From a virus, in the IMG/VR virus record IMGVR_UViG_3300046820_002568, positions 64,001-128,000 of that record: DNA of 64,000 nt. One strand, 5' to 3'. Below the pieces are notes generated by a model. It saw only the letters and a list, made by a program, of their open reading frames with translations. It did no database searches and was not told the origin of the DNA. Both the position numbers and the translations under genes were made by a program. Positions 1 to 64,000 of the stretch are shown piece after piece. Positions within the stretch are counted from its first letter, which is position 1; each line of letters opens with the position of its first letter.

Positions 1-889
1 CTTTGTAGGTTAAAAGCTCTATGAACTTTGACCAACTAGCATCTGCAATATGTTTTGAAAGTTTATAATTTTTAATCATTCCTTTTATGTTTAAATCTTC
101 CAGTATGATTGTATCATATTTTTTGATTAATTCTGTGGATACTTTATGTAAATTATCTAAACGAGAATTGGTTATCTTCTTGTGAATTTTTGCAACTTTT
201 AATTTTTGTTTTTCATATCTGTTAGAACCTTTTTTCTTTCTACTTAAATGTTGTTGAGCCTTTTTAAGTAAGGTTTGATATGTTTTTGTGTATCTATTAT
301 TTTTGTATTTATATCCTTCGGATGTAATTACAAAATCTTTCAATCCTAAATCAATACCGATACTTTTACCAGTTTTTTCAAATTTTTTATGTTCAGTTTC
401 AACTAAAATACTCACAAAATATTCATTTGTTGTCGTTTTTGATATTGTGCATTGTTTAATTATTCCTGAAAAATTTCTACTTAAAATTAAATCAATTGGT
501 TCTTTAAATTTAGGTATTTTTAATTTCCCATTTTCTAATTTAACAAACTGAGGAACACAAAATGAATTTCTATTATGTTTTGATTTAAATTTAGGGAATC
601 CTTTTTTAAATCTAAAAAAATTTTTATATGCGGTTTCTAGATTTTTTAAACTATCTTGTAATGATTGTGAATTAATTTCATTTAACCAAGAATATTCTTC
701 TTGTTTTTTTAGTTCAGTTAAAGACCTTGCATTATCATAATAGTTAATAGTATTTTTGTTAGTTTCATATTCTTTTTTTCTTTCGTTAAGAAAATAATTA
801 TAAGCAAATCTAATGGAACCAAAATGTTTATTTAATAAAACAATTTGTTCTTCAGATGGTTTAAGTTTATATTTGTATGATTTTAACAT
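1..889 (-). CDS. tnpB: IS200/IS605-family RNA-guided endonuclease TnpB (3' end runs off the window)
   Basis: Not in ORF track. Manual translation from ATG 889: MLKSYKYKLKPSEEQ...FGSIRFAYN (HTH), SQSLQ, GFPKFKSK, RuvC-I SIGIDLGLKDF, RuvC-II IILEDLNIKGM, IADASWSKF. Open to position 1. Confidence 0.93.
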   Translation of the reverse strand, partial: MLKSYKYKLKPSEEQIVLLNKHFGSIRFAYNYFLNERKKEYETNKNTINYYDNARSLTELKKQEEYSWLNEINSQSLQDSLKNLETAYKNFFRFKKGFPKFKSKHNRNSFCVPQFVKLENGKLKIPKFKEPIDLILSRNFSGIIKQCTISKTTTNEYFVSILVETEHKKFEKTGKSIGIDLGLKDFVITSEGYKYKNNRYTKTYQTLLKKAQQHLSRKKKGSNRYEKQKLKVAKIHKKITNSRLDNLHKVSTELIKKYDTIILEDLNIKGMIKNYKLSKHIADASWSKFIELLTYK

Positions 890-1027
890 TTAACAGATTA
901 TCACTATATATGATAAATATCTCTAAATATTAAAAAGCGATTGTTTTTTTTAAAAAATATTATTATCATTAATTAATCACCTTTCATCCCAACCACTAAA
1001 GATTTGTGGGTTTTTCGGTGGAATTTT
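1..1027 (-). mobile_element. tnpA-less IS200/IS605 (IS1341-like) element, left end at about 1027
   Basis: Minus strand reads TTTAT|AAAATTCCACCGAAAAACCCACAAATCTTTAGTGGTTGGGATGAAAGGTG: an imperfect subterminal hairpin (CACC..CCCA/TGGG..GGTG, 978-1020) right after a TTTAT pentamer. No room for tnpA before tnpB. Confidence 0.7.
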
Positions 1028-1044
1028 ATAAATAGTAAGAAGTA

Positions 1045-1929
1045 TCATATCATCTGAACCCATCCCGCAGCTTTATAAACATATACTCCATCGCTTCCGT
1101 CAGTTTGATAAACCATATATCCGATAGTTGGGGTAAGTCCTGTCCTTGTTGCTTCTGTTACTTGAGTAAGCCCATTAAATACCGAGCTTGATGTTATACC
1201 AGTTACAGAAACTGTACCTCCTGTTGAGTTAAATAAATCAAGTGTAGATGTTCCTGATGTGTAAGTTCCCGCAGATATATAAAGGCCTGTGACATTACCG
1301 ATTGATATTGTTGAACCAGTTGATTCTAAATCTAAAGTTAATGTGTTCGGATAATAAGTTCCTCCAGTAATTCCTGAACCTCCCCCACCTCCGCCTGTTG
1401 TTAGTTTTTTCCAAACCGCAGTTGAGCTTGTCGCCCCACTTATTCCTTCAACAGTATTTCCAGTCCAAGATGAAATAAAACTTATGTTCTCTGACGAATC
1501 GGCTCTTACAATTGTTCCAAATTGATTTGTTACAACAGTTCCAGTTGATGCTGTTGCCGCTGACCATAAACTATCATAATTACTAATATTAAATTGATAT
1601 ATTTGGTCGGTCTCATATACATAAACAAGCATTCCAAGTCGTCTTCTACCTGATGAAATTAAATCAGAATTAAGGACCAATGTGTCAACTGAGTAAGATG
1701 TTCCACTACCTTTAAAAAAATTAATTGGAATAGTATTTCCACTGTATTCTATAGTACCATAAGTTCCTGAAGGAACAGTATAATATAAGTCAGATACATT
1801 ATAGACCTCCATAAAACCACCAACACCATATATACTAAAATGAGTTCCATATAATGAAGTATTAGATACTGAGGGAGTTCCTACAGTTTGGACTGGACTT
1901 ATTGGATTTTTATATGGAAGTTGTGACAT
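1045..1929 (-). CDS. Putative tail fibre/virion appendage protein (Gly/Ser/Thr-rich)
   Basis: RRRLGMLVYVYETDQIYQ and C-terminal TEATRTGLTPTIGYMVYQTDGSDGVYVYKAAGW motifs, poly-Gly hinge, repeated GGTY/AGTY..TLDL units; at the distal end of the baseplate cluster. Confidence 0.55.
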   Translation of the reverse strand: MSQLPYKNPISPVQTVGTPSVSNTSLYGTHFSIYGVGGFMEVYNVSDLYYTVPSGTYGTIEYSGNTIPINFFKGSGTSYSVDTLVLNSDLISSGRRRLGMLVYVYETDQIYQFNISNYDSLWSAATASTGTVVTNQFGTIVRADSSENISFISSWTGNTVEGISGATSSTAVWKKLTTGGGGGGSGITGGTYYPNTLTLDLESTGSTISIGNVTGLYISAGTYTSGTSTLDLFNSTGGTVSVTGITSSSVFNGLTQVTEATRTGLTPTIGYMVYQTDGSDGVYVYKAAGWVQMI

Positions 1930-1932
1930 AAT

Positions 1933-2901
1933 TTATAACCCTACCCATATACCCTTAAAGGTTATGGGATATTGTGTATTATCTAAAAGAAACTCGGTTG
2001 ATGGGAATGTTGTGTAAACTCTGTAAGTTGTTCTGTTGAAGTTGTACCCAGAATATGTAAAAGTATTAGAATAAATAACTGAATCAGGATAAACATTTGT
2101 AAATGAATGGGAATCTCCCTCACTTACACCTATTTGTTTTTGAATATATCCTTGTGTTTGAGCAGTAGGTATCATTATAGTGTACCAAGCCTTATCACCT
2201 AGTGAGTTTTGTGTAATTGGTCCTGTAGTATAAAAATTATTTAATGTTCTTGGATTTCCAGCACTATCAAAACCTGATGATGATGGTGAAATACCCGCAC
2301 CAATCCAATACATTTCACTATTAGACCAACCACTAAAATTTAAATAATGATTCATCTCAATATTAAATGTTGTCGAACTGGTTGAAGGTGAGGTCCCATT
2401 AGTAAACCCTTTGAAGTTACTTCCAACACTATCCATATATTGTCCTATTTGAGTTGCCGCGGAAAAAGGCTCAACAATAATTAAAGCAACTTGTTGTGGT
2501 TGAGGAGTAGTGGAAGGAGTAATTGAAGGTGTTGGAGTAATTGTTGAAGTAATACTTGGTGTTGGTGTTGGGGTAGGTGCTTGATAACTTGGGGTTACAC
2601 TTGGAGTTACGGTATTTGAAGGTGTAATTGATGGGGTTATACTTGGTGTTGGAGTTTGGGTATTTGTTGGTGTTGGGGTTATACAGCTAAAGGTCTGGTC
2701 TTCTTGACATCCTAAAGCATCAATAATCCTTACAATTACTGTAGGACTATATGTTAATCCTGATGGTAAATCAAGGGTTAGAGGTGGCGGAACTGTAGTT
2801 GAGCCTGAGTAAACCTGTTCACAGTTTAATCCAAATCCATCACATATATAAATTACATAAGGTGACTGACCACTAATGGTATTTATAGTAACTTGACTCA
2901 T
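1933..2901 (-). CDS. Virion-associated protein with Pro/Thr-rich linker
   Basis: N-terminal Cys-containing beta domain, ~60-aa TPTPS/ITPS tract, C-terminal globular domain. Confidence 0.55.
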   Translation of the reverse strand: MSQVTINTISGQSPYVIYICDGFGLNCEQVYSGSTTVPPPLTLDLPSGLTYSPTVIVRIIDALGCQEDQTFSCITPTPTNTQTPTPSITPSITPSNTVTPSVTPSYQAPTPTPTPSITSTITPTPSITPSTTPQPQQVALIIVEPFSAATQIGQYMDSVGSNFKGFTNGTSPSTSSTTFNIEMNHYLNFSGWSNSEMYWIGAGISPSSSGFDSAGNPRTLNNFYTTGPITQNSLGDKAWYTIMIPTAQTQGYIQKQIGVSEGDSHSFTNVYPDSVIYSNTFTYSGYNFNRTTYRVYTTFPSTEFLLDNTQYPITFKGIWVGL

Positions 2902-2936
2902 CTATACTATTAAATACTTTGAATCTCTATATCTGA

Positions 2937-5900
2937 TTAGCACGCACCTATCAAAGATGAGTTAAATTGAGTACCCGCAGATGAATTTGGATTATACCAA
3001 CTATAACTTAAACTATTTGGAGTTAATTGTACTCCGTTGTATAATCTATCATAATATGTTGTTGAGTTACCGAGTACATCAGACCAATACCAATAAACTC
3101 CTCCATCTGACCAAACAACACCATTTGTTAAATTATAATAACTTCTTCCACTGAATACCCCGTCAGGAGTTTTACTTTCGGTATAATTAACAGACGAATA
3201 GTCATAATCAAAACATAGTGTAACTGCGGAAATAGTAGGTGTGACTGTCGGTGTTGGTGTTTTAGTTGTAGTAACACTAGGGGTAGGAGTATTTGTCGGA
3301 GTTACTGAAGGAGTAATTAATCCAACACATCCATTTGGGTCTGAAGATGTTATAGTTCCTGTTCCTCCAGAAACAAGATACCAAGCATATCCGTCAGAAT
3401 AATATCCGTCAGGTGCAGGAGAACTTGGTGTTGCACTAGCGTCCAAGTAAATTTTCTCGCCAACATTAGGAGTCGAACCTCCAGATACTGGAGCATATAG
3501 TGTTTGAGGTGAGGCCCAATAATCATCACATGCAAGAGTCTGAGTTGCCCCAGTTCCTAAAATATAACTGAAGTAAGAAATAGTTGGAGTAACGGTAGTA
3601 GTAGGAGTCACAGTATTAGTTGGTGTAACTGTTCTAGTTGGTGTAACTGTAGGTGTTGCTGATTTTGTGGGGGTTATTGTTTGGGTGACTGTAGGCGTAA
3701 CTGTGGCGGTTGTAGAAGGTGTTGGGGTTATTGTAGGCGTAGGAGTATTTGTTGGGGTTGGACATATTCCAAATGAGCCAACAACATTTCCACCAGTGTC
3801 TAATTCACATACCACGCCATTTAATGAATAATATCCCGACATTACAATAGTAACCGCACCGTAATTATTATTATAGAACTCGGTGTTAGTATCAAATATT
3901 GATTCGGTACCATAAATAATCGTTGTTCCTGTTCCAAAACACGCATCATTTTCAGTTAATCCAGAAGTTACCGCAAATGAATATCTTGCAATTGTCGGGG
4001 TTATTGTTGGTGTAATACTAGGCGTTATCGTTGGTGTAATGCTAGGTGTTATGGTTGGTGAAGGTGTAATACAAATAATATTATTTACAGATGTACAATT
4101 AATTTTAAAATCTATAATAATTGTAAAACTAATAGTCTCATCTCTATATCCTCCAGACCCTGACGAAACAATACTAATGGCATTAGTGTCGGCATCAACA
4201 ATACAACTAACAATGTCCGGTATAGTTAAAACCGCACTTTCAATTATGGTCGCAAAATATCCTAAGTCAGGGATGTCATTAAAAGATTGGGTAAAGTAAA
4301 ACGGGAATTGATAGTCGGTTCCGGCAATATTAATTTTAAATGAAAAAGTCGCACTACTTAAAGAACAATTTGTCGCATTTGCAACTAGTGATGTATATCC
4401 CGAGTACATCATATTCTTCAATGTAAACTTAGTCGACTGTATATTATTAACAGTTCCATCTTTAAATTTAACAGTGTAATTTGAGGCACTTAAAGGATTA
4501 CAAGAAACAGTTGTAGATGTTGATTGTACACACCCTTCATTGTTAGATATTGTGAGTGTATAGGTACCAGCCGTTAATCCTGTCACAAAAATTCCTGTTT
4601 GTCCATTAACATTTTCACTCCATGTAAAATTAAAAGGACCATCAGCATCTTTTATTAAAGCGGTAATAGTTCCAGAACTACCATCATTACAACTTGTTGG
4701 ATAAAGAAGTACCGAGACTAATTCAGAAGGTTGTATATAAATACTTTCCGTTCTAATACACCCAAATTGGTCTGTAACTGATAGTGTGTAAAATCCTGAT
4801 GATAATGATGAAAAAGTATAACTAGTTGTAGTTGTTTGGGTGGAAGTTAACCCGTTGGATAAAGAATATGTGAATTGTAGGTCATCTCTAGATGGGTTTG
4901 ATGTAACCACGCTAATTGTCCCGTCATTTCCTCCGCAATTTGTTGAAGTTGCCGAAGTAGTGATATCAAAATTATATAAATTCTCAATTACAACACTCTC
5001 ATTGTAGGTACACGCACTCTTACTATCTCTAATAGAAAGATAATAATTACCAGGACTTAAAGAACCAAAACTAGTAGACTTTATAAGTGAATTTTGATTA
5101 ATTGTTACACTATTATCACCAGATAAACTATAGAAGTATGGAGGAGTTCCTCCCTCCAAATTTACACTTATACTACCTAATAAGTTACAATTAGCATTAG
5201 TTTTATATGTGTTTAAAACAGTAAAAGTATTAGGTGAAAGTAAAGTCGCCTTAGCCGTTGTAGTACAAATTGCCGAATCAGTAACATTTAAAGTATAGTT
5301 CCCTGAACTCAATCCAGTAAAAGTAACTTGATTAGATAATATTATTTGATAATCACCATTACTTAAAAGATAATAATATGGTGCCGCACCACCTGAAAAA
5401 CTAAAAGTTAATGACCCATCACCATTAAAACATGAAGGACTTTGAGCCACATAATTTATTAATCCTAATTGCGGCGATGGATTAACAACGGTATTAACTG
5501 TCTTTTGACAACCTGAGGCATCTGTTATAGTAACACCATAACTTCCAGAGGTTAATCCTGTGACACTTAAAGTTGTTGAGCTCGTTGTTACATTATATGA
5601 GGATGGAATATTTTTAGTCCACTGATAGGTATACGGTGGTACTCCTGTCATTCCTGTTACATATATCTGTCCTCTTCCAACTTGACAAAATGGACTATCA
5701 ACGGTATATAAACCAAAATCAAAAGTTAAACTATCCCTAACTAAAACTACCTCACTTGTTCCAATACATCCACCTGAATCTTCTAATGTTGCATAATAAA
5801 AATTAGGAAATAAACTAGAAAATGCAAAAGTAGAATTTGTAGTAGTTGCACTTTTTACAAAATTATTGTTAATATCATATAATCTAAATTTACTACTTGA

Positions 5901-6251
5901 ATAAACTTGTGGGCTACTAAATAATATTGTTCCGTTGGGTTGTCCACAATTGCAGTCAGTGACAGTGTTAACATTTATAGTACTCGAGGTCGTTACAAAA
6001 AAATTGATACTTTGTTCTCCTGGAGGATTATCAGTATCAGTTAATGTAAAACTATATGTACCTCCACTTAATCCATTAACTAAGTAAGGACTTTGGGTTA
6101 AAGTTTGAGACGAAAATGTTAGTCCTGAAATAGGGTTAGTCCATGTTATATAAACGGGTGGAGAAGTTGCAGTGAAACTTAAAGAAATGGCACCTGCCGA
6201 AGTATTACTACAATCTCCAGTTAATATATAACTATAATTAATTAAACCCAT
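2937..6251 (-). CDS. SprB-repeat-like adhesin/tail appendage protein with Pro/Thr linkers
   Basis: About 7 repeats of C..G..G.I....GG..PY.Y...GL..G.Y...vtD..gC (e.g. PSCFNGDGSLTFSFSGGAAPYYY...GLSSGNYTLNVTD), then three TPT tracts separating small Cys-bounded domains. Confidence 0.7.
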   Translation of the reverse strand: MGLINYSYILTGDCSNTSAGAISLSFTATSPPVYITWTNPISGLTFSSQTLTQSPYLVNGLSGGTYSFTLTDTDNPPGEQSINFFVTTSSTINVNTVTDCNCGQPNGTILFSSPQVYSSSKFRLYDINNNFVKSATTTNSTFAFSSLFPNFYYATLEDSGGCIGTSEVVLVRDSLTFDFGLYTVDSPFCQVGRGQIYVTGMTGVPPYTYQWTKNIPSSYNVTTSSTTLSVTGLTSGSYGVTITDASGCQKTVNTVVNPSPQLGLINYVAQSPSCFNGDGSLTFSFSGGAAPYYYLLSNGDYQIILSNQVTFTGLSSGNYTLNVTDSAICTTTAKATLLSPNTFTVLNTYKTNANCNLLGSISVNLEGGTPPYFYSLSGDNSVTINQNSLIKSTSFGSLSPGNYYLSIRDSKSACTYNESVVIENLYNFDITTSATSTNCGGNDGTISVVTSNPSRDDLQFTYSLSNGLTSTQTTTTSYTFSSLSSGFYTLSVTDQFGCIRTESIYIQPSELVSVLLYPTSCNDGSSGTITALIKDADGPFNFTWSENVNGQTGIFVTGLTAGTYTLTISNNEGCVQSTSTTVSCNPLSASNYTVKFKDGTVNNIQSTKFTLKNMMYSGYTSLVANATNCSLSSATFSFKINIAGTDYQFPFYFTQSFNDIPDLGYFATIIESAVLTIPDIVSCIVDADTNAISIVSSGSGGYRDETISFTIIIDFKINCTSVNNIICITPSPTITPSITPTITPSITPTITPTIARYSFAVTSGLTENDACFGTGTTIIYGTESIFDTNTEFYNNNYGAVTIVMSGYYSLNGVVCELDTGGNVVGSFGICPTPTNTPTPTITPTPSTTATVTPTVTQTITPTKSATPTVTPTRTVTPTNTVTPTTTVTPTISYFSYILGTGATQTLACDDYWASPQTLYAPVSGGSTPNVGEKIYLDASATPSSPAPDGYYSDGYAWYLVSGGTGTITSSDPNGCVGLITPSVTPTNTPTPSVTTTKTPTPTVTPTISAVTLCFDYDYSSVNYTESKTPDGVFSGRSYYNLTNGVVWSDGGVYWYWSDVLGNSTTYYDRLYNGVQLTPNSLSYSWYNPNSSAGTQFNSSLIGAC
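3585..3760 (-). repeat. Thr/Pro tetra- and hexapeptide coding repeat (TPTV/TPTI linker)
   Basis: Degenerate repeats encoding PTPTNTPTPTITPTPSTTATVTPTVT...; similar tracts at ~2500-2680, 3230-3320, 3990-4070 and 10735-10860. Confidence 0.8.
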
Positions 6252-6254
6252 CTA

Positions 6255-9203
6255 TTAAAGACAACCAAATTGAATGTTTATAAATTGTAAATTAAATTCC
6301 ACAGATTGTATCTGAATACAATCTTGTGATTGCAATGTAAGTATATTTTTTTCATAATTAGCTGTTATACTAATATTTGTAAATTCATCCATCAAAAATC
6401 CAACTCCTTGTAATATAAATTCATTCCAAGCATCGCTTTTAATAATATAGTTAGAACCCTCATAAACTGAAGGATTACTATATTGTAATGTATATGTTTG
6501 TGAATTTTTTACTATTACTAATTCAAAACCATATTGTAACGACTTTACATATGGTACAGTTTTACCACAATCAACCTCATTCAAAATAGCACCTATCTGA
6601 AACTGTATTTCGTTTGAGCTATATGTTAAATTAACAGTTACATCGGTTGCGTTACAGTCATTTGGAGCAAAACCTCCAAATACTTGTGGTCCAGCAACAT
6701 TAAAATCTGTTGGTAGACATCCTCTTTGCATTCTGTAAACAAATTTTTGTCTGTGGAATATTGAATTTTCTATTCTGGTACCTGTGTTCCAAATAGTACT
6801 CGCAGGTATAAATTGTTCAACCAGTCTAATCCAAAAATCACCAATACCATTAATGTATTTGGTCATTGCAGAATATGAAAAATTGTTATTTTCAATCCCA
6901 ACATCATTAAACATTGTAAGATATTTGTAATATATGTTTTGTAAAGTTGGGTACCCCCCTGTTTTACCATCAGAAGAGTTTTGTCTGTGTCTTACATTTA
7001 TCATGTTTCTCCAAAAAGTTTCTTTAAATTCAAAGAAATCTTTTATTTGTGGTTTTGGATTAATTACGGTTGAATCATAATTTTCAAAAATGAAAGGATT
7101 CTCTGTTTCAGGTAATTTCGTAACACCACTATAAGGAATAGGATAATTTTGTGTATTGGACATATACCAAACATCATATGCAAGTGCTTGGGCCGGATTT
7201 AAAAATAAATCCACATTTTTCACATTTAGTAATAATCTATCGTCCGCAACTTGGTAATAAGCATCAAAGTTACCTGAAGAATTTTTCCTTAAAAATTCCC
7301 CGTCAACCCAAGATTTTTTATTATCAATTGTTTTTTGTAATTCAAACCCATCACCTAAATAAGGAAAATATCTAAATCTATCTAAATATTTTTCGCCATA
7401 ACTAAAAGGTTCAAGTGAAGTTTGGACAGTTGGGCTATCTCCAGTAAACACACTTCCATTTGAATCTATTACCTCGGGACTTCTGTGTTGTGGTGTTGAT
7501 TCAAACCATCCTGAACCTTTTTGAAAATAAAAACTATCATTGTCTTGTGGAACTTTTGGATAACCTTCATTATCGATTGGATAATCTTCTCTAGTTAAAG
7601 TAACATCAACTATAGTAGTTGAGGATGTAAAAGCCGTATAGGGGGCTCCATTAAATCTATATGTATTATTTGGGTCAAGAACAGACAAAGAACTTGTGAA
7701 AGTTCCTCCAGTAATTGTAGTATATAAAGCATTAAAGTTAGCTATAGGGTATTTTCCTCCAGCTAAGTAAACATGTTCATTAAATTCAACAAGAGCCTCG
7801 GGAGCGCCTATATTATTCATTAAAAATTCTATAGCCCTTCTTGTTCCTTTTGATTTGAATAGATATGCAGAATTTAATATTAAATTCCTATAATACTGAT
7901 AATTCAATTCATCAGTAGAAACTCCGTTTGAAAGTCCTGGAAAATTACTAGAGTTTTGTTGGTATAGTGTTGATAGAAATCCGTCGCTTTGTACTGGAGA
8001 TATATTTGTCTTCCAACCTAAAGTTTCCGCAACATTTGTTAATAATTTTGATGGGACATCGTCACCAACATTATAATTAACTGAAACCATGTGAGAAATT
8101 GAATCAATATATTTTTTACTCTCATCAAAACTTCTTCCATATATCTTTAATGTCTTATTAACTTTACCGTCAATTGTGTCAAATTCTTTTAATGATTCGG
8201 TAGTATAGAATCTAGATAATAAATCAGTTTGATTTACATCATAGCTCTGACCTATTTCATCCAAATTTTGGAGGTACTTTGTGAATGCCGGTGTTTTAAT
8301 ATCAATATTCCAAGAACCATCAAGTGGCCAGGTCACTGTTTGGTATTTAATAAAGTCGTTACCGTCAGGTGATTCTGTGTTAACTTGGAATTCAGATGTA
8401 TAAATTGGATATGAAGTCCTATTAAGTAATAACTCCTCAATCTCGTCAAGCTCTAAATTAAAAACTTCATTAACTGTGAAATCATTTGGTCTAATTACCA
8501 GTAACTGTCTTGTAGTTGTTACCCCGCTAAATGGGTTTCCTTTGACCAATATTGATAGGGTTCCGGCGGTCACTGAAGTAGTACCGGTCATATCTACCAC
8601 ACTAAAACTACCATTTGGTGTTTCTAAGATATAACTTGTATAATATGATGTAAAATTTCTATATTTGGATACTTCAAACTCTAATGAGGATAAATTAATT
8701 GACGCTCTAATTGAAAAATCTACTGAGAACGGATTTTTAACCGTTGACGCATCTAACTGTAAAAAAGTAAAATCTTCAGAAGAATCATAACTAATATTAA
8801 ATGCAGTATTACCTGTGGTATAATCAAGTCTTATTTGTGAAGATTCTATAGCTGCGGGAAAGTGGTTAATAATATTTAAAACAGCTGCCGAAAATCTTTT
8901 ACTTAAAGGTCCATAAGCAACAAAATTTAAAACATTTGTTTCATCAAAATTAGGAAATATTCTAAAGTTAACTTCATTAATTACTTGTGCTTGTACTGTT
9001 GATAATATACTTAAATTATCTAAAGTATAAGGTTGTGAAAATTTTCCAGTATCAAAAAATCTATTACTTTTTTCAGATATAGATGTGGTTAATTGGAAAT
9101 TACCTTGCGTAAGTCCTCCTCCTTGGACTACTTGTAATCCAACTATATTATCAAAAATACTACTTTCAGATAATCGTTTCTGAGGAGGACAAGTATATGA
9201 CAT
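6255..9203 (-). CDS. Baseplate wedge protein (T4 gp7 / P2 gpI-like)
   Basis: LLTNVAETLGW...YRNLILNSAYLFKSKGTRRAIEFLMNNIG ('KGT' motif of the gpI/gp7 family); downstream of the gp6-like gene. Confidence 0.65.
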   Translation of the reverse strand: MSYTCPPQKRLSESSIFDNIVGLQVVQGGGLTQGNFQLTTSISEKSNRFFDTGKFSQPYTLDNLSILSTVQAQVINEVNFRIFPNFDETNVLNFVAYGPLSKRFSAAVLNIINHFPAAIESSQIRLDYTTGNTAFNISYDSSEDFTFLQLDASTVKNPFSVDFSIRASINLSSLEFEVSKYRNFTSYYTSYILETPNGSFSVVDMTGTTSVTAGTLSILVKGNPFSGVTTTRQLLVIRPNDFTVNEVFNLELDEIEELLLNRTSYPIYTSEFQVNTESPDGNDFIKYQTVTWPLDGSWNIDIKTPAFTKYLQNLDEIGQSYDVNQTDLLSRFYTTESLKEFDTIDGKVNKTLKIYGRSFDESKKYIDSISHMVSVNYNVGDDVPSKLLTNVAETLGWKTNISPVQSDGFLSTLYQQNSSNFPGLSNGVSTDELNYQYYRNLILNSAYLFKSKGTRRAIEFLMNNIGAPEALVEFNEHVYLAGGKYPIANFNALYTTITGGTFTSSLSVLDPNNTYRFNGAPYTAFTSSTTIVDVTLTREDYPIDNEGYPKVPQDNDSFYFQKGSGWFESTPQHRSPEVIDSNGSVFTGDSPTVQTSLEPFSYGEKYLDRFRYFPYLGDGFELQKTIDNKKSWVDGEFLRKNSSGNFDAYYQVADDRLLLNVKNVDLFLNPAQALAYDVWYMSNTQNYPIPYSGVTKLPETENPFIFENYDSTVINPKPQIKDFFEFKETFWRNMINVRHRQNSSDGKTGGYPTLQNIYYKYLTMFNDVGIENNNFSYSAMTKYINGIGDFWIRLVEQFIPASTIWNTGTRIENSIFHRQKFVYRMQRGCLPTDFNVAGPQVFGGFAPNDCNATDVTVNLTYSSNEIQFQIGAILNEVDCGKTVPYVKSLQYGFELVIVKNSQTYTLQYSNPSVYEGSNYIIKSDAWNEFILQGVGFLMDEFTNISITANYEKNILTLQSQDCIQIQSVEFNLQFINIQFGCL

Positions 9204-9204
9204 C

Positions 9205-10116
9205 TTATTGTATTGTTATTATGTTTTGGAAATTTTTACTGAAATCAATGTTATTAATCCTATCTTGTCTAACTTCATATAACAATTCATTAAATTGGTC
9301 GCGTATAACATAAAGATTATATTGTCTATAAATATTGTTATTTGAGTCATATAAGGTGTAAATACCATCTTCAATTGATTTGGTCTGATTACCATAAAGA
9401 GCAATAGCCAAAGTAGACGCATCGTGTTCAACTATTTCAACTTCAACTACCGTTGGATTGAAGAAAGTATTAGTAACGATTATATTTTGATTTGGGTTAC
9501 CAATAAATGGTGTTGCATTTGGTTTTGTGGTTGGTGACGATGAAGGTGTTAGGGTTAAAAACATCAAATTAGTGGTACCTTCTGAGTATCTGTATCTTAC
9601 AGCCTTTTGTAATGTATTAGTTAGGTTTTGGGTTACTGGTTCACAATAAAATGATGATGTTACTATTCTATAAAAATTGGGAATTTTAGTCCCATCGTCA
9701 TTTAGATACTCTATTCTAAACCCTACAAGTCCTTGGTTTATAAATTTGTTTCTATAATTTGAGGGAACATCTTGTAAATTAATAATGATTCCTTTAATAT
9801 TTGGGGATGATGATAAAACACCACAATCATTAATTCTAGTTCTAATTTGTGAAGGTCTAAAATATAGTGTGTAGATTCCAAGGGCATTAAATTGGTCCGC
9901 AGGTAATGTTAAATTATACAATCCTCCTAATAGTTCAGTATCTCCCCCACCTATATTAGTATTACTGTAATAAGGTCTTAAATATTGTTGTGAGTCTAAT
10001 CTTGTTAAACTAAAATCCGAGCTTTGGTCTCTTGACGGCACATAATGTAATATTATGTCCACATCTTCTGGACTTACATCTGCCGGTCTAACTATTCCAT
10101 AATTTCCTGTTGCCAC
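9205..10116 (-). CDS. Putative baseplate/virion structural protein
   Basis: 303-aa beta-rich ORF tightly packed in the baseplate operon; no recognisable catalytic motif. Confidence 0.5.
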   Translation of the reverse strand: MATGNYGIVRPADVSPEDVDIILHYVPSRDQSSDFSLTRLDSQQYLRPYYSNTNIGGGDTELLGGLYNLTLPADQFNALGIYTLYFRPSQIRTRINDCGVLSSSPNIKGIIINLQDVPSNYRNKFINQGLVGFRIEYLNDDGTKIPNFYRIVTSSFYCEPVTQNLTNTLQKAVRYRYSEGTTNLMFLTLTPSSSPTTKPNATPFIGNPNQNIIVTNTFFNPTVVEVEIVEHDASTLAIALYGNQTKSIEDGIYTLYDSNNNIYRQYNLYVIRDQFNELLYEVRQDRINNIDFSKNFQNIITIQ

Positions 10117-10137
10117 ACTTTTTCTTTTTAAAATTTA

Positions 10138-12678
10138 TTAAATATCATTATAATTTCTAACATCAAAAAACTTATAACCATAAGTTCTAAGTGAACCCGT
10201 ATTATTAACTTCACCAATTCTCCTGAAATTCTCCATTCCTGATATTTTTCCTCTTTCAATAAATACATTTGATTGGATTATTGGCTGCTCAATTACATTC
10301 ATTAGATATTCCATTTTAGTAATTGTTGTTGCCGTTAAGTTAACCTCTGAAAATCCATAAGATTGTACAACAAATACACTAGTACCTGCCGAAAAATCTA
10401 TGTAACTTTGGTCGTTAATTGTATAAGCGGTATATTCAGGACTTTGCGAAGTCACCACTCCTGTAGTACCATCAGGTAAATTAATTACTAAATCATTAAC
10501 ATATGGATTTATTCCATAAACTTTCAGTTCTTCAAGTCTAGACTGAGTAAATCCTGAAATAATGTATGGTACTTCTACAAAATTCCAGCTAGATTGAGCG
10601 TCAATAGTATTCAATGCGTCAAAATAATTTATAAAATTTTGAGATTTTGGACTTGTATTCCATGAGCCATTTTTAGTTAAAAATCTTACTTCCCCATAAG
10701 GATTTTCTATTTCTACTGTAAGATTTGTACCCAGTGCAGGAGTAGGGGTAGGCGTTGAGTTCACACCTATTGTTGGTGTTACGGTAATAGTAGGGGTTGT
10801 TACGATTGTGGGTGTAACTGTTGGGGTAACACCGATGTCAACAGTTGGCGTTGGGGGTAAAAACGGTGGCTCACATCCGGTAGAGCTTGCTAATGCATAT
10901 CTTGGTCCTCCGGGTTCAAATAATACTCTTGCTCTTAAAACTTGACCAGGTGAAAACATCCATGTACATCTTTGACTTGAATAGTCCATAAAATTCATAG
11001 TCATCTCAACAGGATTACCAGGACATGATGAGTAATGCGGATAAACGGGACACCCTGAATTTGGACCGTCATGGGTTGGGGTATCATCAACATCATCACT
11101 TTGGCAATTTCCGTTTCCAGTTCCCCAAATATGTTTTAAGTTCAACCAATGTCCTACCTCATGTGTTGCAGTTCTTCCAACTCCGACAGAATAATTTAGT
11201 CCAGGATTTTCCATACTTCCAATAGTCTCATAATCTAAAACAATTCCATCAGTAGCGGCAGGACCCCCTGGTCCTGGTGCAAATCCAGCATAATTATTAA
11301 TGTCACATACCCAAATATTTAAATATTTGTCCCTTGGCCATGCATTAACCCCTCCTAAGGACTCAAATTGTACTCCATTACCCATAGAGAATTGAGGTAC
11401 ATTTGTAAATTTTCTAGTTATACCATTAGTTGGTCTACCATCAGGGTCTTGAGTTGCCAAACAAAATTGAAGATTCATATTTCCAACTGGTTGGAATATA
11501 TCGGGTGTGTTTGCGATTTGTGGTCCTGATGCGGAAAAATCAATATTTAATTGGTCAATTTGAGCGTAAATTAAATCATCACTTATATTCTGAATATTTT
11601 GACTATAAACAATGTGAAAAACTACAGGAATTGTTATTGTTGTAAATGAAGCGGCTCTTCCTCTATTTTGAATAGCATTTCTAGTAAACTCTTCAATATT
11701 AATTACCTCTTCTTTTGTATTTTTATTTTGTATAAGTGAGTCTTGGTATTCTTGATATCCACATAATAATTCATCCCCTGTTGGGTCAGATTGTAAAGCC
11801 CTACTTATAGGTCCTATCTGTCTTTGTAAAAAACTATCAATTGTTTGCACCGCAGAATACGGTACATTCACTGTTTTTGTAATAACATAATCCCCTAAAG
11901 ATGTTGTACCATAAAAAGTTATGGTATAACTTTTAACATCGGTCAAAGTCGGATATGTATGAGATACCGATTCAGGAATAAAAACTGTAACTTCTTGGAT
12001 TGGTGTACCGTCGCCCCAGTCTATCCTATATGTCGATTCTTGTAAATAAGTTTTTTTGTTATCTGATGTGTTGTATATTGTAATCTCATTTGAGTTAGTG
12101 AATACAAAAGTAAAATTAACTTCGTCGTTTAATTGTGATATTTCTCCGTCCCATGCGGAATAATATCCTATATCTTCGTAGTTTTGCTCTAATAAAATTG
12201 GTATAGATAAATCAATTAATTGTGATGTATTTGGTTGAGTTATTAATAGTTCAACTATACTACCAACAGGGATAGTTATACCATCACCGACCAATTCCAA
12301 AAACAAATAAAAGAAAGTTGTTGCTTCCTGAGTTGGTTGTGTCGTTATGTAATTTACTCTATTTCCATCTTCCGCAATAAAAGTAACAGTTGACCCTGTT
12401 TTTAATTTACTAAAATAAAAAGACCAATCATACCCAGTTGACCCGCTTTTATTAATCCAAATTATTGGAGTTTGTCCTTCAATTGGTTCGAACCCAATAG
12501 AAATTAAATTACCCGCAGATTCCGGTTGAGCAATATTCCAAGTACCCAAGTTAACGGTACCTGAACTTAAAACATAAGATAACCCACTATAATAACCAAA
12601 AGTATTCCCACTATAAGTTTGAGTTGTAAGTTCATTCCTTAAAACCTCAGGTGATATTTTAATTTTAAAAGTTTCCAT
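10138..12678 (-). CDS. Virion protein with PKD-like domain and inserted M43 (pappalysin/ulilysin-like) zinc metalloprotease
   Basis: YRIDWGDG..SHTY (PKD-like); TIPVVFHIV, YLNIWVC, HEVGHWLNLKH (HExxHxxxxxH, 11131-11163), Met-turn MNFMDY, FSPGQ..R; followed by a Pro/Thr linker. Confidence 0.85.
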   Translation of the reverse strand: METFKIKISPEVLRNELTTQTYSGNTFGYYSGLSYVLSSGTVNLGTWNIAQPESAGNLISIGFEPIEGQTPIIWINKSGSTGYDWSFYFSKLKTGSTVTFIAEDGNRVNYITTQPTQEATTFFYLFLELVGDGITIPVGSIVELLITQPNTSQLIDLSIPILLEQNYEDIGYYSAWDGEISQLNDEVNFTFVFTNSNEITIYNTSDNKKTYLQESTYRIDWGDGTPIQEVTVFIPESVSHTYPTLTDVKSYTITFYGTTSLGDYVITKTVNVPYSAVQTIDSFLQRQIGPISRALQSDPTGDELLCGYQEYQDSLIQNKNTKEEVINIEEFTRNAIQNRGRAASFTTITIPVVFHIVYSQNIQNISDDLIYAQIDQLNIDFSASGPQIANTPDIFQPVGNMNLQFCLATQDPDGRPTNGITRKFTNVPQFSMGNGVQFESLGGVNAWPRDKYLNIWVCDINNYAGFAPGPGGPAATDGIVLDYETIGSMENPGLNYSVGVGRTATHEVGHWLNLKHIWGTGNGNCQSDDVDDTPTHDGPNSGCPVYPHYSSCPGNPVEMTMNFMDYSSQRCTWMFSPGQVLRARVLFEPGGPRYALASSTGCEPPFLPPTPTVDIGVTPTVTPTIVTTPTITVTPTIGVNSTPTPTPALGTNLTVEIENPYGEVRFLTKNGSWNTSPKSQNFINYFDALNTIDAQSSWNFVEVPYIISGFTQSRLEELKVYGINPYVNDLVINLPDGTTGVVTSQSPEYTAYTINDQSYIDFSAGTSVFVVQSYGFSEVNLTATTITKMEYLMNVIEQPIIQSNVFIERGKISGMENFRRIGEVNNTGSLRTYGYKFFDVRNYNDI

Positions 12679-13730
12679 TATCCAATAGGGGGGTTAATAT
12701 ATTCAAACCAAGTTATTTCATCAGTTGAACTATCAGTTTGAGTGCTTAGAATTTGATAAGTTTTTGCGTTGTAATCCAAATTAACTACATAATAAAAATC
12801 TTTATTTGATATTCTATATAAATTTGAGTAACTTGTTTGAGGTTCATTTATAAATTTTATATACTGTCCCGTCGCCGCATTGAAAAACTTAGCTGTCATA
12901 TAGAAAGTAGTTATATTAGTTACTGTCTCGTCTTCGAACCAATGAAGGTAGAACCCTTCTTTATTTCCAGTATGGTCTAATATTATTGTAGGAGTAACAA
13001 GTGGTCTAGATGTTGACTCTTCTGTTGGGAGTCCTGTATCACATACACATGGTCCTATTTCAGAAATGGAGTATCTGCTAGTACTGCTAGGAAAATCAAC
13101 TGCTATATAGTAATAGATATAAAGTAGTCCGTCTCTATCTAAATCCAAATATCTAAATTCGGCTTGTGTTCCCAATTTAACACAAATTCTTCTTGTAGGA
13201 TTTTGGCCAGGTACACCTGGAGAAACATTTAATATTTTTTCTGTATTACAACAATCCGTATAAGTTAATCTTCCACTTACAGAGAAAGTGAAAAAATACT
13301 CAAAACATGTTGATTCATTAATACTAGTACTCATCCTTGTTGGAAGAATTACTGTTAAATAATTTCTTTGGGTTTTTGGGTCCATTGAATTATAAAAATC
13401 CAATTTAAAGAAGGATTTATTAAATGCCTCTGAAGCATATCTAACTTGTCCGTCAGTAAATTTGGATAGATAACTATTTTCCCAAGGACCTTCAATTGAT
13501 GGTGAAAAATTAAATCTATATGTTAACCTGCTAAATCCTTGTCCTGTTGCATCGTGTGAAAATCTTGAAAGTTCGTAATTAATCGGTTGACCTATAACTT
13601 GCTCAATTATATTTTCCTGCTCTTCCAAAATTGAGGATTCTCTATCTAAAAAATCCCAATTCATACCAATCGGAACTACAATTCCTTTAGTTAAATCACT
13701 GTCGAGTATTTTAATTCTATTCACATCCAT
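12678..13730 (-). CDS. Putative virion structural protein
   Basis: 350-aa ORF overlapping both neighbours in the baseplate operon; internal Cys-rich module. Confidence 0.5.
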   Translation of the reverse strand: MDVNRIKILDSDLTKGIVVPIGMNWDFLDRESSILEEQENIIEQVIGQPINYELSRFSHDATGQGFSRLTYRFNFSPSIEGPWENSYLSKFTDGQVRYASEAFNKSFFKLDFYNSMDPKTQRNYLTVILPTRMSTSINESTCFEYFFTFSVSGRLTYTDCCNTEKILNVSPGVPGQNPTRRICVKLGTQAEFRYLDLDRDGLLYIYYYIAVDFPSSTSRYSISEIGPCVCDTGLPTEESTSRPLVTPTIILDHTGNKEGFYLHWFEDETVTNITTFYMTAKFFNAATGQYIKFINEPQTSYSNLYRISNKDFYYVVNLDYNAKTYQILSTQTDSSTDEITWFEYINPPIG

Positions 13731-15501
13731 CTATTGTGGGGTCTTCAACTGCTATTGTGTTTATTGAAATATTAGTTCCCTCGGGTATTATTCTAAACAT
13801 AAAATTCTTATAAGGGTAGTGTCTTCCATTCATAAATGGAAAATCAGTTCCATTACCATCTGAGTCAATAAATCCATATGGATATAAATCTCTCCAATAA
13901 AATGTATTATTATAATTAGAGTAAAAAGCATAATCTGGTATTCCATCAGTAGTTTCTTTTGAGCCTTCCTCGATATAATCTGAAAAATCTTTTATCTTTA
14001 TACCAAAAAAAGGTTTATAATAGTATCCCAATGGATTGTTTATACTAGTTCCGATATTAAAAACTTCAGGATTAAAAACAAATTTATGATAACAATCTGA
14101 TAATACAGTTTCTATTTGTGTTATTTCATTCCATTCACATAGGTCTCCATTAATATATTGACCTGGACTTAAATTTCTATTCCTATAGAATGTCCTACCA
14201 TTAGTATCAAAGGCATCAGATGGTATTGTTGTGTTTGAGTAAGTATTAGACCTCTCCCACCAAGCTGTTGTCACATTTGAAATATTAAATTCCCAACCTT
14301 CTTTCAACCCATTTCCTTGGTCTGTCTCGGGGTTGAAGTAACCGAAAAATCCTCTATTGACTACTGTAAAAAATAACTCGGTAAGTGGTCTATTTAAATT
14401 ATCCATTAAACCATTAATATTCACAGTATTGTTAAATGATACATTATAAGATTGTGAATCTTCCTTTATAGATATTCTTGATTTCTGATTTGGTGTTAAA
14501 TCGGCACTTTCCCATTTTTTAGTAGTTCTAAATGCATTTTGTTCAAATCCTGAATTTGTTATTATCGCATCTGTATATGTTGTTAAAATTCTATGTCTTC
14601 TAACATAATATCTAGATTGGGACTCGGTTGGGTTGTCAATGTCTACAACCCTGAAAAATAATCCAGTTTTTGATTCAAAAAACGATGTTGATGTTTCATA
14701 AAAATTAATATCCAAAACATTAAATATAGTTTCTTCTGAACCATAAAATCCGTTACCTAAACTATACACCTCAAATCTATTTCTGTCTGTTTGTACCACA
14801 GATGCCGCATTAACAACTGTGACACTTGGTAAATAAACATATTCACCAACTTGTAAGTTATGTTTAAATGGACAAGTAAACTGCCAAAAAGTTTTGCCGT
14901 CAACATTTATTTTATTCATAATAAATGGTATACCATTTATTGGTTGCCATGTTATTGTTTGCCCATCACCAAATTGATATTGTAGTGTTTTTATACTGTT
15001 ACTTTCAGCGGGATAACTTAAATGAATATACCAATTATAGTAAGATGCCAGTTGAGCCTGTCCATTTATATGTCTACTCAATCCAGTAGTATATCCATCA
15101 ACATTTAAATCAGTTCTTATAAAATTAAATTCATTATATTGAGGTAAACCTCCCCATGGTATAGGAATATCATCGTTCTGAACTTGTAGTCTTTTATATT
15201 GTTCAGCATTAATATAATATAAATTATTATTAAATGGACTATACGGACTGTCAGGTGTTTGGGTAACACCTGAAAAAGAATTGTTAAATATCAATTGGAA
15301 TTTACACGATGGTAAGAACAAAGTCGATTTTTGCCTCTCATCATCATAGACTTGAGCCAAATTTATACTAACAGTTCTATTAAATTCATCTAATTCTTTA
15401 AGTTTCCCACTTAAAGGCACTGAAAGTTGTATCGATTTTTCGGGAGCCTGTTTATATCTCAGACTACCTTTAACAAATTCTATTTTACCTAAATCACTCA
15501 T
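13717..15501 (-). CDS. Putative virion structural protein
   Basis: 594-aa ORF overlapping both neighbours in the baseplate operon. Confidence 0.5.
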   Translation of the reverse strand: MSDLGKIEFVKGSLRYKQAPEKSIQLSVPLSGKLKELDEFNRTVSINLAQVYDDERQKSTLFLPSCKFQLIFNNSFSGVTQTPDSPYSPFNNNLYYINAEQYKRLQVQNDDIPIPWGGLPQYNEFNFIRTDLNVDGYTTGLSRHINGQAQLASYYNWYIHLSYPAESNSIKTLQYQFGDGQTITWQPINGIPFIMNKINVDGKTFWQFTCPFKHNLQVGEYVYLPSVTVVNAASVVQTDRNRFEVYSLGNGFYGSEETIFNVLDINFYETSTSFFESKTGLFFRVVDIDNPTESQSRYYVRRHRILTTYTDAIITNSGFEQNAFRTTKKWESADLTPNQKSRISIKEDSQSYNVSFNNTVNINGLMDNLNRPLTELFFTVVNRGFFGYFNPETDQGNGLKEGWEFNISNVTTAWWERSNTYSNTTIPSDAFDTNGRTFYRNRNLSPGQYINGDLCEWNEITQIETVLSDCYHKFVFNPEVFNIGTSINNPLGYYYKPFFGIKIKDFSDYIEEGSKETTDGIPDYAFYSNYNNTFYWRDLYPYGFIDSDGNGTDFPFMNGRHYPYKNFMFRIIPEGTNISINTIAVEDPTIDGCE

Positions 15502-18500
15502 ATACTATATTTGTATCAACATATTTCTGTATAAATAGGTCCATTGCTGTTCCTCCTTGAACTAATCCAAAATAAAAATGGAATGGAGCCCCAAAAGTAT
15601 ACCTATTATTAGTGCTTTGTGGAGCCTGAAAGGTCGGTACTCTTATCGGATATCCATTAGAATCAACTACCGGATTTCCGTTAGAATCTAATAGAATTTC
15701 AAAATTAATGAGGTAACCTTTATAATAAAAAGTATCATTTCCATCAGGTCTAAAATATTCAGAACTAGGGTTTAACCTATCTAAAGTTTGATATCTATGA
15801 TTAAAGAACCCATTAGGGAATGTTGAGCTATTTGTATACTCATTGGAGTCAAATTCTGTGATGAAATTGTTTGACTGATATCCAAATACACTTTCCTCTT
15901 CGGCTCTATCGTGGAAAACATTCCACTGATAAAAAGGTACAACCTGACTTTTAGTACCAATGTCTGTAAAGTCAGAATCGACTATTGCTCCAAATTCAGC
16001 ATGTTCATCCCATATTGTTCTTCTTGGAGTTATATAATCCCTTAATTGATTATCTCCACTCATGTATATGGCGAATACTGGTTTGTTAGAGCGAGTTATT
16101 CTTTGGACTCCTCCTCGGCTAAATCCTAAAATAAACGGTTGTCCAGGTATGCCCTCATCCCTACCAAAAAATATGTCATTATTTGTGTAAGTTTCGGGAG
16201 AATATTCATTAACTCCAAACTCAGAATTTATAGATATCATCTGAGCATAATCAGCATCGATTAATCCAGGTAATAGGTTTAACGCATATACTTCTCCATT
16301 TTTCCATCTTGTGTTTGAGAACATAGCTCCAATAGATGGGTCATCAGAACCCTCCTCATTACCTCCCTCATCTACAGGTAATGGTATTAATAACTGTAAA
16401 AAGCTAGCATCTATAAGACGACTTAATACAAAAAGATTCAATAAGTCAGTTGTATCTTGATAGGTTGTACTAGGTATTCTATCCACAATATATCCATCAT
16501 ATTCGTCAGAATATACTAGTTCTTGTATGAAAGAATTTTTTGGACCCATATCCATAATAGTGGTTGGGTATAGTAAATTTCTTTTATTTCCTCTATCATC
16601 ATTTTCTGACATGGGTCTTCCAACAAAATCACTACCATTCCATGGACTACTTCGATAATAATAATTGTTCAAAGGATTATGGAAGTATATTACATCCCTA
16701 CAAAATCTTCTAATTGGTTGATTTTGGTCATCAAATATTGTTTGATTTTGAAAAGGGAATGCATATAGTGTTCCGTTTATCCAATTATTTGAAAAGGTGT
16801 GAGAAAAAATTTCAAAACATTGAGCAAAAGTTAATTTTAATCTTTGAATCCACTCGACTACCGAAGCAATGTCCCAATAAAATTTACCATCTGGGTCATC
16901 AGGTATTGGGTGAGGGAATAGCGATGCCAGTGGTTTTGATACAAAATTATAACATCCTCTAGTTCTTTTAAACCAAATCCAATCAGCCCCAAGATTAGCA
17001 TCTTGTCTACTGTATCCTCTACCTCCCTCATCATAAATCATAGGATTGTTCTCAGAATCAGTATAGTAACTATTTAGGTCAACTGCGTAATAACACTCAC
17101 TTAAAGACCTAGCAACATTTGCAATTGGACTATCCTCACCTCCAGGTAAATCACTATAAGTCGTATCACTAATAGGAGGTGTTTCGATATCACCACCACC
17201 TAATTGTGTTACATTACATTCCTTGTCAATTCTATAGATTGAAAATCCGTTGTTTTGATGTAACAAATATCCATTTCCATTATTGTCAGTTTGCGTCGTA
17301 TCTGAGCTAGGTAATCTATCAGTTCTAAATACATTTCTTACTCTATTATTTATTTCAATTGTATGATTTGGATTTACATACCAATATCTTCTAGCATCTT
17401 CAATCGAATCAAAGAACTGTTGGAATCCTGGAGATGGGTCAACATTTTCAGGGAATGTTGCGTAACATGGGGAAATGTAACCAATATTAAATCCAGGTTC
17501 AATATATCTTCTATAACTTCTAGTACACCCATTACTACAAGCACCACCCCCACCATTCCATTGTGGGTCATTAGAACTACCAAACCATCCTTGTCCAGCC
17601 GGGTCATTATACACACAGTCAATATTACTACCAAATAAAGTCTGACCATAATCCCTACTTGCATCAATCTCACTTCCCATTGCGGAACCTCCTTCAACAT
17701 ATTCTTGACCCCAATAAGAACCAACTTCATTTACACTATGAGCCGCATAATAATCATGATAAACATGAAGTCTTGTTCTAAGTTCAACCCTATATCTACA
17801 ACATCCGGCACAACCTGTATCATTATCATCACAAGCACACGAATTTCCCTCGGTTGAGACTGTAACTGATGGTTCATTACCGCAGGTAAGTTGCATGTTA
17901 CTACCATGAGTATCACTATAAGCACATGGTATTCTAAATCCATCACTACCTCCAGCCGCCGCTGCTGGAACTATAGGAAGTAAAACTTGTGTAAACAAAT
18001 TTCTGAAGCCTCCTTGGTCTTGACTTTTAATACCTATAGGATTTGCAAAACTTTCAGATTGTAATATAAAAGAATCTAAATTTCCAACAGTATATGTTTT
18101 CCATCTATGACCTTCTTCTGAAGAAAAATACAAGGTATCTTCGTCAAGCGCCGAATAATATGTTGGCATTGTAGTAGTAAATCCAGTGAATTGGTTGGCA
18201 TCGTAAGTAAAAAATTGACTAGGAAAAAATATAGTGCCTCTACTTGATAAATCCGAATTATTTTGGATTTCATTGTGTTTAGGTAATTTCAAACCAAAAG
18301 TATTATCATCTGTCCAGCCTAATGTATCAGCATAGTAAGTAATATCTTGTAGCGTAAAATCTCTAACTTGTAATTGATATTCGTGATTCTCGGTTAAATT
18401 TAAATTAAAAAACTCAGAATAGTTTGAGGTATTAGTATTTAAACTGGTAGTTTCTGATAAAATATATACTCCATCTGTAAGGTCTCTTATAAAAATACCT

Positions 18501-21500
18501 AATCCATTAGGATTATTGACATTTCCGCTATATTTCAAAACTATTCGAATTCTAAATATCCCAGTTAGTGGCGCGGTTAAAATTCCACCATTAAAAATAT
18601 CATTATTATCGGGTAATATACTAGGTGATTCCTCCAAAGGTCCCAAAGGAATTACTCCAGAAGGTAGTGTTATGTTTGACGACAATAATGCTAAAAATTG
18701 ATATTCAGGATTGATAATCGGCTGACCATTAAGAGCAATTGCTGTGACTTGTCCAATCATTGCCCATCCACTAGAATTATTGGCGTTAAATCCTACTTGT
18801 ATATCACCTCCAGGTAATATTGGTTGATTTGGTTTAAATCTTCCTTGTACAATACACTCGCCGGTAATATCATAAGAAGCTCCAAGTGGTAATCCTAAAT
18901 CAAGTGTCGGAGGTGAAGAATATACATTACTTACTCCAAAATATCTTCTTAAATCATATCTTATTTCAATATCTGGGGCATTTGGGTCAACTCCTCTTTG
19001 TAGAAAAATAATTCTTAGATTTGGGTCTGGTCTATCTTCAAATGGAATTGGTTCAACATCAGGACTTGGGGTAAATGACCTAACCATATCATAATTTCCA
19101 ACAGGGTGAGTTGTTGTACTAAAACAAGCATCAAAACAAGTTTGTTCATTTTGATTAACTTGATAATGTCTAAATACTCCCATTCCATTTCCAAAAGTTG
19201 GGGTCCCATTAGTATAGGTATAACTATCTTTATATCCCGCAGTATCTGACCTTAAAAATCTCCAAGGTAATGAAAACCTTCTATCACTAGTTGAGGTTGG
19301 GGGTGCTGTATTTGTATAATATCTAAAATCTTGATAAGATATTTCTTTAATTACTTGAAAATATTCAATGTCCATTGGATAGCAGGATGTTACACTTTCT
19401 CCCTCTGATGATTGTAATTGATTAACAACTACTCCATTTGGTCCTATTCCTACAACTCCTGAATTATTAGAATAAGCATCAGACATATCATATATTGTAG
19501 TTTTTAAAGGTATGTCAGGTTGAGCAGTATTTGGATTTGCGTATCTAACAATAGCTGAACTAGGGTAAGATTTGAATCCTCTAGAGACATTCACATTTGG
19601 GTCAAGTGAGTCATTAGGATTTTGAAATGTTAAAATGTCGCCTCTTGTGAATCCTGTATTATCAACTAACAATACTATTAAATTATCAAAGTGAAAAGTA
19701 GTGTCAGGGTCATTAGCATCAGGATTCCAAGTTACCTTTACTTGATTCCATCCAGTATTTCCAGGACTTAAACTACCGCCGATTCTATTTTCAAGACTTT
19801 CTGACCCTTGATTTTCAGTCAAATTGTCAAAATATTTTGCTTTAGTGTTGAATAAATTCATCCTTTCGGGAAAAGTTAATTGTGGTGAAAATATTGTTGT
19901 ATTAACACCATTAATATTTCCTCTCCAAACAGGAAGTTTCCTTGTTCTGTAGTCGTTAGCACCATTACCTGCCAACATCACCCCAACAGCATCTGCATAC
20001 TGTAAATCATTGTTTATATAATATGGTTGATAAGAACTATACGCATTTCCATTTGTTGCAACATTGTAAGAAGAAATTAAAGCAACATCTGCCAAATAAG
20101 ATACATTTACAGAATCAATTTGTTGTTGATTTTGTACTAATTCATATAATGTCTGATTATTTGCCTCATCTAATTCTTGGTCCTCAACCTTACATCTACA
20201 CCTTTCGCAACCGTCTTCAGTATATAGAAATAATGGGACTGCAATATTTTTAAAAGGATTTTGTAATAATTCACCTAGTGGTCGAGGTTCATTACATGGT
20301 TTATCCCTTAGATTTATTCTATCGAGTAACCTACATATACCATATACTAATTGTTGTATACCCCAAACTAAAATAAGAAGAGTTGCAATTACGGGCCAAA
20401 GAAATGCCAAGACATGAAGAAATATAACAATCATGGTCATAACAGGCTTAAAAAGTGTTAATATGAAATTAATCGCAATGAAAAGAAAATCATATCGATA
20501 ATAAACATCATTAGTTGGAAATGTATTAAATTGACCTTCACACTTATTATCTGTGACATGTTTAATTTGAATTGATTTTTGTGGAAAATACCTATTTGAA
20601 TATCTGTCAATTAATTGTGACACAGTGTATACCTTATTATACTGAAATTCATAAAATCTATCTTCACAATTAACAGCTTCTTGTATCATATCGGGTGTCC
20701 CGTAGTCTGACCAGCTAACACTAAAAGCATATGAACTTTGCATTCTAAATTCAGACTCTTCTAAAACTTGGACAATGAATTCACCATCCAGTAATGGGTC
20801 AACCAAAGTATATCTTATAGCAACAACACTTGATTGTAGAAGGTTCATTGGAATGGTATCCTTCATATCCGGTCTTTCAACTCCGTCCACTAATACTATA
20901 TAAGATGAAATATTAATAGAATCTTGGAAATTATAATAAGAACCATTTGTTGGTAATATGTAATCAAATGGTCCAGCACTTGGTGGTTCATTATTTGCCG
21001 GAGTAACATGAGGTAAAGTAAAAGATTGAGTAGTGAAAAAAGAATAATTTGGGTCAGTATTATTTACCCATCCTTGCTCTTTAATATTTGGTACTAAAAA
21101 ATACCCACGCCTATTTTCTTCTCTAAGTGATGGTGATTGTTGCCATTTAATCTTAAACCTATATCTAGCTCTTATTGGTACACCAACACTACCATCAGGA
21201 GATATTTGTCTAATACCATTTTCATCTGTATAAACATAGTCCAAGTTCATTGGCAACTCTACCATCCAAGCCCCATTTTCGTCAATTAATTTTCCGTCAT
21301 TTTGAAGTCTGTATTGTTCTAAAACAGGGAGCCCTTGGTCGTCGCTAAAAACCGTATGTCTTATGGTCTCAATTTGACCAGGCCCCGATATCATATCGCA
21401 AAGCCATCCTTGTTTAGAAGGTACTCGACATCTTCTTTTTAACTTTTTTCTATCTTTGGCAGAAATTAATGAACCAATAAAAACTGATGTTGGTATAATT

Positions 21501-22246
21501 TCAACATTTGCCTCTGAAGTAATGTCAAAATCCGCTCTTGTGATATAATGTTGACAAATTCCATCTTGTCCATAAAATGGTGCAATTTGTATTACCTTTT
21601 TTAAAGTAACAATTTGAGGTAACTCACTATAATTTTCCGAGAATTTAAATTTAACACCGTTAACTTGATTTTCAGTTGCCAGTCCCATTCTTATCAAATC
21701 TTGGGGAGTTAGTGAAAATTCACCTATGTCTGAAAGGTCGACTTGCATAAACAAATCATATTCACCAATCGGAATTCCAAAAATCATATAATCACCAGCA
21801 TCATTTGTTTTTGCGGTAAACTTGTAATACTTATCGTAGACTTCAATTACATTTTTATTAGTAAGAGCATCTAATCTGTCAGGAAAAGTTCCAACAGGAA
21901 CATGCCCTGAATGTGAGGGTGAATATGGTAATAGATTATATTTATACCCATCTTCATTAAAGTCATCAAAGCTCTTATAAGGATATAGAGTAGAGATAAC
22001 AGGATTACTTTCATCTACTTGGTCTATTGGGATAAAAATTGAAACTCTGGCGTTAACTAACCCTAATCCTTTATTTGCAAATACTCTTCCGCACACAACT
22101 CCAAAGTCCGCACAGTTCCTAGTATAAACATCATTAGGAAACAATGCCATTGATAGTACTTCTAATGTATCGTAATCTTGGTCTAAATTTACTTGTAAAA
22201 CTTTGTCAACACCTACTTGTGTCCGTATTCTATAAGAATTGGGCAT
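15494..22246 (-). CDS. Very large (2250 aa) baseplate/tail-associated protein with internal hydrophobic segment
   Basis: Directly downstream of the gp6-like gene. N-terminal GVVCGRV..NARVSIF..TNDAGDYMIFGIPIG (carboxypeptidase-regulatory-like beta sandwich), ~50-aa hydrophobic stretch, Cys-rich inserts. Confidence 0.6.
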   Translation of the reverse strand: MPNSYRIRTQVGVDKVLQVNLDQDYDTLEVLSMALFPNDVYTRNCADFGVVCGRVFANKGLGLVNARVSIFIPIDQVDESNPVISTLYPYKSFDDFNEDGYKYNLLPYSPSHSGHVPVGTFPDRLDALTNKNVIEVYDKYYKFTAKTNDAGDYMIFGIPIGEYDLFMQVDLSDIGEFSLTPQDLIRMGLATENQVNGVKFKFSENYSELPQIVTLKKVIQIAPFYGQDGICQHYITRADFDITSEANVEIIPTSVFIGSLISAKDRKKLKRRCRVPSKQGWLCDMISGPGQIETIRHTVFSDDQGLPVLEQYRLQNDGKLIDENGAWMVELPMNLDYVYTDENGIRQISPDGSVGVPIRARYRFKIKWQQSPSLREENRRGYFLVPNIKEQGWVNNTDPNYSFFTTQSFTLPHVTPANNEPPSAGPFDYILPTNGSYYNFQDSINISSYIVLVDGVERPDMKDTIPMNLLQSSVVAIRYTLVDPLLDGEFIVQVLEESEFRMQSSYAFSVSWSDYGTPDMIQEAVNCEDRFYEFQYNKVYTVSQLIDRYSNRYFPQKSIQIKHVTDNKCEGQFNTFPTNDVYYRYDFLFIAINFILTLFKPVMTMIVIFLHVLAFLWPVIATLLILVWGIQQLVYGICRLLDRINLRDKPCNEPRPLGELLQNPFKNIAVPLFLYTEDGCERCRCKVEDQELDEANNQTLYELVQNQQQIDSVNVSYLADVALISSYNVATNGNAYSSYQPYYINNDLQYADAVGVMLAGNGANDYRTRKLPVWRGNINGVNTTIFSPQLTFPERMNLFNTKAKYFDNLTENQGSESLENRIGGSLSPGNTGWNQVKVTWNPDANDPDTTFHFDNLIVLLVDNTGFTRGDILTFQNPNDSLDPNVNVSRGFKSYPSSAIVRYANPNTAQPDIPLKTTIYDMSDAYSNNSGVVGIGPNGVVVNQLQSSEGESVTSCYPMDIEYFQVIKEISYQDFRYYTNTAPPTSTSDRRFSLPWRFLRSDTAGYKDSYTYTNGTPTFGNGMGVFRHYQVNQNEQTCFDACFSTTTHPVGNYDMVRSFTPSPDVEPIPFEDRPDPNLRIIFLQRGVDPNAPDIEIRYDLRRYFGVSNVYSSPPTLDLGLPLGASYDITGECIVQGRFKPNQPILPGGDIQVGFNANNSSGWAMIGQVTAIALNGQPIINPEYQFLALLSSNITLPSGVIPLGPLEESPSILPDNNDIFNGGILTAPLTGIFRIRIVLKYSGNVNNPNGLGIFIRDLTDGVYILSETTSLNTNTSNYSEFFNLNLTENHEYQLQVRDFTLQDITYYADTLGWTDDNTFGLKLPKHNEIQNNSDLSSRGTIFFPSQFFTYDANQFTGFTTTMPTYYSALDEDTLYFSSEEGHRWKTYTVGNLDSFILQSESFANPIGIKSQDQGGFRNLFTQVLLPIVPAAAAGGSDGFRIPCAYSDTHGSNMQLTCGNEPSVTVSTEGNSCACDDNDTGCAGCCRYRVELRTRLHVYHDYYAAHSVNEVGSYWGQEYVEGGSAMGSEIDASRDYGQTLFGSNIDCVYNDPAGQGWFGSSNDPQWNGGGGACSNGCTRSYRRYIEPGFNIGYISPCYATFPENVDPSPGFQQFFDSIEDARRYWYVNPNHTIEINNRVRNVFRTDRLPSSDTTQTDNNGNGYLLHQNNGFSIYRIDKECNVTQLGGGDIETPPISDTTYSDLPGGEDSPIANVARSLSECYYAVDLNSYYTDSENNPMIYDEGGRGYSRQDANLGADWIWFKRTRGCYNFVSKPLASLFPHPIPDDPDGKFYWDIASVVEWIQRLKLTFAQCFEIFSHTFSNNWINGTLYAFPFQNQTIFDDQNQPIRRFCRDVIYFHNPLNNYYYRSSPWNGSDFVGRPMSENDDRGNKRNLLYPTTIMDMGPKNSFIQELVYSDEYDGYIVDRIPSTTYQDTTDLLNLFVLSRLIDASFLQLLIPLPVDEGGNEEGSDDPSIGAMFSNTRWKNGEVYALNLLPGLIDADYAQMISINSEFGVNEYSPETYTNNDIFFGRDEGIPGQPFILGFSRGGVQRITRSNKPVFAIYMSGDNQLRDYITPRRTIWDEHAEFGAIVDSDFTDIGTKSQVVPFYQWNVFHDRAEEESVFGYQSNNFITEFDSNEYTNSSTFPNGFFNHRYQTLDRLNPSSEYFRPDGNDTFYYKGYLINFEILLDSNGNPVVDSNGYPIRVPTFQAPQSTNNRYTFGAPFHFYFGLVQGGTAMDLFIQKYVDTNIVYE

Positions 22247-22303
22247 AACTATTTTTTTTATAAATAGTGTAAGTAAAATTTTAAAAAAATAAATGAAAGA
22301 CCA

Positions 22304-24142
22304 CTAAGAGAAGTTAACCGTTGACAGGTTTTTAACTCTTATTCTAATGTCTTGCCCAGGGAATCTAACTTGATATATTTGAGTCGGTTCGGCAAAAATT
22401 GTATCATCAATTAATTCAATTTGTCTAGTTGCTGAATCTATATACCTTTGTGATGTTTCACTTGATGAATACTGTCCTCCAACATTATTGAATACTGATA
22501 TATCAGATATTGCAATTACCCCGTTTTCGGATTGGATTATTCTTCTTATATCTGAGATGTTAACATTTTGTCCCATCTCCCTATTAACTGGACTCATAAA
22601 ATTTTCAACTAAAACAATTACATTTGAAATTACAACTCCTTGATTTTGCGTTGCATCTAAAACCAATGAAATATCAAAAGTTAAATCAATCACATTTGCC
22701 GAGGTAACAAATATATAATCATTTATCATTCTGTAATTTGACAAATAATTTGCAATATTGTTTTTTAAAGTATCCGATATTACAGGAATTAATTTACCGT
22801 TAGTGTCGTAAGAAAGTACACTTATTTTTATTTTATTGTCTTCCTCAGATATTGCAACTTTTGCAGGTGCCCCAAAATTAGATGGCATTTTACGAAGTAA
22901 TGCCTCATAGTCATTAATGGTCACCGCTCTATTTTGAGCAGAAAAATTAAAAGTAGTATAATTTCTAACCTCCTCAGTTGTTGGTATATTAGCACCTCCA
23001 ATTGCCGCAGTAACATTTAGACACGAAAGTGAATTAATTACTGCGGTATTAATATTACTTAATGGTCCGGTCACAACGAAATTAACTGTTCCAATACTTT
23101 TAATAATTCCCACACCTAAATTACTTCCAAGACCTCCACCAATTCTATACTGAACGAATAAAGTTGAGTTTGGTTTTAAGACTGAACCAAGAGAAAAATT
23201 ATTCTGATACTTTGCCAAATCTAACGGTGTTCCATTTCTTGCAAATTCTCTTAATAATTCGTCAGTAGATGTATTACCACCTCCAAATGTCATTTTTAAA
23301 AATCCTTCAGGAGTAAATTCAGTAATAAATCTTGTATTTGTTTGCAAATATTTACCAACTTTGATACCGGGAGTGTCAGATGGTTTTGTTGGGTCCTCTA
23401 TAAAAATTCTATCTTCGGCAAGAGCTTGGACTTCATACCATCTATTGTTAGTCCCCAAAAATTCTTGTACTGATGGAACATTTGTGTAATTAGTTCCATC
23501 TTTTAAAAGTACACTTGTGACTCCTAATACATTCTTCTCAGGTAAAAATATCTCATAGAAAGGTCTGGATTCCGCATCAGTTATTGTTTTTCTAAATACT
23601 TTTGTTATTCCATTAACAACAGCCTCTCTTTTAACAATCGTATAACTTACAAGTTGGTTATTTGCATCAAAATTTGGAATTTTTTTCTTGTTTGGGTATC
23701 CTTCAGCACTGTAATCTGACGCAAAATCAATATCATTTATAAGTTCAAATATTTGACCAGCCCCTTGTACCTGACTACCTCTTCTTAATATACCACAATA
23801 TCTTATATCTTCTTTATCCCCAAGAACTGGTACTACAATTGAGAATTCACATAATGCAACCGATGGTCTTTGCCCAGGAATTTTTAATCCGTAAGTTCTC
23901 GCAATATTAAAAACTGACGACCTTTGTTGCGCATATTGTAAAACTGTTTCTTGTAAACTTCTGTCAATATGATAGTGTAAATTATCAGTAACAGCTGCGT
24001 TCAAATCCATAAAAACACTGAATATTGCTGCGTCATTAAAATTTGCAACAAGCTCTGGATAATAGGTTTTTGTAAAATTTATAAGTTCAGCTCTTATACT
24101 TTGAAAATCCCTTGTAGTATATGAAATTTGTTTGTTTGCCAT
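22304..24142 (-). CDS. Baseplate wedge protein (T4 gp6 / baseplate J-like)
   Basis: YTTRDFQSIRAEL, ETVLQYAQQRSSVFNIARTYG, YRIGGG, AQNRAVTINDY: typical gp6 motifs; follows gp25. Confidence 0.88.
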   Translation of the reverse strand: MANKQISYTTRDFQSIRAELINFTKTYYPELVANFNDAAIFSVFMDLNAAVTDNLHYHIDRSLQETVLQYAQQRSSVFNIARTYGLKIPGQRPSVALCEFSIVVPVLGDKEDIRYCGILRRGSQVQGAGQIFELINDIDFASDYSAEGYPNKKKIPNFDANNQLVSYTIVKREAVVNGITKVFRKTITDAESRPFYEIFLPEKNVLGVTSVLLKDGTNYTNVPSVQEFLGTNNRWYEVQALAEDRIFIEDPTKPSDTPGIKVGKYLQTNTRFITEFTPEGFLKMTFGGGNTSTDELLREFARNGTPLDLAKYQNNFSLGSVLKPNSTLFVQYRIGGGLGSNLGVGIIKSIGTVNFVVTGPLSNINTAVINSLSCLNVTAAIGGANIPTTEEVRNYTTFNFSAQNRAVTINDYEALLRKMPSNFGAPAKVAISEEDNKIKISVLSYDTNGKLIPVISDTLKNNIANYLSNYRMINDYIFVTSANVIDLTFDISLVLDATQNQGVVISNVIVLVENFMSPVNREMGQNVNISDIRRIIQSENGVIAISDISVFNNVGGQYSSSETSQRYIDSATRQIELIDDTIFAEPTQIYQVRFPGQDIRIRVKNLSTVNFS

Positions 24143-24145
24143 TTC

Positions 24146-24589
24146 TTATAAATTAATAATTATAAAATCACTAGAATTAAATACATTATTTGTTACAGTA
24201 TAATCAATTCTAACTTTTGCAGTATACTCAACGGATGTCCTCCCTGGCATATCGAAAGTTTTTATTCCTTCCGTACCGCCAATTTCGTCATCAGTTGCTG
24301 GATATACAGCAATGTTATTTATTTGCAAATTGGGAATGTATGTTTGGACAGAATCTCTAATTTCCGCTTCAATTTGATTAAATGTTGGCCCGTCCAAAGG
24401 TTCAAAGATATATTCATATAGTCTTGTTCCAAAATCAGGTAAAAAATATCTAGTCCCTTTTCTCGTTAAAAGCAAATGAATCAAAGAACTTCTTATTTCC
24501 TCATCTTCAAAATCTGTAAGGTCTAAATACTTTCCATCAAATGAATCCCTAAATGGAAATGTTATACCATATGTTTTTCCGTTTGCCAT
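24146..24589 (-). CDS. Baseplate wedge subunit gp25/gpW
   Basis: IRSSLIHLLLTRKGTRYFLPDFGTRLYEYIFEP is the canonical GPW_gp25 signature. Confidence 0.92.
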   Translation of the reverse strand: MANGKTYGITFPFRDSFDGKYLDLTDFEDEEIRSSLIHLLLTRKGTRYFLPDFGTRLYEYIFEPLDGPTFNQIEAEIRDSVQTYIPNLQINNIAVYPATDDEIGGTEGIKTFDMPGRTSVEYTAKVRIDYTVTNNVFNSSDFIIINL

Positions 24590-24594
24590 ATCAT

Positions 24595-24601
24595 ATAAAT
24601 A
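24595..24601 (-). promoter_or_regulatory. TATTTAT putative phage late promoter (representative of >=15 copies)
   Basis: Same heptamer on the coding strand upstream of starts at 913, 1028, 22260, 24595, 32249, 35488, 47011, 51474, 52971, 53873, 57134, 58943 (minus) and 57177, 60773, 61617, 62351 (plus). Confidence 0.7.
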
Positions 24602-24609
24602 TAGAAATA

Positions 24610-25230
24610 TTAAATTTCATCTATATTATAATAATAAGAATTGGAATCTTCTGAAACCCATCTATCAGAGCTAGTTTCAACTGATGGTAAATCATCGTCA
24701 ACTTTTATTTTACTTCTCTCGAGCGGAAACTCAATTGTAACCCAATTTGAGTCCTTCCAAAATATTCTATTATTAGGCTGACATAATAAGTAACCATCAT
24801 CAGCTACTAATATGTGACCGCATTTATAATCAGACGGTTCATCAGAATATGGATTATTAAACCAATCGATTGTCATAAGATAAGTTGCCCATACTTTGGT
24901 TTTATCTTTTAAAACAATCTCACATCTTTTTCCTTTTAAAAATTCAAATTTTGTAACTGAATGTTCTTCACCAAAACAATCCCATAATTGTTTAAAATGA
25001 AATGGAATATCTTTGTTTGGTACCTTAAAAAATATTTCAGATATTGGAACTCTTGACCTTAACATTCCATAATCAGTCATTATATGGAATGTTAAGATTT
25101 TACCAGAAACAGACTGTATTCCAAATACATAAGCGTTATGGAATTTATTATTGTCTTCTTCTTTTTTAGTAAAGTGGGATAGTCTCACTAAACATTTGAA
25201 ACTATCTACACTTGTGTTTAATGTTGCCAT
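24610..25230 (-). CDS. Hypothetical protein
   Basis: 206-aa ORF 3 nt after the nrdA stop; QLWDCF, KCGH, QPNNRI motifs; function not recognised. Confidence 0.6.
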   Translation of the reverse strand: MATLNTSVDSFKCLVRLSHFTKKEEDNNKFHNAYVFGIQSVSGKILTFHIMTDYGMLRSRVPISEIFFKVPNKDIPFHFKQLWDCFGEEHSVTKFEFLKGKRCEIVLKDKTKVWATYLMTIDWFNNPYSDEPSDYKCGHILVADDGYLLCQPNNRIFWKDSNWVTIEFPLERSKIKVDDDLPSVETSSDRWVSEDSNSYYYNIDEI

Positions 25231-25233
25231 TTT

Positions 25234-27666
25234 TTATGATGAACATCCAAAACAATCAAATTCACTATTTGCCGGTTTTGGTGGTAAGTTTAAATTTGAA
25301 TAATCTACTTTAGGTGGTTCAGGTGTTACATTTGGTTTTGATATTTTTGATATGTCAACCGCCAAATGTTTTGCTCCTGTTGAAATTGCCTTTGTTCTAA
25401 CATAGTAACAAAGAGTCTTCAGTCCTTTTTCCCATCCATAGAAGTGAGATGACGAAATCTTTGACAGGGTTGGATTACCCATATAGATGTTCATCGACTG
25501 TGATTGGTCAATAAACGGAGCTCTGTCGGCTGCCATTTCAATTAATTCCTTCTGTGAGATTTCCCAAATTGTTTTGTATTTTGGAATAAGGTGTTCAATT
25601 CTTTTAACTTTCTTATTGTATTGTTTGTCCTCAGGGTCAAGGTAGTTATTGAAATTAATTCCTTGCACTGAACCTTCATTAAGAATAATTTCATTCTTTA
25701 GGTCTTCGCCCCAAATACCGAGCTTCTCAAAGTCATTAATCAAATACTTGTTAACAATCATAATCTCACCTCCAACAACTCTTCTATTAAAGATTGCCGA
25801 GTGAGCTGGTTCTGTCATTTCATATGACCCTGTAATTTTAGCCGATGATGCCACAGGCATTTGAGCGGTGAATAAAGAGTTACAAACACCATACTTACTA
25901 ACATTCTCCTTCAATATCCCCCAAGGCCATCTTCCTGATAACTCGTCTTCTTTAAGTCCCCACATATCAAACTGAAATATTCCGTTTGACATTGGTGACC
26001 CTTCAAAAAAGTCATACGGTTTATATTCACCATCAATACATAGTCTGTTACTTTCAGTGATTGCAGCAAAATAAATTGTTTCAAAAATTTCTTTATTAAG
26101 TTTCTTTGCTTCTTCAGATGTAAAAATGTAATCCATCAAATAGAATACATCCGCAAGTCCTTGAGTTCCAATGGCAATTGCTCTTTGTTCACGACCACCC
26201 TTGTTCCCCTTTTCAGTTGAGTAGTTGTTAATATCCACAACTTTGTTAAGGGCTCTAACTACTTTACGGGTTTCTTCATACAATAACTGGTGGTTAAATT
26301 CTCCATCTTTAATGAAGTTCTTTAATACCATTGATGATAATGTACAAATAGCGGTTGTGTTTTCGTCAGTATATTGGTAAATCTCGTTACAAAGATTTGA
26401 CTGTTTGATTACACCTATGTTTTGGTGGTTTGTCTTTTTGTTAGCATTGTCCTTTGAACAAAGATATGGTACTCCAGTTTCAATCTGTGATTCAATAATC
26501 TTAGACCAAATTTCTTGTGCTTTAACTTTTTTGCCGAGTCCTAATTCAACTGCTTTATTATAGTTTTCTTCATACTCGTCACCATAACATTCTTGAAGAG
26601 GTTTAACGCCCGCTTTCTTAATATCATTAGGACAGAACAAATACCAATCACCATTGTTCTTAACGGCTTTCATAAAGTTATCAGGAATCCAAAGTGCGGT
26701 GAATAAGTCACGAGCTCTTAATTCTTCGGCACCTGTATTCTTTTTAATGTCCAAAAGGTCAAAAATGTCTTTGTGCCAAGGTTCCAAATAAATTGCAGCC
26801 GAACCAGGACGACGACCTTGTTGATTAAAGAATCGAAGTGATTCATTAACAATTTTCAAATACTTCAAAAGTCCACCGGCAAATCCCCCTGAAGATGAAA
26901 TACGGCTTTCTTTGCTTCTAATATTTGACATAGAAAGACCAATACCCGCAGCATCTGATGAGTATGTTGAAATATCTTTCATTGTATTTAAAAGACCTTC
27001 TCTTGAGTCCGCATCATTAAAGTGAAGGACACAAGAAGCAAGTTGTGGAACCTTTGTACCGGCATTAATCATAATTGGAGTTGCCGGTGAAATAAGTTGA
27101 CTTGAGAGTGACTTATAATATTCAACCGCTTGTTCAAATGATTTAGTTACCCATATCGCAACACGCATATACATATGTTGTGGTCTTTCAATTGTCTTAC
27201 CACTTGGAAGTTTCAAAAGATACATCTCTTGTAGCGACCTCCAAGCAAAGTAGTCAAAATTATAGTCATTGTCGTGATTAATAACTTCATCCACATTAGA
27301 CGGTCCGTAACTGCTAATCATATTGATAAACTCCTGATTAACAATTCCTTCTTTGTAAAGTTCCATCATAGTGTTTGAGAAACTTGGGTTTGTTTCTTTA
27401 TGATAAGCAGAAATGGCAACTGATGATGCAAGTCTTGAATAGTCGTGATGACTACCAGTAAACGCTGCTGCAATTTCATAGATTAACTTATCAAGTTCCT
27501 TTGTGGTAATCTCACCCTCAGTTGGAACTGAAGTAATTACCTTAATAAAAATCTCGTCAGAATTAATGTTTAAACCTTTGGCGGCTCTTTTAATTCGGTT
27601 ATATATTTTCTGTGGGTTAAAGGACGCATCTTCCCCACTACGCTTTTTAATTTTTAGTGACATCAT
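25234..27666 (-). CDS. nrdA: Ribonucleoside-diphosphate reductase class Ia alpha subunit with ATP cone
   Basis: N-terminal IKKRSG ATP cone, ERPQHMYMRVA, SPATP, QLASC, SNLCNEI active site, MPVASS, DQSQSMN, YYVRT, C-terminal CFGC. Confidence 0.97.
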   Translation of the reverse strand: MMSLKIKKRSGEDASFNPQKIYNRIKRAAKGLNINSDEIFIKVITSVPTEGEITTKELDKLIYEIAAAFTGSHHDYSRLASSVAISAYHKETNPSFSNTMMELYKEGIVNQEFINMISSYGPSNVDEVINHDNDYNFDYFAWRSLQEMYLLKLPSGKTIERPQHMYMRVAIWVTKSFEQAVEYYKSLSSQLISPATPIMINAGTKVPQLASCVLHFNDADSREGLLNTMKDISTYSSDAAGIGLSMSNIRSKESRISSSGGFAGGLLKYLKIVNESLRFFNQQGRRPGSAAIYLEPWHKDIFDLLDIKKNTGAEELRARDLFTALWIPDNFMKAVKNNGDWYLFCPNDIKKAGVKPLQECYGDEYEENYNKAVELGLGKKVKAQEIWSKIIESQIETGVPYLCSKDNANKKTNHQNIGVIKQSNLCNEIYQYTDENTTAICTLSSMVLKNFIKDGEFNHQLLYEETRKVVRALNKVVDINNYSTEKGNKGGREQRAIAIGTQGLADVFYLMDYIFTSEEAKKLNKEIFETIYFAAITESNRLCIDGEYKPYDFFEGSPMSNGIFQFDMWGLKEDELSGRWPWGILKENVSKYGVCNSLFTAQMPVASSAKITGSYEMTEPAHSAIFNRRVVGGEIMIVNKYLINDFEKLGIWGEDLKNEIILNEGSVQGINFNNYLDPEDKQYNKKVKRIEHLIPKYKTIWEISQKELIEMAADRAPFIDQSQSMNIYMGNPTLSKISSSHFYGWEKGLKTLCYYVRTKAISTGAKHLAVDISKISKPNVTPEPPKVDYSNLNLPPKPANSEFDCFGCSS

Positions 27667-27685
27667 AGTTTTATAAAATAATCAA

Positions 27686-28633
27686 TTAAAAGTCATCCGT
27701 AAAGGACAATGTTTCGTTCAACTTTGCCTTTTGATATTCAACAGTTCTTGACTCAAAGAAATTACCTTTTGTTTCAACTGCAATTTGTTCCATAAATTTA
27801 AATGGCTGTTCAACATTAAAATGTTTCTTACAACCCAATTTAACTAACAGACCATCAACAACAAACTCAAGATATTGTTTCATAAGATTTGAGTTCATTC
27901 CAATAAGTGAAACTGGAAGTGACTCAGTAATGAATTCTTTTTCAATCTCAAGTGCTGAAAGAAGAATTTCCTTAATTCTCTTTTCACTTGGCTTGTTTTC
28001 ACAGTGATTGTTCAAAAGGTGAATTGCAAAGTCACAGTGAAGATTTTCATCTTTAAATATAAGTGAGTTAGCATTACACAAACCTTGCATGATTCCTCTT
28101 GATTTTAACCAAAAGATTGAACAGAATGAGCCTGAAAAGAATATTCCTTCTACAGCGGCAAATGCTACAAGTCTTTCTTGGAACGATGCGTTTGTAATCC
28201 AATCAAGAGCCCATTTAGCTTTCTTTTGAACTGCTGGAAGTCTGTCAATCGCATTAAAACATTCATCCTTTTCATTTGGATTTGACACATATGTATCAAT
28301 CAAAAGTGAATACATTAGACTGTGAATGTTCTCCATTGCAAGTTGCATTCCGTAAAAGAATTTTGCTTCGGGGTATTGTACTTCTCGGTAAAAATTTTCA
28401 GCCAAATTTTCGTTAACAATTCCATCGGATGCCGCAAAGAACGATAAAACATTCTTAACAAAGTATTGTTCATTCTCTGAAAGGTTCTCCCAATCACGAA
28501 TATCACCCGACAAATCCACCTCTTCAGCCGTCCAAAATGCGGCTTGGTGCATTTTATAATATTCCCATATGTCGTTATGTTCAATTGGAAATATAACGAA
28601 ACGATTTGGATTTTGTACCAATATTTTTTCCAT
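27686..28633 (-). CDS. nrdB: Ribonucleoside-diphosphate reductase class Ia beta subunit
   Basis: [30 protein letters not shown] (Fe ligands and radical Tyr), [19 protein letters not shown]. Confidence 0.97.
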
Positions 28634-28658
28634 AATAAATGCTATTGTTTTATAATAA

Positions 28659-30029
28659 TTATACTGTTTGTTGTTTCTTTCTGTCTAAAATTTCGCGAAT
28701 TCTATCTCTATTTTTTTGTTCTTTGTTTTCTTCAAAACCTAACATTGTCATCGAACTTTCTGTATCAATTACAAGTAGTTCATTATCAAATTTACAGTTT
28801 TCAAAGATTACCCCATCTTTACCGATACGAGATTTTGTGATTGCAATTGTTGCAAGTTTGAGTTCCTTTTGTTGTAATGTTTTCGCCACCGATATGATAA
28901 CATGACCTACTTGAGCCTTCTTAATAGAACCACCCATTTGGTCTGTTGTTACAACTTCAGACGAAATCGAACTTCTGTTACCTTGTGTTGCTGTCCATCC
29001 TGCAATGTGTAACTCGTGACACATTGCTTCAAATGCTCTCATTACTGAACCCTCACTTTTCCATTCATCATCCATCATCTTCTCAGGTGTAACACAATCA
29101 ATGTAGTCCAAGATAATAACGTCAATCTTAATTCCATCGGCAATCATCTTTCTAAGTTGATTCTTAATTTGACCCATAGTCAAAGTATCGGATGGGAGTT
29201 TTTTAAGGATAAGTCTGTTTTTCATCTTATCTTGAACCTCGGTTACTTTCTTCATAACCTCTTCTTTGTGGTCGCCAAGAAGGTCAGGAGCAATTCCAGT
29301 CCAAAGGGTGAAGTGTTTTCTTTGAATAATCTTTGGGTTGTCCTCAAAGAATATCTGTAACACATTGAATCCCATATTGAAGGCGTGGTTTGCAATCTTT
29401 GTGGTCAAACTTGTCTTACCGACACCTGTTGGTGCAAGTATCACTCCGATTTCACCTTTAGCAAGACCACCTTTCAATAGGTTATCAATACCTGGAATCC
29501 CCATTGGAATTGGATGACGATAATCTTCTTGAAGAACTTGGTCCAAGTTTTCAAAAACATCACCTGTATCTTTCTCTATAACACCAACTTGAAGAGCCTC
29601 TCGAACCATCTCCTCAAGGGTGTCATAGTTTTCAAACTCGCCTCCGTCAATAATCTTTTGAGCCTTTCCCATCACCTTCTGAAGCTCTTGTTGCTTACAG
29701 AATTTGAGAGCTTTTTCTTGAACAAAAAGTGACCCTTCTTCAGATACATTTTTAATTTCATTAATTGTATCCAAAGTGATTTTTAACATCAGCTCTTGGG
29801 TAATCTCTGACTTAATAATTTGATGTAATGTGTCATAGGTTGGAGCACAATCAAACTTTTTGTAGTATTCTTTAATCATCTGTATGATGATTTTGTAATA
29901 CTTATTTTCAAAGTAATTTGCCTCAAGTACATCCAATATCGAGTGAGAAAAGTTCTTATCAATTATTATCTGATTGATAAGTTGTTGTTGGAAAGTACCT
30001 CCTAAATAATCAAAATTCTTGTCAGCCAT
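28659..30029 (-). CDS. dnaB: Replicative DnaB-like (T4 gp41-type) helicase
   Basis: [20 protein letters not shown] (Walker A), ILDYID (Walker B), [13 protein letters not shown]. Confidence 0.9.
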
Positions 30030-30054
30030 CTTAGTCTTTTTTTATTAAATATTA

Positions 30055-30510
30055 TTAGACTAAGGAGTATCCCATCAAATCGTAAGTTAAATTTTTAGAA
30101 GAAAATACTTCGGTCAAATTAGACAAAACCCCTTTAAGATATGGTCGAATATCGACTGTGTATCGAACTTTTGGGGGGTAAGGTTTTGCATCAAAAGTGT
30201 AGTGGTACATAACATTACCATTGTATTTTAGATACAAATTAAACACCTCAGGTCCATCTGTGAAAGATGTTTCGAGAACCTCAGGGTTTTCCATAATTTC
30301 ATATTGGTTGTCAGACATATATGAAACACTCTTCATCTTTAGATGTAGTTTCATAGTCTCAACAAATCCATCCAACAATTCCAAAAGCTCTACTGAATTT
30401 TTAGCCTTTGGGTTGTAGTCTTTCACATTAAAATACCGTTGTACAATAAAGTTGTCGTTTACGGTCATCAAAAACTCCAACTTTGTTAAATCTGCATTTT
30501 GCTCTTTCAT
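30055..30510 (-). CDS. Hypothetical protein in replication operon
   Basis: 151-aa ORF between the exonuclease and helicase genes. Confidence 0.6.
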   Translation of the reverse strand: MKEQNADLTKLEFLMTVNDNFIVQRYFNVKDYNPKAKNSVELLELLDGFVETMKLHLKMKSVSYMSDNQYEIMENPEVLETSFTDGPEVFNLYLKYNGNVMYHYTFDAKPYPPKVRYTVDIRPYLKGVLSNLTEVFSSKNLTYDLMGYSLV

Positions 30511-30518
30511 AAAGAATT

Positions 30519-31520
30519 TTACTTTGTTTTTTTACTTTTTTCTTTTCTTGTTAACTTTAAAAATGGTGTGATAAAATAAGTCCATGCGTCGTCCGTTTTT
30601 GGTAGAAACTTAAAAATCCCATCATCCACCATAAACTTGATTAGATTTTTATAACTCCTACCGTCTGTATCTAAGTTCTCTGAGAAGATAAGTTTTACTT
30701 GTTCAATTGCCTCTTCATTCAAAAGAGGGTTAGACAAATCCACAATCTTTTCATTAATCTCATAATACTCTTTTTCAAATATACCTGATTTTGTCTTACC
30801 AGTCAAAATATTTTTTAAAGTTTGGTTATCTTTTTGTTCTTTCAACAATAGTTCAGCCTTTTCAAGAATTTCTTGGTAGGTGACTTTTCTTTCCAAAACT
30901 TCAGGAAAAAATTTAACGAGTGTCTTTTCTCCAAGGGATTGAATACCTTGGATATTATCTGATTTATCCCCCATCATTATCTTCAATGTTAAGACATTTT
31001 CGTGTGGAAATTCAAAATCATTGAACTTGATTTTGTCTCCATTTTCATATGTTGTTCTAAGTGAAGGTGAATAAAGTGAAACTTTTTCAGAAATAAGCTG
31101 AGTTAAATCTTTGTCAGAAGAGAATATTAATTTCTTTTCATTCTCAGATATTCTGCAATACTCAGCCATAAGGTCATCAGCTTCAATTCCTTGGACTTCA
31201 AGTTGTCGGACATACATTTCCTCCAAGTATTGTTTAACTCTGTTTTTTTGGTATAGATATGACAAATAAATTGGTTCTTCAAAAGATAGTTTTCTATTCT
31301 GTTTGTAACTTGGATATAGAATTTCTCTTTTTGACCTTGAGTCTTCTCCGTCCCAAAAAACAATTACCTTATCAAAATTGTGCTCGTCAATAAATTTTCT
31401 AAGAGTATTAATAAAGTGAAAGAGACCCCCAATATGGTTTCCATTGTGGAAATAATCTTTCACACCATGGAAACCAATTTTAAAGAGGTTATTACCGTCT
31501 ACAAGGAGAGTCTTCTTCAC
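30519..31520 (-). CDS. 5'-3' exonuclease / flap endonuclease (T4 RNase H-like)
   Basis: LLVDGNN, VFWDG, YKQNR, EADD, SSDKDLTQL, GDKSDNIQG: FEN/PolI N-terminal motifs. Confidence 0.92.
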   Translation of the reverse strand: MKKTLLVDGNNLFKIGFHGVKDYFHNGNHIGGLFHFINTLRKFIDEHNFDKVIVFWDGEDSRSKREILYPSYKQNRKLSFEEPIYLSYLYQKNRVKQYLEEMYVRQLEVQGIEADDLMAEYCRISENEKKLIFSSDKDLTQLISEKVSLYSPSLRTTYENGDKIKFNDFEFPHENVLTLKIMMGDKSDNIQGIQSLGEKTLVKFFPEVLERKVTYQEILEKAELLLKEQKDNQTLKNILTGKTKSGIFEKEYYEINEKIVDLSNPLLNEEAIEQVKLIFSENLDTDGRSYKNLIKFMVDDGIFKFLPKTDDAWTYFITPFLKLTRKEKSKKTK

Positions 31521-31525
31521 AGATT

Positions 31526-32101
31526 TTAGATTAAATCTTTTGACAAAATTTTGTTACTTTTTTTGATATTTTCTAACTTCCAAAGTGGTTGTAAATTAGT
31601 GTAGTAACATAATTTATACAACTCTTCTTCAGTTTTTGCGGATGATAAAGGTATTATGTGGTCTATATGCCAATCACTTCTGTTATCCCAAGTCATACCA
31701 TCAACGAATTGTTTTTCTAAATGTTCCCTTAATTGTAAGGGAGTACACCCCACAATGTCAAATGTTTTGTTTTTTTTGGTGATATCAAGTTTTTTTAAAT
31801 AAGACCATAATCTACTTCTCATTCCTGATAATAATTTAAATTCAGGTTCATCACTTTTTCTTTTTGTCCAATAACTATTATATTTTTCCCTATTATTTTC
31901 TATCCAAATTTTCTTTTTTCTTGATTGTTCTTCTTTGGTAGATTCATAATATTTTTTTGTTTGTTTTTTATACTCTTCCGGATTTTCTTCTCTCCATTTT
32001 TTCTTTTTTAAAAGATGACAAACTTTACAATTAGCGTGTTTTTTAAAAAATAAACTTTCGCATTTTTCTTCTCCACAATCTTTACAAACTTTGGTTTTCA
32101 T
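31526..32101 (-). CDS. Free-standing HNH homing-type endonuclease with N-terminal Zn finger (copy 1)
   Basis: CKDC...CKVC, basic helical repeats, GMTWDN, WHIDHIIPL...NLQPLW..ENIKKSN. Confidence 0.88.
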   Translation of the reverse strand: MKTKVCKDCGEEKCESLFFKKHANCKVCHLLKKKKWREENPEEYKKQTKKYYESTKEEQSRKKKIWIENNREKYNSYWTKRKSDEPEFKLLSGMRSRLWSYLKKLDITKKNKTFDIVGCTPLQLREHLEKQFVDGMTWDNRSDWHIDHIIPLSSAKTEEELYKLCYYTNLQPLWKLENIKKSNKILSKDLI

Positions 32102-32243
32102 TTTCTACATATTTCCTTAATAGTTTATTAACTAAAGACGAAAGATTAATTGATTTATATTTAAAATATTCAGGTAGGTCGGGGTCAATTGAAACCCCGA
32201 CTTTTACCTTCTTTAAATTTTCTACAATTTTCTTTCTTCCCAT
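32082..32243 (-). CDS. Small ribbon-helix-helix-like DNA-binding protein (53 aa) overlapping the HNH start
   Basis: Manual translation MGRKKIVENLKKVKVGVSIDPDLPEYFKYKSINLSSLVNKLLRKYVENENQSL; alternating KVKVGVSI strand then two helices (NLSSLVNKLL); TATTTAT 5 nt upstream; paralogue at 60784. Confidence 0.75.
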   Translation of the reverse strand: MGRKKIVENLKKVKVGVSIDPDLPEYFKYKSINLSSLVNKLLRKYVENENQSL

Positions 32244-32285
32244 TATTAATAAATATCTGAAAAAGTGGAAAAAATATAACTTTTA

Positions 32286-33269
32286 TTAGTCTTCGGAATC
32301 ATCTTGTGACTCATCCAAAGAATAGTTAGAATCTCCAAGCTTTTGAACCCAATAATCTGAGTAGTCTTTTTTATACTTTTCTAAAGCGTCTTTTGTGTCC
32401 GTAATATATCCATGCGGTACCGCAATAATCTTACCATCTTTATATCCAAGTCCATTTACGTGATTCTTTAAGATAGAAATTTTAGTCCTAATCGCAAAAG
32501 ATACTTTTCTACCATTTTTAGTGGCGTCAATATGGCTTATACCCGCCTTTTTTTGATTACCAAACAAAAATACTAAACTACTAGCCAACCAAATTGCCGT
32601 TCCACCCTTAGCTTGAATCTCGGGTTGTCCAAATGGATTATCAGGTAAAAGTACCCAAGGCTGATTTAAAACAACCAAAGTATTATAATATGGATAATCT
32701 TCTTTTTTTGATTTTGATATTCTTGAGTGTATCCCCATCCCTATTTTATCGGCAAGTACTTTTGCATTGTGCATGCCGCCGCCCTTACCATCAAATGTCA
32801 TTTGGCAAGGAATACTTCCAATACTATCCCACAAAAATAAAATATTATATGGGATGTCACCCTTTTCTTGAGCGTCCAAAATTTGATTAATGAAATCTGT
32901 GGCTTGTTCAATAACATCAAATGAATCATTAAAAATGAACATCCCGTCATACTCTCCGAACTCATTTTTTTCAGCTTGTAGTCCTAGTTCAATAGCATGT
33001 TCCCAACTCCATTTTTTTTCTGTAATAATAAAAACAGGTAGGTGACCTTTTTTCTGAGCGTCAGCGGCTGCTAAAATCATGGCCGTTGTTTTAGATGTAT
33101 TAGAATGTCCTAAAAACATATTAATACCACCTAAAACAGGTCCAGGTAACCCACATGCGTCCATAAAAGATTCTCCACAACTATAAAAAGTTTCTGGCTT
33201 ATATTTTGTTTTGGTGGAGTACTTATCTTTTATAGAATCTAATGAAAATTCTTTTTTCTTGATTGCCAT
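32286..33269 (-). CDS. recA: RecA/UvsX-like recombinase
   Basis: MFLGHSNTSKT (variant Walker A), IITEKKW, FLWDSIGS (Walker B), VLNQ, KGG, KISILKNH. Confidence 0.85.
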   Translation of the reverse strand: MAIKKKEFSLDSIKDKYSTKTKYKPETFYSCGESFMDACGLPGPVLGGINMFLGHSNTSKTTAMILAAADAQKKGHLPVFIITEKKWSWEHAIELGLQAEKNEFGEYDGMFIFNDSFDVIEQATDFINQILDAQEKGDIPYNILFLWDSIGSIPCQMTFDGKGGGMHNAKVLADKIGMGIHSRISKSKKEDYPYYNTLVVLNQPWVLLPDNPFGQPEIQAKGGTAIWLASSLVFLFGNQKKAGISHIDATKNGRKVSFAIRTKISILKNHVNGLGYKDGKIIAVPHGYITDTKDALEKYKKDYSDYWVQKLGDSNYSLDESQDDSED

Positions 33270-33397
33270 TATTTCTTTATTTTATTTAATAAATTAGTAG
33301 ACCAAAGTATTAATATATAGATACAGGATATAGTAAAATACTTTAATTTCTTTATCCAAATCTTCATATATTAAAATTAAATTATCTACAAATTAAA

Positions 33398-33622
33398 TTA
33401 GTTGTATTTTACAATTTGTTGCAATGCTTCGCTTTTATCTTTTGCGTTTGCATATTTTTCAACCATTTTATCCATTTCTTCCAAGTGTTGTGGGTGTTCT
33501 CCAATTCCAACAGGATTATTAAAATATACCAAAAGTGTTGCCTCAGCTTCATTCATTTCAGAAGCATATTTGCTCATAAGAGCATCATAAAGTTTTTTTG
33601 AGATTTTTTCTTGAGTTGTCAT
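33398..33622 (-). CDS. Small hypothetical phage protein (NPVGIGEHP motif)
   Basis: Helical 74-aa ORF. ATG 33622 preferred because the longer start lies inside the upstream terminator. Confidence 0.65.
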   Translation of the reverse strand: MTTQEKISKKLYDALMSKYASEMNEAEATLLVYFNNPVGIGEHPQHLEEMDKMVEKYANAKDKSEALQQIVKYN

Positions 33623-33638
33623 TTTATAGTAGTATAAA

Positions 33639-33664
33639 GGCCACCCCATATTTCAGGGGTAGCC
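33639..33664 (-). terminator. Intrinsic terminator after the SSB gene
   Basis: GGCTACCCC-TGAAATAT-GGGGTGGCC followed by TTTAT on the minus strand. Confidence 0.65.
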
Positions 33665-33684
33665 AAGTTAATATTAAATTTTAA

Positions 33685-34518
33685 TTAGAAGGGAAGGTCA
33701 CCATCAGGTTCGTCTCCGGCTTGTGGGTCAGAAATTGTTCCACCCATAGTCATTTCACCTGATTCATCACCGTAAACATATTTACCAAGTTCAGAAGACC
33801 ATCTTGGAGTTTCACCACGAGCAATTGCCTCCAAGTATTCTACAGGCTTTTTAGAATAAACATCTTTCCAAGTCAGTTCATCTTTAACCCAAGAGTCCAT
33901 AGTTTCTTTGTCTTCGTGAAGTGGGGTTGGGTCATCATACATTACAGTTTGGATAACTGTGTACTCAATACCTTTTGGAGTCTTTGCCTTTGTGAGTTCC
34001 AAAATCAAATCTCGTCCTTTTTCAGGGTCAGTGATATCACCTTTGGCTCTCCAAATCGGAATGATTTTGTCAAGGATACCTTCGTTCTTGTAGTTGTGTT
34101 TAAAACGCCAGAACTTAACTCCGTCCTCAGGTGCGTCTTTGTCAATTACTTTAACAATGTAGAATTTACGAGCCTTATATTGTTTTGCAAGTTCCTTATC
34201 AGAAGCCTTACCTGTCATCATAAGTTCATCGTGAATCTCATTAAGTGGTGAACGCTCGTTGTCGTTTTTACCTGGGTCATAGATTTTATTCCATTTTCCA
34301 GCCACTTGTACTTCGTGAAACCATACTTCTTTAAACGGAGATGAGCCGTCAGTGGTTGGTAGGACTCGAAGTCGCTTTTGCCCTGTTGATTTTCCTTGTG
34401 GTAGAATTGCCGCGAAGTACTTCTTCATTCGGTCTTCTTGTGAGATTTTACTACCACCTGTGTTTGATTTCGCTTTTTCATACTGAGCGAGAACAGCATC
34501 TAAAGAATTTGTCGCCAT
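33685..34518 (-). CDS. Single-stranded DNA-binding protein (T4 gp32-like)
   Basis: KRLRVLP..PFKEVWFH, FYIVKVID, DPEKGRDLIL, acidic C-terminus DEPDGDLPF; next to the recombinase. Confidence 0.75.
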   Translation of the reverse strand: MATNSLDAVLAQYEKAKSNTGGSKISQEDRMKKYFAAILPQGKSTGQKRLRVLPTTDGSSPFKEVWFHEVQVAGKWNKIYDPGKNDNERSPLNEIHDELMMTGKASDKELAKQYKARKFYIVKVIDKDAPEDGVKFWRFKHNYKNEGILDKIIPIWRAKGDITDPEKGRDLILELTKAKTPKGIEYTVIQTVMYDDPTPLHEDKETMDSWVKDELTWKDVYSKKPVEYLEAIARGETPRWSSELGKYVYGDESGEMTMGGTISDPQAGDEPDGDLPF

Positions 34519-34543
34519 AAAATATAATTTAAAAGTTAATAAA

Positions 34544-34575
34544 CAAAAGTAAGTGTGTCAGCCTTAAAAGTCAAA
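34544..34575 (-). promoter_or_regulatory. Bacteroidota-type primary sigma promoter (TTTG-N20-TAnnTTTG) upstream of SSB
   Basis: Minus strand TTTG-acttttaaggctgacacact-TACTTTTG, 25 nt before the SSB ATG. Confidence 0.6.
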
Positions 34576-34586
34576 TATCGTATCTA

Positions 34587-35243
34587 TTAATACTTAATTT
34601 CTTTAAAATCTCCCTCTTCTCCGTAGTTGTTAAAAGTTCCTTTAATTTCTGCCGGAGTATAATCCTCAACCTCATCTGTAGTTAAAACATATTCATTTTT
34701 TCCTGATTTTTCCATATCAGATTGTTTGTCAGTAAAAAAATCAGTAAGTTTTTGATTAAACGGACCCGAGTCAATACTTCTTAATTCAAGTTTTTCTTCA
34801 GGTGTCTTTGGTCTGTATTTTTCAATTTTAGCCTCAAGCTCATTAAGTTTTGACATAACATTATCCATCTCTGAAAGTTTTTGTTCCAAATTAGATAGCT
34901 GTCCAAATAAATTGTTAAAATATTCTTCTTGTTTTGACTCAATGTTTTGTTGTGATTTAACAAGGTCGGTGATTTCTAACTCTTCTGTAGAATCTTCCTC
35001 TTCCCCAATTTTTTCAACATCAGGGTCTGCCGCAACATCCACAGGTTGTGGGCTATCATCCGATGCCGGAGTTGGTGTTACGCCTGGCTCGGCAGGTGGA
35101 GCCCCTTCAGGTGCCGGTGGTACATCACCACCAGGTGTTGGTAATTCCTCAGCTGGAGGTAATTCAGCCTCCTGCTCAGATATATAATTATTAATTTTAT
35201 TATATCTATTAAGTTCTTCAAGAATTGTGTTAGAAATGTCCAT
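34587..35243 (-). CDS. Acidic, Pro-rich coiled-coil protein (possible head-internal protein)
   Basis: ILEELNRY..ISEQ leader, PPAEE/PPAPE low-complexity region, heptad coiled coil. Confidence 0.6.
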   Translation of the reverse strand: MDISNTILEELNRYNKINNYISEQEAELPPAEELPTPGGDVPPAPEGAPPAEPGVTPTPASDDSPQPVDVAADPDVEKIGEEEDSTEELEITDLVKSQQNIESKQEEYFNNLFGQLSNLEQKLSEMDNVMSKLNELEAKIEKYRPKTPEEKLELRSIDSGPFNQKLTDFFTDKQSDMEKSGKNEYVLTTDEVEDYTPAEIKGTFNNYGEEGDFKEIKY

Positions 35244-35247
35244 TTAA

Positions 35248-35472
35248 TTATCCGTTTAAAAGTTGCTTTATACCTGATTTGGTTTCAACATTGATTTTTC
35301 TATTTGAATTGTAGGTGTTGTCCACTCTTTCAATCAGACCATCTTTCATTCTAATTGTGTAGCAATCGCCAGTATCCAAATCACAAACTTCTTTAAATCC
35401 GTTACCGGCATCTCTTTCTGTAATTCTTGTTTGACGACCTAAGTAGTTGTCTAAGATTTGTTTTACATCCAT
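35248..35472 (-). CDS. Hypothetical protein
   Basis: 74-aa ORF (EVCDLDTGDCY) with a TATTTAT motif upstream. Confidence 0.65.
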   Translation of the reverse strand: MDVKQILDNYLGRQTRITERDAGNGFKEVCDLDTGDCYTIRMKDGLIERVDNTYNSNRKINVETKSGIKQLLNG

Positions 35473-35512
35473 AGTATTAATTTATATATAAATATAGTGT
35501 TTATGAATAAAA

Positions 35513-38500
35513 TTAACCAGTTAATCTTGCTTTAACTAAATTGTAGGATTCTCTTACCTTTCTTTCCAATTCATTATATTCACTTGGATTTGTTGTTTTA
35601 AATGTGTCATATAAATTTGTAGTAGTACTTGTTTTATCGTATGGGAATTTTTCAATCCAAGTTCTTGTAAATCCACTTACAAATATATTTTCCGCGGATA
35701 CATTATTTGCCGAATCTTGGAATACATTTTTATATTTGCTATGTGTAAATTCTATACAATTATCCAAAGTTGGGAAAGTCGCATAAGATTCGGTTTCATT
35801 TGACGGTCCATTTATACACATATATTCTTTATTGAAGAATTTACTCAGGTCTCCTCCCCATTTTGGTGTACCTGGAGAAATTGGTATTAGTGGAACATTA
35901 TTACCATAATATTCAAAAGATGTTCCTTTATAGGATTTGATATAGAATAAAGTATGAACAATATAAGTCATTGAATCTCCTGTGTTACTTCCAAAATTAA
36001 GTTCTCTTACCTTGGTTAATATTGAATCAAACATATTCCTAACTGGCGTCTGACTACTAACAGGAGTTGTAACGGCTGAATATGAAGCATAACTAACTCC
36101 TACTGTACAAATTGGATTTGCCGTAGGTGAGTAATTTGGGCTAATTGCATTTGCAACATTACTTCTAGCCTGAATAGTATTTGTCTCAAGTCGTTTTTGA
36201 TTTTCTCTCTTAGTTGTTAAGTTATTAATTAACTTAGTTACAAACTGACTTTTAATTGTTTCTAATAATTTGTTTTCGACCGGAGGGGTATAAGTTTTTT
36301 GTCTAGTTCCAACAACTTTAGTTGTAAAACTACCATTTGTTATTACATGTTCAACCTCAGTAACTAAATATGGTCCGGCAAATAATGGCATATGTTTTAT
36401 GATTATATACATCATTGGTTGAATCATCATGTTACCCATCATGGTAATTGTTGATTTATATGCCCTTGTTTTGTATATCTTTAACAAACTAACACTTTGT
36501 GTCAAAGTATTTGTACCTCTCATAACATTTCCAAGTTCATAATCAGCTTTTAATGATTCAGAAGTTGCTTTACCCAAATCTTGGGATACTTGTATTGTTT
36601 GAAATATTCCTTGATTTTGGACTCCAAAATCGGCAACAATTCCTACTGGTTTATTAGACAAAGACCAATCATTTTTACTTTCCTTTAACGATAAATTCTC
36701 AACTACCGGATTGTTTGTTGGTTGCTCAAAGTTCCAACTATCATCATTAAATCCATTTTTAATATTAACAACATTAAGTTGTTCAGAACTAGTTTCGGCA
36801 TAATAACAAACCAATTTTGTTTTAGATTGCGAATAATCCACTTCGGTAAAAGTTCCAAACATAGAATTAGCAAAAGATTCTTCATTTTCATCGTTTCTAG
36901 AATCCCCAGCATTTGGAGCTCCATAAAAATTTAAATAACTAGGTAAATTGTATGGAACAAAGTGATGGTCTCTAACAATTTTATCAGTAAGATTATGAAT
37001 TGTCATTTTAGGATTATCTTTTAACAATGAAATTATCGAGAAGATATCGACAATAACTTTACCTCCTAAATTCTTACTACCTCTATCCAACAAAAGTATG
37101 TCTTCAAACATGGTTTCTTTGTTGTAGTTATTTGCAGCAACCCATTTATCGTTAAGTGCCTTAAACAAATAGTAATATTCAAATTTAGTAGTTTCGCCAG
37201 TTGTTTTTGAGTTATCCTCATTTGTTGTAGTATTTTTAACAGTCTGAAGTGAGTATTGTAATTTAGTATACATTCCATCAAATACTAAATCTCTAAAGCT
37301 ATTCATTTCATCAATGAATTGGGTCATAATAACTGCAAATCTTTCTTTGTTAGTTACATTACCAAGATACTTTTGGGTCGCATAGATTTTAATTACATTG
37401 GCAAATCTTATAATATTTTCAGAATTAAATGCAATATTCATATCTGGAAAAAAGTCAGTAATTACTGAACTGTCTCCATAATATCCAACCCCACTTAATG
37501 AGGAGAATCCAACATATGTTTGTAATGTTACCCAAGCCTCAGGATAATCTAATTGTGATTGTAAAAACGATTGTGTGTTTCCCGAATAAGGAACTGAATC
37601 CGGTGTATTGTCTGTATAATTTAAAACACCATCATCAACACCTTTTAGCGGGTTGGTTGAAAAATAACTAAAAGTTCTATAATCAAAATTAGTTGGATTA
37701 CCCTTTTGATATAAAATATTTTCATTTATATAAGTGTTAATGTTAGAATTAAAATTAACTTGTTGTGTCTTTTGAAATTTCTCCAATAATTTATTTGGGT
37801 CGGTATCATTAAAATCATCAAAACTAACTTGGATAGAATTTTTTATAATCGACTGAATGTTAAATTTAGAAGTAGTTCTTTGTTCTGATTGACAAAAATT
37901 TAAAAATTCGTTTTCAAATAAAGATAATTCTTCATAGGTAAATACACCAAATAAATCTTCAACATAGTCGAGTTGTCCGCTTTCATTACTTGAGTTTAAA
38001 AATAAATTCCAAGCCCATTCATTATTTCTTGTCCAAGAAATATATTGGTCAGGTGGACTAAATCTATTTATTGTTGGCATGTAACCAAAATGAGTTCCAC
38101 CCCATAAGAATCTGACAGACCCATTAAACACATATTGATTTCCGACTATTGGTGTAGTTAAAACTCCTTGGGAAATACACTCGCTTTTTACTTGGCTATA
38201 TTGTGAGCCAAACGAAGGTGCCGAATAATAATAATTTAAGTTATTACCATCAGTTATAGGATTAATATTTTTAAATAAAACACTAAAAGTCGAATACAAA
38301 AGCAAATTGTTTGGGTTATTTGGGTCATATCCGGTTTCTGTACTAAATTGTGAGTTTCTATTTGAAATCAGTTTTAAGTTTCCACTGTCTATCTCTAATT
38401 GTATTCCTTCTTGGATGGTCGCATCGTTACTATAAAGATTTCTACCATTCAAAAAATAAAAAAAGTCATTTAGTATCCTTGGGTAAAATCCAACATTAAT

Positions 38501-41500
38501 TATATCATTATTAAGTAAATTAGTATCAACTTCTGTTGCCGACAATTTGATTGTAAAGTTTTCAGTGGTTGATGTAAATTTATACATTCTTGCTGGGTCT
38601 GAATTCTGAGGGTCATAGTTTGAGTTTTGGTCAAAATCTCCAACCACATCACTTAGAATGTCCACATTATTTTCAATCCAAACTTTATATCTATGCCAAA
38701 TACTTCCTATTTTGGCAGCCCACATTTTTGGTATATTGTGAACCGCCCCATATTTTTTAAAAGTTGATGCAATATAACTATTTGTGGTATCGTCAGAATT
38801 TCTGTAGGGCCATTTTAAATTAGTTAAAGGTAAACTATTTAAAAACAAATAACCCGCTTGGACATAAGGACTTGGTGAATTGTTTTTATCATTTTGTACT
38901 CCATTTTGTATAGCCCTTATAAAAGATGGAGTATTCAACATAGAAGTGGTAATTGATTTGGTATCAACTTCACTTGTATAAAATGTAACTCTTCCCTCAG
39001 TATATGATGATTTTTTTGGTTCAGATACTCGTTCACTAAAAAAACCAGCCATATTAGTTTTAACTTTTTCTTCATAAGGAATTACTGAACTTGTACTTAC
39101 AAAGTAATTAAATGGTCTATTCTTGTCATTATCCCCCCTTCCGTCTAATGCAAAATCTGAAGTATAATTTACAAGTTTTTTTGTTTTTTTATTATAAAAA
39201 AGTGATTTTTCAGTTCTAAAAACTTTGTCAATAGTGTAGTTATTATTACCCTGGAAGAGTTGGTCTTTATTCCATTTTTCCGATGCAAAAGGTAATATAT
39301 CTGTAAAATATAAAGAATTTTTATCTGTAGATTTTAAATACTTATTAATTGTGTCCTCGACTTCAGATGGTTTAGTTTCTGTAATAATAGAAGCAACAAT
39401 TTCTGGTAATTCTTGTGAAAGAAATTTGGAATTATTATTTAAATCATTTTTTAAATAACTTGTAGTGTAAATTCCTCTTGATAACAATTCGTATGACTTT
39501 GGTGTGTTCTGAGATAAAAATTCTAAGAAATTATCAGGAGTAAATTTATACTCCTTTAAAAAATCAATCAATTCAGGACTATTGGTTCCGATTGCTGTTT
39601 TTATATTACTAGCCTCAAACGCTTCTAAAAAATTAAGGATGTCTCCATACTTGCTTAATCTTGAGAACCCTTGATAATGGCAGATTGCTTGTACTCTTTC
39701 CCACATTTCGTATAGAAAAGGGGTTTGTTGTAAAAAAGAATATGAAATATTGCTTGGGGTATCGAATGCTGAAATTAATAGCCTTTTTATTGAATTCGCA
39801 TCACTAACTGCATTACTTGAGTTAACATTTTTGGGTAACCTTTCTAAATAAGCCTTTTGAAATTCTTCAACAAACTCTACTTCAGGCCAAGATTCATAAT
39901 CATCAGCACCTGTTTCATTAATATAATCAGGGTCACCAGGATATCTTAAATCATATTTTGGTTCACCTTCGACTAATATTTGTTTATCATACTCAGGCCA
40001 TGGATAAACTGGTGAATCAGGTTCTTGTTTAACATCAGTTATTACCGCTTGTTTTTTCTTAGAATTATTTCTAGCCTCAAAAGCCCTTTTATGAACTTTA
40101 TCTAACATTCTTAAAAACGCATCAGTTGATGCGTAAATTACTGCCAAAATATTTCTAATATTGGGCTCAAAACCAATACCTTTATCAGATTTAATAATCT
40201 CATTAATCTGAGCAGTAATATTTCTTTCTATATCTTCTGATTGTACAGTTAAACTTTTTTTAATTTTATTAATTTCATCTAAAAAAAAACCATCCCCATC
40301 AAATCTAAATAGAAAAGGAATTTCAACAGGATTTTTTGGTGGTTCAGATTTACTTCTGAGTTCCTCAATTTGTCTTCTAGTTTCATCCAAACTTCTTAAC
40401 TCAGTTGCAATTATATTCAATTGAGAGTTAGTTGGTGATTTCGTTGCGAACCTTTCCTTGGCGGTTTCTAAAATATCAATAGTTCCAGGATTTGGTAAAT
40501 AATAAGGTGTTGCAGCAATTGATGAAAATTTTATGTTGACGGGTATTTGTCTATCCCCATTACTTTTTGTACCAAATGTAGGTGCCTCATCTAAAGTTTT
40601 ATTGTTATCGTCAATTAAAGTTTTTAACTTATTTATCGCATCGTCAAATTTTAAATTATCAAATATATTTTTAGTATATGTATAGACCTTATATCGATTA
40701 CCTTTATCTAAAATTACATAATATTTTTTAGTATCAAGGTACTCTTCTTTCCACGATAATGGGTTTTTTGAGAAGAAAATATTTTGAGCGTAATTTGTCA
40801 AAAGATTATCAAATTCCTTAGCGTCGGTAATTGGTTTTGTTGATACTTGTCCTAATAATTCTTGGTAGTTTTTTTCAAAATTTTGTAGTCTTGACACCAA
40901 CTCATTAATTGTCAGGTTGGGAAAACTTTGTTCAACTAACCCTAATTCTTTATATTTTGAATAAACCTGATTAATCGTATCCCTACCTTCTGTCCCAAAT
41001 GAAGATTCAATTCTAACATCATTTCCATTTAATTGGTCAACCGATGCCTGCTCAGGTCCATTTGGGTCGACTTGAACGCTTTGGTTAAGTTGTCTTTGAT
41101 ACATAAATGGAACTGACATTAAATAACCTAAGGTAATGTCATTTAATGCATTAAATTTATATCCAATAAATGAAAGATTAATTATGAAATTACCTGATGT
41201 TTGGTCTAATGATGCTAAAAATTTTTGTAGTATTAGTGGCATTCTAATAGCCTTCCCATAATAACCTTTTAAAGTTAAATAAAAAGTAGGATATGGAAGA
41301 TTAAAAAATGCCGAGTATACTGATTCGTCTCCCGACTCAAACAAAGCCCTACCTTTAATATCTTCTAATGTTATATTAACTTGGGGTGTGAAATCTTGAG
41401 AGGCTCTATAAGTAATATTCGTAATACCAAGTAATTCACTATTAACTGTATTTGGATTAGAGTATTCACTCTGTAATTCTGTCCAATTAGTTGTTAGATA

Positions 41501-41752
41501 ATCTTGGTCATTTGGTTTTAAAAAATTTATTTTAGCAATACCAACGGTTTCCAATGTTTGTGAATCTTCACCTGAAAGTAACCTGCTTCTTGGTTGTATA
41601 TTACATTCCAAATTAGCATACATTACCAAATTTTCTTGTTCGACATTTCTATCTTCAGGAAATCCATTTTCATTGATAATCTTGTTTGGGTCAATTACAA
41701 TAACATTATCGAATGCTTTATTGTATATTACTCTTTTAGAACTACTTGCCAT
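35513..41752 (-). CDS. Large baseplate hub protein (gp27/gpD/Mu gp44-like)
   Basis: LLGITNI...VNITLEDIKGRALF N-terminus and C-proximal STITMMGNMMIQPMMY...FAGPYLVTEVEHVITNGSFTTKVVGTR; follows the LysM gene in the canonical tube initiator-LysM-hub order. Confidence 0.7.
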   Translation of the reverse strand: MASSSKRVIYNKAFDNVIVIDPNKIINENGFPEDRNVEQENLVMYANLECNIQPRSRLLSGEDSQTLETVGIAKINFLKPNDQDYLTTNWTELQSEYSNPNTVNSELLGITNITYRASQDFTPQVNITLEDIKGRALFESGDESVYSAFFNLPYPTFYLTLKGYYGKAIRMPLILQKFLASLDQTSGNFIINLSFIGYKFNALNDITLGYLMSVPFMYQRQLNQSVQVDPNGPEQASVDQLNGNDVRIESSFGTEGRDTINQVYSKYKELGLVEQSFPNLTINELVSRLQNFEKNYQELLGQVSTKPITDAKEFDNLLTNYAQNIFFSKNPLSWKEEYLDTKKYYVILDKGNRYKVYTYTKNIFDNLKFDDAINKLKTLIDDNNKTLDEAPTFGTKSNGDRQIPVNIKFSSIAATPYYLPNPGTIDILETAKERFATKSPTNSQLNIIATELRSLDETRRQIEELRSKSEPPKNPVEIPFLFRFDGDGFFLDEINKIKKSLTVQSEDIERNITAQINEIIKSDKGIGFEPNIRNILAVIYASTDAFLRMLDKVHKRAFEARNNSKKKQAVITDVKQEPDSPVYPWPEYDKQILVEGEPKYDLRYPGDPDYINETGADDYESWPEVEFVEEFQKAYLERLPKNVNSSNAVSDANSIKRLLISAFDTPSNISYSFLQQTPFLYEMWERVQAICHYQGFSRLSKYGDILNFLEAFEASNIKTAIGTNSPELIDFLKEYKFTPDNFLEFLSQNTPKSYELLSRGIYTTSYLKNDLNNNSKFLSQELPEIVASIITETKPSEVEDTINKYLKSTDKNSLYFTDILPFASEKWNKDQLFQGNNNYTIDKVFRTEKSLFYNKKTKKLVNYTSDFALDGRGDNDKNRPFNYFVSTSSVIPYEEKVKTNMAGFFSERVSEPKKSSYTEGRVTFYTSEVDTKSITTSMLNTPSFIRAIQNGVQNDKNNSPSPYVQAGYLFLNSLPLTNLKWPYRNSDDTTNSYIASTFKKYGAVHNIPKMWAAKIGSIWHRYKVWIENNVDILSDVVGDFDQNSNYDPQNSDPARMYKFTSTTENFTIKLSATEVDTNLLNNDIINVGFYPRILNDFFYFLNGRNLYSNDATIQEGIQLEIDSGNLKLISNRNSQFSTETGYDPNNPNNLLLYSTFSVLFKNINPITDGNNLNYYYSAPSFGSQYSQVKSECISQGVLTTPIVGNQYVFNGSVRFLWGGTHFGYMPTINRFSPPDQYISWTRNNEWAWNLFLNSSNESGQLDYVEDLFGVFTYEELSLFENEFLNFCQSEQRTTSKFNIQSIIKNSIQVSFDDFNDTDPNKLLEKFQKTQQVNFNSNINTYINENILYQKGNPTNFDYRTFSYFSTNPLKGVDDGVLNYTDNTPDSVPYSGNTQSFLQSQLDYPEAWVTLQTYVGFSSLSGVGYYGDSSVITDFFPDMNIAFNSENIIRFANVIKIYATQKYLGNVTNKERFAVIMTQFIDEMNSFRDLVFDGMYTKLQYSLQTVKNTTTNEDNSKTTGETTKFEYYYLFKALNDKWVAANNYNKETMFEDILLLDRGSKNLGGKVIVDIFSIISLLKDNPKMTIHNLTDKIVRDHHFVPYNLPSYLNFYGAPNAGDSRNDENEESFANSMFGTFTEVDYSQSKTKLVCYYAETSSEQLNVVNIKNGFNDDSWNFEQPTNNPVVENLSLKESKNDWSLSNKPVGIVADFGVQNQGIFQTIQVSQDLGKATSESLKADYELGNVMRGTNTLTQSVSLLKIYKTRAYKSTITMMGNMMIQPMMYIIIKHMPLFAGPYLVTEVEHVITNGSFTTKVVGTRQKTYTPPVENKLLETIKSQFVTKLINNLTTKRENQKRLETNTIQARSNVANAISPNYSPTANPICTVGVSYASYSAVTTPVSSQTPVRNMFDSILTKVRELNFGSNTGDSMTYIVHTLFYIKSYKGTSFEYYGNNVPLIPISPGTPKWGGDLSKFFNKEYMCINGPSNETESYATFPTLDNCIEFTHSKYKNVFQDSANNVSAENIFVSGFTRTWIEKFPYDKTSTTTNLYDTFKTTNPSEYNELERKVRESYNLVKARLTG

Positions 41753-42065
41753 AATAATAGAAATGTGTTTGAAGCGCTGTCTTATAATCTAAAAGAGAAG
41801 CAGTTAAAGGAAAGGGTATTTTAAGTGTAGTATTGTTTGGTATATTAACTTCAGAACCACCATATTCAGGATTTGCTTGTAGAATTAACCAACCAAAATA
41901 AGGTGAGCCATAATAAGTTTGCGATACCTTATCTAGTCTTGAAACTCCAATTCTATAAATGTACATTTTATCTGTACTTTTGGGCGGCAATGTTACATAT
42001 GGTATATTAATTTGACTACCATTAACTATTAAATTATTGTATCTATTATAGTATTGAAATGGCAT
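41742..42065 (-). CDS. LysM-like baseplate protein (T4 gp53 / P2 gpX-like)
   Basis: RLDKVSQTYYGSPYFGWLILQANP...LKIP. Confidence 0.8.
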   Translation of the reverse strand: MPFQYYNRYNNLIVNGSQINIPYVTLPPKSTDKMYIYRIGVSRLDKVSQTYYGSPYFGWLILQANPEYGGSEVNIPNNTTLKIPFPLTASLLDYKTALQTHFYYYGK

Positions 42066-45000
42066 TAATTATCGAATTGTTTTTTACCGTTGAAAATGTT
42101 TATGTTGTTATCAGTATTTACAGTCTTATATATGTTTTCTAAAGCTAATCTTCTATAATAATTTACAGCATTGAATGGGGCGTCGGTTGTAAATGTAAAA
42201 TCTCTTTGTCTTGTAGTTACGCTTACCCCTTCCACGGTTGGATTATATTTAATATAAGATTGATATTCAGTAGTTGTAGTGAAATCGGTTAGAAATTCTT
42301 GTTCCGCATTTTTTTCAACAGTAAATTCAAATAACCAATTATTTTCTACAAAATCTTTTATTAAATTTCTAGCAATATTTTTATACTCTGATTGTGTATC
42401 TTTAACTAAATAATCAAAAAAATCTTTTCTTTTTGAATTGTTAATAATTACATTAGATAGTATCGTATAAACATAATTATCGTTACTATTAGTAAATGGA
42501 ATTATTGGGGAATATGAAGTAGTATTGCCTGAAGTTAATGAATCGGGTAAGAATATTTTATTCAATCCGTAATTATAAAAATTTACAGAATCAGTCATTA
42601 TCTGAAAATAATCATTTCTAAATTGAGTTATAGTATCTGAGCCACTTTCAGGGGTTCCTCCTAACACATATAATTTTGATGCTCCGTTTGCTAAAATTTT
42701 ACCGTCCGCCGAATCGGCAACTAAATCCATTTTAGCCATATATTTTGTAAAATTAAGTTGGGAATCTGTAATTTGTTGAATATAAATGGCAATTTGCGTA
42801 AAGTTATTTATAAGTGTATCATTTATAAACGATTTATAATTTTCTCTTATTTTATTTTTAGTTTGTGTATCAATATTTAGCGCAGAATTCACTTTTTGTA
42901 TTAATGTGTCGGTTCCGTTGTCGGCATTAGTTTTAATAAAATTACCAATAACATTTAAACTTGTTTCCCAATTACCCTGTTTACCTAAAATATTTAATGT
43001 ACTTCCTTGGAAATTGAAAATATTATCATAATACCCATTAGTATAGTACCTGTCGTGGTTTATTTGAGCCCAAACTCCTAAGTTATACTCATTAGTCAAT
43101 GTTTGATATGTATTACCAATTGTGGTAAAATAATTTTTTGTTACATCAACAAATCCATTAAAGAACTCATTGTACCTTGTAGTACCTGTTTCTATTCCAG
43201 CATCATTTCTTTGTGATGAAATTATGTTTCCAACTAGTGTACCTCCTTCATTTTGTTTGGTGTCATTCACATTATTTACAGTTACTAATGGTTCTTCATT
43301 TCTTAGACTTTCAATTAAAGCATTATCCACAGCTTCAGTAGATTCTGTTTCATCAGCCCTTTCATCATACATCTCAGTATTAGCATAATAATTAAATGAC
43401 AATGCGTTCTGGAGTTTTTCAACGGGTCTAGCAAGTCCATGTCCACCAATCATACTAAAACCTAATGTAACTTTTGCAATCATAGGCTGGAATCCTATCC
43501 CCTCGGGATTAAAGTCCCACATATTCTCATATGCGATTTGTAAACTATTCGGAATTATTTTTGTATTGTAGAAATCTCCAAATCTTAAAACCAAAACTGG
43601 TGGGGTTCCAAAATTTGTATTAAATGAATCAGTAATTTTTGCCTCTGTATTTTCTTCTGATTTTGTGGGTATTGTTCTTCCTGGTCTTACACATTGATTC
43701 AAAAATACAAGTCTACTATTTAAACCTTCAGGTGTTATAGCATGAAATGCCGGATTAAAAAATTTAAACTTATTTTTAATCGAGTCCAATATTATTTTAT
43801 CGGTCTGCTGTATAACTTCAAAATAATTACATTCAGTTAAAAGCTCTCTTATAATTTTTTTACTTACATTCTTTAATTTTGTTTGTAAACTTTGGTTTTG
43901 TTCAGGTTTTAGTCCAACTTTTGCATCAGGATTTGGTATATTATCATCATTTGTTGTTTCAGGCCCTGAAGACTGTGTTGGTTTATTTGGGCTAACAGTT
44001 ATATTAGATATCCTAACAGCTCTACAAGCCGCTGAATTAAATGAAGTTTGTGGAAACGAACCGTTTGGTTGATTACAATTTATATCATTACCAGTGCCCT
44101 CACTAGTTGTTAATCCTGAAACAGTATTTTCAGAACCAAGATTTTGTCTTTTAAATACTATTTTACCATCGTCAACATAACTTTTAATTGTTTTATTATT
44201 AGATAACACTGATTCTGTAAAAAATAATACTGCAGAGTCAAACCATGCCAATGAAATAATTGCGTTGTCCGCTCTTCCAGGTATCTTTGAGCCGTTTAAA
44301 GTTATTTCGATAATACCTTGTTCGTTTTCTAATATATTTTTTATCTCTTCCCTTAATTGTGTCATTTTATCATAATTTCCAGGTAAAACATTGTTAACAA
44401 ATAAACTCATCTTAATACTATCTAATCCTCCAATATATGAATTTCTATTGTCATAATAACTTTCGTATATTGAAGTGTAGTTAGTTGTTGATTCAGTTCC
44501 TGAAAAAACATACGGAAAATAGAACCCGTAATTTACAAAATCACCTAAAAGATTAGTTGGGGACTCCGTAGTCCCTTGTCCTCCTGTATCACCCGCCTCA
44601 TTTAATGCCTCTTTCTTCTCTTCATCTGTGGTTTGATTGCTTTGTAATATTTCTTGATATAATTGTTCTATTGTAGTCTTACTTAAAGTATTATATCTTT
44701 GAGCCAGTTCATATATGTCATATTTTTGACATCCGGCAAAGAAAGAAGCCGCAACTTGTGTTGCGGTGTCATCGTCCGTATTTTCTAAAACTTTTTTAAC
44801 AATAAGATTAGAAACAGATGGGTGGTCAACAATAATACTCCAAGAAATACTTGAACTTCTCTCAGTATTTTCATAAGTGTATATAGGTTCAGGTCTACCT
44901 AAAAAGTTTGTCGAATTAAACTTTGGGTTACTTTGTTCTGAACCCAAAGTTATGTCATATGGTGGAAACCACATTATTCTACCTCCATTAGGTCCTTTTT

Positions 45001-46993
45001 CACAATCAGGTAAAGATTCAAATTCTGCAGTTCCTCTCCAAGCTAAATTTTCAATAGAAAACATATATTTTTTTACCTTTCCATCTTTAATATTTGTAGA
45101 TGCTTGTCCGGCGAGTGGGGCAATATTTAAGTTATATGTTGAGTCAACAATTGAATTGGTAAACCTTCTTATATTACCATTGGTCTCGAGTCCACTTGTA
45201 TTAGCAATTGTAGATTGTAGATTACTATATGTTAAATAAGGGATATCTTTTGTAAAAACTCTACCATATTCAACTCCAACCTGTGTTCCATTTTGATTCA
45301 CAAATTTCATAACCCTTGAACCTTTGGTCATTTCTTTATATCCATCATTAAACACTTTAGATAATTGGTTCATAGCATTACCAACATGGACCAATCTTTT
45401 TGCTCCTGATGCTGGTGCTGAATCTATAATTCTTTGTGTCTCGTCTAATATTGAACCGGCCCTAAAACCTGTTTCAGGAGAATCAGCACTTGGTTTTAAT
45501 TTTGTTGACTGAGAACTTGTAAAATTTTGACCAACTCCTTGTAAGTAACTTTGGGATTGTGAGCCGATTCCTCCTCCAGGAGTTGGGTAATATCCTGCAC
45601 TTTGGTTATTTTTTATACTAACCCAAGAAAATCCTCCGGTCGGGTCTTTTAATGCAATGTCAGAGAAAACTCCACCTGGTCCATTAATCGTAGTTTTAAG
45701 ACCAAAATTATAAACTTGGTCTATCTGTTCCCCTTCATATATTTTTCCAACCTCATCAGGACCAAAAACTATTGTACTTGTAACATTTCCGTAAGCGTCT
45801 ATCGGAACTAAATCTGAGGGTGAAGTTGTTTTAGATACATCATTGGTTGAGTCTCCAACATAAAAATTTGTTAATGTATTATTTTTATCAAATACATTAT
45901 CAATTGCTAACCCTATTTGAGTTGTATTTTGTTCATACTCAGGTTTAAATCTATTATATCCTAAGCTATTAAATAAAACATTCTTTTGTCCGCTACCTGT
46001 ATTATTTAAAAATTTAATAGACGGATTACTTAGTGGTGTTGCCGGTTTATTTATAGGGTTAGATGTAGTATCAATTAATTGTCCTGCAGTTCCTTTTTGT
46101 CTTTGTGGTTCTGAAAAGTAATCCCCTTCAATTGGTGATGTTGGTATGTAAGTACCTGAAAACCTTTGTATCAAGAATGATGCTTGGTCAAATACGCCAT
46201 CAGGTACTGTAATTGAATAATTTTTATATATTAGAGGTTCTTGTCCTGACGCTAGGAGTGATGCTTGGAATGGGTCCGAGAAAGCGGCTAAGTTAACTCT
46301 ACCTACAGTATTTCTATAAATTTCTCTACTTATCCTTTCTTGTAATGCGTCCTGTAAAAAAACTGTTGAGATTTGTTGTAAATAAGATTCGGATGAAATT
46401 ACCCCTGTTCCAATACTGATAGCAAATATATTGTCAAAATATGGAAGCGTACCAAGAGCGTCATCCAACTTAAAATCAAAATTTGGATACTCATTTCCAC
46501 CTGTTTGTTTTTTTGGCAGAATTTTTTCTGTACTAATGTAACTATAAATGTACCCATCTTGTGGTATATATCTGTTAACAACCGCTGCCGAATCAATATA
46601 AAATTCACTTAAAAGTTCTAATTCAGCAACTGATTGGCTATAACCAACTTGTTGTTCTGAAGTTAAAACTTGTACATTACCTGTACCAGCTTGTTGGTAA
46701 GACACTGCTCCAGTTCCGGCAATTAAATCTGAACCATCTATTTTTGTTGTTTCTCCGTATACATTTACTATTGTTGCGGCTTTGGCATTTTCAAATAAAT
46801 CCAAAGATATGTTTGGAGTGTCAACAGGAACTTTTTCACCAAATACTATAGGGTAATTTTGATTTTTAACATCGTAAGAATAAGAGCCTTCGGTTTTGTA
46901 AGGTTTTAGATTTTTTGATATTAAAGCATTTCTAAAAGCCTCAGAACCTGCAAATGTTAGTAAATTATTTTTAATTGGAGATGTATCCGCCAT
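42065..46993 (-). CDS. Large baseplate/tail tube initiator protein
   Basis: MWFPPYD...FLGRPEPIYTYENTERS and PPVLVLRFGDFYNTKII...PMIAKVTLGF tube-initiator-like segments; between the tape measure and LysM genes. Confidence 0.62.
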   Translation of the reverse strand: MADTSPIKNNLLTFAGSEAFRNALISKNLKPYKTEGSYSYDVKNQNYPIVFGEKVPVDTPNISLDLFENAKAATIVNVYGETTKIDGSDLIAGTGAVSYQQAGTGNVQVLTSEQQVGYSQSVAELELLSEFYIDSAAVVNRYIPQDGYIYSYISTEKILPKKQTGGNEYPNFDFKLDDALGTLPYFDNIFAISIGTGVISSESYLQQISTVFLQDALQERISREIYRNTVGRVNLAAFSDPFQASLLASGQEPLIYKNYSITVPDGVFDQASFLIQRFSGTYIPTSPIEGDYFSEPQRQKGTAGQLIDTTSNPINKPATPLSNPSIKFLNNTGSGQKNVLFNSLGYNRFKPEYEQNTTQIGLAIDNVFDKNNTLTNFYVGDSTNDVSKTTSPSDLVPIDAYGNVTSTIVFGPDEVGKIYEGEQIDQVYNFGLKTTINGPGGVFSDIALKDPTGGFSWVSIKNNQSAGYYPTPGGGIGSQSQSYLQGVGQNFTSSQSTKLKPSADSPETGFRAGSILDETQRIIDSAPASGAKRLVHVGNAMNQLSKVFNDGYKEMTKGSRVMKFVNQNGTQVGVEYGRVFTKDIPYLTYSNLQSTIANTSGLETNGNIRRFTNSIVDSTYNLNIAPLAGQASTNIKDGKVKKYMFSIENLAWRGTAEFESLPDCEKGPNGGRIMWFPPYDITLGSEQSNPKFNSTNFLGRPEPIYTYENTERSSSISWSIIVDHPSVSNLIVKKVLENTDDDTATQVAASFFAGCQKYDIYELAQRYNTLSKTTIEQLYQEILQSNQTTDEEKKEALNEAGDTGGQGTTESPTNLLGDFVNYGFYFPYVFSGTESTTNYTSIYESYYDNRNSYIGGLDSIKMSLFVNNVLPGNYDKMTQLREEIKNILENEQGIIEITLNGSKIPGRADNAIISLAWFDSAVLFFTESVLSNNKTIKSYVDDGKIVFKRQNLGSENTVSGLTTSEGTGNDINCNQPNGSFPQTSFNSAACRAVRISNITVSPNKPTQSSGPETTNDDNIPNPDAKVGLKPEQNQSLQTKLKNVSKKIIRELLTECNYFEVIQQTDKIILDSIKNKFKFFNPAFHAITPEGLNSRLVFLNQCVRPGRTIPTKSEENTEAKITDSFNTNFGTPPVLVLRFGDFYNTKIIPNSLQIAYENMWDFNPEGIGFQPMIAKVTLGFSMIGGHGLARPVEKLQNALSFNYYANTEMYDERADETESTEAVDNALIESLRNEEPLVTVNNVNDTKQNEGGTLVGNIISSQRNDAGIETGTTRYNEFFNGFVDVTKNYFTTIGNTYQTLTNEYNLGVWAQINHDRYYTNGYYDNIFNFQGSTLNILGKQGNWETSLNVIGNFIKTNADNGTDTLIQKVNSALNIDTQTKNKIRENYKSFINDTLINNFTQIAIYIQQITDSQLNFTKYMAKMDLVADSADGKILANGASKLYVLGGTPESGSDTITQFRNDYFQIMTDSVNFYNYGLNKIFLPDSLTSGNTTSYSPIIPFTNSNDNYVYTILSNVIINNSKRKDFFDYLVKDTQSEYKNIARNLIKDFVENNWLFEFTVEKNAEQEFLTDFTTTTEYQSYIKYNPTVEGVSVTTRQRDFTFTTDAPFNAVNYYRRLALENIYKTVNTDNNINIFNGKKQFDN

Positions 46994-47040
46994 TTATAAA
47001 ACTTATATCAATAAATAGATATAATGTTATTTTTTAGAGG

Positions 47041-50000
47041 TTATTGGTCTAAAGATGATGAATATGAAGAAATCCCCATACTGGCGTCTTGGGATGACGC
47101 ATTAACTTTTTGAGCAACATTTGTCTTTTGGGACATAGAAGTAACAAATATACTTTCAACTGTAGATTGTAATTTTCTTGGGTCTAATAAATTAGCGAAT
47201 GCAGGATTACCTGTTATTTCAATTTTAGCATTGACATTGATGGTTTGGGTCGACCCTTCTACTCCTGTTTGTGCAGTTTGTCCTCCAAAAACTTGTTCAT
47301 TAATTCCTTGTGGTGTAGGTATTTCAGGGATGCCAATTTCAGGAGCTTCAGGAGCTTCTATTTCTTCAGGACCTAAGTATTCTTGTTTAAGATTGGAAAT
47401 GTCAAATTTACCCATCTCATCTATCGGAGTATATTCATACTCTGTTTCCTCGGGCATTTCGTACTGTTGGATTTCTTCTTGTACCTCAGGTTTTCCAAAT
47501 AATCCTTTTCCAAATTCACCTATTCTTCCTCCAATTTCCGCAATTTTTTCAATACCTCTAGATGGAGTTTCAATTTGTTCTTTTTGTCTTAATTCTTCCA
47601 AATAGGACAATTGCTTTTCTCGTGCTTCTCTTAGAGCAGTTTGTATTTCAGTTTCTTTAGGTTCTTCAGGAGTAATTGTTACAGGTTCTACAATACCACC
47701 TTCCTCTTCTTCCATCGAGGTTAAACTAACTCCTAATGGACCTGATTCTTCAATTTCTTTGGGTTCTATTTTATCTAAATTTACGGGGAGCCCACTTTTA
47801 CTTGTCAAAAATTTATCAGCCTCAGAGTCGTTTTCCGCTAACATTTTCAAGTACCCTGATTCTTCCTTAGGTTCAGGTACTATCGGTTCAATTTTAGGGG
47901 TTTCTTGTATTTTACCTCCTGACTGAACCTCCCTTATCATTTTTCTTTGATTTTCTTTGTCAGTCTTTTCCTGTTGTTCAAGTTCTATTTTAAGATTGTC
48001 TTCAGGGGTAATTGTCTTTGTTTCTACAGGTTCTTCAATTGTTATTTTTCCTTCAGATTCTGCAGGTTTTTCTTTGATTAAGTTCTTTAATCTTTCTTTT
48101 AATGGTATTTTTTCCTCTTTATTTTCCGCCGCAATTTTTTCAATTCCAACTGCCGGTGTCTCAGGAACGGATGGGGTTATTGGGGTAGTTTCTTTAGAAA
48201 CTGTTATACCTTCGCTTGTTCCAGCCTTCCTTTCTGCAGTTTCTCTATCAATACTTCTTGCAAGTTCATTACCTTGAGTATCTCTTACTATAAATTCTTC
48301 TTGGGTTTCGGGTATTGCCGCTGTAACAGTAGGTTCTTTAACTTTTTCTTTTTTAAGTTTTTCAGTAAGATTACCAATACCTTCTTTTAACCTTTTCCCA
48401 AGAGGTTGTTTTTCTTCTTTTTCAGGTATAGGAATTTGACTTAAAGTTGGTTTAATCGGAGCCAACTCCATTTCTTTTTCTACACCCTTAGTTTCAATTT
48501 TTTTATTAAATGACTCAACTTCACCTATATCTAAATCGTAAGACATTTCTTCGTATGTATCACGCCTTTTCCTCATACTTTCCAAAGTATCAAGGTCATC
48601 TTTGCCCATATCCTCTTCCCTTTCTACTCCCCCAATACCTATTTTTTCCTTTTTGAAATTTTTAATTTCATTATTAATTTCATTATATTTCTTGTCATAA
48701 GATTCTATTTCAAGTTCTTTTTCTATTTCTGCTAATTCTTCTTTTGTTAGGGTGGTTATACTTCTTGTTGATTCAATTTTTTTGGGTATTCCTTTCTCAG
48801 GTCCTATAAACTCACTATCCTTTTTAGCTTGAGCCGTCATCTCAGGAGTTAAGAAAAAGGATTCTTCTCCTCGTCCTACCACTTCAGCGTTATTTATTTC
48901 TTCTAATAATTTCTTATAATTTTCAGATACCGATGGCTCAGGTTTCGGTCCCTCAATTAAGCTTGATGCTTTTTGTGAGATTTTTTCAAATAGTCCTGTT
49001 GGTTGTTTTGTTTCAATAGGAGGTAATCCTTCCTCAATTGACGGTAATTCTTCTTCAGTGATTGGTTGTGGTTCAGCGATATTAATTGAGGGTGTAGTTG
49101 TTGGTTTTTCTGTAATCGCCGCAGTTGGTTGTATTGCCCCCTCTTTAACCGATTCAACTTGTTTTTCTAATTCTGAAATAATTAAATTTGTTTTTTCAGC
49201 GTTTTCAGGAGTTGCAGAAATTTTGCCCACAAGTTCATCTAATGCAGTACCTATATTTAAATTTTTAACATTTAAAGTATCAACTTCAGAAGTATCAATT
49301 TTAGAAAGTTCCGCAGTTGTTTCAGGAATTGGTTGTATTTCTGTACCAATTGTCTCATTAATAACAGGTAATGGAGTTGTGGTTGGTAAATATGTTTCTG
49401 TACCTAATGATGCCGTTGGTGGTCCTACAATGCCTTCATCAATTAATTTTTGTATTTCAGGATTTATTGCCTGTATAGTAGTTGGTGTAGTTACAGGTGT
49501 GGTTGTAATTTCTTCCGTCTTTTCAGGCGCAACTAAATTAATTGGTTTGTCTGTAGTAACACTTAAAGACTCAGTTGTTATTGATTTTGTATTAACACCA
49601 TCAGTTAACGACTTATCTAAATTATCAAGAGTTCCATTTAACGTTTCAGAATGTAAAGAATGTTCTTCTTCTATTTTTTTAATTTCTTCAAGTATTTCTT
49701 TTTGACCTTTTGTCTCGTCTATATTAATACCTTTAGTATCTTGAAAATTAAAACTGTCTTGGCGTTCTTGTTCTATTTTACCAATCTCATCTAATATTTC
49801 AGCCTTTTCTTTGTCCTTAGGCAATCCGAGCTTATCTTTTAAAATACCAATTATTTCTGCGTCTTTGCCCTCAAGGGACTCTAACTTTTCTTGGACACCT
49901 GACATTATGTTATTGTATTGGTCTTCACCTAAAACATTTTTGGTTGCCGTTCCAGTTGCCTCTACAGTTGCCCCAAGTAAACTTGTAACCAGTTCTTCAC

Positions 50001-51468
50001 CTTGTTTAATTAGGTCAGTAAACGCTTTTTGTCTGTCCGCACCAGATAGTGTTGGGTCTTTTAAGATTGTAACTAAATCTTGAAATTTAACAGCTGTTCC
50101 ATCTAACTCTTTATTTAACTCTCCACCGATTGCAAAAATATCTTTAAGTGGTTCATTAATACCTTCTGAAAGTGATAAATTGGCGTCTAAAGTCGCTTTA
50201 CCTAACTTACTAGCACCAACCATCATTCCTGGTGTGGCCTTTAATTCGGCAATTCCAGCATTAATTTTTGATAATACATCAAGTTGGTCTTTGGCTAATT
50301 CAATTGGGTCTGTAGGTTTCTCTTCTTCCCCAACTAAAGCATTTCTAAGTTCATCAGCATTACCTTTCGTTTGAACTAAAAGGTCTTGTATACTTTTTTC
50401 AACTATTGTTTCTTTACCTTCTTTATCAACTTGTTTAGTTTTGACAACATATTCACCACCCTTCCCCATTGTCGCAACATTGGCAATGAGAGACTTTGTT
50501 TCATCATCTATATTAAATCCTGAAAAATCAATTACGGAAAGTTTTTCCCCAATCTCTCTTTCAGCCAAAGCCATTTTTTCAAGTTCACCTCTAGCAAATC
50601 CTGTTTCCTTGCTTATTTCTTTAAGAATTCTAATACCTTGTGGACTAATCTGAGATTTACCCGTTTCCTTATTAAAGGTTGTATATTGAGCAACTGCACC
50701 TGCAATTTCTTTTTGGAGTCCGGCAACATCGTTCTGTGCCATATCCATAAGTTTTAATGGATTTAAAAGTTTTTCTGAAGCAACTCCTAGTCTTTGGAAA
50801 GTTGCCGACATCTCAATGGCCTTTTCAGGGTCCATAAGTCCATCCGCAAAATCCATAGTTTCTTCCATTCCAACTCTCAAAGTTTGCGACTGAGCCGCCA
50901 TCTTTGCAAGTCCTTCAACTCCTCCTTGGAAATTAAACCTATTTAACTTATCTAAGTTTGCAACTACTAATGAGGATACTGCTTTGGCATTAACACCCAA
51001 ATTGTTAGAAACTTCTCTAACCTTGAGCATTTCTGCTGAAATATCTTTTAAGGACATTCCAGCGTTTGTGAATCCAGCTATTAAATCTTTTGTGACTACA
51101 CCTGAAAATTTAGAAGCTGCAAATATGTCAGTTGTTTGTTCTTTACTTAAAACAACATTTCTACCTAAAGTTTCAAGAGTTTCTTGTTGGATAGCTAAAG
51201 CATCTTTTTGAGTTCCACCCATTGATATTACATTGAGGGCGGCTTGAGCATATTCCTTTTTTAATCCTTCGGCAAGATTTTTACCTTGCCCCATTGTATT
51301 AAGTATGGATTGTATTGATTGGTCAACATTTACAATACCTTCCTCAATAGTCTCAATGGGTTTATCCAAAAGAGATGTAATACCTTCAACACCTTTTTGT
51401 AGGTTTAAAAATTCAATCTCTTTACCTTTTGACGCTTGATTCTCGTCACCTGTAGTAGCACCTTGCAT
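47041..51468 (-). CDS. Tape measure protein with long low-complexity E/P/T/K region
   Basis: Helical A/G/K-rich N-terminal ~550 aa; position after the tube and chaperone genes; C-terminal TINVNAKIEI strand. Confidence 0.7.
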   Translation of the reverse strand: MQGATTGDENQASKGKEIEFLNLQKGVEGITSLLDKPIETIEEGIVNVDQSIQSILNTMGQGKNLAEGLKKEYAQAALNVISMGGTQKDALAIQQETLETLGRNVVLSKEQTTDIFAASKFSGVVTKDLIAGFTNAGMSLKDISAEMLKVREVSNNLGVNAKAVSSLVVANLDKLNRFNFQGGVEGLAKMAAQSQTLRVGMEETMDFADGLMDPEKAIEMSATFQRLGVASEKLLNPLKLMDMAQNDVAGLQKEIAGAVAQYTTFNKETGKSQISPQGIRILKEISKETGFARGELEKMALAEREIGEKLSVIDFSGFNIDDETKSLIANVATMGKGGEYVVKTKQVDKEGKETIVEKSIQDLLVQTKGNADELRNALVGEEEKPTDPIELAKDQLDVLSKINAGIAELKATPGMMVGASKLGKATLDANLSLSEGINEPLKDIFAIGGELNKELDGTAVKFQDLVTILKDPTLSGADRQKAFTDLIKQGEELVTSLLGATVEATGTATKNVLGEDQYNNIMSGVQEKLESLEGKDAEIIGILKDKLGLPKDKEKAEILDEIGKIEQERQDSFNFQDTKGINIDETKGQKEILEEIKKIEEEHSLHSETLNGTLDNLDKSLTDGVNTKSITTESLSVTTDKPINLVAPEKTEEITTTPVTTPTTIQAINPEIQKLIDEGIVGPPTASLGTETYLPTTTPLPVINETIGTEIQPIPETTAELSKIDTSEVDTLNVKNLNIGTALDELVGKISATPENAEKTNLIISELEKQVESVKEGAIQPTAAITEKPTTTPSINIAEPQPITEEELPSIEEGLPPIETKQPTGLFEKISQKASSLIEGPKPEPSVSENYKKLLEEINNAEVVGRGEESFFLTPEMTAQAKKDSEFIGPEKGIPKKIESTRSITTLTKEELAEIEKELEIESYDKKYNEINNEIKNFKKEKIGIGGVEREEDMGKDDLDTLESMRKRRDTYEEMSYDLDIGEVESFNKKIETKGVEKEMELAPIKPTLSQIPIPEKEEKQPLGKRLKEGIGNLTEKLKKEKVKEPTVTAAIPETQEEFIVRDTQGNELARSIDRETAERKAGTSEGITVSKETTPITPSVPETPAVGIEKIAAENKEEKIPLKERLKNLIKEKPAESEGKITIEEPVETKTITPEDNLKIELEQQEKTDKENQRKMIREVQSGGKIQETPKIEPIVPEPKEESGYLKMLAENDSEADKFLTSKSGLPVNLDKIEPKEIEESGPLGVSLTSMEEEEGGIVEPVTITPEEPKETEIQTALREAREKQLSYLEELRQKEQIETPSRGIEKIAEIGGRIGEFGKGLFGKPEVQEEIQQYEMPEETEYEYTPIDEMGKFDISNLKQEYLGPEEIEAPEAPEIGIPEIPTPQGINEQVFGGQTAQTGVEGSTQTINVNAKIEITGNPAFANLLDPRKLQSTVESIFVTSMSQKTNVAQKVNASSQDASMGISSYSSSLDQ

Positions 51469-51489
51469 ACTTAATAAATAATCTTAAAT

Positions 51490-51627
51490 CTATTTTTTCG
51501 GAGTATTATGCTCAATAATTTTATCAACCAAATATCTCCGCTGAAATATTGGCATTTTATAGAAATCAGAATACGAAGTATGCAAATACTTGGCCAGTAA
51601 ATAATACTGGTCAAGTAATGATAACAT
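51490..51627 (-). CDS. Small tail assembly chaperone partner (T4 gp51 / lambda gpT-like), 45 aa
   Basis: Manual translation MLSLLDQYYLLAKYLHTSYSDFYKMPIFQRRYLVDKIIEHNTPKK; lies in the +1 frame between the chaperone and tape measure genes. Confidence 0.7.
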   Translation of the reverse strand: MLSLLDQYYLLAKYLHTSYSDFYKMPIFQRRYLVDKIIEHNTPKK

Positions 51628-51631
51628 ATAT

Positions 51632-52384
51632 TTAGAAGAAAGGGCGAAAAAACTCAGCCCCGAAGGCAATCCTCACTGTTACTTTTTTACCTGATGGAGC
51701 AGTTACCTCTCTGTTCAAATCAATCCTTGGTTCATTTGTTTTCAAAAAATTTGAGATATACTTTGAATCCATAATTGGCATCTGTTCAATAAACTTAGCA
51801 ATTTCTCCTTTGTCTTGACTCCCATTAACTTCAATGATTTGTTTTGCAAGTCTCCAAGTAGCTTTAGGTGCAATCATCGACGATGGATATTCATCGGCCA
51901 TTCTTTCAAGGTCTGTTGTTTCGCCATAACTAAGAGGTTTCAATTTGACTTGAGCTCCTGATTTTGGGAGTTTTGTTTCATAATATCCATTATCATCTGG
52001 GTCAACTTCAGGTTTTTTAAACGATAGAGCATCCAAAAGAACTGGTTTTTCAAACTTATTACCTGTATCAGGGTCAGTTAAAGTGAAATTATATTCAGGA
52101 CCAAATGAAGTGTTTCTTAAAAACAAAAGAATTGCCTCAATATCACCTTCAAGCATGTCTGAAGGGTTTAATTCAGGTTCATAAAGTTTACTTCTAACAA
52201 GTCTCAAAATAAGTTGTTCCCCCGATAGTTTACCAACACTACCCAAAAGGTTTTCGTCTGCAGCGGTTAGATAACCAACTTTAACACTTTTTTTCTTACT
52301 TTTATAAAATTTACCTTGACTTGGTAACATAACCACATCGTGGGGTAAATTAAAATTTTCTTGTCCTGCTATAATTTCGTTCAT
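51632..52384 (-). CDS. Tail/baseplate hub assembly chaperone (T4 gp26-like)
   Basis: LPHDVVMLPSQG..VKVGYLTAADENLL, DIEAILLFLR..SFG, C-terminal EFF; between the tube and tape measure genes. Confidence 0.75.
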   Translation of the reverse strand: MNEIIAGQENFNLPHDVVMLPSQGKFYKSKKKSVKVGYLTAADENLLGSVGKLSGEQLILRLVRSKLYEPELNPSDMLEGDIEAILLFLRNTSFGPEYNFTLTDPDTGNKFEKPVLLDALSFKKPEVDPDDNGYYETKLPKSGAQVKLKPLSYGETTDLERMADEYPSSMIAPKATWRLAKQIIEVNGSQDKGEIAKFIEQMPIMDSKYISNFLKTNEPRIDLNREVTAPSGKKVTVRIAFGAEFFRPFF

Positions 52385-52397
52385 AATTTTTTTTTAT

Positions 52398-52426
52398 AAA
52401 AAAAAATCCGCACAAAGTACGGATTT
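52398..52426 (-). terminator. Intrinsic terminator after the tail tube gene
   Basis: AAATCCGTAC-TTT-GTGCGGATTT followed by a T run. Confidence 0.65.
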
Positions 52427-52449
52427 GTAAATAGTATTTTGAAAAAATA

Positions 52450-52938
52450 TTAGTAAACAAGTACACAATAGTCAGGACGAAGAGTTGCAACAATCTTTGC
52501 AAGACCATCTTGACCATAATCAAGACCTTGGAAGTCAACATCAGTTAAGAAGGTTCCAACCAAAATCCATTTTTCTACAACAACACCTGTTGGGTCTAAT
52601 AACTGAAGTGTCACATCCTTTTTGTAACCAGCCGCGTAACCCATACGACCTGTTACAGATTCTGCATGTAGACGAACCCACTCCATAAGGGCTTGAGCCG
52701 CAGATGGACCAATTGGGTCACGGAAAGTACAGTTAATGGTTCCCCAAGTGTATCTACCTGCAACATATCTTTCAGTGTTCAAGAAAGGAATTGCAGTAGC
52801 TCCGATTGTAATTTTTGGACGAGAAGTAGATTCAACATACCACTCATTTATGCCGAGTTCCGATGGAAAGCTAAGAATGAATCGGTTCATCCTTTTGGGT
52901 TCATACGGTATCGGCATTTTCATCAGTAAATCAGCCAT
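52450..52938 (-). CDS. Tail tube protein (T4 gp19-like)
   Basis: EPKRMNRF, RYVAGRYTWGTI, YKKDVTLQLLDPTGVVVEKWILVGTF, LDY. Confidence 0.88.
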   Translation of the reverse strand: MADLLMKMPIPYEPKRMNRFILSFPSELGINEWYVESTSRPKITIGATAIPFLNTERYVAGRYTWGTINCTFRDPIGPSAAQALMEWVRLHAESVTGRMGYAAGYKKDVTLQLLDPTGVVVEKWILVGTFLTDVDFQGLDYGQDGLAKIVATLRPDYCVLVY

Positions 52939-53052
52939 TTTTTTGTTTTTTTTTAAATTTTATTTTTATTATAAATAGTGTAGTTTAAAAATTTTTCTAT
53001 TTACTTTAATTTATTTTTAGTCAAACTTACACTAGTCTTACATATAAATATA

Positions 53053-53868
53053 TTAATACTTCTTTTTAACTCCTCCATGTGTTGAATACATTTGTACGAT
53101 GTTATCAGGGTCATCTTTTAATGCACTTTTCATCTTTTCTAAGTTTCTTAAATCATCATCTGAAAATCCAATTGTAGGAATAAAATTATTGCTTACATCA
53201 TTTTTAAGGTAAGGAGTCTGCCCAAGTTTTTTTGACATATTAATAACATACCTTGAAAATTCTTTTATTGCATCAACTTTTCCTTGTTCGGGACTTTGTG
53301 CTGACCCCTTTCCGTAAGTAACAGGATAATATTTGTTCATATTTAAATATTGTTCTATTAATTCAGAATCACTTAATTCATCTTCACCAGAAATCTCCCT
53401 GTATTTCTTTAAATTTCTTACAAGTTCTTTCTTTGAAAGTCCCTTATATCCAACTTCTATAAGATTTTCGATGGCTTGCTTAATTGTCTCGGGAGAGTGA
53501 CCTCTTGCTGTTATAATGGAAAAAATTGACCCTCCATTAATACATTCCACAAAATCATCCCAAGCCGGACCAGTTTTTGCAAGTAAGGAATCAATTATAA
53601 ATTTTTTGTTTCCCGCTTCTGAGAAATTTCTAAAAGGATTCTCAGCAAAACCAACTATAGTCTTACCTTTATATTCAAAATCTTCTGTGCCAATTTTTGT
53701 CCTGTGTTCAGCAAAATCTTCTGTTCCCATACCAACTTCGTTTCCTTCAGAATCTTTTAAAATAATCTGAGTTGGCATATACATTAAATTATCATCCCAG
53801 TCAAAAGCATAATACTTTAAATCAGGAGTCAATTCTTCTTTAAAACCTTCTACTAACTTTAACTTCAT
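53053..53868 (-). CDS. HAD-superfamily phosphatase
   Basis: Motif I AFDWDDNL, motif II IITARGH, motif III K (GKVDAI), motif IV GFSDDD. Confidence 0.75.
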   Translation of the reverse strand: MKLKLVEGFKEELTPDLKYYAFDWDDNLMYMPTQIILKDSEGNEVGMGTEDFAEHRTKIGTEDFEYKGKTIVGFAENPFRNFSEAGNKKFIIDSLLAKTGPAWDDFVECINGGSIFSIITARGHSPETIKQAIENLIEVGYKGLSKKELVRNLKKYREISGEDELSDSELIEQYLNMNKYYPVTYGKGSAQSPEQGKVDAIKEFSRYVINMSKKLGQTPYLKNDVSNNFIPTIGFSDDDLRNLEKMKSALKDDPDNIVQMYSTHGGVKKKY

Positions 53869-53890
53869 AACTATAAATATATTAAAAATA

Positions 53891-53918
53891 AAAAACCCCC
53901 TGTTTCCAGAGGGTTTTT
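53891..53918 (-). terminator. Intrinsic terminator after the tail sheath gene
   Basis: AAAAACCCTCTG-GAAA-CAGGGGGTTTTT with a GNRA loop and T tail. Confidence 0.8.
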
Positions 53919-53938
53919 AAATTTATTTGTTTTCGATA

Positions 53939-56900
53939 TTAGATATTTTCGAAACTTGCTCCTTGTGGAGTGATAATAAACTCGATGTCGATAAATTCAA
54001 GAGCCTTAGTTGGCTTTAAGAATATTCGTCCTGACATTTGGTTAGAATCAAAATCCTCAGGGTTGTTTGATACAGTTACACGGAAGTCAGTGATACCACG
54101 GTCTCTTCTGATAGCATCCAAGATTGGGTTTACTGAATCCAAGAACTGTTGTCTTACAACTGCGTCGTTTTGTTCGAACAACAATCTGATAGCAACTGCA
54201 GAAATCAATTTACGAGCTTGTAACAACAATCTTCTCACATTAACTCTGTCAAGAGGACTTTCTCTAACCTGAAGTGTCTTATTACCCCAAATTACAGTTC
54301 CAACATCGTTAAATGTTGCGATTGGGTTAAGTCTTCCTTGGTAAAGAGTATCTCTATCAAGTTGTGTTAATCTGCGTCTTGCTCTTACTGAATTAACAAT
54401 ACCTCTTGTGTAACCTGCGGTTGCGAACCAAGGGAATGCTATGTTATCAGTAAGTGCTAAGTTACGACATACTTCAGCCGTTGCTGGAATATAGATTTGA
54501 GTGTTGTATACACTATCACGAGTCAATACCCATGGGTAGTAAGTAATAGTGTAGTTTGAATCAATATTAGCATCTTCCAATGCGACAACAGCATCTTGTG
54601 GATATACAAAGTTATCCATAGAACCTGAAGGTTGTAACAAATCAAAGTCAGGTGTTGTTGTAACATAAATTGAGTCAGCTCTGTCAATTTCAACCATATC
54701 AATCGCAGCTCTTACCAATTTATAGTTATTAACATGGTCAATACCAGGAGTTGCAAATACATTAATATTAATAATACCAGGATTGTTAAATGACTCAATA
54801 CCGAGTAAGTATGCGTAGTAGTCAGTATTAGCGTAGTCAGATGTGTTATCTTCTACAGTAATTTGTCTAAATGCACCCCATCCTGTTGCGTTTGCATATG
54901 GCTGACAACCCGCTCTTGCACCATATAGGTAACCAGTTTTACCAAGTACAAAATCATCACCATTAGTTCTATACTCTCTATAGATGTCCCAACCGTCAAA
55001 ACCACCATAAGGAAGTACGGTAAATTTACGAGAATAAGTTCTAAAGTATGTTTCGTTAGAATTTGTTGGTTCAGTGTTAAATTGTCCAGCACCTACCTCA
55101 AAGGCCGATTGACCTGAAGTTGAATATATAGATGAGATTAATACAACACTAGCACCACTATCCATGTGGAAACCTTTTGTTAAATAAGACCAATTAGAAT
55201 ATGTTTGTTCTGTACAAGTCCAACCTGAAGGAGTTTGTTTACCTTTGTAATCAAAGAAGTTCACATCCCATCCAACAGATGTACTAAATCCAAGGTAGCT
55301 TCTTCTAACATTATCACCCGAACTAATCACTTCATCATCTACACCCAAAATAGTACCAAATGGTGGATTATATAATACATCACCAGGTGCGTTATACTGA
55401 GTTTTATAGATTGGGAAAGGAGGAGTTGATGTTGAGTAATTTCTTATCAAGTATCCCTCAAAACCTGCAGGAAGAGCGTCTGATGGGGCATCCTCATTAA
55501 CCTCAAGCATAATGTATTTAGAATTAATTGCATACTCTCCGTCAGTTGTACCAATCTTTTTAGCAACATAGTTGTTTTGAGCTGGGTCCATTGAACAACT
55601 TGTATACTTTTCTAAAATTACAGGATTTGCATCAGTATCGTTATAATCTCTAACAAGTACATCAAATGTCATAAGGTCAAAAGACATATTTGCAACCGAT
55701 AATTTAACTTCTCTGTTTGCTGAGTTACCATCTGAAATAGTGATATATCTGAAAAGTTGATAAACTGTATTACCACGAAGTTCAGAAACAATCCATGGTG
55801 AGTAAGCAGTTTGGTATCTTTCCAAATAGTTAGCAATTGAAGTTGAACTATTACCTTGGGCTTGAGGTAAATAAATCAATGTAGAATTTAACCCTCTAAT
55901 AAAACCTTTATTATATCCATGATACAATAATGTTGGGAATCTCTCCTCAACAAATATCGGAACATCGACCCTATTTTTTTGGAAGTTACCGGTGCCAAAA
56001 ACTTTACTAATAAAGTTTGAGTTAGTGTCATCTAATGAAATTTCAAAATTTGTAACCGCAGAATCTTTATCAGTAATAGAAACTCCAAATGTTCCATAAG
56101 GATTTTCAAGAACTCCTGAGTAGGCTCCTGTGAAATCTAATGTGACAGTGTTCCCAGTTACTTGATATTGAGGACCGTGATTTGTGGTTGAATATTCAGT
56201 AATACCTCTTGAGCGTAATGTCGCCATAACAACATTGTCGTATTCAGTATAAGCGGTGCCTAGATATGGGAAAATATCATAAGTAATTGTCCCAGTAGGA
56301 GTAACACCCGAAGCAAAAGTCGTAACTGTAGCATACCAAGAATATCCTGTATATGTTCCTGAACCATTAGGTACAAATGCCCCGTAATACCAAGGGTCAT
56401 TTAGAGCATCTGTTAGTGTGTTTGCTGAGTATACAGAACCGTCAACTCCAAAATTGTTAGTAACTGTTCTTGAACCAATTGCAGTTACACCTGAAGAGTG
56501 AAGAGAACCCCAAAGACTAATTGTACTACCACTAGAAGATGGATTACCAACAATCGATAATATAAATGCATCCAAGTCATCTTGATAAGAAGAAGTACTT
56601 CCATCAAATTTTATATATGGTGTTGAAAATTCAAGTCCCGCTGAAGTTGCGGAAAACGCACCAACCGTATAAGTTACGACTGAAGTTCCAGTGTTTACAG
56701 AAAAAGTAAAAGTTGCTGTTCCAGCAGCCGCTGCTCCCTCTATAATTGTAGAAGAATTTACATTTGCAATAGAAGTTAATGACCAAGATGGTCCTGCATC
56801 ATAACCTGAAAGACCAAGTACTCTTGATACAAATAATTGATTTGATTGTTGTAAATACGCCTTAGCAATATATGCTAATTCATACTTTGGAATTTGTGTG

Positions 56901-57100
56901 TTCACAAATTTTTCCGGACTTGTTGTACCAAAATACGCTTGGAACTCTTCATAATTTGTCACAAAAATAGGTTCAAAAGCTGGACCTTTCAGTGTTTCAC
57001 CTGCAATACCAAGCGTTGTAACACCTACACTTTGTGCAACATACGAAAGTTCGGTTTCGGTAGTATACACACCGGGAGAAACGAAAACTTTTGTTGCCAT
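53939..57100 (-). CDS. Contractile tail sheath protein
   Basis: FVSPGVYTTE, GETLKGPAFEP, YYPWV, PWFATAGYTRG, LYQGRLNPI, IWGNKTL, VNVRRLL, KPTKALEFIDIEF. Confidence 0.96.
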   Translation of the reverse strand: MATKVFVSPGVYTTETELSYVAQSVGVTTLGIAGETLKGPAFEPIFVTNYEEFQAYFGTTSPEKFVNTQIPKYELAYIAKAYLQQSNQLFVSRVLGLSGYDAGPSWSLTSIANVNSSTIIEGAAAAGTATFTFSVNTGTSVVTYTVGAFSATSAGLEFSTPYIKFDGSTSSYQDDLDAFILSIVGNPSSSGSTISLWGSLHSSGVTAIGSRTVTNNFGVDGSVYSANTLTDALNDPWYYGAFVPNGSGTYTGYSWYATVTTFASGVTPTGTITYDIFPYLGTAYTEYDNVVMATLRSRGITEYSTTNHGPQYQVTGNTVTLDFTGAYSGVLENPYGTFGVSITDKDSAVTNFEISLDDTNSNFISKVFGTGNFQKNRVDVPIFVEERFPTLLYHGYNKGFIRGLNSTLIYLPQAQGNSSTSIANYLERYQTAYSPWIVSELRGNTVYQLFRYITISDGNSANREVKLSVANMSFDLMTFDVLVRDYNDTDANPVILEKYTSCSMDPAQNNYVAKKIGTTDGEYAINSKYIMLEVNEDAPSDALPAGFEGYLIRNYSTSTPPFPIYKTQYNAPGDVLYNPPFGTILGVDDEVISSGDNVRRSYLGFSTSVGWDVNFFDYKGKQTPSGWTCTEQTYSNWSYLTKGFHMDSGASVVLISSIYSTSGQSAFEVGAGQFNTEPTNSNETYFRTYSRKFTVLPYGGFDGWDIYREYRTNGDDFVLGKTGYLYGARAGCQPYANATGWGAFRQITVEDNTSDYANTDYYAYLLGIESFNNPGIININVFATPGIDHVNNYKLVRAAIDMVEIDRADSIYVTTTPDFDLLQPSGSMDNFVYPQDAVVALEDANIDSNYTITYYPWVLTRDSVYNTQIYIPATAEVCRNLALTDNIAFPWFATAGYTRGIVNSVRARRRLTQLDRDTLYQGRLNPIATFNDVGTVIWGNKTLQVRESPLDRVNVRRLLLQARKLISAVAIRLLFEQNDAVVRQQFLDSVNPILDAIRRDRGITDFRVTVSNNPEDFDSNQMSGRIFLKPTKALEFIDIEFIITPQGASFENI

Positions 57101-57185
57101 TTGTTTTTTTGTTTTTTAAAGATTTATTTTTCAATAAATACCATATAAAAAAACAAAAGTTTTTATTTAACAAAACTATTTATTT

Positions 57186-57211
57186 AAAAGTAAGAATAAA
57201 TTCTTACTTTT
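57186..57211. promoter_or_regulatory. Perfect 11-bp inverted repeat between divergent sheath and RHH promoters (operator or terminator)
   Basis: AAAAGTAAGAA-TAAA-TTCTTACTTTT. Confidence 0.5.
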
Positions 57212-57218
57212 TTCTGCT

Positions 57219-57368
57219 TTGTCAATTAAGAACCTCAAGATATCAGAAGAATCTCACACAATACTAAAAAAGTATTGCCAAAAAAAAGGATTAAAGATTC
57301 ATAAGTTCTTAGAGAATTTAATAATTGAAACCTGTTCTGAAAAGAAAGATTTATACGGAGAACTTTAA
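57219..57368 (+). CDS. Small ribbon-helix-helix-like protein (49 aa), divergent from the sheath gene
   Basis: TTG start; MSIKNLKISEESHTILKKYCQKKGLKIHKFLENLIIETCSEKKDLYGEL (strand KNLKI, helix, G turn, helix); TATTTAT at 57177. Confidence 0.65.
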   Translation: MSIKNLKISEESHTILKKYCQKKGLKIHKFLENLIIETCSEKKDLYGEL

Positions 57369-58423
57369 ATTACCTCAACTGATATCTGTATCTTTGAAGG
57401 AATTGTATTATCAGTTTTAACAATATTAATTAATAATACATCTTCTGAATTTACAGATAATTTTGAATCAGGTTGATTTAGGATGTCATCCCCATAAAAC
57501 AAACCATTAATTGTAAAAGTATAAGAGTCGATATTATCTAATCCAACAAGTCGTAAATTTGCGTTGTATTTAAACTCTTGTGTAAAACTCGTATCACCAA
57601 ATGGAAAATCAAACACTAAATCAAAATTTGAACTCGTGTCAGTTGTCCTACGATTTTTTTTAACTTTAGGCGATTTTTCATTTGTTTCTAAAAGTGTAAA
57701 AGTTCTGCTAACACCAGGACTTACTTGGAATTCATTTTCATCCATTAAGAACCCCATCATTGTAAAATTGTAACTTTGAATGTAATATTTTCTTTTTTCT
57801 ATTTCTGTTACAGATTCATCTTGAAGGTCATCCATAATAATTGGGATGTAGTGACCTTTAATTTGAGTGTATGCTTGTCTTGACGAAAATTTTTCTATAA
57901 TAACTTTATTTAAAGCATTTAACTCCCTCATTCTGTTACAAATGATTTTTATTGAGAATTTAATATCCACAGGAACAGGTTGTGGAATTGTGTAAACATC
58001 CATTCCCTTAACTCCATTATCCCAATTTGGGACCATTGCATAAAAAAATTGTTTTCTATTTGGTATTGTATATTGAAGGGATGGAAGTGTTCCGTATTTT
58101 ACTTCAGGATTTCTAACTGTCGTAATTACAGGAACACTAACATTTTTATCTAAATCATTGATATTCCAAGTTTGGGTAAACTGAGCCCAATTCTGGGTTG
58201 TAATTAAAATATCAACAACAGGAACTACTTTACCATCGGTTACAACTCTTAGTTCGTTTTTAACAAAATCTAAAAAACCTCTGTCTAAATCTTCATGTAA
58301 AATTGATTTTGGTAAAAAAGTTCCGTACTGATTTATTTGGTCGAGCATTTCTTGTCTTCTTGACGGACCATATAATTCAGGAGTCAATCTAATATGTTTT
58401 TTTATTTTCTTTCCAAATCCCAT
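57365..58423 (-). CDS. Tail terminator/sheath stabiliser (T4 gp15-like)
   Basis: PQPVPVDIKFSIKIIC..MRELN..IEKF; adjacent to the sheath and neck genes. Confidence 0.6.
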   Translation of the reverse strand: MGFGKKIKKHIRLTPELYGPSRRQEMLDQINQYGTFLPKSILHEDLDRGFLDFVKNELRVVTDGKVVPVVDILITTQNWAQFTQTWNINDLDKNVSVPVITTVRNPEVKYGTLPSLQYTIPNRKQFFYAMVPNWDNGVKGMDVYTIPQPVPVDIKFSIKIICNRMRELNALNKVIIEKFSSRQAYTQIKGHYIPIIMDDLQDESVTEIEKRKYYIQSYNFTMMGFLMDENEFQVSPGVSRTFTLLETNEKSPKVKKNRRTTDTSSNFDLVFDFPFGDTSFTQEFKYNANLRLVGLDNIDSYTFTINGLFYGDDILNQPDSKLSVNSEDVLLINIVKTDNTIPSKIQISVEVI

Positions 58424-58938
58424 TATAATCCTCTAAATTCATTATCGTTTACAGGAACCGCAATAATGGTTCTGTAAAATGGTTTGTAACCACCATAAGT
58501 ATGTTTGTTGTCCGACACCACACGACCATCATTTGCAACTGAGTAATACCTAACTCTTTTTTCAGTTTCATAATAACCAACATAATCACCAAATTCAACT
58601 TCAATACCAAGTTCATCAAGATGTGATTGGTAGACTGAAATTCTAATATTACCAGGTTCCATTTGGTCAAGTTTAGAATTACCCAAAAACTTATTCTCAG
58701 GTGCTGATACTTGAACGAATGCCTTAAATTCTATTGGTGGATGAAACTTAATAGAATCTTTTGTAGTTTCACCGTAGACATCATCAGTATTTGTTTTGGC
58801 CCTATCAACTTTGTATAAAACAAGAGTGAAATTCATATCCCCATGAAGCCACTCCTTACCCATATTCACATCAAGGTTAAAATCCTCGGCTCCAAAGAAT
58901 TTATTTAATCTTGTAATTGGGATATTCCTCTGTGACAT
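58423..58938 (-). CDS. Neck / head-tail connector protein (T4 gp14-like)
   Basis: LYKVDR..DDVYGE..KFHPPIEFKA..GDYV; upstream of the gp15-like gene. Confidence 0.6.
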   Translation of the reverse strand: MSQRNIPITRLNKFFGAEDFNLDVNMGKEWLHGDMNFTLVLYKVDRAKTNTDDVYGETTKDSIKFHPPIEFKAFVQVSAPENKFLGNSKLDQMEPGNIRISVYQSHLDELGIEVEFGDYVGYYETEKRVRYYSVANDGRVVSDNKHTYGGYKPFYRTIIAVPVNDNEFRGL

Positions 58939-58975
58939 ATTGATAAATATCTAATTTTGAATTATAATTAACATA

Positions 58976-60745
58976 GTGCAAGAATCTGTTGACATTAGAA
59001 GTATTGAACAGAAAGCCCTACAAATCTTAGAAGAATACAAGGGCTCAAATAACTATATCCTAAAGTTAAAACAACAGCATGCAGTTAACCAAAAATTTAT
59101 CCCAACAAGAGCCCAATGTGATTATATAATTGGGTTCAATCAGGTGGAACCAAAAGTTGCAAAAAAGTGGGTTGATATTGATTCATATTTTGCAAAAAAA
59201 CTTGTGGATGATAATCCATTCATTAAGGAACCTGATAAAATTTATGTTGAAAAACTTCTTGTAGAAAAAGATAAGTCATATCACATTTGGGGAAAGATTT
59301 TTAGTGGGGATACAATTCACGACTTTTGGATTCCTAAAACGGCAATCCATAAAGCAAAAACAAGAACTGCTGAAGTTGATTGGGATAAGTATTCTCACAG
59401 ACCCGCTCTTAATCATCAAAAAGAATGTATCATTAAACTTCTTGAAAATGACAAATACATTGTTGCCGATGATATGGGTCTCGGAAAGACAACCTCAACT
59501 GTTATTTCATCTATTGAAAGTGGGGCCAAAAAGATTTTAATCATCTGTCCCGCAACACTCAAGATAAATTGGAAAAGGGAAATTGCTCTTTATACCGATG
59601 AATCAGTTTACATTGTTGAGAGTAAGAAATGGGAGGAGGGTCACAAATATTATATTATAAATTACGATATAATGAAAAACTTCCACGAACCAAAATCAAA
59701 AGAATCTATTTTAATGAAAGAGAATTTTGATTTGGTTGTAATTGATGAAGCTCACTATATTTCAAACCCTCAAGCTCAGAGAACAAAAATTATAAACGAT
59801 TTGGTTGGAAATTCTGAAAGACTTTGGCTTTTAACAGGAACTCCGATGACCTCAAGACCAATGAATTATTACAATCTTCTAAATTTAATTGAGAGTCCTG
59901 TTGCCGCAAATTGGATGGCATACGCCATTAGATATTGTGCGGGTTATCAGTTCTCAGTTGGAAAAAGAAAAGTTTGGAATGTTAATGGGGCATCAAATCT
60001 CGAAGAATTGAGAGACAGAACTTCCCGTCATGTGATTAGAAGATTAAAAACTGAGGTCTTGGATTTACCTGATAAAATTATTACACCACTTTACCAAAGA
60101 CTAAGTTCAAGATTATATGAAGAACTTATGGGTGAATACTATGACTGGTACACAAACAAAAAAGAAGAGTCAAAATCTTTGACCATTCAGTTCTCAAAAC
60201 TAACAAAAGTTAGACAGGTAATTGCTGAAGAAAAAATTGCGACCACAATTGAGGTTGCGGAAAACATTATTGAACAAGGAAAGAAAGTTATAATCTTTTC
60301 AAACTTTACAGAACCCCTTCAAAAAATTCATGAACATTTTAAAAAACAATCTGTTTATTTGGACGGGTCAACATCAAAACCAGCAAGACAAAAGGCTGTG
60401 GATGACTTCCAAGAAAATGATAAAGTAAAAGTTTTTTGTGGGAATATTAAAGCCGCTGGTGTTGGAATTACATTAACTGCCGCCGAAGCTGTCATTATGA
60501 ATGACCTTTCATTTTTACCTTCAGACCACGCTCAAGCGGAGGATAGGTCTTACAGATACGGACAAAAAAATAATGTTTTGGTCTACTACCCTATTTTCGA
60601 AAATACTTTGGAGATGGAAATTTATAATATTTTATCAAGAAAGAAACAAATCATAGGAACCGTTATGGGGGATACCCAAGATTCGGAGACAGATATAGTT
60701 GAGCAAATACTTAATGAAATTAATTCATACTCAAATAAAAGATAA
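58976..60745 (+). CDS. SNF2-family (SMARCAL1/HARP-like) helicase/translocase
   Basis: ADDMGLGKT, ICPATLKINW, VIDEAH, LTGTP, IRRLK, KVIIFS, AAGVGITLT, QAEDRSYRYGQ. Confidence 0.93.
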   Translation: MQESVDIRSIEQKALQILEEYKGSNNYILKLKQQHAVNQKFIPTRAQCDYIIGFNQVEPKVAKKWVDIDSYFAKKLVDDNPFIKEPDKIYVEKLLVEKDKSYHIWGKIFSGDTIHDFWIPKTAIHKAKTRTAEVDWDKYSHRPALNHQKECIIKLLENDKYIVADDMGLGKTTSTVISSIESGAKKILIICPATLKINWKREIALYTDESVYIVESKKWEEGHKYYIINYDIMKNFHEPKSKESILMKENFDLVVIDEAHYISNPQAQRTKIINDLVGNSERLWLLTGTPMTSRPMNYYNLLNLIESPVAANWMAYAIRYCAGYQFSVGKRKVWNVNGASNLEELRDRTSRHVIRRLKTEVLDLPDKIITPLYQRLSSRLYEELMGEYYDWYTNKKEESKSLTIQFSKLTKVRQVIAEEKIATTIEVAENIIEQGKKVIIFSNFTEPLQKIHEHFKKQSVYLDGSTSKPARQKAVDDFQENDKVKVFCGNIKAAGVGITLTAAEAVIMNDLSFLPSDHAQAEDRSYRYGQKNNVLVYYPIFENTLEMEIYNILSRKKQIIGTVMGDTQDSETDIVEQILNEINSYSNKR

Positions 60746-60783
60746 AAGTATAACTTTTACTATGTATTAAGATATTTATTATT

Positions 60784-60939
60784 ATGGGAAGACCACCAAA
60801 AAAAGAAGAGGATAAAAAAATTAAAATAGGTATTAGTTTAGATAAAAAACTATATAACAAAATAATGAAAGATGGAGGAAAGGTTTCCCGAATAATTGAA
60901 GGAATTATCAATGAATATTGTGAAAACAAAAATTTGTAG
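60784..60939 (+). CDS. Small ribbon-helix-helix-like DNA-binding protein (51 aa) overlapping the HNH start
   Basis: Manual translation MGRPPKKEEDKKIKIGISLDKKLYNKIMKDGGKVSRIIEGIINEYCENKNL; GRP(P)K AT-hook-like start, KIKIGISL strand; paralogue of 32082-32243. Confidence 0.75.
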   Translation: MGRPPKKEEDKKIKIGISLDKKLYNKIMKDGGKVSRIIEGIINEYCENKNL

Positions 60940-61615
60940 TAAGTGTAAATTAATAAAAAATATTAGTGAGTTTGTAAAACACCCTCAAACCAAGGATGGG
61001 TTACAGTGCCGTTGTAATGAATGTCGTAAAATAGAAAAAAAGGAATATTATAAAAAAAACAAAAAATCAATAAACGACAAATCAAAAAAATATAGGGAAG
61101 ATAACACACAAAAACTTATTGATTACTCTAGAAATTATTATAAGAAAAATAAAAAAAAATTACTTGAGGATAAAAAAGAATATTATAAAAAAAATTCTGA
61201 ATTAATTTATAAAAAGTTAGTAATTTATAATAAAAAAAATAAAAAAAAGGTAAATTTTTATAAAAATAATTATAATAAAGAAAAAAAGAAAAGTTCTAAT
61301 TTATTTAAATTAAGAATATTAATGAGAGATAGATTAAACAAATATTTTAAAAACTCATCATTATCTAAAAAAAATACGACCTTTAAAATAATTGGGTGTG
61401 AGCCGAAGCAACTAAAAGAACATCTTGAAAATCAATTCAAAGAAGGGATGACATGGGATAACCACGGACTTTATGGTTGGCATATTGACCACATAATTCC
61501 TTTATCTTCGGCTAAAACTGAAGAAGAAATTATTAAATTATGTCATTATAGTAATTTACAACCACTATGGGCTAAAGACAATTTAAGTAAGGGTTCTAAA
61601 ATCAGCAATAGATGA
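60920..61615 (+). CDS. Free-standing HNH homing-type endonuclease with N-terminal Zn finger (copy 2)
   Basis: CSKC...CNEC, five 15-aa basic repeats, GMTWDN, WHIDHIIPLSSAKTEEE..NLQPLW..DN. GTG 60920 (MKTKIC) aligns with the copy-1 start MKTKVC; ATG 60911 is an alternative. Confidence 0.88.
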   Translation: MKTKICSKCKLIKNISEFVKHPQTKDGLQCRCNECRKIEKKEYYKKNKKSINDKSKKYREDNTQKLIDYSRNYYKKNKKKLLEDKKEYYKKNSELIYKKLVIYNKKNKKKVNFYKNNYNKEKKKSSNLFKLRILMRDRLNKYFKNSSLSKKNTTFKIIGCEPKQLKEHLENQFKEGMTWDNHGLYGWHIDHIIPLSSAKTEEEIIKLCHYSNLQPLWAKDNLSKGSKISNR

Positions 61616-61628
61616 GTATTTATTATTG

Positions 61629-62339
61629 ATGAATAGACTTGAATTAATTTCAGAAAGTTTAGTTAAACAAATTAATGGTGATGAACCAAATGAAGTAAAA
61701 TTCTTTATCAATGAGGCAAAGACCATTGGCATTGATAAACTTCCATATTCATATTCCGCAATTAGAAGATTCATTGACCCTGAGACAATGAAGATTCATT
61801 ATAGAAGACATTACAAAACTTATGTTAAAAAATTAAATTCGGCTCTCCGTAAAAAAGATTATGGAGATGTGGAACTTGAGGATATTGTAAAACAAATTTC
61901 AAAGTATAGTACGGATATTAGAAACAATGCTGGTGGGGCATTTAATCACGCTCTTTTTTGGAAAATGCTTTCACCAAAATCTCAAAATCCATCGGGGGCA
62001 GTTTTAGATAGAATCAAAACTCAATACGGAACATTTAGAAGTTTTAGGACAAAATTTGAACAAGCCGCAAAATCAAGATTTGGTTCGGGTTGGGTTTGGT
62101 TAGTTGCAAAAGAAAATGGAAGTCTAAAAATAATGACAACACCAAATCAAGATAATCCACTTATGAATATCATATCACAAGGAGGGTTTCCAATTTTAGG
62201 ACTTGATTTATGGGAACACGCTTACTACTTAAAGTACCAAAATAAAAGAGATGAGTATATTCAAAATTTTTGGGAAGTAGTTAATTGGGATTTTGTTAAT
62301 CAATTATATATTCAAAAAACAAGCAAGAAAAATAATTAG
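61629..62339 (+). CDS. sodA: Fe/Mn superoxide dismutase, Mn-type signature, with N-terminal extension
   Basis: LPYSY, IHYRRHYKTY, NNAGGAFNHALFW, FGSGWVWL, TPNQDNP, LDLWEHAYY: all four metal ligands present; GG and QD residues suggest Mn. Confidence 0.93.
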   Translation: MNRLELISESLVKQINGDEPNEVKFFINEAKTIGIDKLPYSYSAIRRFIDPETMKIHYRRHYKTYVKKLNSALRKKDYGDVELEDIVKQISKYSTDIRNNAGGAFNHALFWKMLSPKSQNPSGAVLDRIKTQYGTFRSFRTKFEQAAKSRFGSGWVWLVAKENGSLKIMTTPNQDNPLMNIISQGGFPILGLDLWEHAYYLKYQNKRDEYIQNFWEVVNWDFVNQLYIQKTSKKNN

Positions 62340-62372
62340 ATTCATTTTGATATTTATATATAAAATATCAAC

Positions 62373-63494
62373 ATGGCAATAATTGCAGAACCACAAAGAA
62401 GTCAACTTTATACTAAAGTTAGGCATGTACTTGGAGCGCCTCTCCGCTCAATAGAACTTGAGGATGAGCAAATGGATACAATACTTGAGTTTGCAATAGG
62501 AGATTATTCTCAATATATTCAAGATTGGCTAATCGAATCTCAATGGACTTCATTATATAATTTAAATTTGGATACCCAATCATTATCTCAAGCATTTATT
62601 ACAAGAAGTTTTGATTATGAACAAAGATACCAATACTCGTATTCAAAAATTGTAGGTCTTCAGAACAATGGTCCGTGGGTATTAAAAAAAGATTACATTA
62701 CTTTAGAACCTAATAGACAAATATATGAAATACCCGCTAACCGAGAGATAAATGAACTTCTTTGGTACACTCCTTCAGAATTAACAAATATTCTTTTTGA
62801 CCCTTGGAGCTTTGGCGCTCTTGGTGGTTATGGAATGGGAGGTCCTGCAGGTTACTCTCAGATGGGATATACTGGTTCATATTTTATGATGCCAGCATTT
62901 GATATGATGTTAAGAATGCAAGAAATTAACATTCAAAGAAGAATTGTTGCTGGTGATAAAACTTATAGGGTAACCGCACTTCCTGATGGAAAAAAAGCAA
63001 TACATTTGATGCAAACACCAGGTGGAAAATTTGACTTTGGTAATTCTTCACTTATGAACGGTAAAGTTTGGTATTGGTATTATGATACTGAAGGTCAAGA
63101 TAGAGATGCATGTTTGAGAGCAAATCCTGATATTGTTAAACTACCGTCAGATGTGCCAATGTGGGCAATGAGTTGGGCCGATTTAAATGAACCGTCACAA
63201 CAGTGGGTTAGAAGATATTTTATTGCAAGTTGTAAAGAAACTCTATCAAAGGTAAGAGGAAAATACTCAGGAAATTTGAAAACTCCTGACTCTGAACTTA
63301 CTATGGATTATGCCTCTCTTGCAACTGAAGGAAAAGATGAAAAGACAAAATTAGTTGAGGAACTAATAGGCGCCGAAGGTAAATTGACAAGATTAAAACC
63401 TGAAAAGGTAATGGAAAGGGAAGCATTAATTGCGGAAAATTTAAATAAACAGCTCAAATTCAGAGCATTCCCAAGAAATTTATATGTAATCTAA
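62373..63494 (+). CDS. Neck protein (T4 gp13-like head-tail adaptor)
   Basis: VRHVLGAPLRSIELEDEQMD..A...Y and WVRRYFIASCKETLSKVRGKY. Confidence 0.75.
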   Translation: MAIIAEPQRSQLYTKVRHVLGAPLRSIELEDEQMDTILEFAIGDYSQYIQDWLIESQWTSLYNLNLDTQSLSQAFITRSFDYEQRYQYSYSKIVGLQNNGPWVLKKDYITLEPNRQIYEIPANREINELLWYTPSELTNILFDPWSFGALGGYGMGGPAGYSQMGYTGSYFMMPAFDMMLRMQEINIQRRIVAGDKTYRVTALPDGKKAIHLMQTPGGKFDFGNSSLMNGKVWYWYYDTEGQDRDACLRANPDIVKLPSDVPMWAMSWADLNEPSQQWVRRYFIASCKETLSKVRGKYSGNLKTPDSELTMDYASLATEGKDEKTKLVEELIGAEGKLTRLKPEKVMEREALIAENLNKQLKFRAFPRNLYVI

Positions 63495-63838
63495 TGGCAA
63501 TACAACGCTCAATTCCTTCTCAAAAAATTATCGCAGGTAAAGTAGTTGATACTTCAGAAATTTGTTTCGTTACTGATGAATCATATGTAACCGGAGGAGA
63601 ATCTGTAATCATCACCAAGACTTTAGAAAATATCACAATAAAATTAAATTCTTACACCACCGACCATATAATTATAAAATCTTTAACAAATACTAAGATT
63701 ATACCAATTATGGGATTAATCGATGAAGAATATGGTGAAATGAATATTGGTAAGGGTGCAAGTGTTGAATTATATTTTGCCTTCGGTAATTGGTATATTG
63801 TTGCCTCTGATGGAATTAAGGAGGAGGGGTTAAACTAA
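63494..63838 (+). CDS. Small beta-rich hypothetical protein
   Basis: 114-aa ORF coupled to the gp13-like gene (TAATG overlap). Confidence 0.6.
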   Translation: MAIQRSIPSQKIIAGKVVDTSEICFVTDESYVTGGESVIITKTLENITIKLNSYTTDHIIIKSLTNTKIIPIMGLIDEEYGEMNIGKGASVELYFAFGNWYIVASDGIKEEGLN

Positions 63839-64000
63839 CTCCTCCCATCCTTCTTCAGCTAATCCATAAATGTACTCAGGGTCAATTCCTCTTTTCTCCC
63901 AATATATTTTTTCTTGGTCTGTAATAGTCAAAAGGTCATCAATACTATCTTGGTCTGCCGGCTCAAAAGGTACTCCGTTAATTAATTTACATTGTTCTTT
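63830..64000 (-). CDS. C-terminus of a convergent gene running off the window
   Basis: Open frame KEQCKLINGVPFEPADQDSIDDLLTITDQEKIYWEKRGIDPEYIYGLAEEGWEELV*; too short to assign a product. Confidence 0.6.
   Translation of the reverse strand, partial: KEQCKLINGVPFEPADQDSIDDLLTITDQEKIYWEKRGIDPEYIYGLAEEGWEELV

What the first reader, a model, noticed from the sequence alone, without database searches (positions are those of the whole stretch)
31526..32284. Two-gene RHH + HNH mobile cassette present twice (also 60744-61615) with an identical 20-nt gene overlap
Seen: both free-standing HNH genes are preceded by an unannotated 51-53-aa ORF (MGR..KK(V/I)K(V/I)G(V/I)S(I/L)D......S..(V/I)...(L/I)..Y.EN...L*). 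Each small ORF has TATTTAT 4-5 nt before its ATG and overlaps the nuclease start by exactly 20 nt (ATGAAAACCAAAGTTTGTAA vs GTGAAAACAAAAATTTGTAG). The copies are on opposite strands in unrelated contexts (recA/exonuclease and SNF2/SOD). Known: T4-type homing endonucleases are controlled by late promoters, hairpins or self-repression, not usually by a dedicated partner gene; restriction-modification C proteins and RHH antitoxins control toxic nucleases. Inference: a self-contained selfish unit of promoter, RHH controller and translationally coupled nuclease. It could be a regulated homing element or a toxin-antitoxin-like/phage-exclusion module, easily missed because the small gene is under gene-calling cut-offs.
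Basis: partly seen in the sequence, partly recalled or inferred. Interest (0 to 1): 0.8.

Follow-up and report, generated by a model that had tools for sequence, protein, structure and literature searches.

The report
Portable RHH gene partnering phage homing endonucleases
A roughly 50-residue DNA-binding (ribbon-helix-helix) gene, with its own conserved upstream DNA motif, travels with and overlaps selfish homing-endonuclease genes of several enzyme classes in uncultured freshwater phages, and is probably their built-in expression controller.

Summary
Both small ORFs (32082-32243 minus, 60784-60939 plus) are real genes under purifying selection (dN/dS about 0.1). They belong to a compact, virus-only ribbon-helix-helix (RHH) family that Pfam almost entirely misses.

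- **Third copy:** the same phage genome has another copy outside the window. It overlaps a LAGLIDADG endonuclease, not an HNH.
- **Linkage:** of 121 informative metagenomic RHH places, 117 have a downstream ORF starting inside the RHH 3' end (overlap 11-29 nt). Cargo is 69 HNH, 42 LAGLIDADG, 2 truncated HNH, 2 NUMOD3/TnsA-like and 2 intein-bearing C5 methylase.
- **Mobility:** about 66 of 80 nearest relatives have an empty recA-like/FEN junction. All 80 have an empty SNF2/SOD junction. Decayed copies exist.
- **Upstream DNA:** three T-rich boxes phased 10 bp apart lie just before the RHH start in 29 independent contexts. In this genome the composite motif occurs only at the three cassettes.

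Best reading (inferred, not shown): the RHH binds these boxes and represses its own operon, with nuclease translation tied to RHH translation, much like restriction-modification C proteins or Arc in IS605. An antitoxin role is disfavoured: the RHH has no neutralising tail, the nuclease classes vary, and intact HNH genes exist without it. The TATTTAT "promoter" is unverified, and the 20-nt overlap is not fixed.

The parts
32244..32285 (-). Cassette A upstream control region, between the recA-like stop (32286-32288) and the RHH ATG. It holds the box CACTTTTT at 32267-32260 and GATATTTAT at 32257-32249. Only two phased T-boxes are present here: one 10-nt unit is missing relative to most family members.
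32082..32243 (-). RHH-A, 53 aa. It has an N-terminal MGR(K/P)KK arm, a beta-strand KKVKVGVSID and two helices.
   Evidence: Pfam CcdA N-terminal RHH 25 bits against a cut-off of 22.4. AF2 pLDDT 84.9 with helices 23-29 and 34-49. The best Foldseek rows are RHH proteins but not significant. dN/dS against L008 and L009 is 0.065 and 0.02.
31526..32101 (-). HNH-A, 191 aa: N-terminal four-Cys finger, K/Y/N-rich repeats, C-terminal HNH motif (WHIDHIIPLS...NLQPLW). Its ATG lies 20 nt inside the RHH-A 3' end. Its last codons read into DNA that also occurs at empty sites.
   Evidence: phrog_1035 E 5e-21; alignment A3
31556..32285 (-). Approximate extent of insertion A (about 730 bp) between the recA-like gene and the FEN/5'-3' exonuclease gene.
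   Evidence: About 66 of 80 nearest relatives have only 14-39 nt here. The empty site of L159 (recA-like 97% identical) matches 31555-31539 base for base over 17 nt.
60746..60783 (+). Cassette B upstream control region: ACTTTT at 60753-60758, a middle T-rich box, and GATATTTAT at 60771-60779.
60784..60939 (+). RHH-B, 51 aa.
   Evidence: 32% identical to RHH-A. Member of the same profile family. Weak PHROG Arc-like hit.
60920..61615 (+). HNH-B, 231 aa from GTG 60920. The start is chosen by homology with relatives that have ATG at the same place. Its last 15 nt plus TGA are the former 3' end of the SNF2 gene.
60721..61602 (+). Insertion B (882 bp), placed inside the last five codons of the SNF2-family helicase gene. 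AAAT microhomology at both junctions makes the position ambiguous by 4 nt. The cassette's left end gives the helicase a new short tail and stop codon.
   Evidence: All 80 nearest relatives lack it. Of the 76 whose locus reaches the SOD gene, 47 have SNF2 stop to SOD start 10-12 nt apart, 20 have 17-66 nt, and 9 of the most distant have 384-402 nt with no RHH or HNH. Junction comparison with L239-L246.

Best explanation
Each locus is a mobile two-gene homing cassette. It consists of about 40 nt of conserved upstream DNA, a roughly 50-aa ribbon-helix-helix gene, and a free-standing homing endonuclease whose start codon lies inside the RHH 3' end.

Shown:
- The unit is inserted as a block at intergenic or gene-end sites that are empty in close relatives, and it decays like other homing elements.
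- The RHH family is virus-only and under purifying selection.
- The same 5' module is joined to nucleases of unrelated folds.

Inferred:
- RHH dimers, helped by an invariant AT-hook-like MGRP arm, bind cooperatively to two or three T-rich boxes. The boxes are spaced one helical turn apart and end 5-9 nt before the RHH ATG.
- Binding shuts off transcription into the cassette, whether it comes from the cassette's own promoter or by read-through from the upstream phage gene.
- Nuclease synthesis depends on ribosomes that have translated the RHH (termination-reinitiation across the 11-29 nt overlap).
- The result would be a brief, self-limiting pulse of a potentially harmful nuclease that works in any genomic context.
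For: Gene reality:
- At least 492 clusters at 90% identity and 176 clusters at 50% identity.
- Median dN/dS 0.115.

RHH fold:
- Pfam CcdA RHH part above its cut-off.
- SIRV1 SvtR full-length match at E 0.03.
- AF2 pLDDT 85 with the helix pattern expected of an RHH.
- The best Foldseek rows are 3ft7, StnY, CopG-DNA, CdbA, AmrZ and TacA.

Linkage:
- 117 of 121 informative RHH places have an overlapping downstream ORF, and 111 of these are intact HNH or LAGLIDADG genes (Pfam).
- All three homing endonuclease genes detectable in this genome have the partner.

Mobility:
- Empty sites.
- At least 29 distinct upstream contexts.
- Decay states: L021 (HNH internally deleted), L211 and L101 (RHH deleted), L181 (scar).

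Operator-like DNA:
- T-blocks at -30..-27, -20..-18 and -10..-8 are conserved across the 29 contexts.
- Box spacing is bimodal at 10-11 or 18-21 nt, with almost nothing between.
- The motif is cassette-specific in the genome.

Matching protein conservation:
- G2, R3, K11, K12, K14, G16 and D20 are invariant. These include the outward-facing strand residues.
- A single conserved DNA target would explain this, and the only conserved DNA is the cassette's own upstream region.

Precedent:
- Arc RHH represses IS605 promoters (bioRxiv 10.64898/2026.09.24.754181).
Against: - No binding, transcription or translation data exist.
- No recognisable promoter was found. The sigma-70 scan gives only weak hits whose -10 hexamer would overlap the ATG itself.
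- Phased T-tracts could be a bent-DNA promoter element rather than an operator.
- Structural similarity scores are not significant for so small a protein, and the strand is not assigned in the monomer model.
- 35 of 80 HNH relatives lack the RHH, so control is dispensable.
- 81 of the 162 RHH places that could be clustered by far-upstream DNA come from one hot spot in one phage lineage, so raw counts overstate independence.
Confidence: 0.6

Rival explanations
1. Toxin-antitoxin-like pair. The RHH protein binds and neutralises the nuclease, and the pair acts as an addiction or phage-exclusion module.
For: The best Pfam hits are the RHH parts of the CcdA and BrnA antitoxins. The small upstream gene overlapping a harmful enzyme gene is the classic type II layout.
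Against: - The match covers only CcdA positions 1-40, the DNA-binding part. At 49-55 aa there is no room for a toxin-binding tail.
- The partners have unrelated folds: HNH, four LAGLIDADG architectures and NUMOD3/TnsA-like.
- Intact HNH genes persist where the RHH was deleted (L101, L211), and in 35 of 80 relatives.
- No relative was found in 185,579 prokaryote genomes.
- No fused forms exist.
Confidence: 0.07
2. The RHH is a positive or timing controller, as many restriction-modification C proteins are. It activates the operon at low concentration and represses at high concentration, or acts mainly as a roadblock insulating the nuclease from read-through.
For: There are two or three phased boxes, as with the multiple C-boxes of C proteins (own knowledge). 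No terminator lies between the upstream phage genes and the cassettes, so read-through is likely.
Against: Nothing distinguishes this from simple repression with the data in hand. RHH-less HNH genes are expressed, if at all, without an activator.
Confidence: 0.15
3. The RHH is an accessory DNA-binding subunit for homing. It recruits the nuclease to its target, or protects the cassette-bearing allele from cutting.
For: It is a DNA-binding fold with invariant DNA-facing residues, and it is always co-expressed with the nuclease.
Against: - The insertion sites differ widely (at least 29 contexts) while the DNA-reading residues are invariant, so it cannot specify the different targets.
- The nucleases carry their own DNA-binding modules: Zn finger, NUMOD3, LAGLIDADG saddle.
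- No RHH-nuclease fusions exist.
Confidence: 0.08
4. The RHH is an ordinary phage gene, and homing endonucleases merely home next to it.
For: Different nuclease genes sit behind nearly identical RHH genes: RHH pairs at least 90% identical carry HNH proteins only 50% identical at the median. A few RHH genes stand without an intact nuclease (L021, L022, L324).
Against: At both window sites the RHH is absent whenever the nuclease is absent: about 66 of 80 and 80 of 80 relatives. The orphan RHH genes sit beside visible nuclease remnants.
Confidence: 0.05

Closest known systems
Controller (C) proteins of type II restriction-modification systems (C.PvuII, C.AhdI, C.Esp1396I; own knowledge, and review PMC3874152 listed)
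   Same: A small DNA-binding protein gene sits immediately upstream of a nuclease gene and commonly overlaps it. Operator boxes lie just upstream of its own start. It is part of a mobile selfish unit whose nuclease must be kept in check.
   Different: C proteins are helix-turn-helix, not RHH. Their partner is a restriction enzyme with a protecting methylase. They live in bacterial genomes and plasmids. This family is virus-only and partners homing endonucleases.
Arc ribbon-helix-helix repressor of IS605-family transposons (Moon et al., bioRxiv 10.64898/2026.09.24.754181)
   Same: A tiny RHH encoded inside a selfish element represses the element's own promoter. The authors note in passing that related Arc genes lie next to homing endonuclease genes, and that such microproteins escape annotation.
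   Different: Their elements are bacterial transposons with TnpA and TnpB. No overlap or coupling geometry, phage cassettes or phased T-boxes are described. Whether this family falls in their set of 8,024 Arc-like proteins was not testable here.
RHH antitoxins of type II toxin-antitoxin systems (CcdA, BrnA, TacA)
   Same: Same fold for the DNA-binding part, and the best Pfam and some Foldseek matches. The gene sits upstream of a harmful enzyme.
   Different: No C-terminal neutralising segment, partners of unrelated folds, nuclease viable without it, and absent from prokaryote genomes.
Free-standing homing endonucleases of T4-like phages (seg and mob genes) and I-TevI autorepression (own knowledge)
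   Same: Intergenic insertion between conserved genes, presence/absence polymorphism among relatives, decay by deletion, and a need to limit expression.
   Different: Known control is by late promoters, RNA structure, or the nuclease's own DNA-binding domain acting as repressor, not by a dedicated partner gene.
SvtR (protein 56B) of Sulfolobus virus SIRV1, PDB 2kel
   Same: The closest solved structure by sequence profile, with a full-length match at E 0.03. It is a viral RHH transcription repressor of similar size.
   Different: It is an archaeal virus regulator of structural genes, not linked to a nuclease. The similarity is marginal.

Membership tests
Ribbon-helix-helix (MetJ/Arc/CopG) superfamily | About 45-residue beta-alpha-alpha unit recognisable by sequence profile | tested here: met
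   Copy A scores 25 bits on the Pfam CcdA RHH part, positions 1-40, against a cut-off of 22.4. The family profile matches SvtR 2kel over its full length at E 0.03. However, only 4 of 103 members hit any Pfam model.
Ribbon-helix-helix (MetJ/Arc/CopG) superfamily | Predicted fold: N-terminal strand followed by two helices, resembling solved RHH proteins | tested here: inconclusive
   AF2 gives pLDDT 84.9, an extended segment at 11-20, and helices at 23-29 and 34-49. The top Foldseek rows are RHH proteins, but E is at least 0.75 and TM 0.4-0.56.
Ribbon-helix-helix (MetJ/Arc/CopG) superfamily | Obligate dimer forming a two-stranded sheet that reads the major groove | not testable with these tools
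   Only monomer prediction was available.
Free-standing homing endonuclease gene | Encodes a nuclease of a homing family (HNH, LAGLIDADG, GIY-YIG, PD-(D/E)xK) | tested here: met
   HNH motif and phrog_1035. LAGLIDADG_3 E 1e-9 for the third copy. Relatives.
Free-standing homing endonuclease gene | Present or absent at the same site among close relatives, with decayed copies | tested here: met
   About 66 of 80 relatives are empty at recA-like/FEN and 80 of 80 lack the cassette at SNF2/SOD. Remnants are seen in L021, L181 and L211.
Free-standing homing endonuclease gene | Cuts the cassette-free allele near the insertion site | not testable with these tools
   Needs an enzyme assay.
Type II toxin-antitoxin system | Antitoxin has a toxin-binding segment besides its DNA-binding domain | tested here: not met
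   Family length is 49-55 aa and the RHH fills it. The tail after the conserved EY varies in length and is dictated by the overlapping nuclease frame.
Type II toxin-antitoxin system | Toxin gene is not maintained without its antitoxin | tested here: not met
   35 of 80 intact HNH relatives lack the RHH, including deletion derivatives at the same site.
Restriction-modification C-protein control | Helix-turn-helix controller with C-box operators, linked to a restriction enzyme and methylase | tested here: not met
   The fold is RHH, not HTH. No methylase is part of the unit in the window. The resemblance is functional only.

The most novel reading that the evidence does not exclude
A dedicated, portable control module, made of phased T-box operator, AT-hook-armed RHH and an overlapping start codon, has been reused as a common front end by at least three catalytic classes of homing endonuclease in uncultured low-GC freshwater phages (contigs up to 321 kb, some of jumbo size). 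Nuclease genes are swapped behind it. It would be the homing-endonuclease counterpart of the restriction-modification C protein: a context-independent negative-feedback circuit that lets a selfish nuclease land anywhere without harming its carrier.
Probability: 0.45. Interest if true: 0.75.

Novelty: new variant of a known kind. Interest (0 to 1): 0.66.

Why it matters
How free-standing homing endonucleases keep their expression low enough to be tolerated is known for only a handful of T4 genes, and never through a partner protein. Here a single small gene family, invisible to Pfam and absent from the 50,697 GenBank phage records searched, accompanies HNH, LAGLIDADG and PD-(D/E)xK-type nucleases in at least 29 genomic contexts.

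If it is an autorepressor, three things follow:
- It gives a general answer to how these elements stay portable.
- It gives a sequence signature (RHH plus T-boxes) for finding unannotated homing cassettes in metagenomes.
- It provides a compact, self-limiting nuclease expression module that could be tested directly.

It also adds a phage example to the emerging theme that tiny RHH repressors police selfish DNA, as with Arc in IS605.

Tried and rejected
- **DNA search of GenBank phages:** blastn with both loci found only the HNH catalytic part in other phages. The Flavobacterium 'elemo' phage homologues have no RHH.
- **Protein search of GenBank phages:** tblastn of the third RHH copy found nothing.
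- **Prokaryote genomes:** a scan of 185,579 genomes with the family profile found no relative.
- **General phage promoter:** rejected. The motif is found only at the cassettes.
- **Sigma-70 promoter:** the only hits at the cassettes are weak, not above shuffles, and would start transcription inside the ORF.
- **Shine-Dalgarno reading of TATTTAT:** rejected. Only 3 of 32 long ORFs in the window have such a motif, so this phage does not rely on it.
- **RHH-nuclease fusion by +1 frameshift:** rejected. The nuclease start codon is conserved at a fixed place. The 8 longer database proteins are miscalled starts or remnants, not fusions.
- **C5 methylase as a true fourth cargo class:** doubtful. In L012 the methylase's own start follows a 19-codon leftover beginning METK, and the same site holds an RHH-less methylase in L238. 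This looks like cargo replacement at a hot spot.
- **Empty site for the third cassette:** not found. The upstream 271-aa gene has no relatives in the viral collection.
- **The look-up of encoding contigs:** Neighbourhoods of the database proteins were surveyed through the search for related loci instead.
- **Correction:** my first overlap tally was wrong for loci with an early in-frame TAA. It is corrected.

Full report
**1. The observation**

The window is bases 64001-128000 of a 139,882-bp IMG/VR virus record. CheckV estimates it at about 48% complete. GC content is 32.7% and Shine-Dalgarno motifs are almost absent.

- Copy A: a 53-aa ORF at 32082..32243 (-) ends 20 nt inside the 191-aa HNH ORF at 31526..32101 (-).
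- Copy B: a 51-aa ORF at 60784..60939 (+) ends 20 nt inside the HNH ORF, if that ORF starts at GTG 60920. Relatives have ATG at exactly that position, which supports the GTG start.

The small proteins are 32% identical. The HNH proteins are 63% identical over their catalytic C-terminal part. GATATTTATTA occurs exactly twice in the window, both times 2-3 nt before the small-ORF ATG.

**2. A third copy with a different nuclease**

A search of the whole genome record with small ORF A found a third homologue outside the window (G000:C1:19427-19570, locus L004, 52 aa). It overlaps by 23 nt a 267-aa ORF that is a LAGLIDADG endonuclease (PF14528, E 1e-9).

The composite motif ACTTTT-N(2-16)-ATATTTAT occurs three times in the 139.9-kb record, each time in front of one of the three small genes. 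The record has no other detectable HNH-family, LAGLIDADG, GIY-YIG or HNH_3 gene. All three of its homing-type nucleases therefore have the partner.

**3. The small ORF is a real gene of an RHH family**

- A profile of the three copies finds at least 492 clusters at 90% identity among 5.8 billion proteins. The search was candidate-limited. Nearly all hits are 49-57 aa and unnamed.
- An exhaustive profile search of 1.84 billion representatives finds 176 clusters at 50% identity.
- Over the first 44 codons, upstream of the overlap, median dN/dS is 0.115. Against its nearest relatives copy A has dN 0.01-0.02 and dS 0.3-0.5.
- Copy A scores above the Pfam cut-off on the RHH part of CcdA, but only 4 of 103 family members hit any Pfam model.
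- The family profile matches the viral RHH repressor SvtR (PDB 2kel) over its full length at E 0.03.
- AlphaFold2 with a 103-sequence alignment gives pLDDT 84.9: an extended N-terminal segment and helices at 23-29 and 34-49.
- The best Foldseek rows are RHH proteins (3ft7, StnY, CopG-DNA complexes, CdbA, AmrZ, TacA), but none is statistically significant for so short a chain.
- Invariant positions are G2, R3, K11, K12, K14, G16, D20, L23 and S35. The strand reads KK-V-K-V-G-V-S-I-D, so K12, K14, G16 and S18 alternate with hydrophobic residues and should face DNA. This last point is inference from the known RHH architecture.
- The invariant MGRP start resembles an AT-hook core (own knowledge).
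- The family was not found in 50,697 GenBank phage records or in 185,579 prokaryote genomes. One database member does carry an NCBI name from an uncultured Caudovirales phage.

**4. Linkage to nucleases**

I fetched loci by the RHH alone, so the sample is not biased towards any cargo.
- Of 126 RHH places, 121 have enough downstream DNA to judge. Of these, 117 have an ORF of at least 100 aa that starts inside the RHH 3' end.
- The cargo breaks down as 69 HNH, 42 LAGLIDADG, 2 NUMOD3 plus TnsA-like (PD-(D/E)xK), 2 C5 methylase carrying an intein, and 2 truncated HNH.
- The LAGLIDADG cargo comes in four architectures. One has the HNH family's Zn-finger N-terminus.
- The four exceptions include L021 and L022, where an HNH remnant is visible, and L324.
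- The nuclease start codon sits at a fixed place just after the RHH's conserved EY. The RHH stop varies, giving overlaps of 11 (34 places), 14, 17, 20 (48 places), 23, 26 or 29 nt.
- The longer-protein search found no RHH-nuclease fusions.

The reverse test fetched loci through HNH catalytic motifs only. Of the 80 nearest relatives, 45 have the RHH ending in the HNH start and 35 do not. The RHH-less ones include the cultured Flavobacterium 'elemo' phages.

**5. Mobility**

The recA-like gene's 80 nearest relatives are 84-97% identical.
- In about 66 of them the recA-like stop and the FEN start are 14-39 nt apart.
- Six to eight carry RHH plus HNH (765-874 nt).
- One carries HNH alone behind a remnant of the upstream motif (L211).
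- One has a 75-nt scar made of that remnant plus the HNH 3' end (L181).
- Two carry unrelated methyltransferases.

In L021 the RHH is intact, while the HNH has an internal deletion joining its first 21 codons to its last 17. In L101 the recA-like stop runs straight into the nuclease start as TAAAAATGGAAAC. This is what a deletion between the TAAAAA at the cassette's left edge and the TAAAAATGG at the RHH 3' end would give.

At the SNF2/SOD junction all 80 nearest relatives (70-96% identical) lack the cassette. Of the 76 whose locus reaches the SOD gene, 47 have the two genes 10-12 nt apart, 20 have 17-66 nt, and 9 of the most distant have 384-402 nt with no RHH or HNH.

Comparison with these relatives shows where copy B landed.
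- Copy B sits inside the last five codons of the helicase gene.
- HNH-B now ends in the helicase's former ISNR-stop.
- The helicase has acquired a new short tail and stop codon from the cassette's left end.
- AAAT is present at both junctions.

Clustering the DNA 60-260 nt upstream of 162 RHH places gives 29 unrelated contexts, and 81 places belong to the single recA-like hot spot.

**6. The upstream DNA**

Across the 29 independent contexts the only conserved DNA is the 35 nt before the ATG.
- T-blocks lie at -30..-27 (usually preceded by CAC), at -20..-18, and at -10..-8 within (G/T)ATATTTAT.
- The distance between the first and last boxes is 18-21 nt in 75 of 104 distinct sequences and 10-11 nt in 13, with almost nothing between. 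That is two helical turns or one.
- Copy A belongs to the short class and has lost one unit.
- No terminator precedes either cassette, and no convincing sigma-70 promoter is present.

**7. Interpretation**

The structural conclusion is secure: this is a mobile cassette made of control region, RHH gene and homing endonuclease.

The function is inferred. The RHH's DNA-facing residues are invariant while the insertion targets and nuclease folds vary, and the only invariant DNA is the cassette's own upstream region. The simplest reading is therefore that the RHH binds the phased boxes and represses transcription entering the cassette. Nuclease translation would then be tied to RHH translation through the overlap.

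This matches how restriction-modification C proteins work (own knowledge), and how the Arc RHH represses IS605 promoters (bioRxiv 10.64898/2026.09.24.754181). That preprint also notes in passing that Arc-like genes lie beside homing endonuclease genes. Three full-text searches found no paper describing a phage RHH-homing endonuclease cassette.

An antitoxin role is unlikely for four reasons:
- the RHH has no neutralising tail;
- the partners have unrelated folds;
- nucleases persist without the RHH;
- the family is absent from cellular genomes.

A targeting role is unlikely because one invariant DNA-reading surface cannot specify many different targets. The idea that the RHH is a resident phage gene that nucleases home beside is contradicted by the empty sites.

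**8. Cargo swapping**

RHH proteins that are at least 90% identical are joined to HNH proteins with a median of only 50% identity (76% over the catalytic 90 aa). One RHH subtype is found with both HNH and several LAGLIDADG architectures. The 5' module is thus much more stable than what follows it. Either recombination at the junction or fast evolution of the nuclease's DNA-binding middle would explain this.

**9. Verdict**

The finding is real, extends well beyond the window, and is not described as such in the literature I could search. It is a new variant of known kinds: a free-standing homing endonuclease plus a small RHH repressor of selfish DNA. The mechanism is plausible but untested.

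Noticed in passing
window 31520-32288, and loci L199, L238, L012: The recA-like/FEN junction is a cargo hot spot. Besides RHH-HNH cassettes, relatives carry an FkbM-type methyltransferase (L199), a C5 DNA methylase (L238), or a C5 methylase interrupted by an intein with a LAGLIDADG domain (L012, L014).
   Followed up: partly
window 31539-31555 versus L159: The 'empty' site of the closest relative contains 17 nt identical to the last codons of HNH-A (SNKILSK). Either the empty sites are deletion scars, or the nuclease ORF ends in recruited flank DNA as copy B does. Unresolved.
   Followed up: partly
window 60717-60745: Insertion B rewrote the C-terminus of the SNF2-family helicase. The last five codons are replaced by a new short tail and a stop codon supplied by the cassette. 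The cassette's left end begins with stop codons (TAA.AAAAGT) in several contexts.
   Followed up: yes
window 31850-32020 and 61030-61300: The middle of the HNH proteins is a variable number of K/Y/N-rich repeats of about 15 aa between the Zn finger and the HNH domain. Lengths across relatives range from 191 to 266 aa (alignment A3).
   Followed up: partly
L330, L332, L333: A chimeric 281-aa nuclease has the HNH family's N-terminal CxxC...CxxC finger joined to a LAGLIDADG domain, behind the same RHH. This is evidence of domain shuffling among these endonucleases.
   Followed up: partly
window 61626-62339: The phage carries an Fe/Mn-type superoxide dismutase-like gene directly after the SNF2 helicase. 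It is conserved in 76 of the 80 relatives; the other four loci end before the gene, or no SOD match was found in them. In many relatives it is fused or extended to about 500 aa.
   Followed up: no
whole window: Only 3 of 32 long ORFs have a Shine-Dalgarno-like motif, and GC is 32.7%. This fits a host such as Bacteroidota that does not use such motifs. The host was not established.
   Followed up: no
L324 versus L325: Identical RHH genes are followed either by a LAGLIDADG gene (L325) or, after a 134-nt gap, by a Dam-type N6-adenine methylase (L324). This looks like another orphaned RHH after nuclease loss.
   Followed up: no
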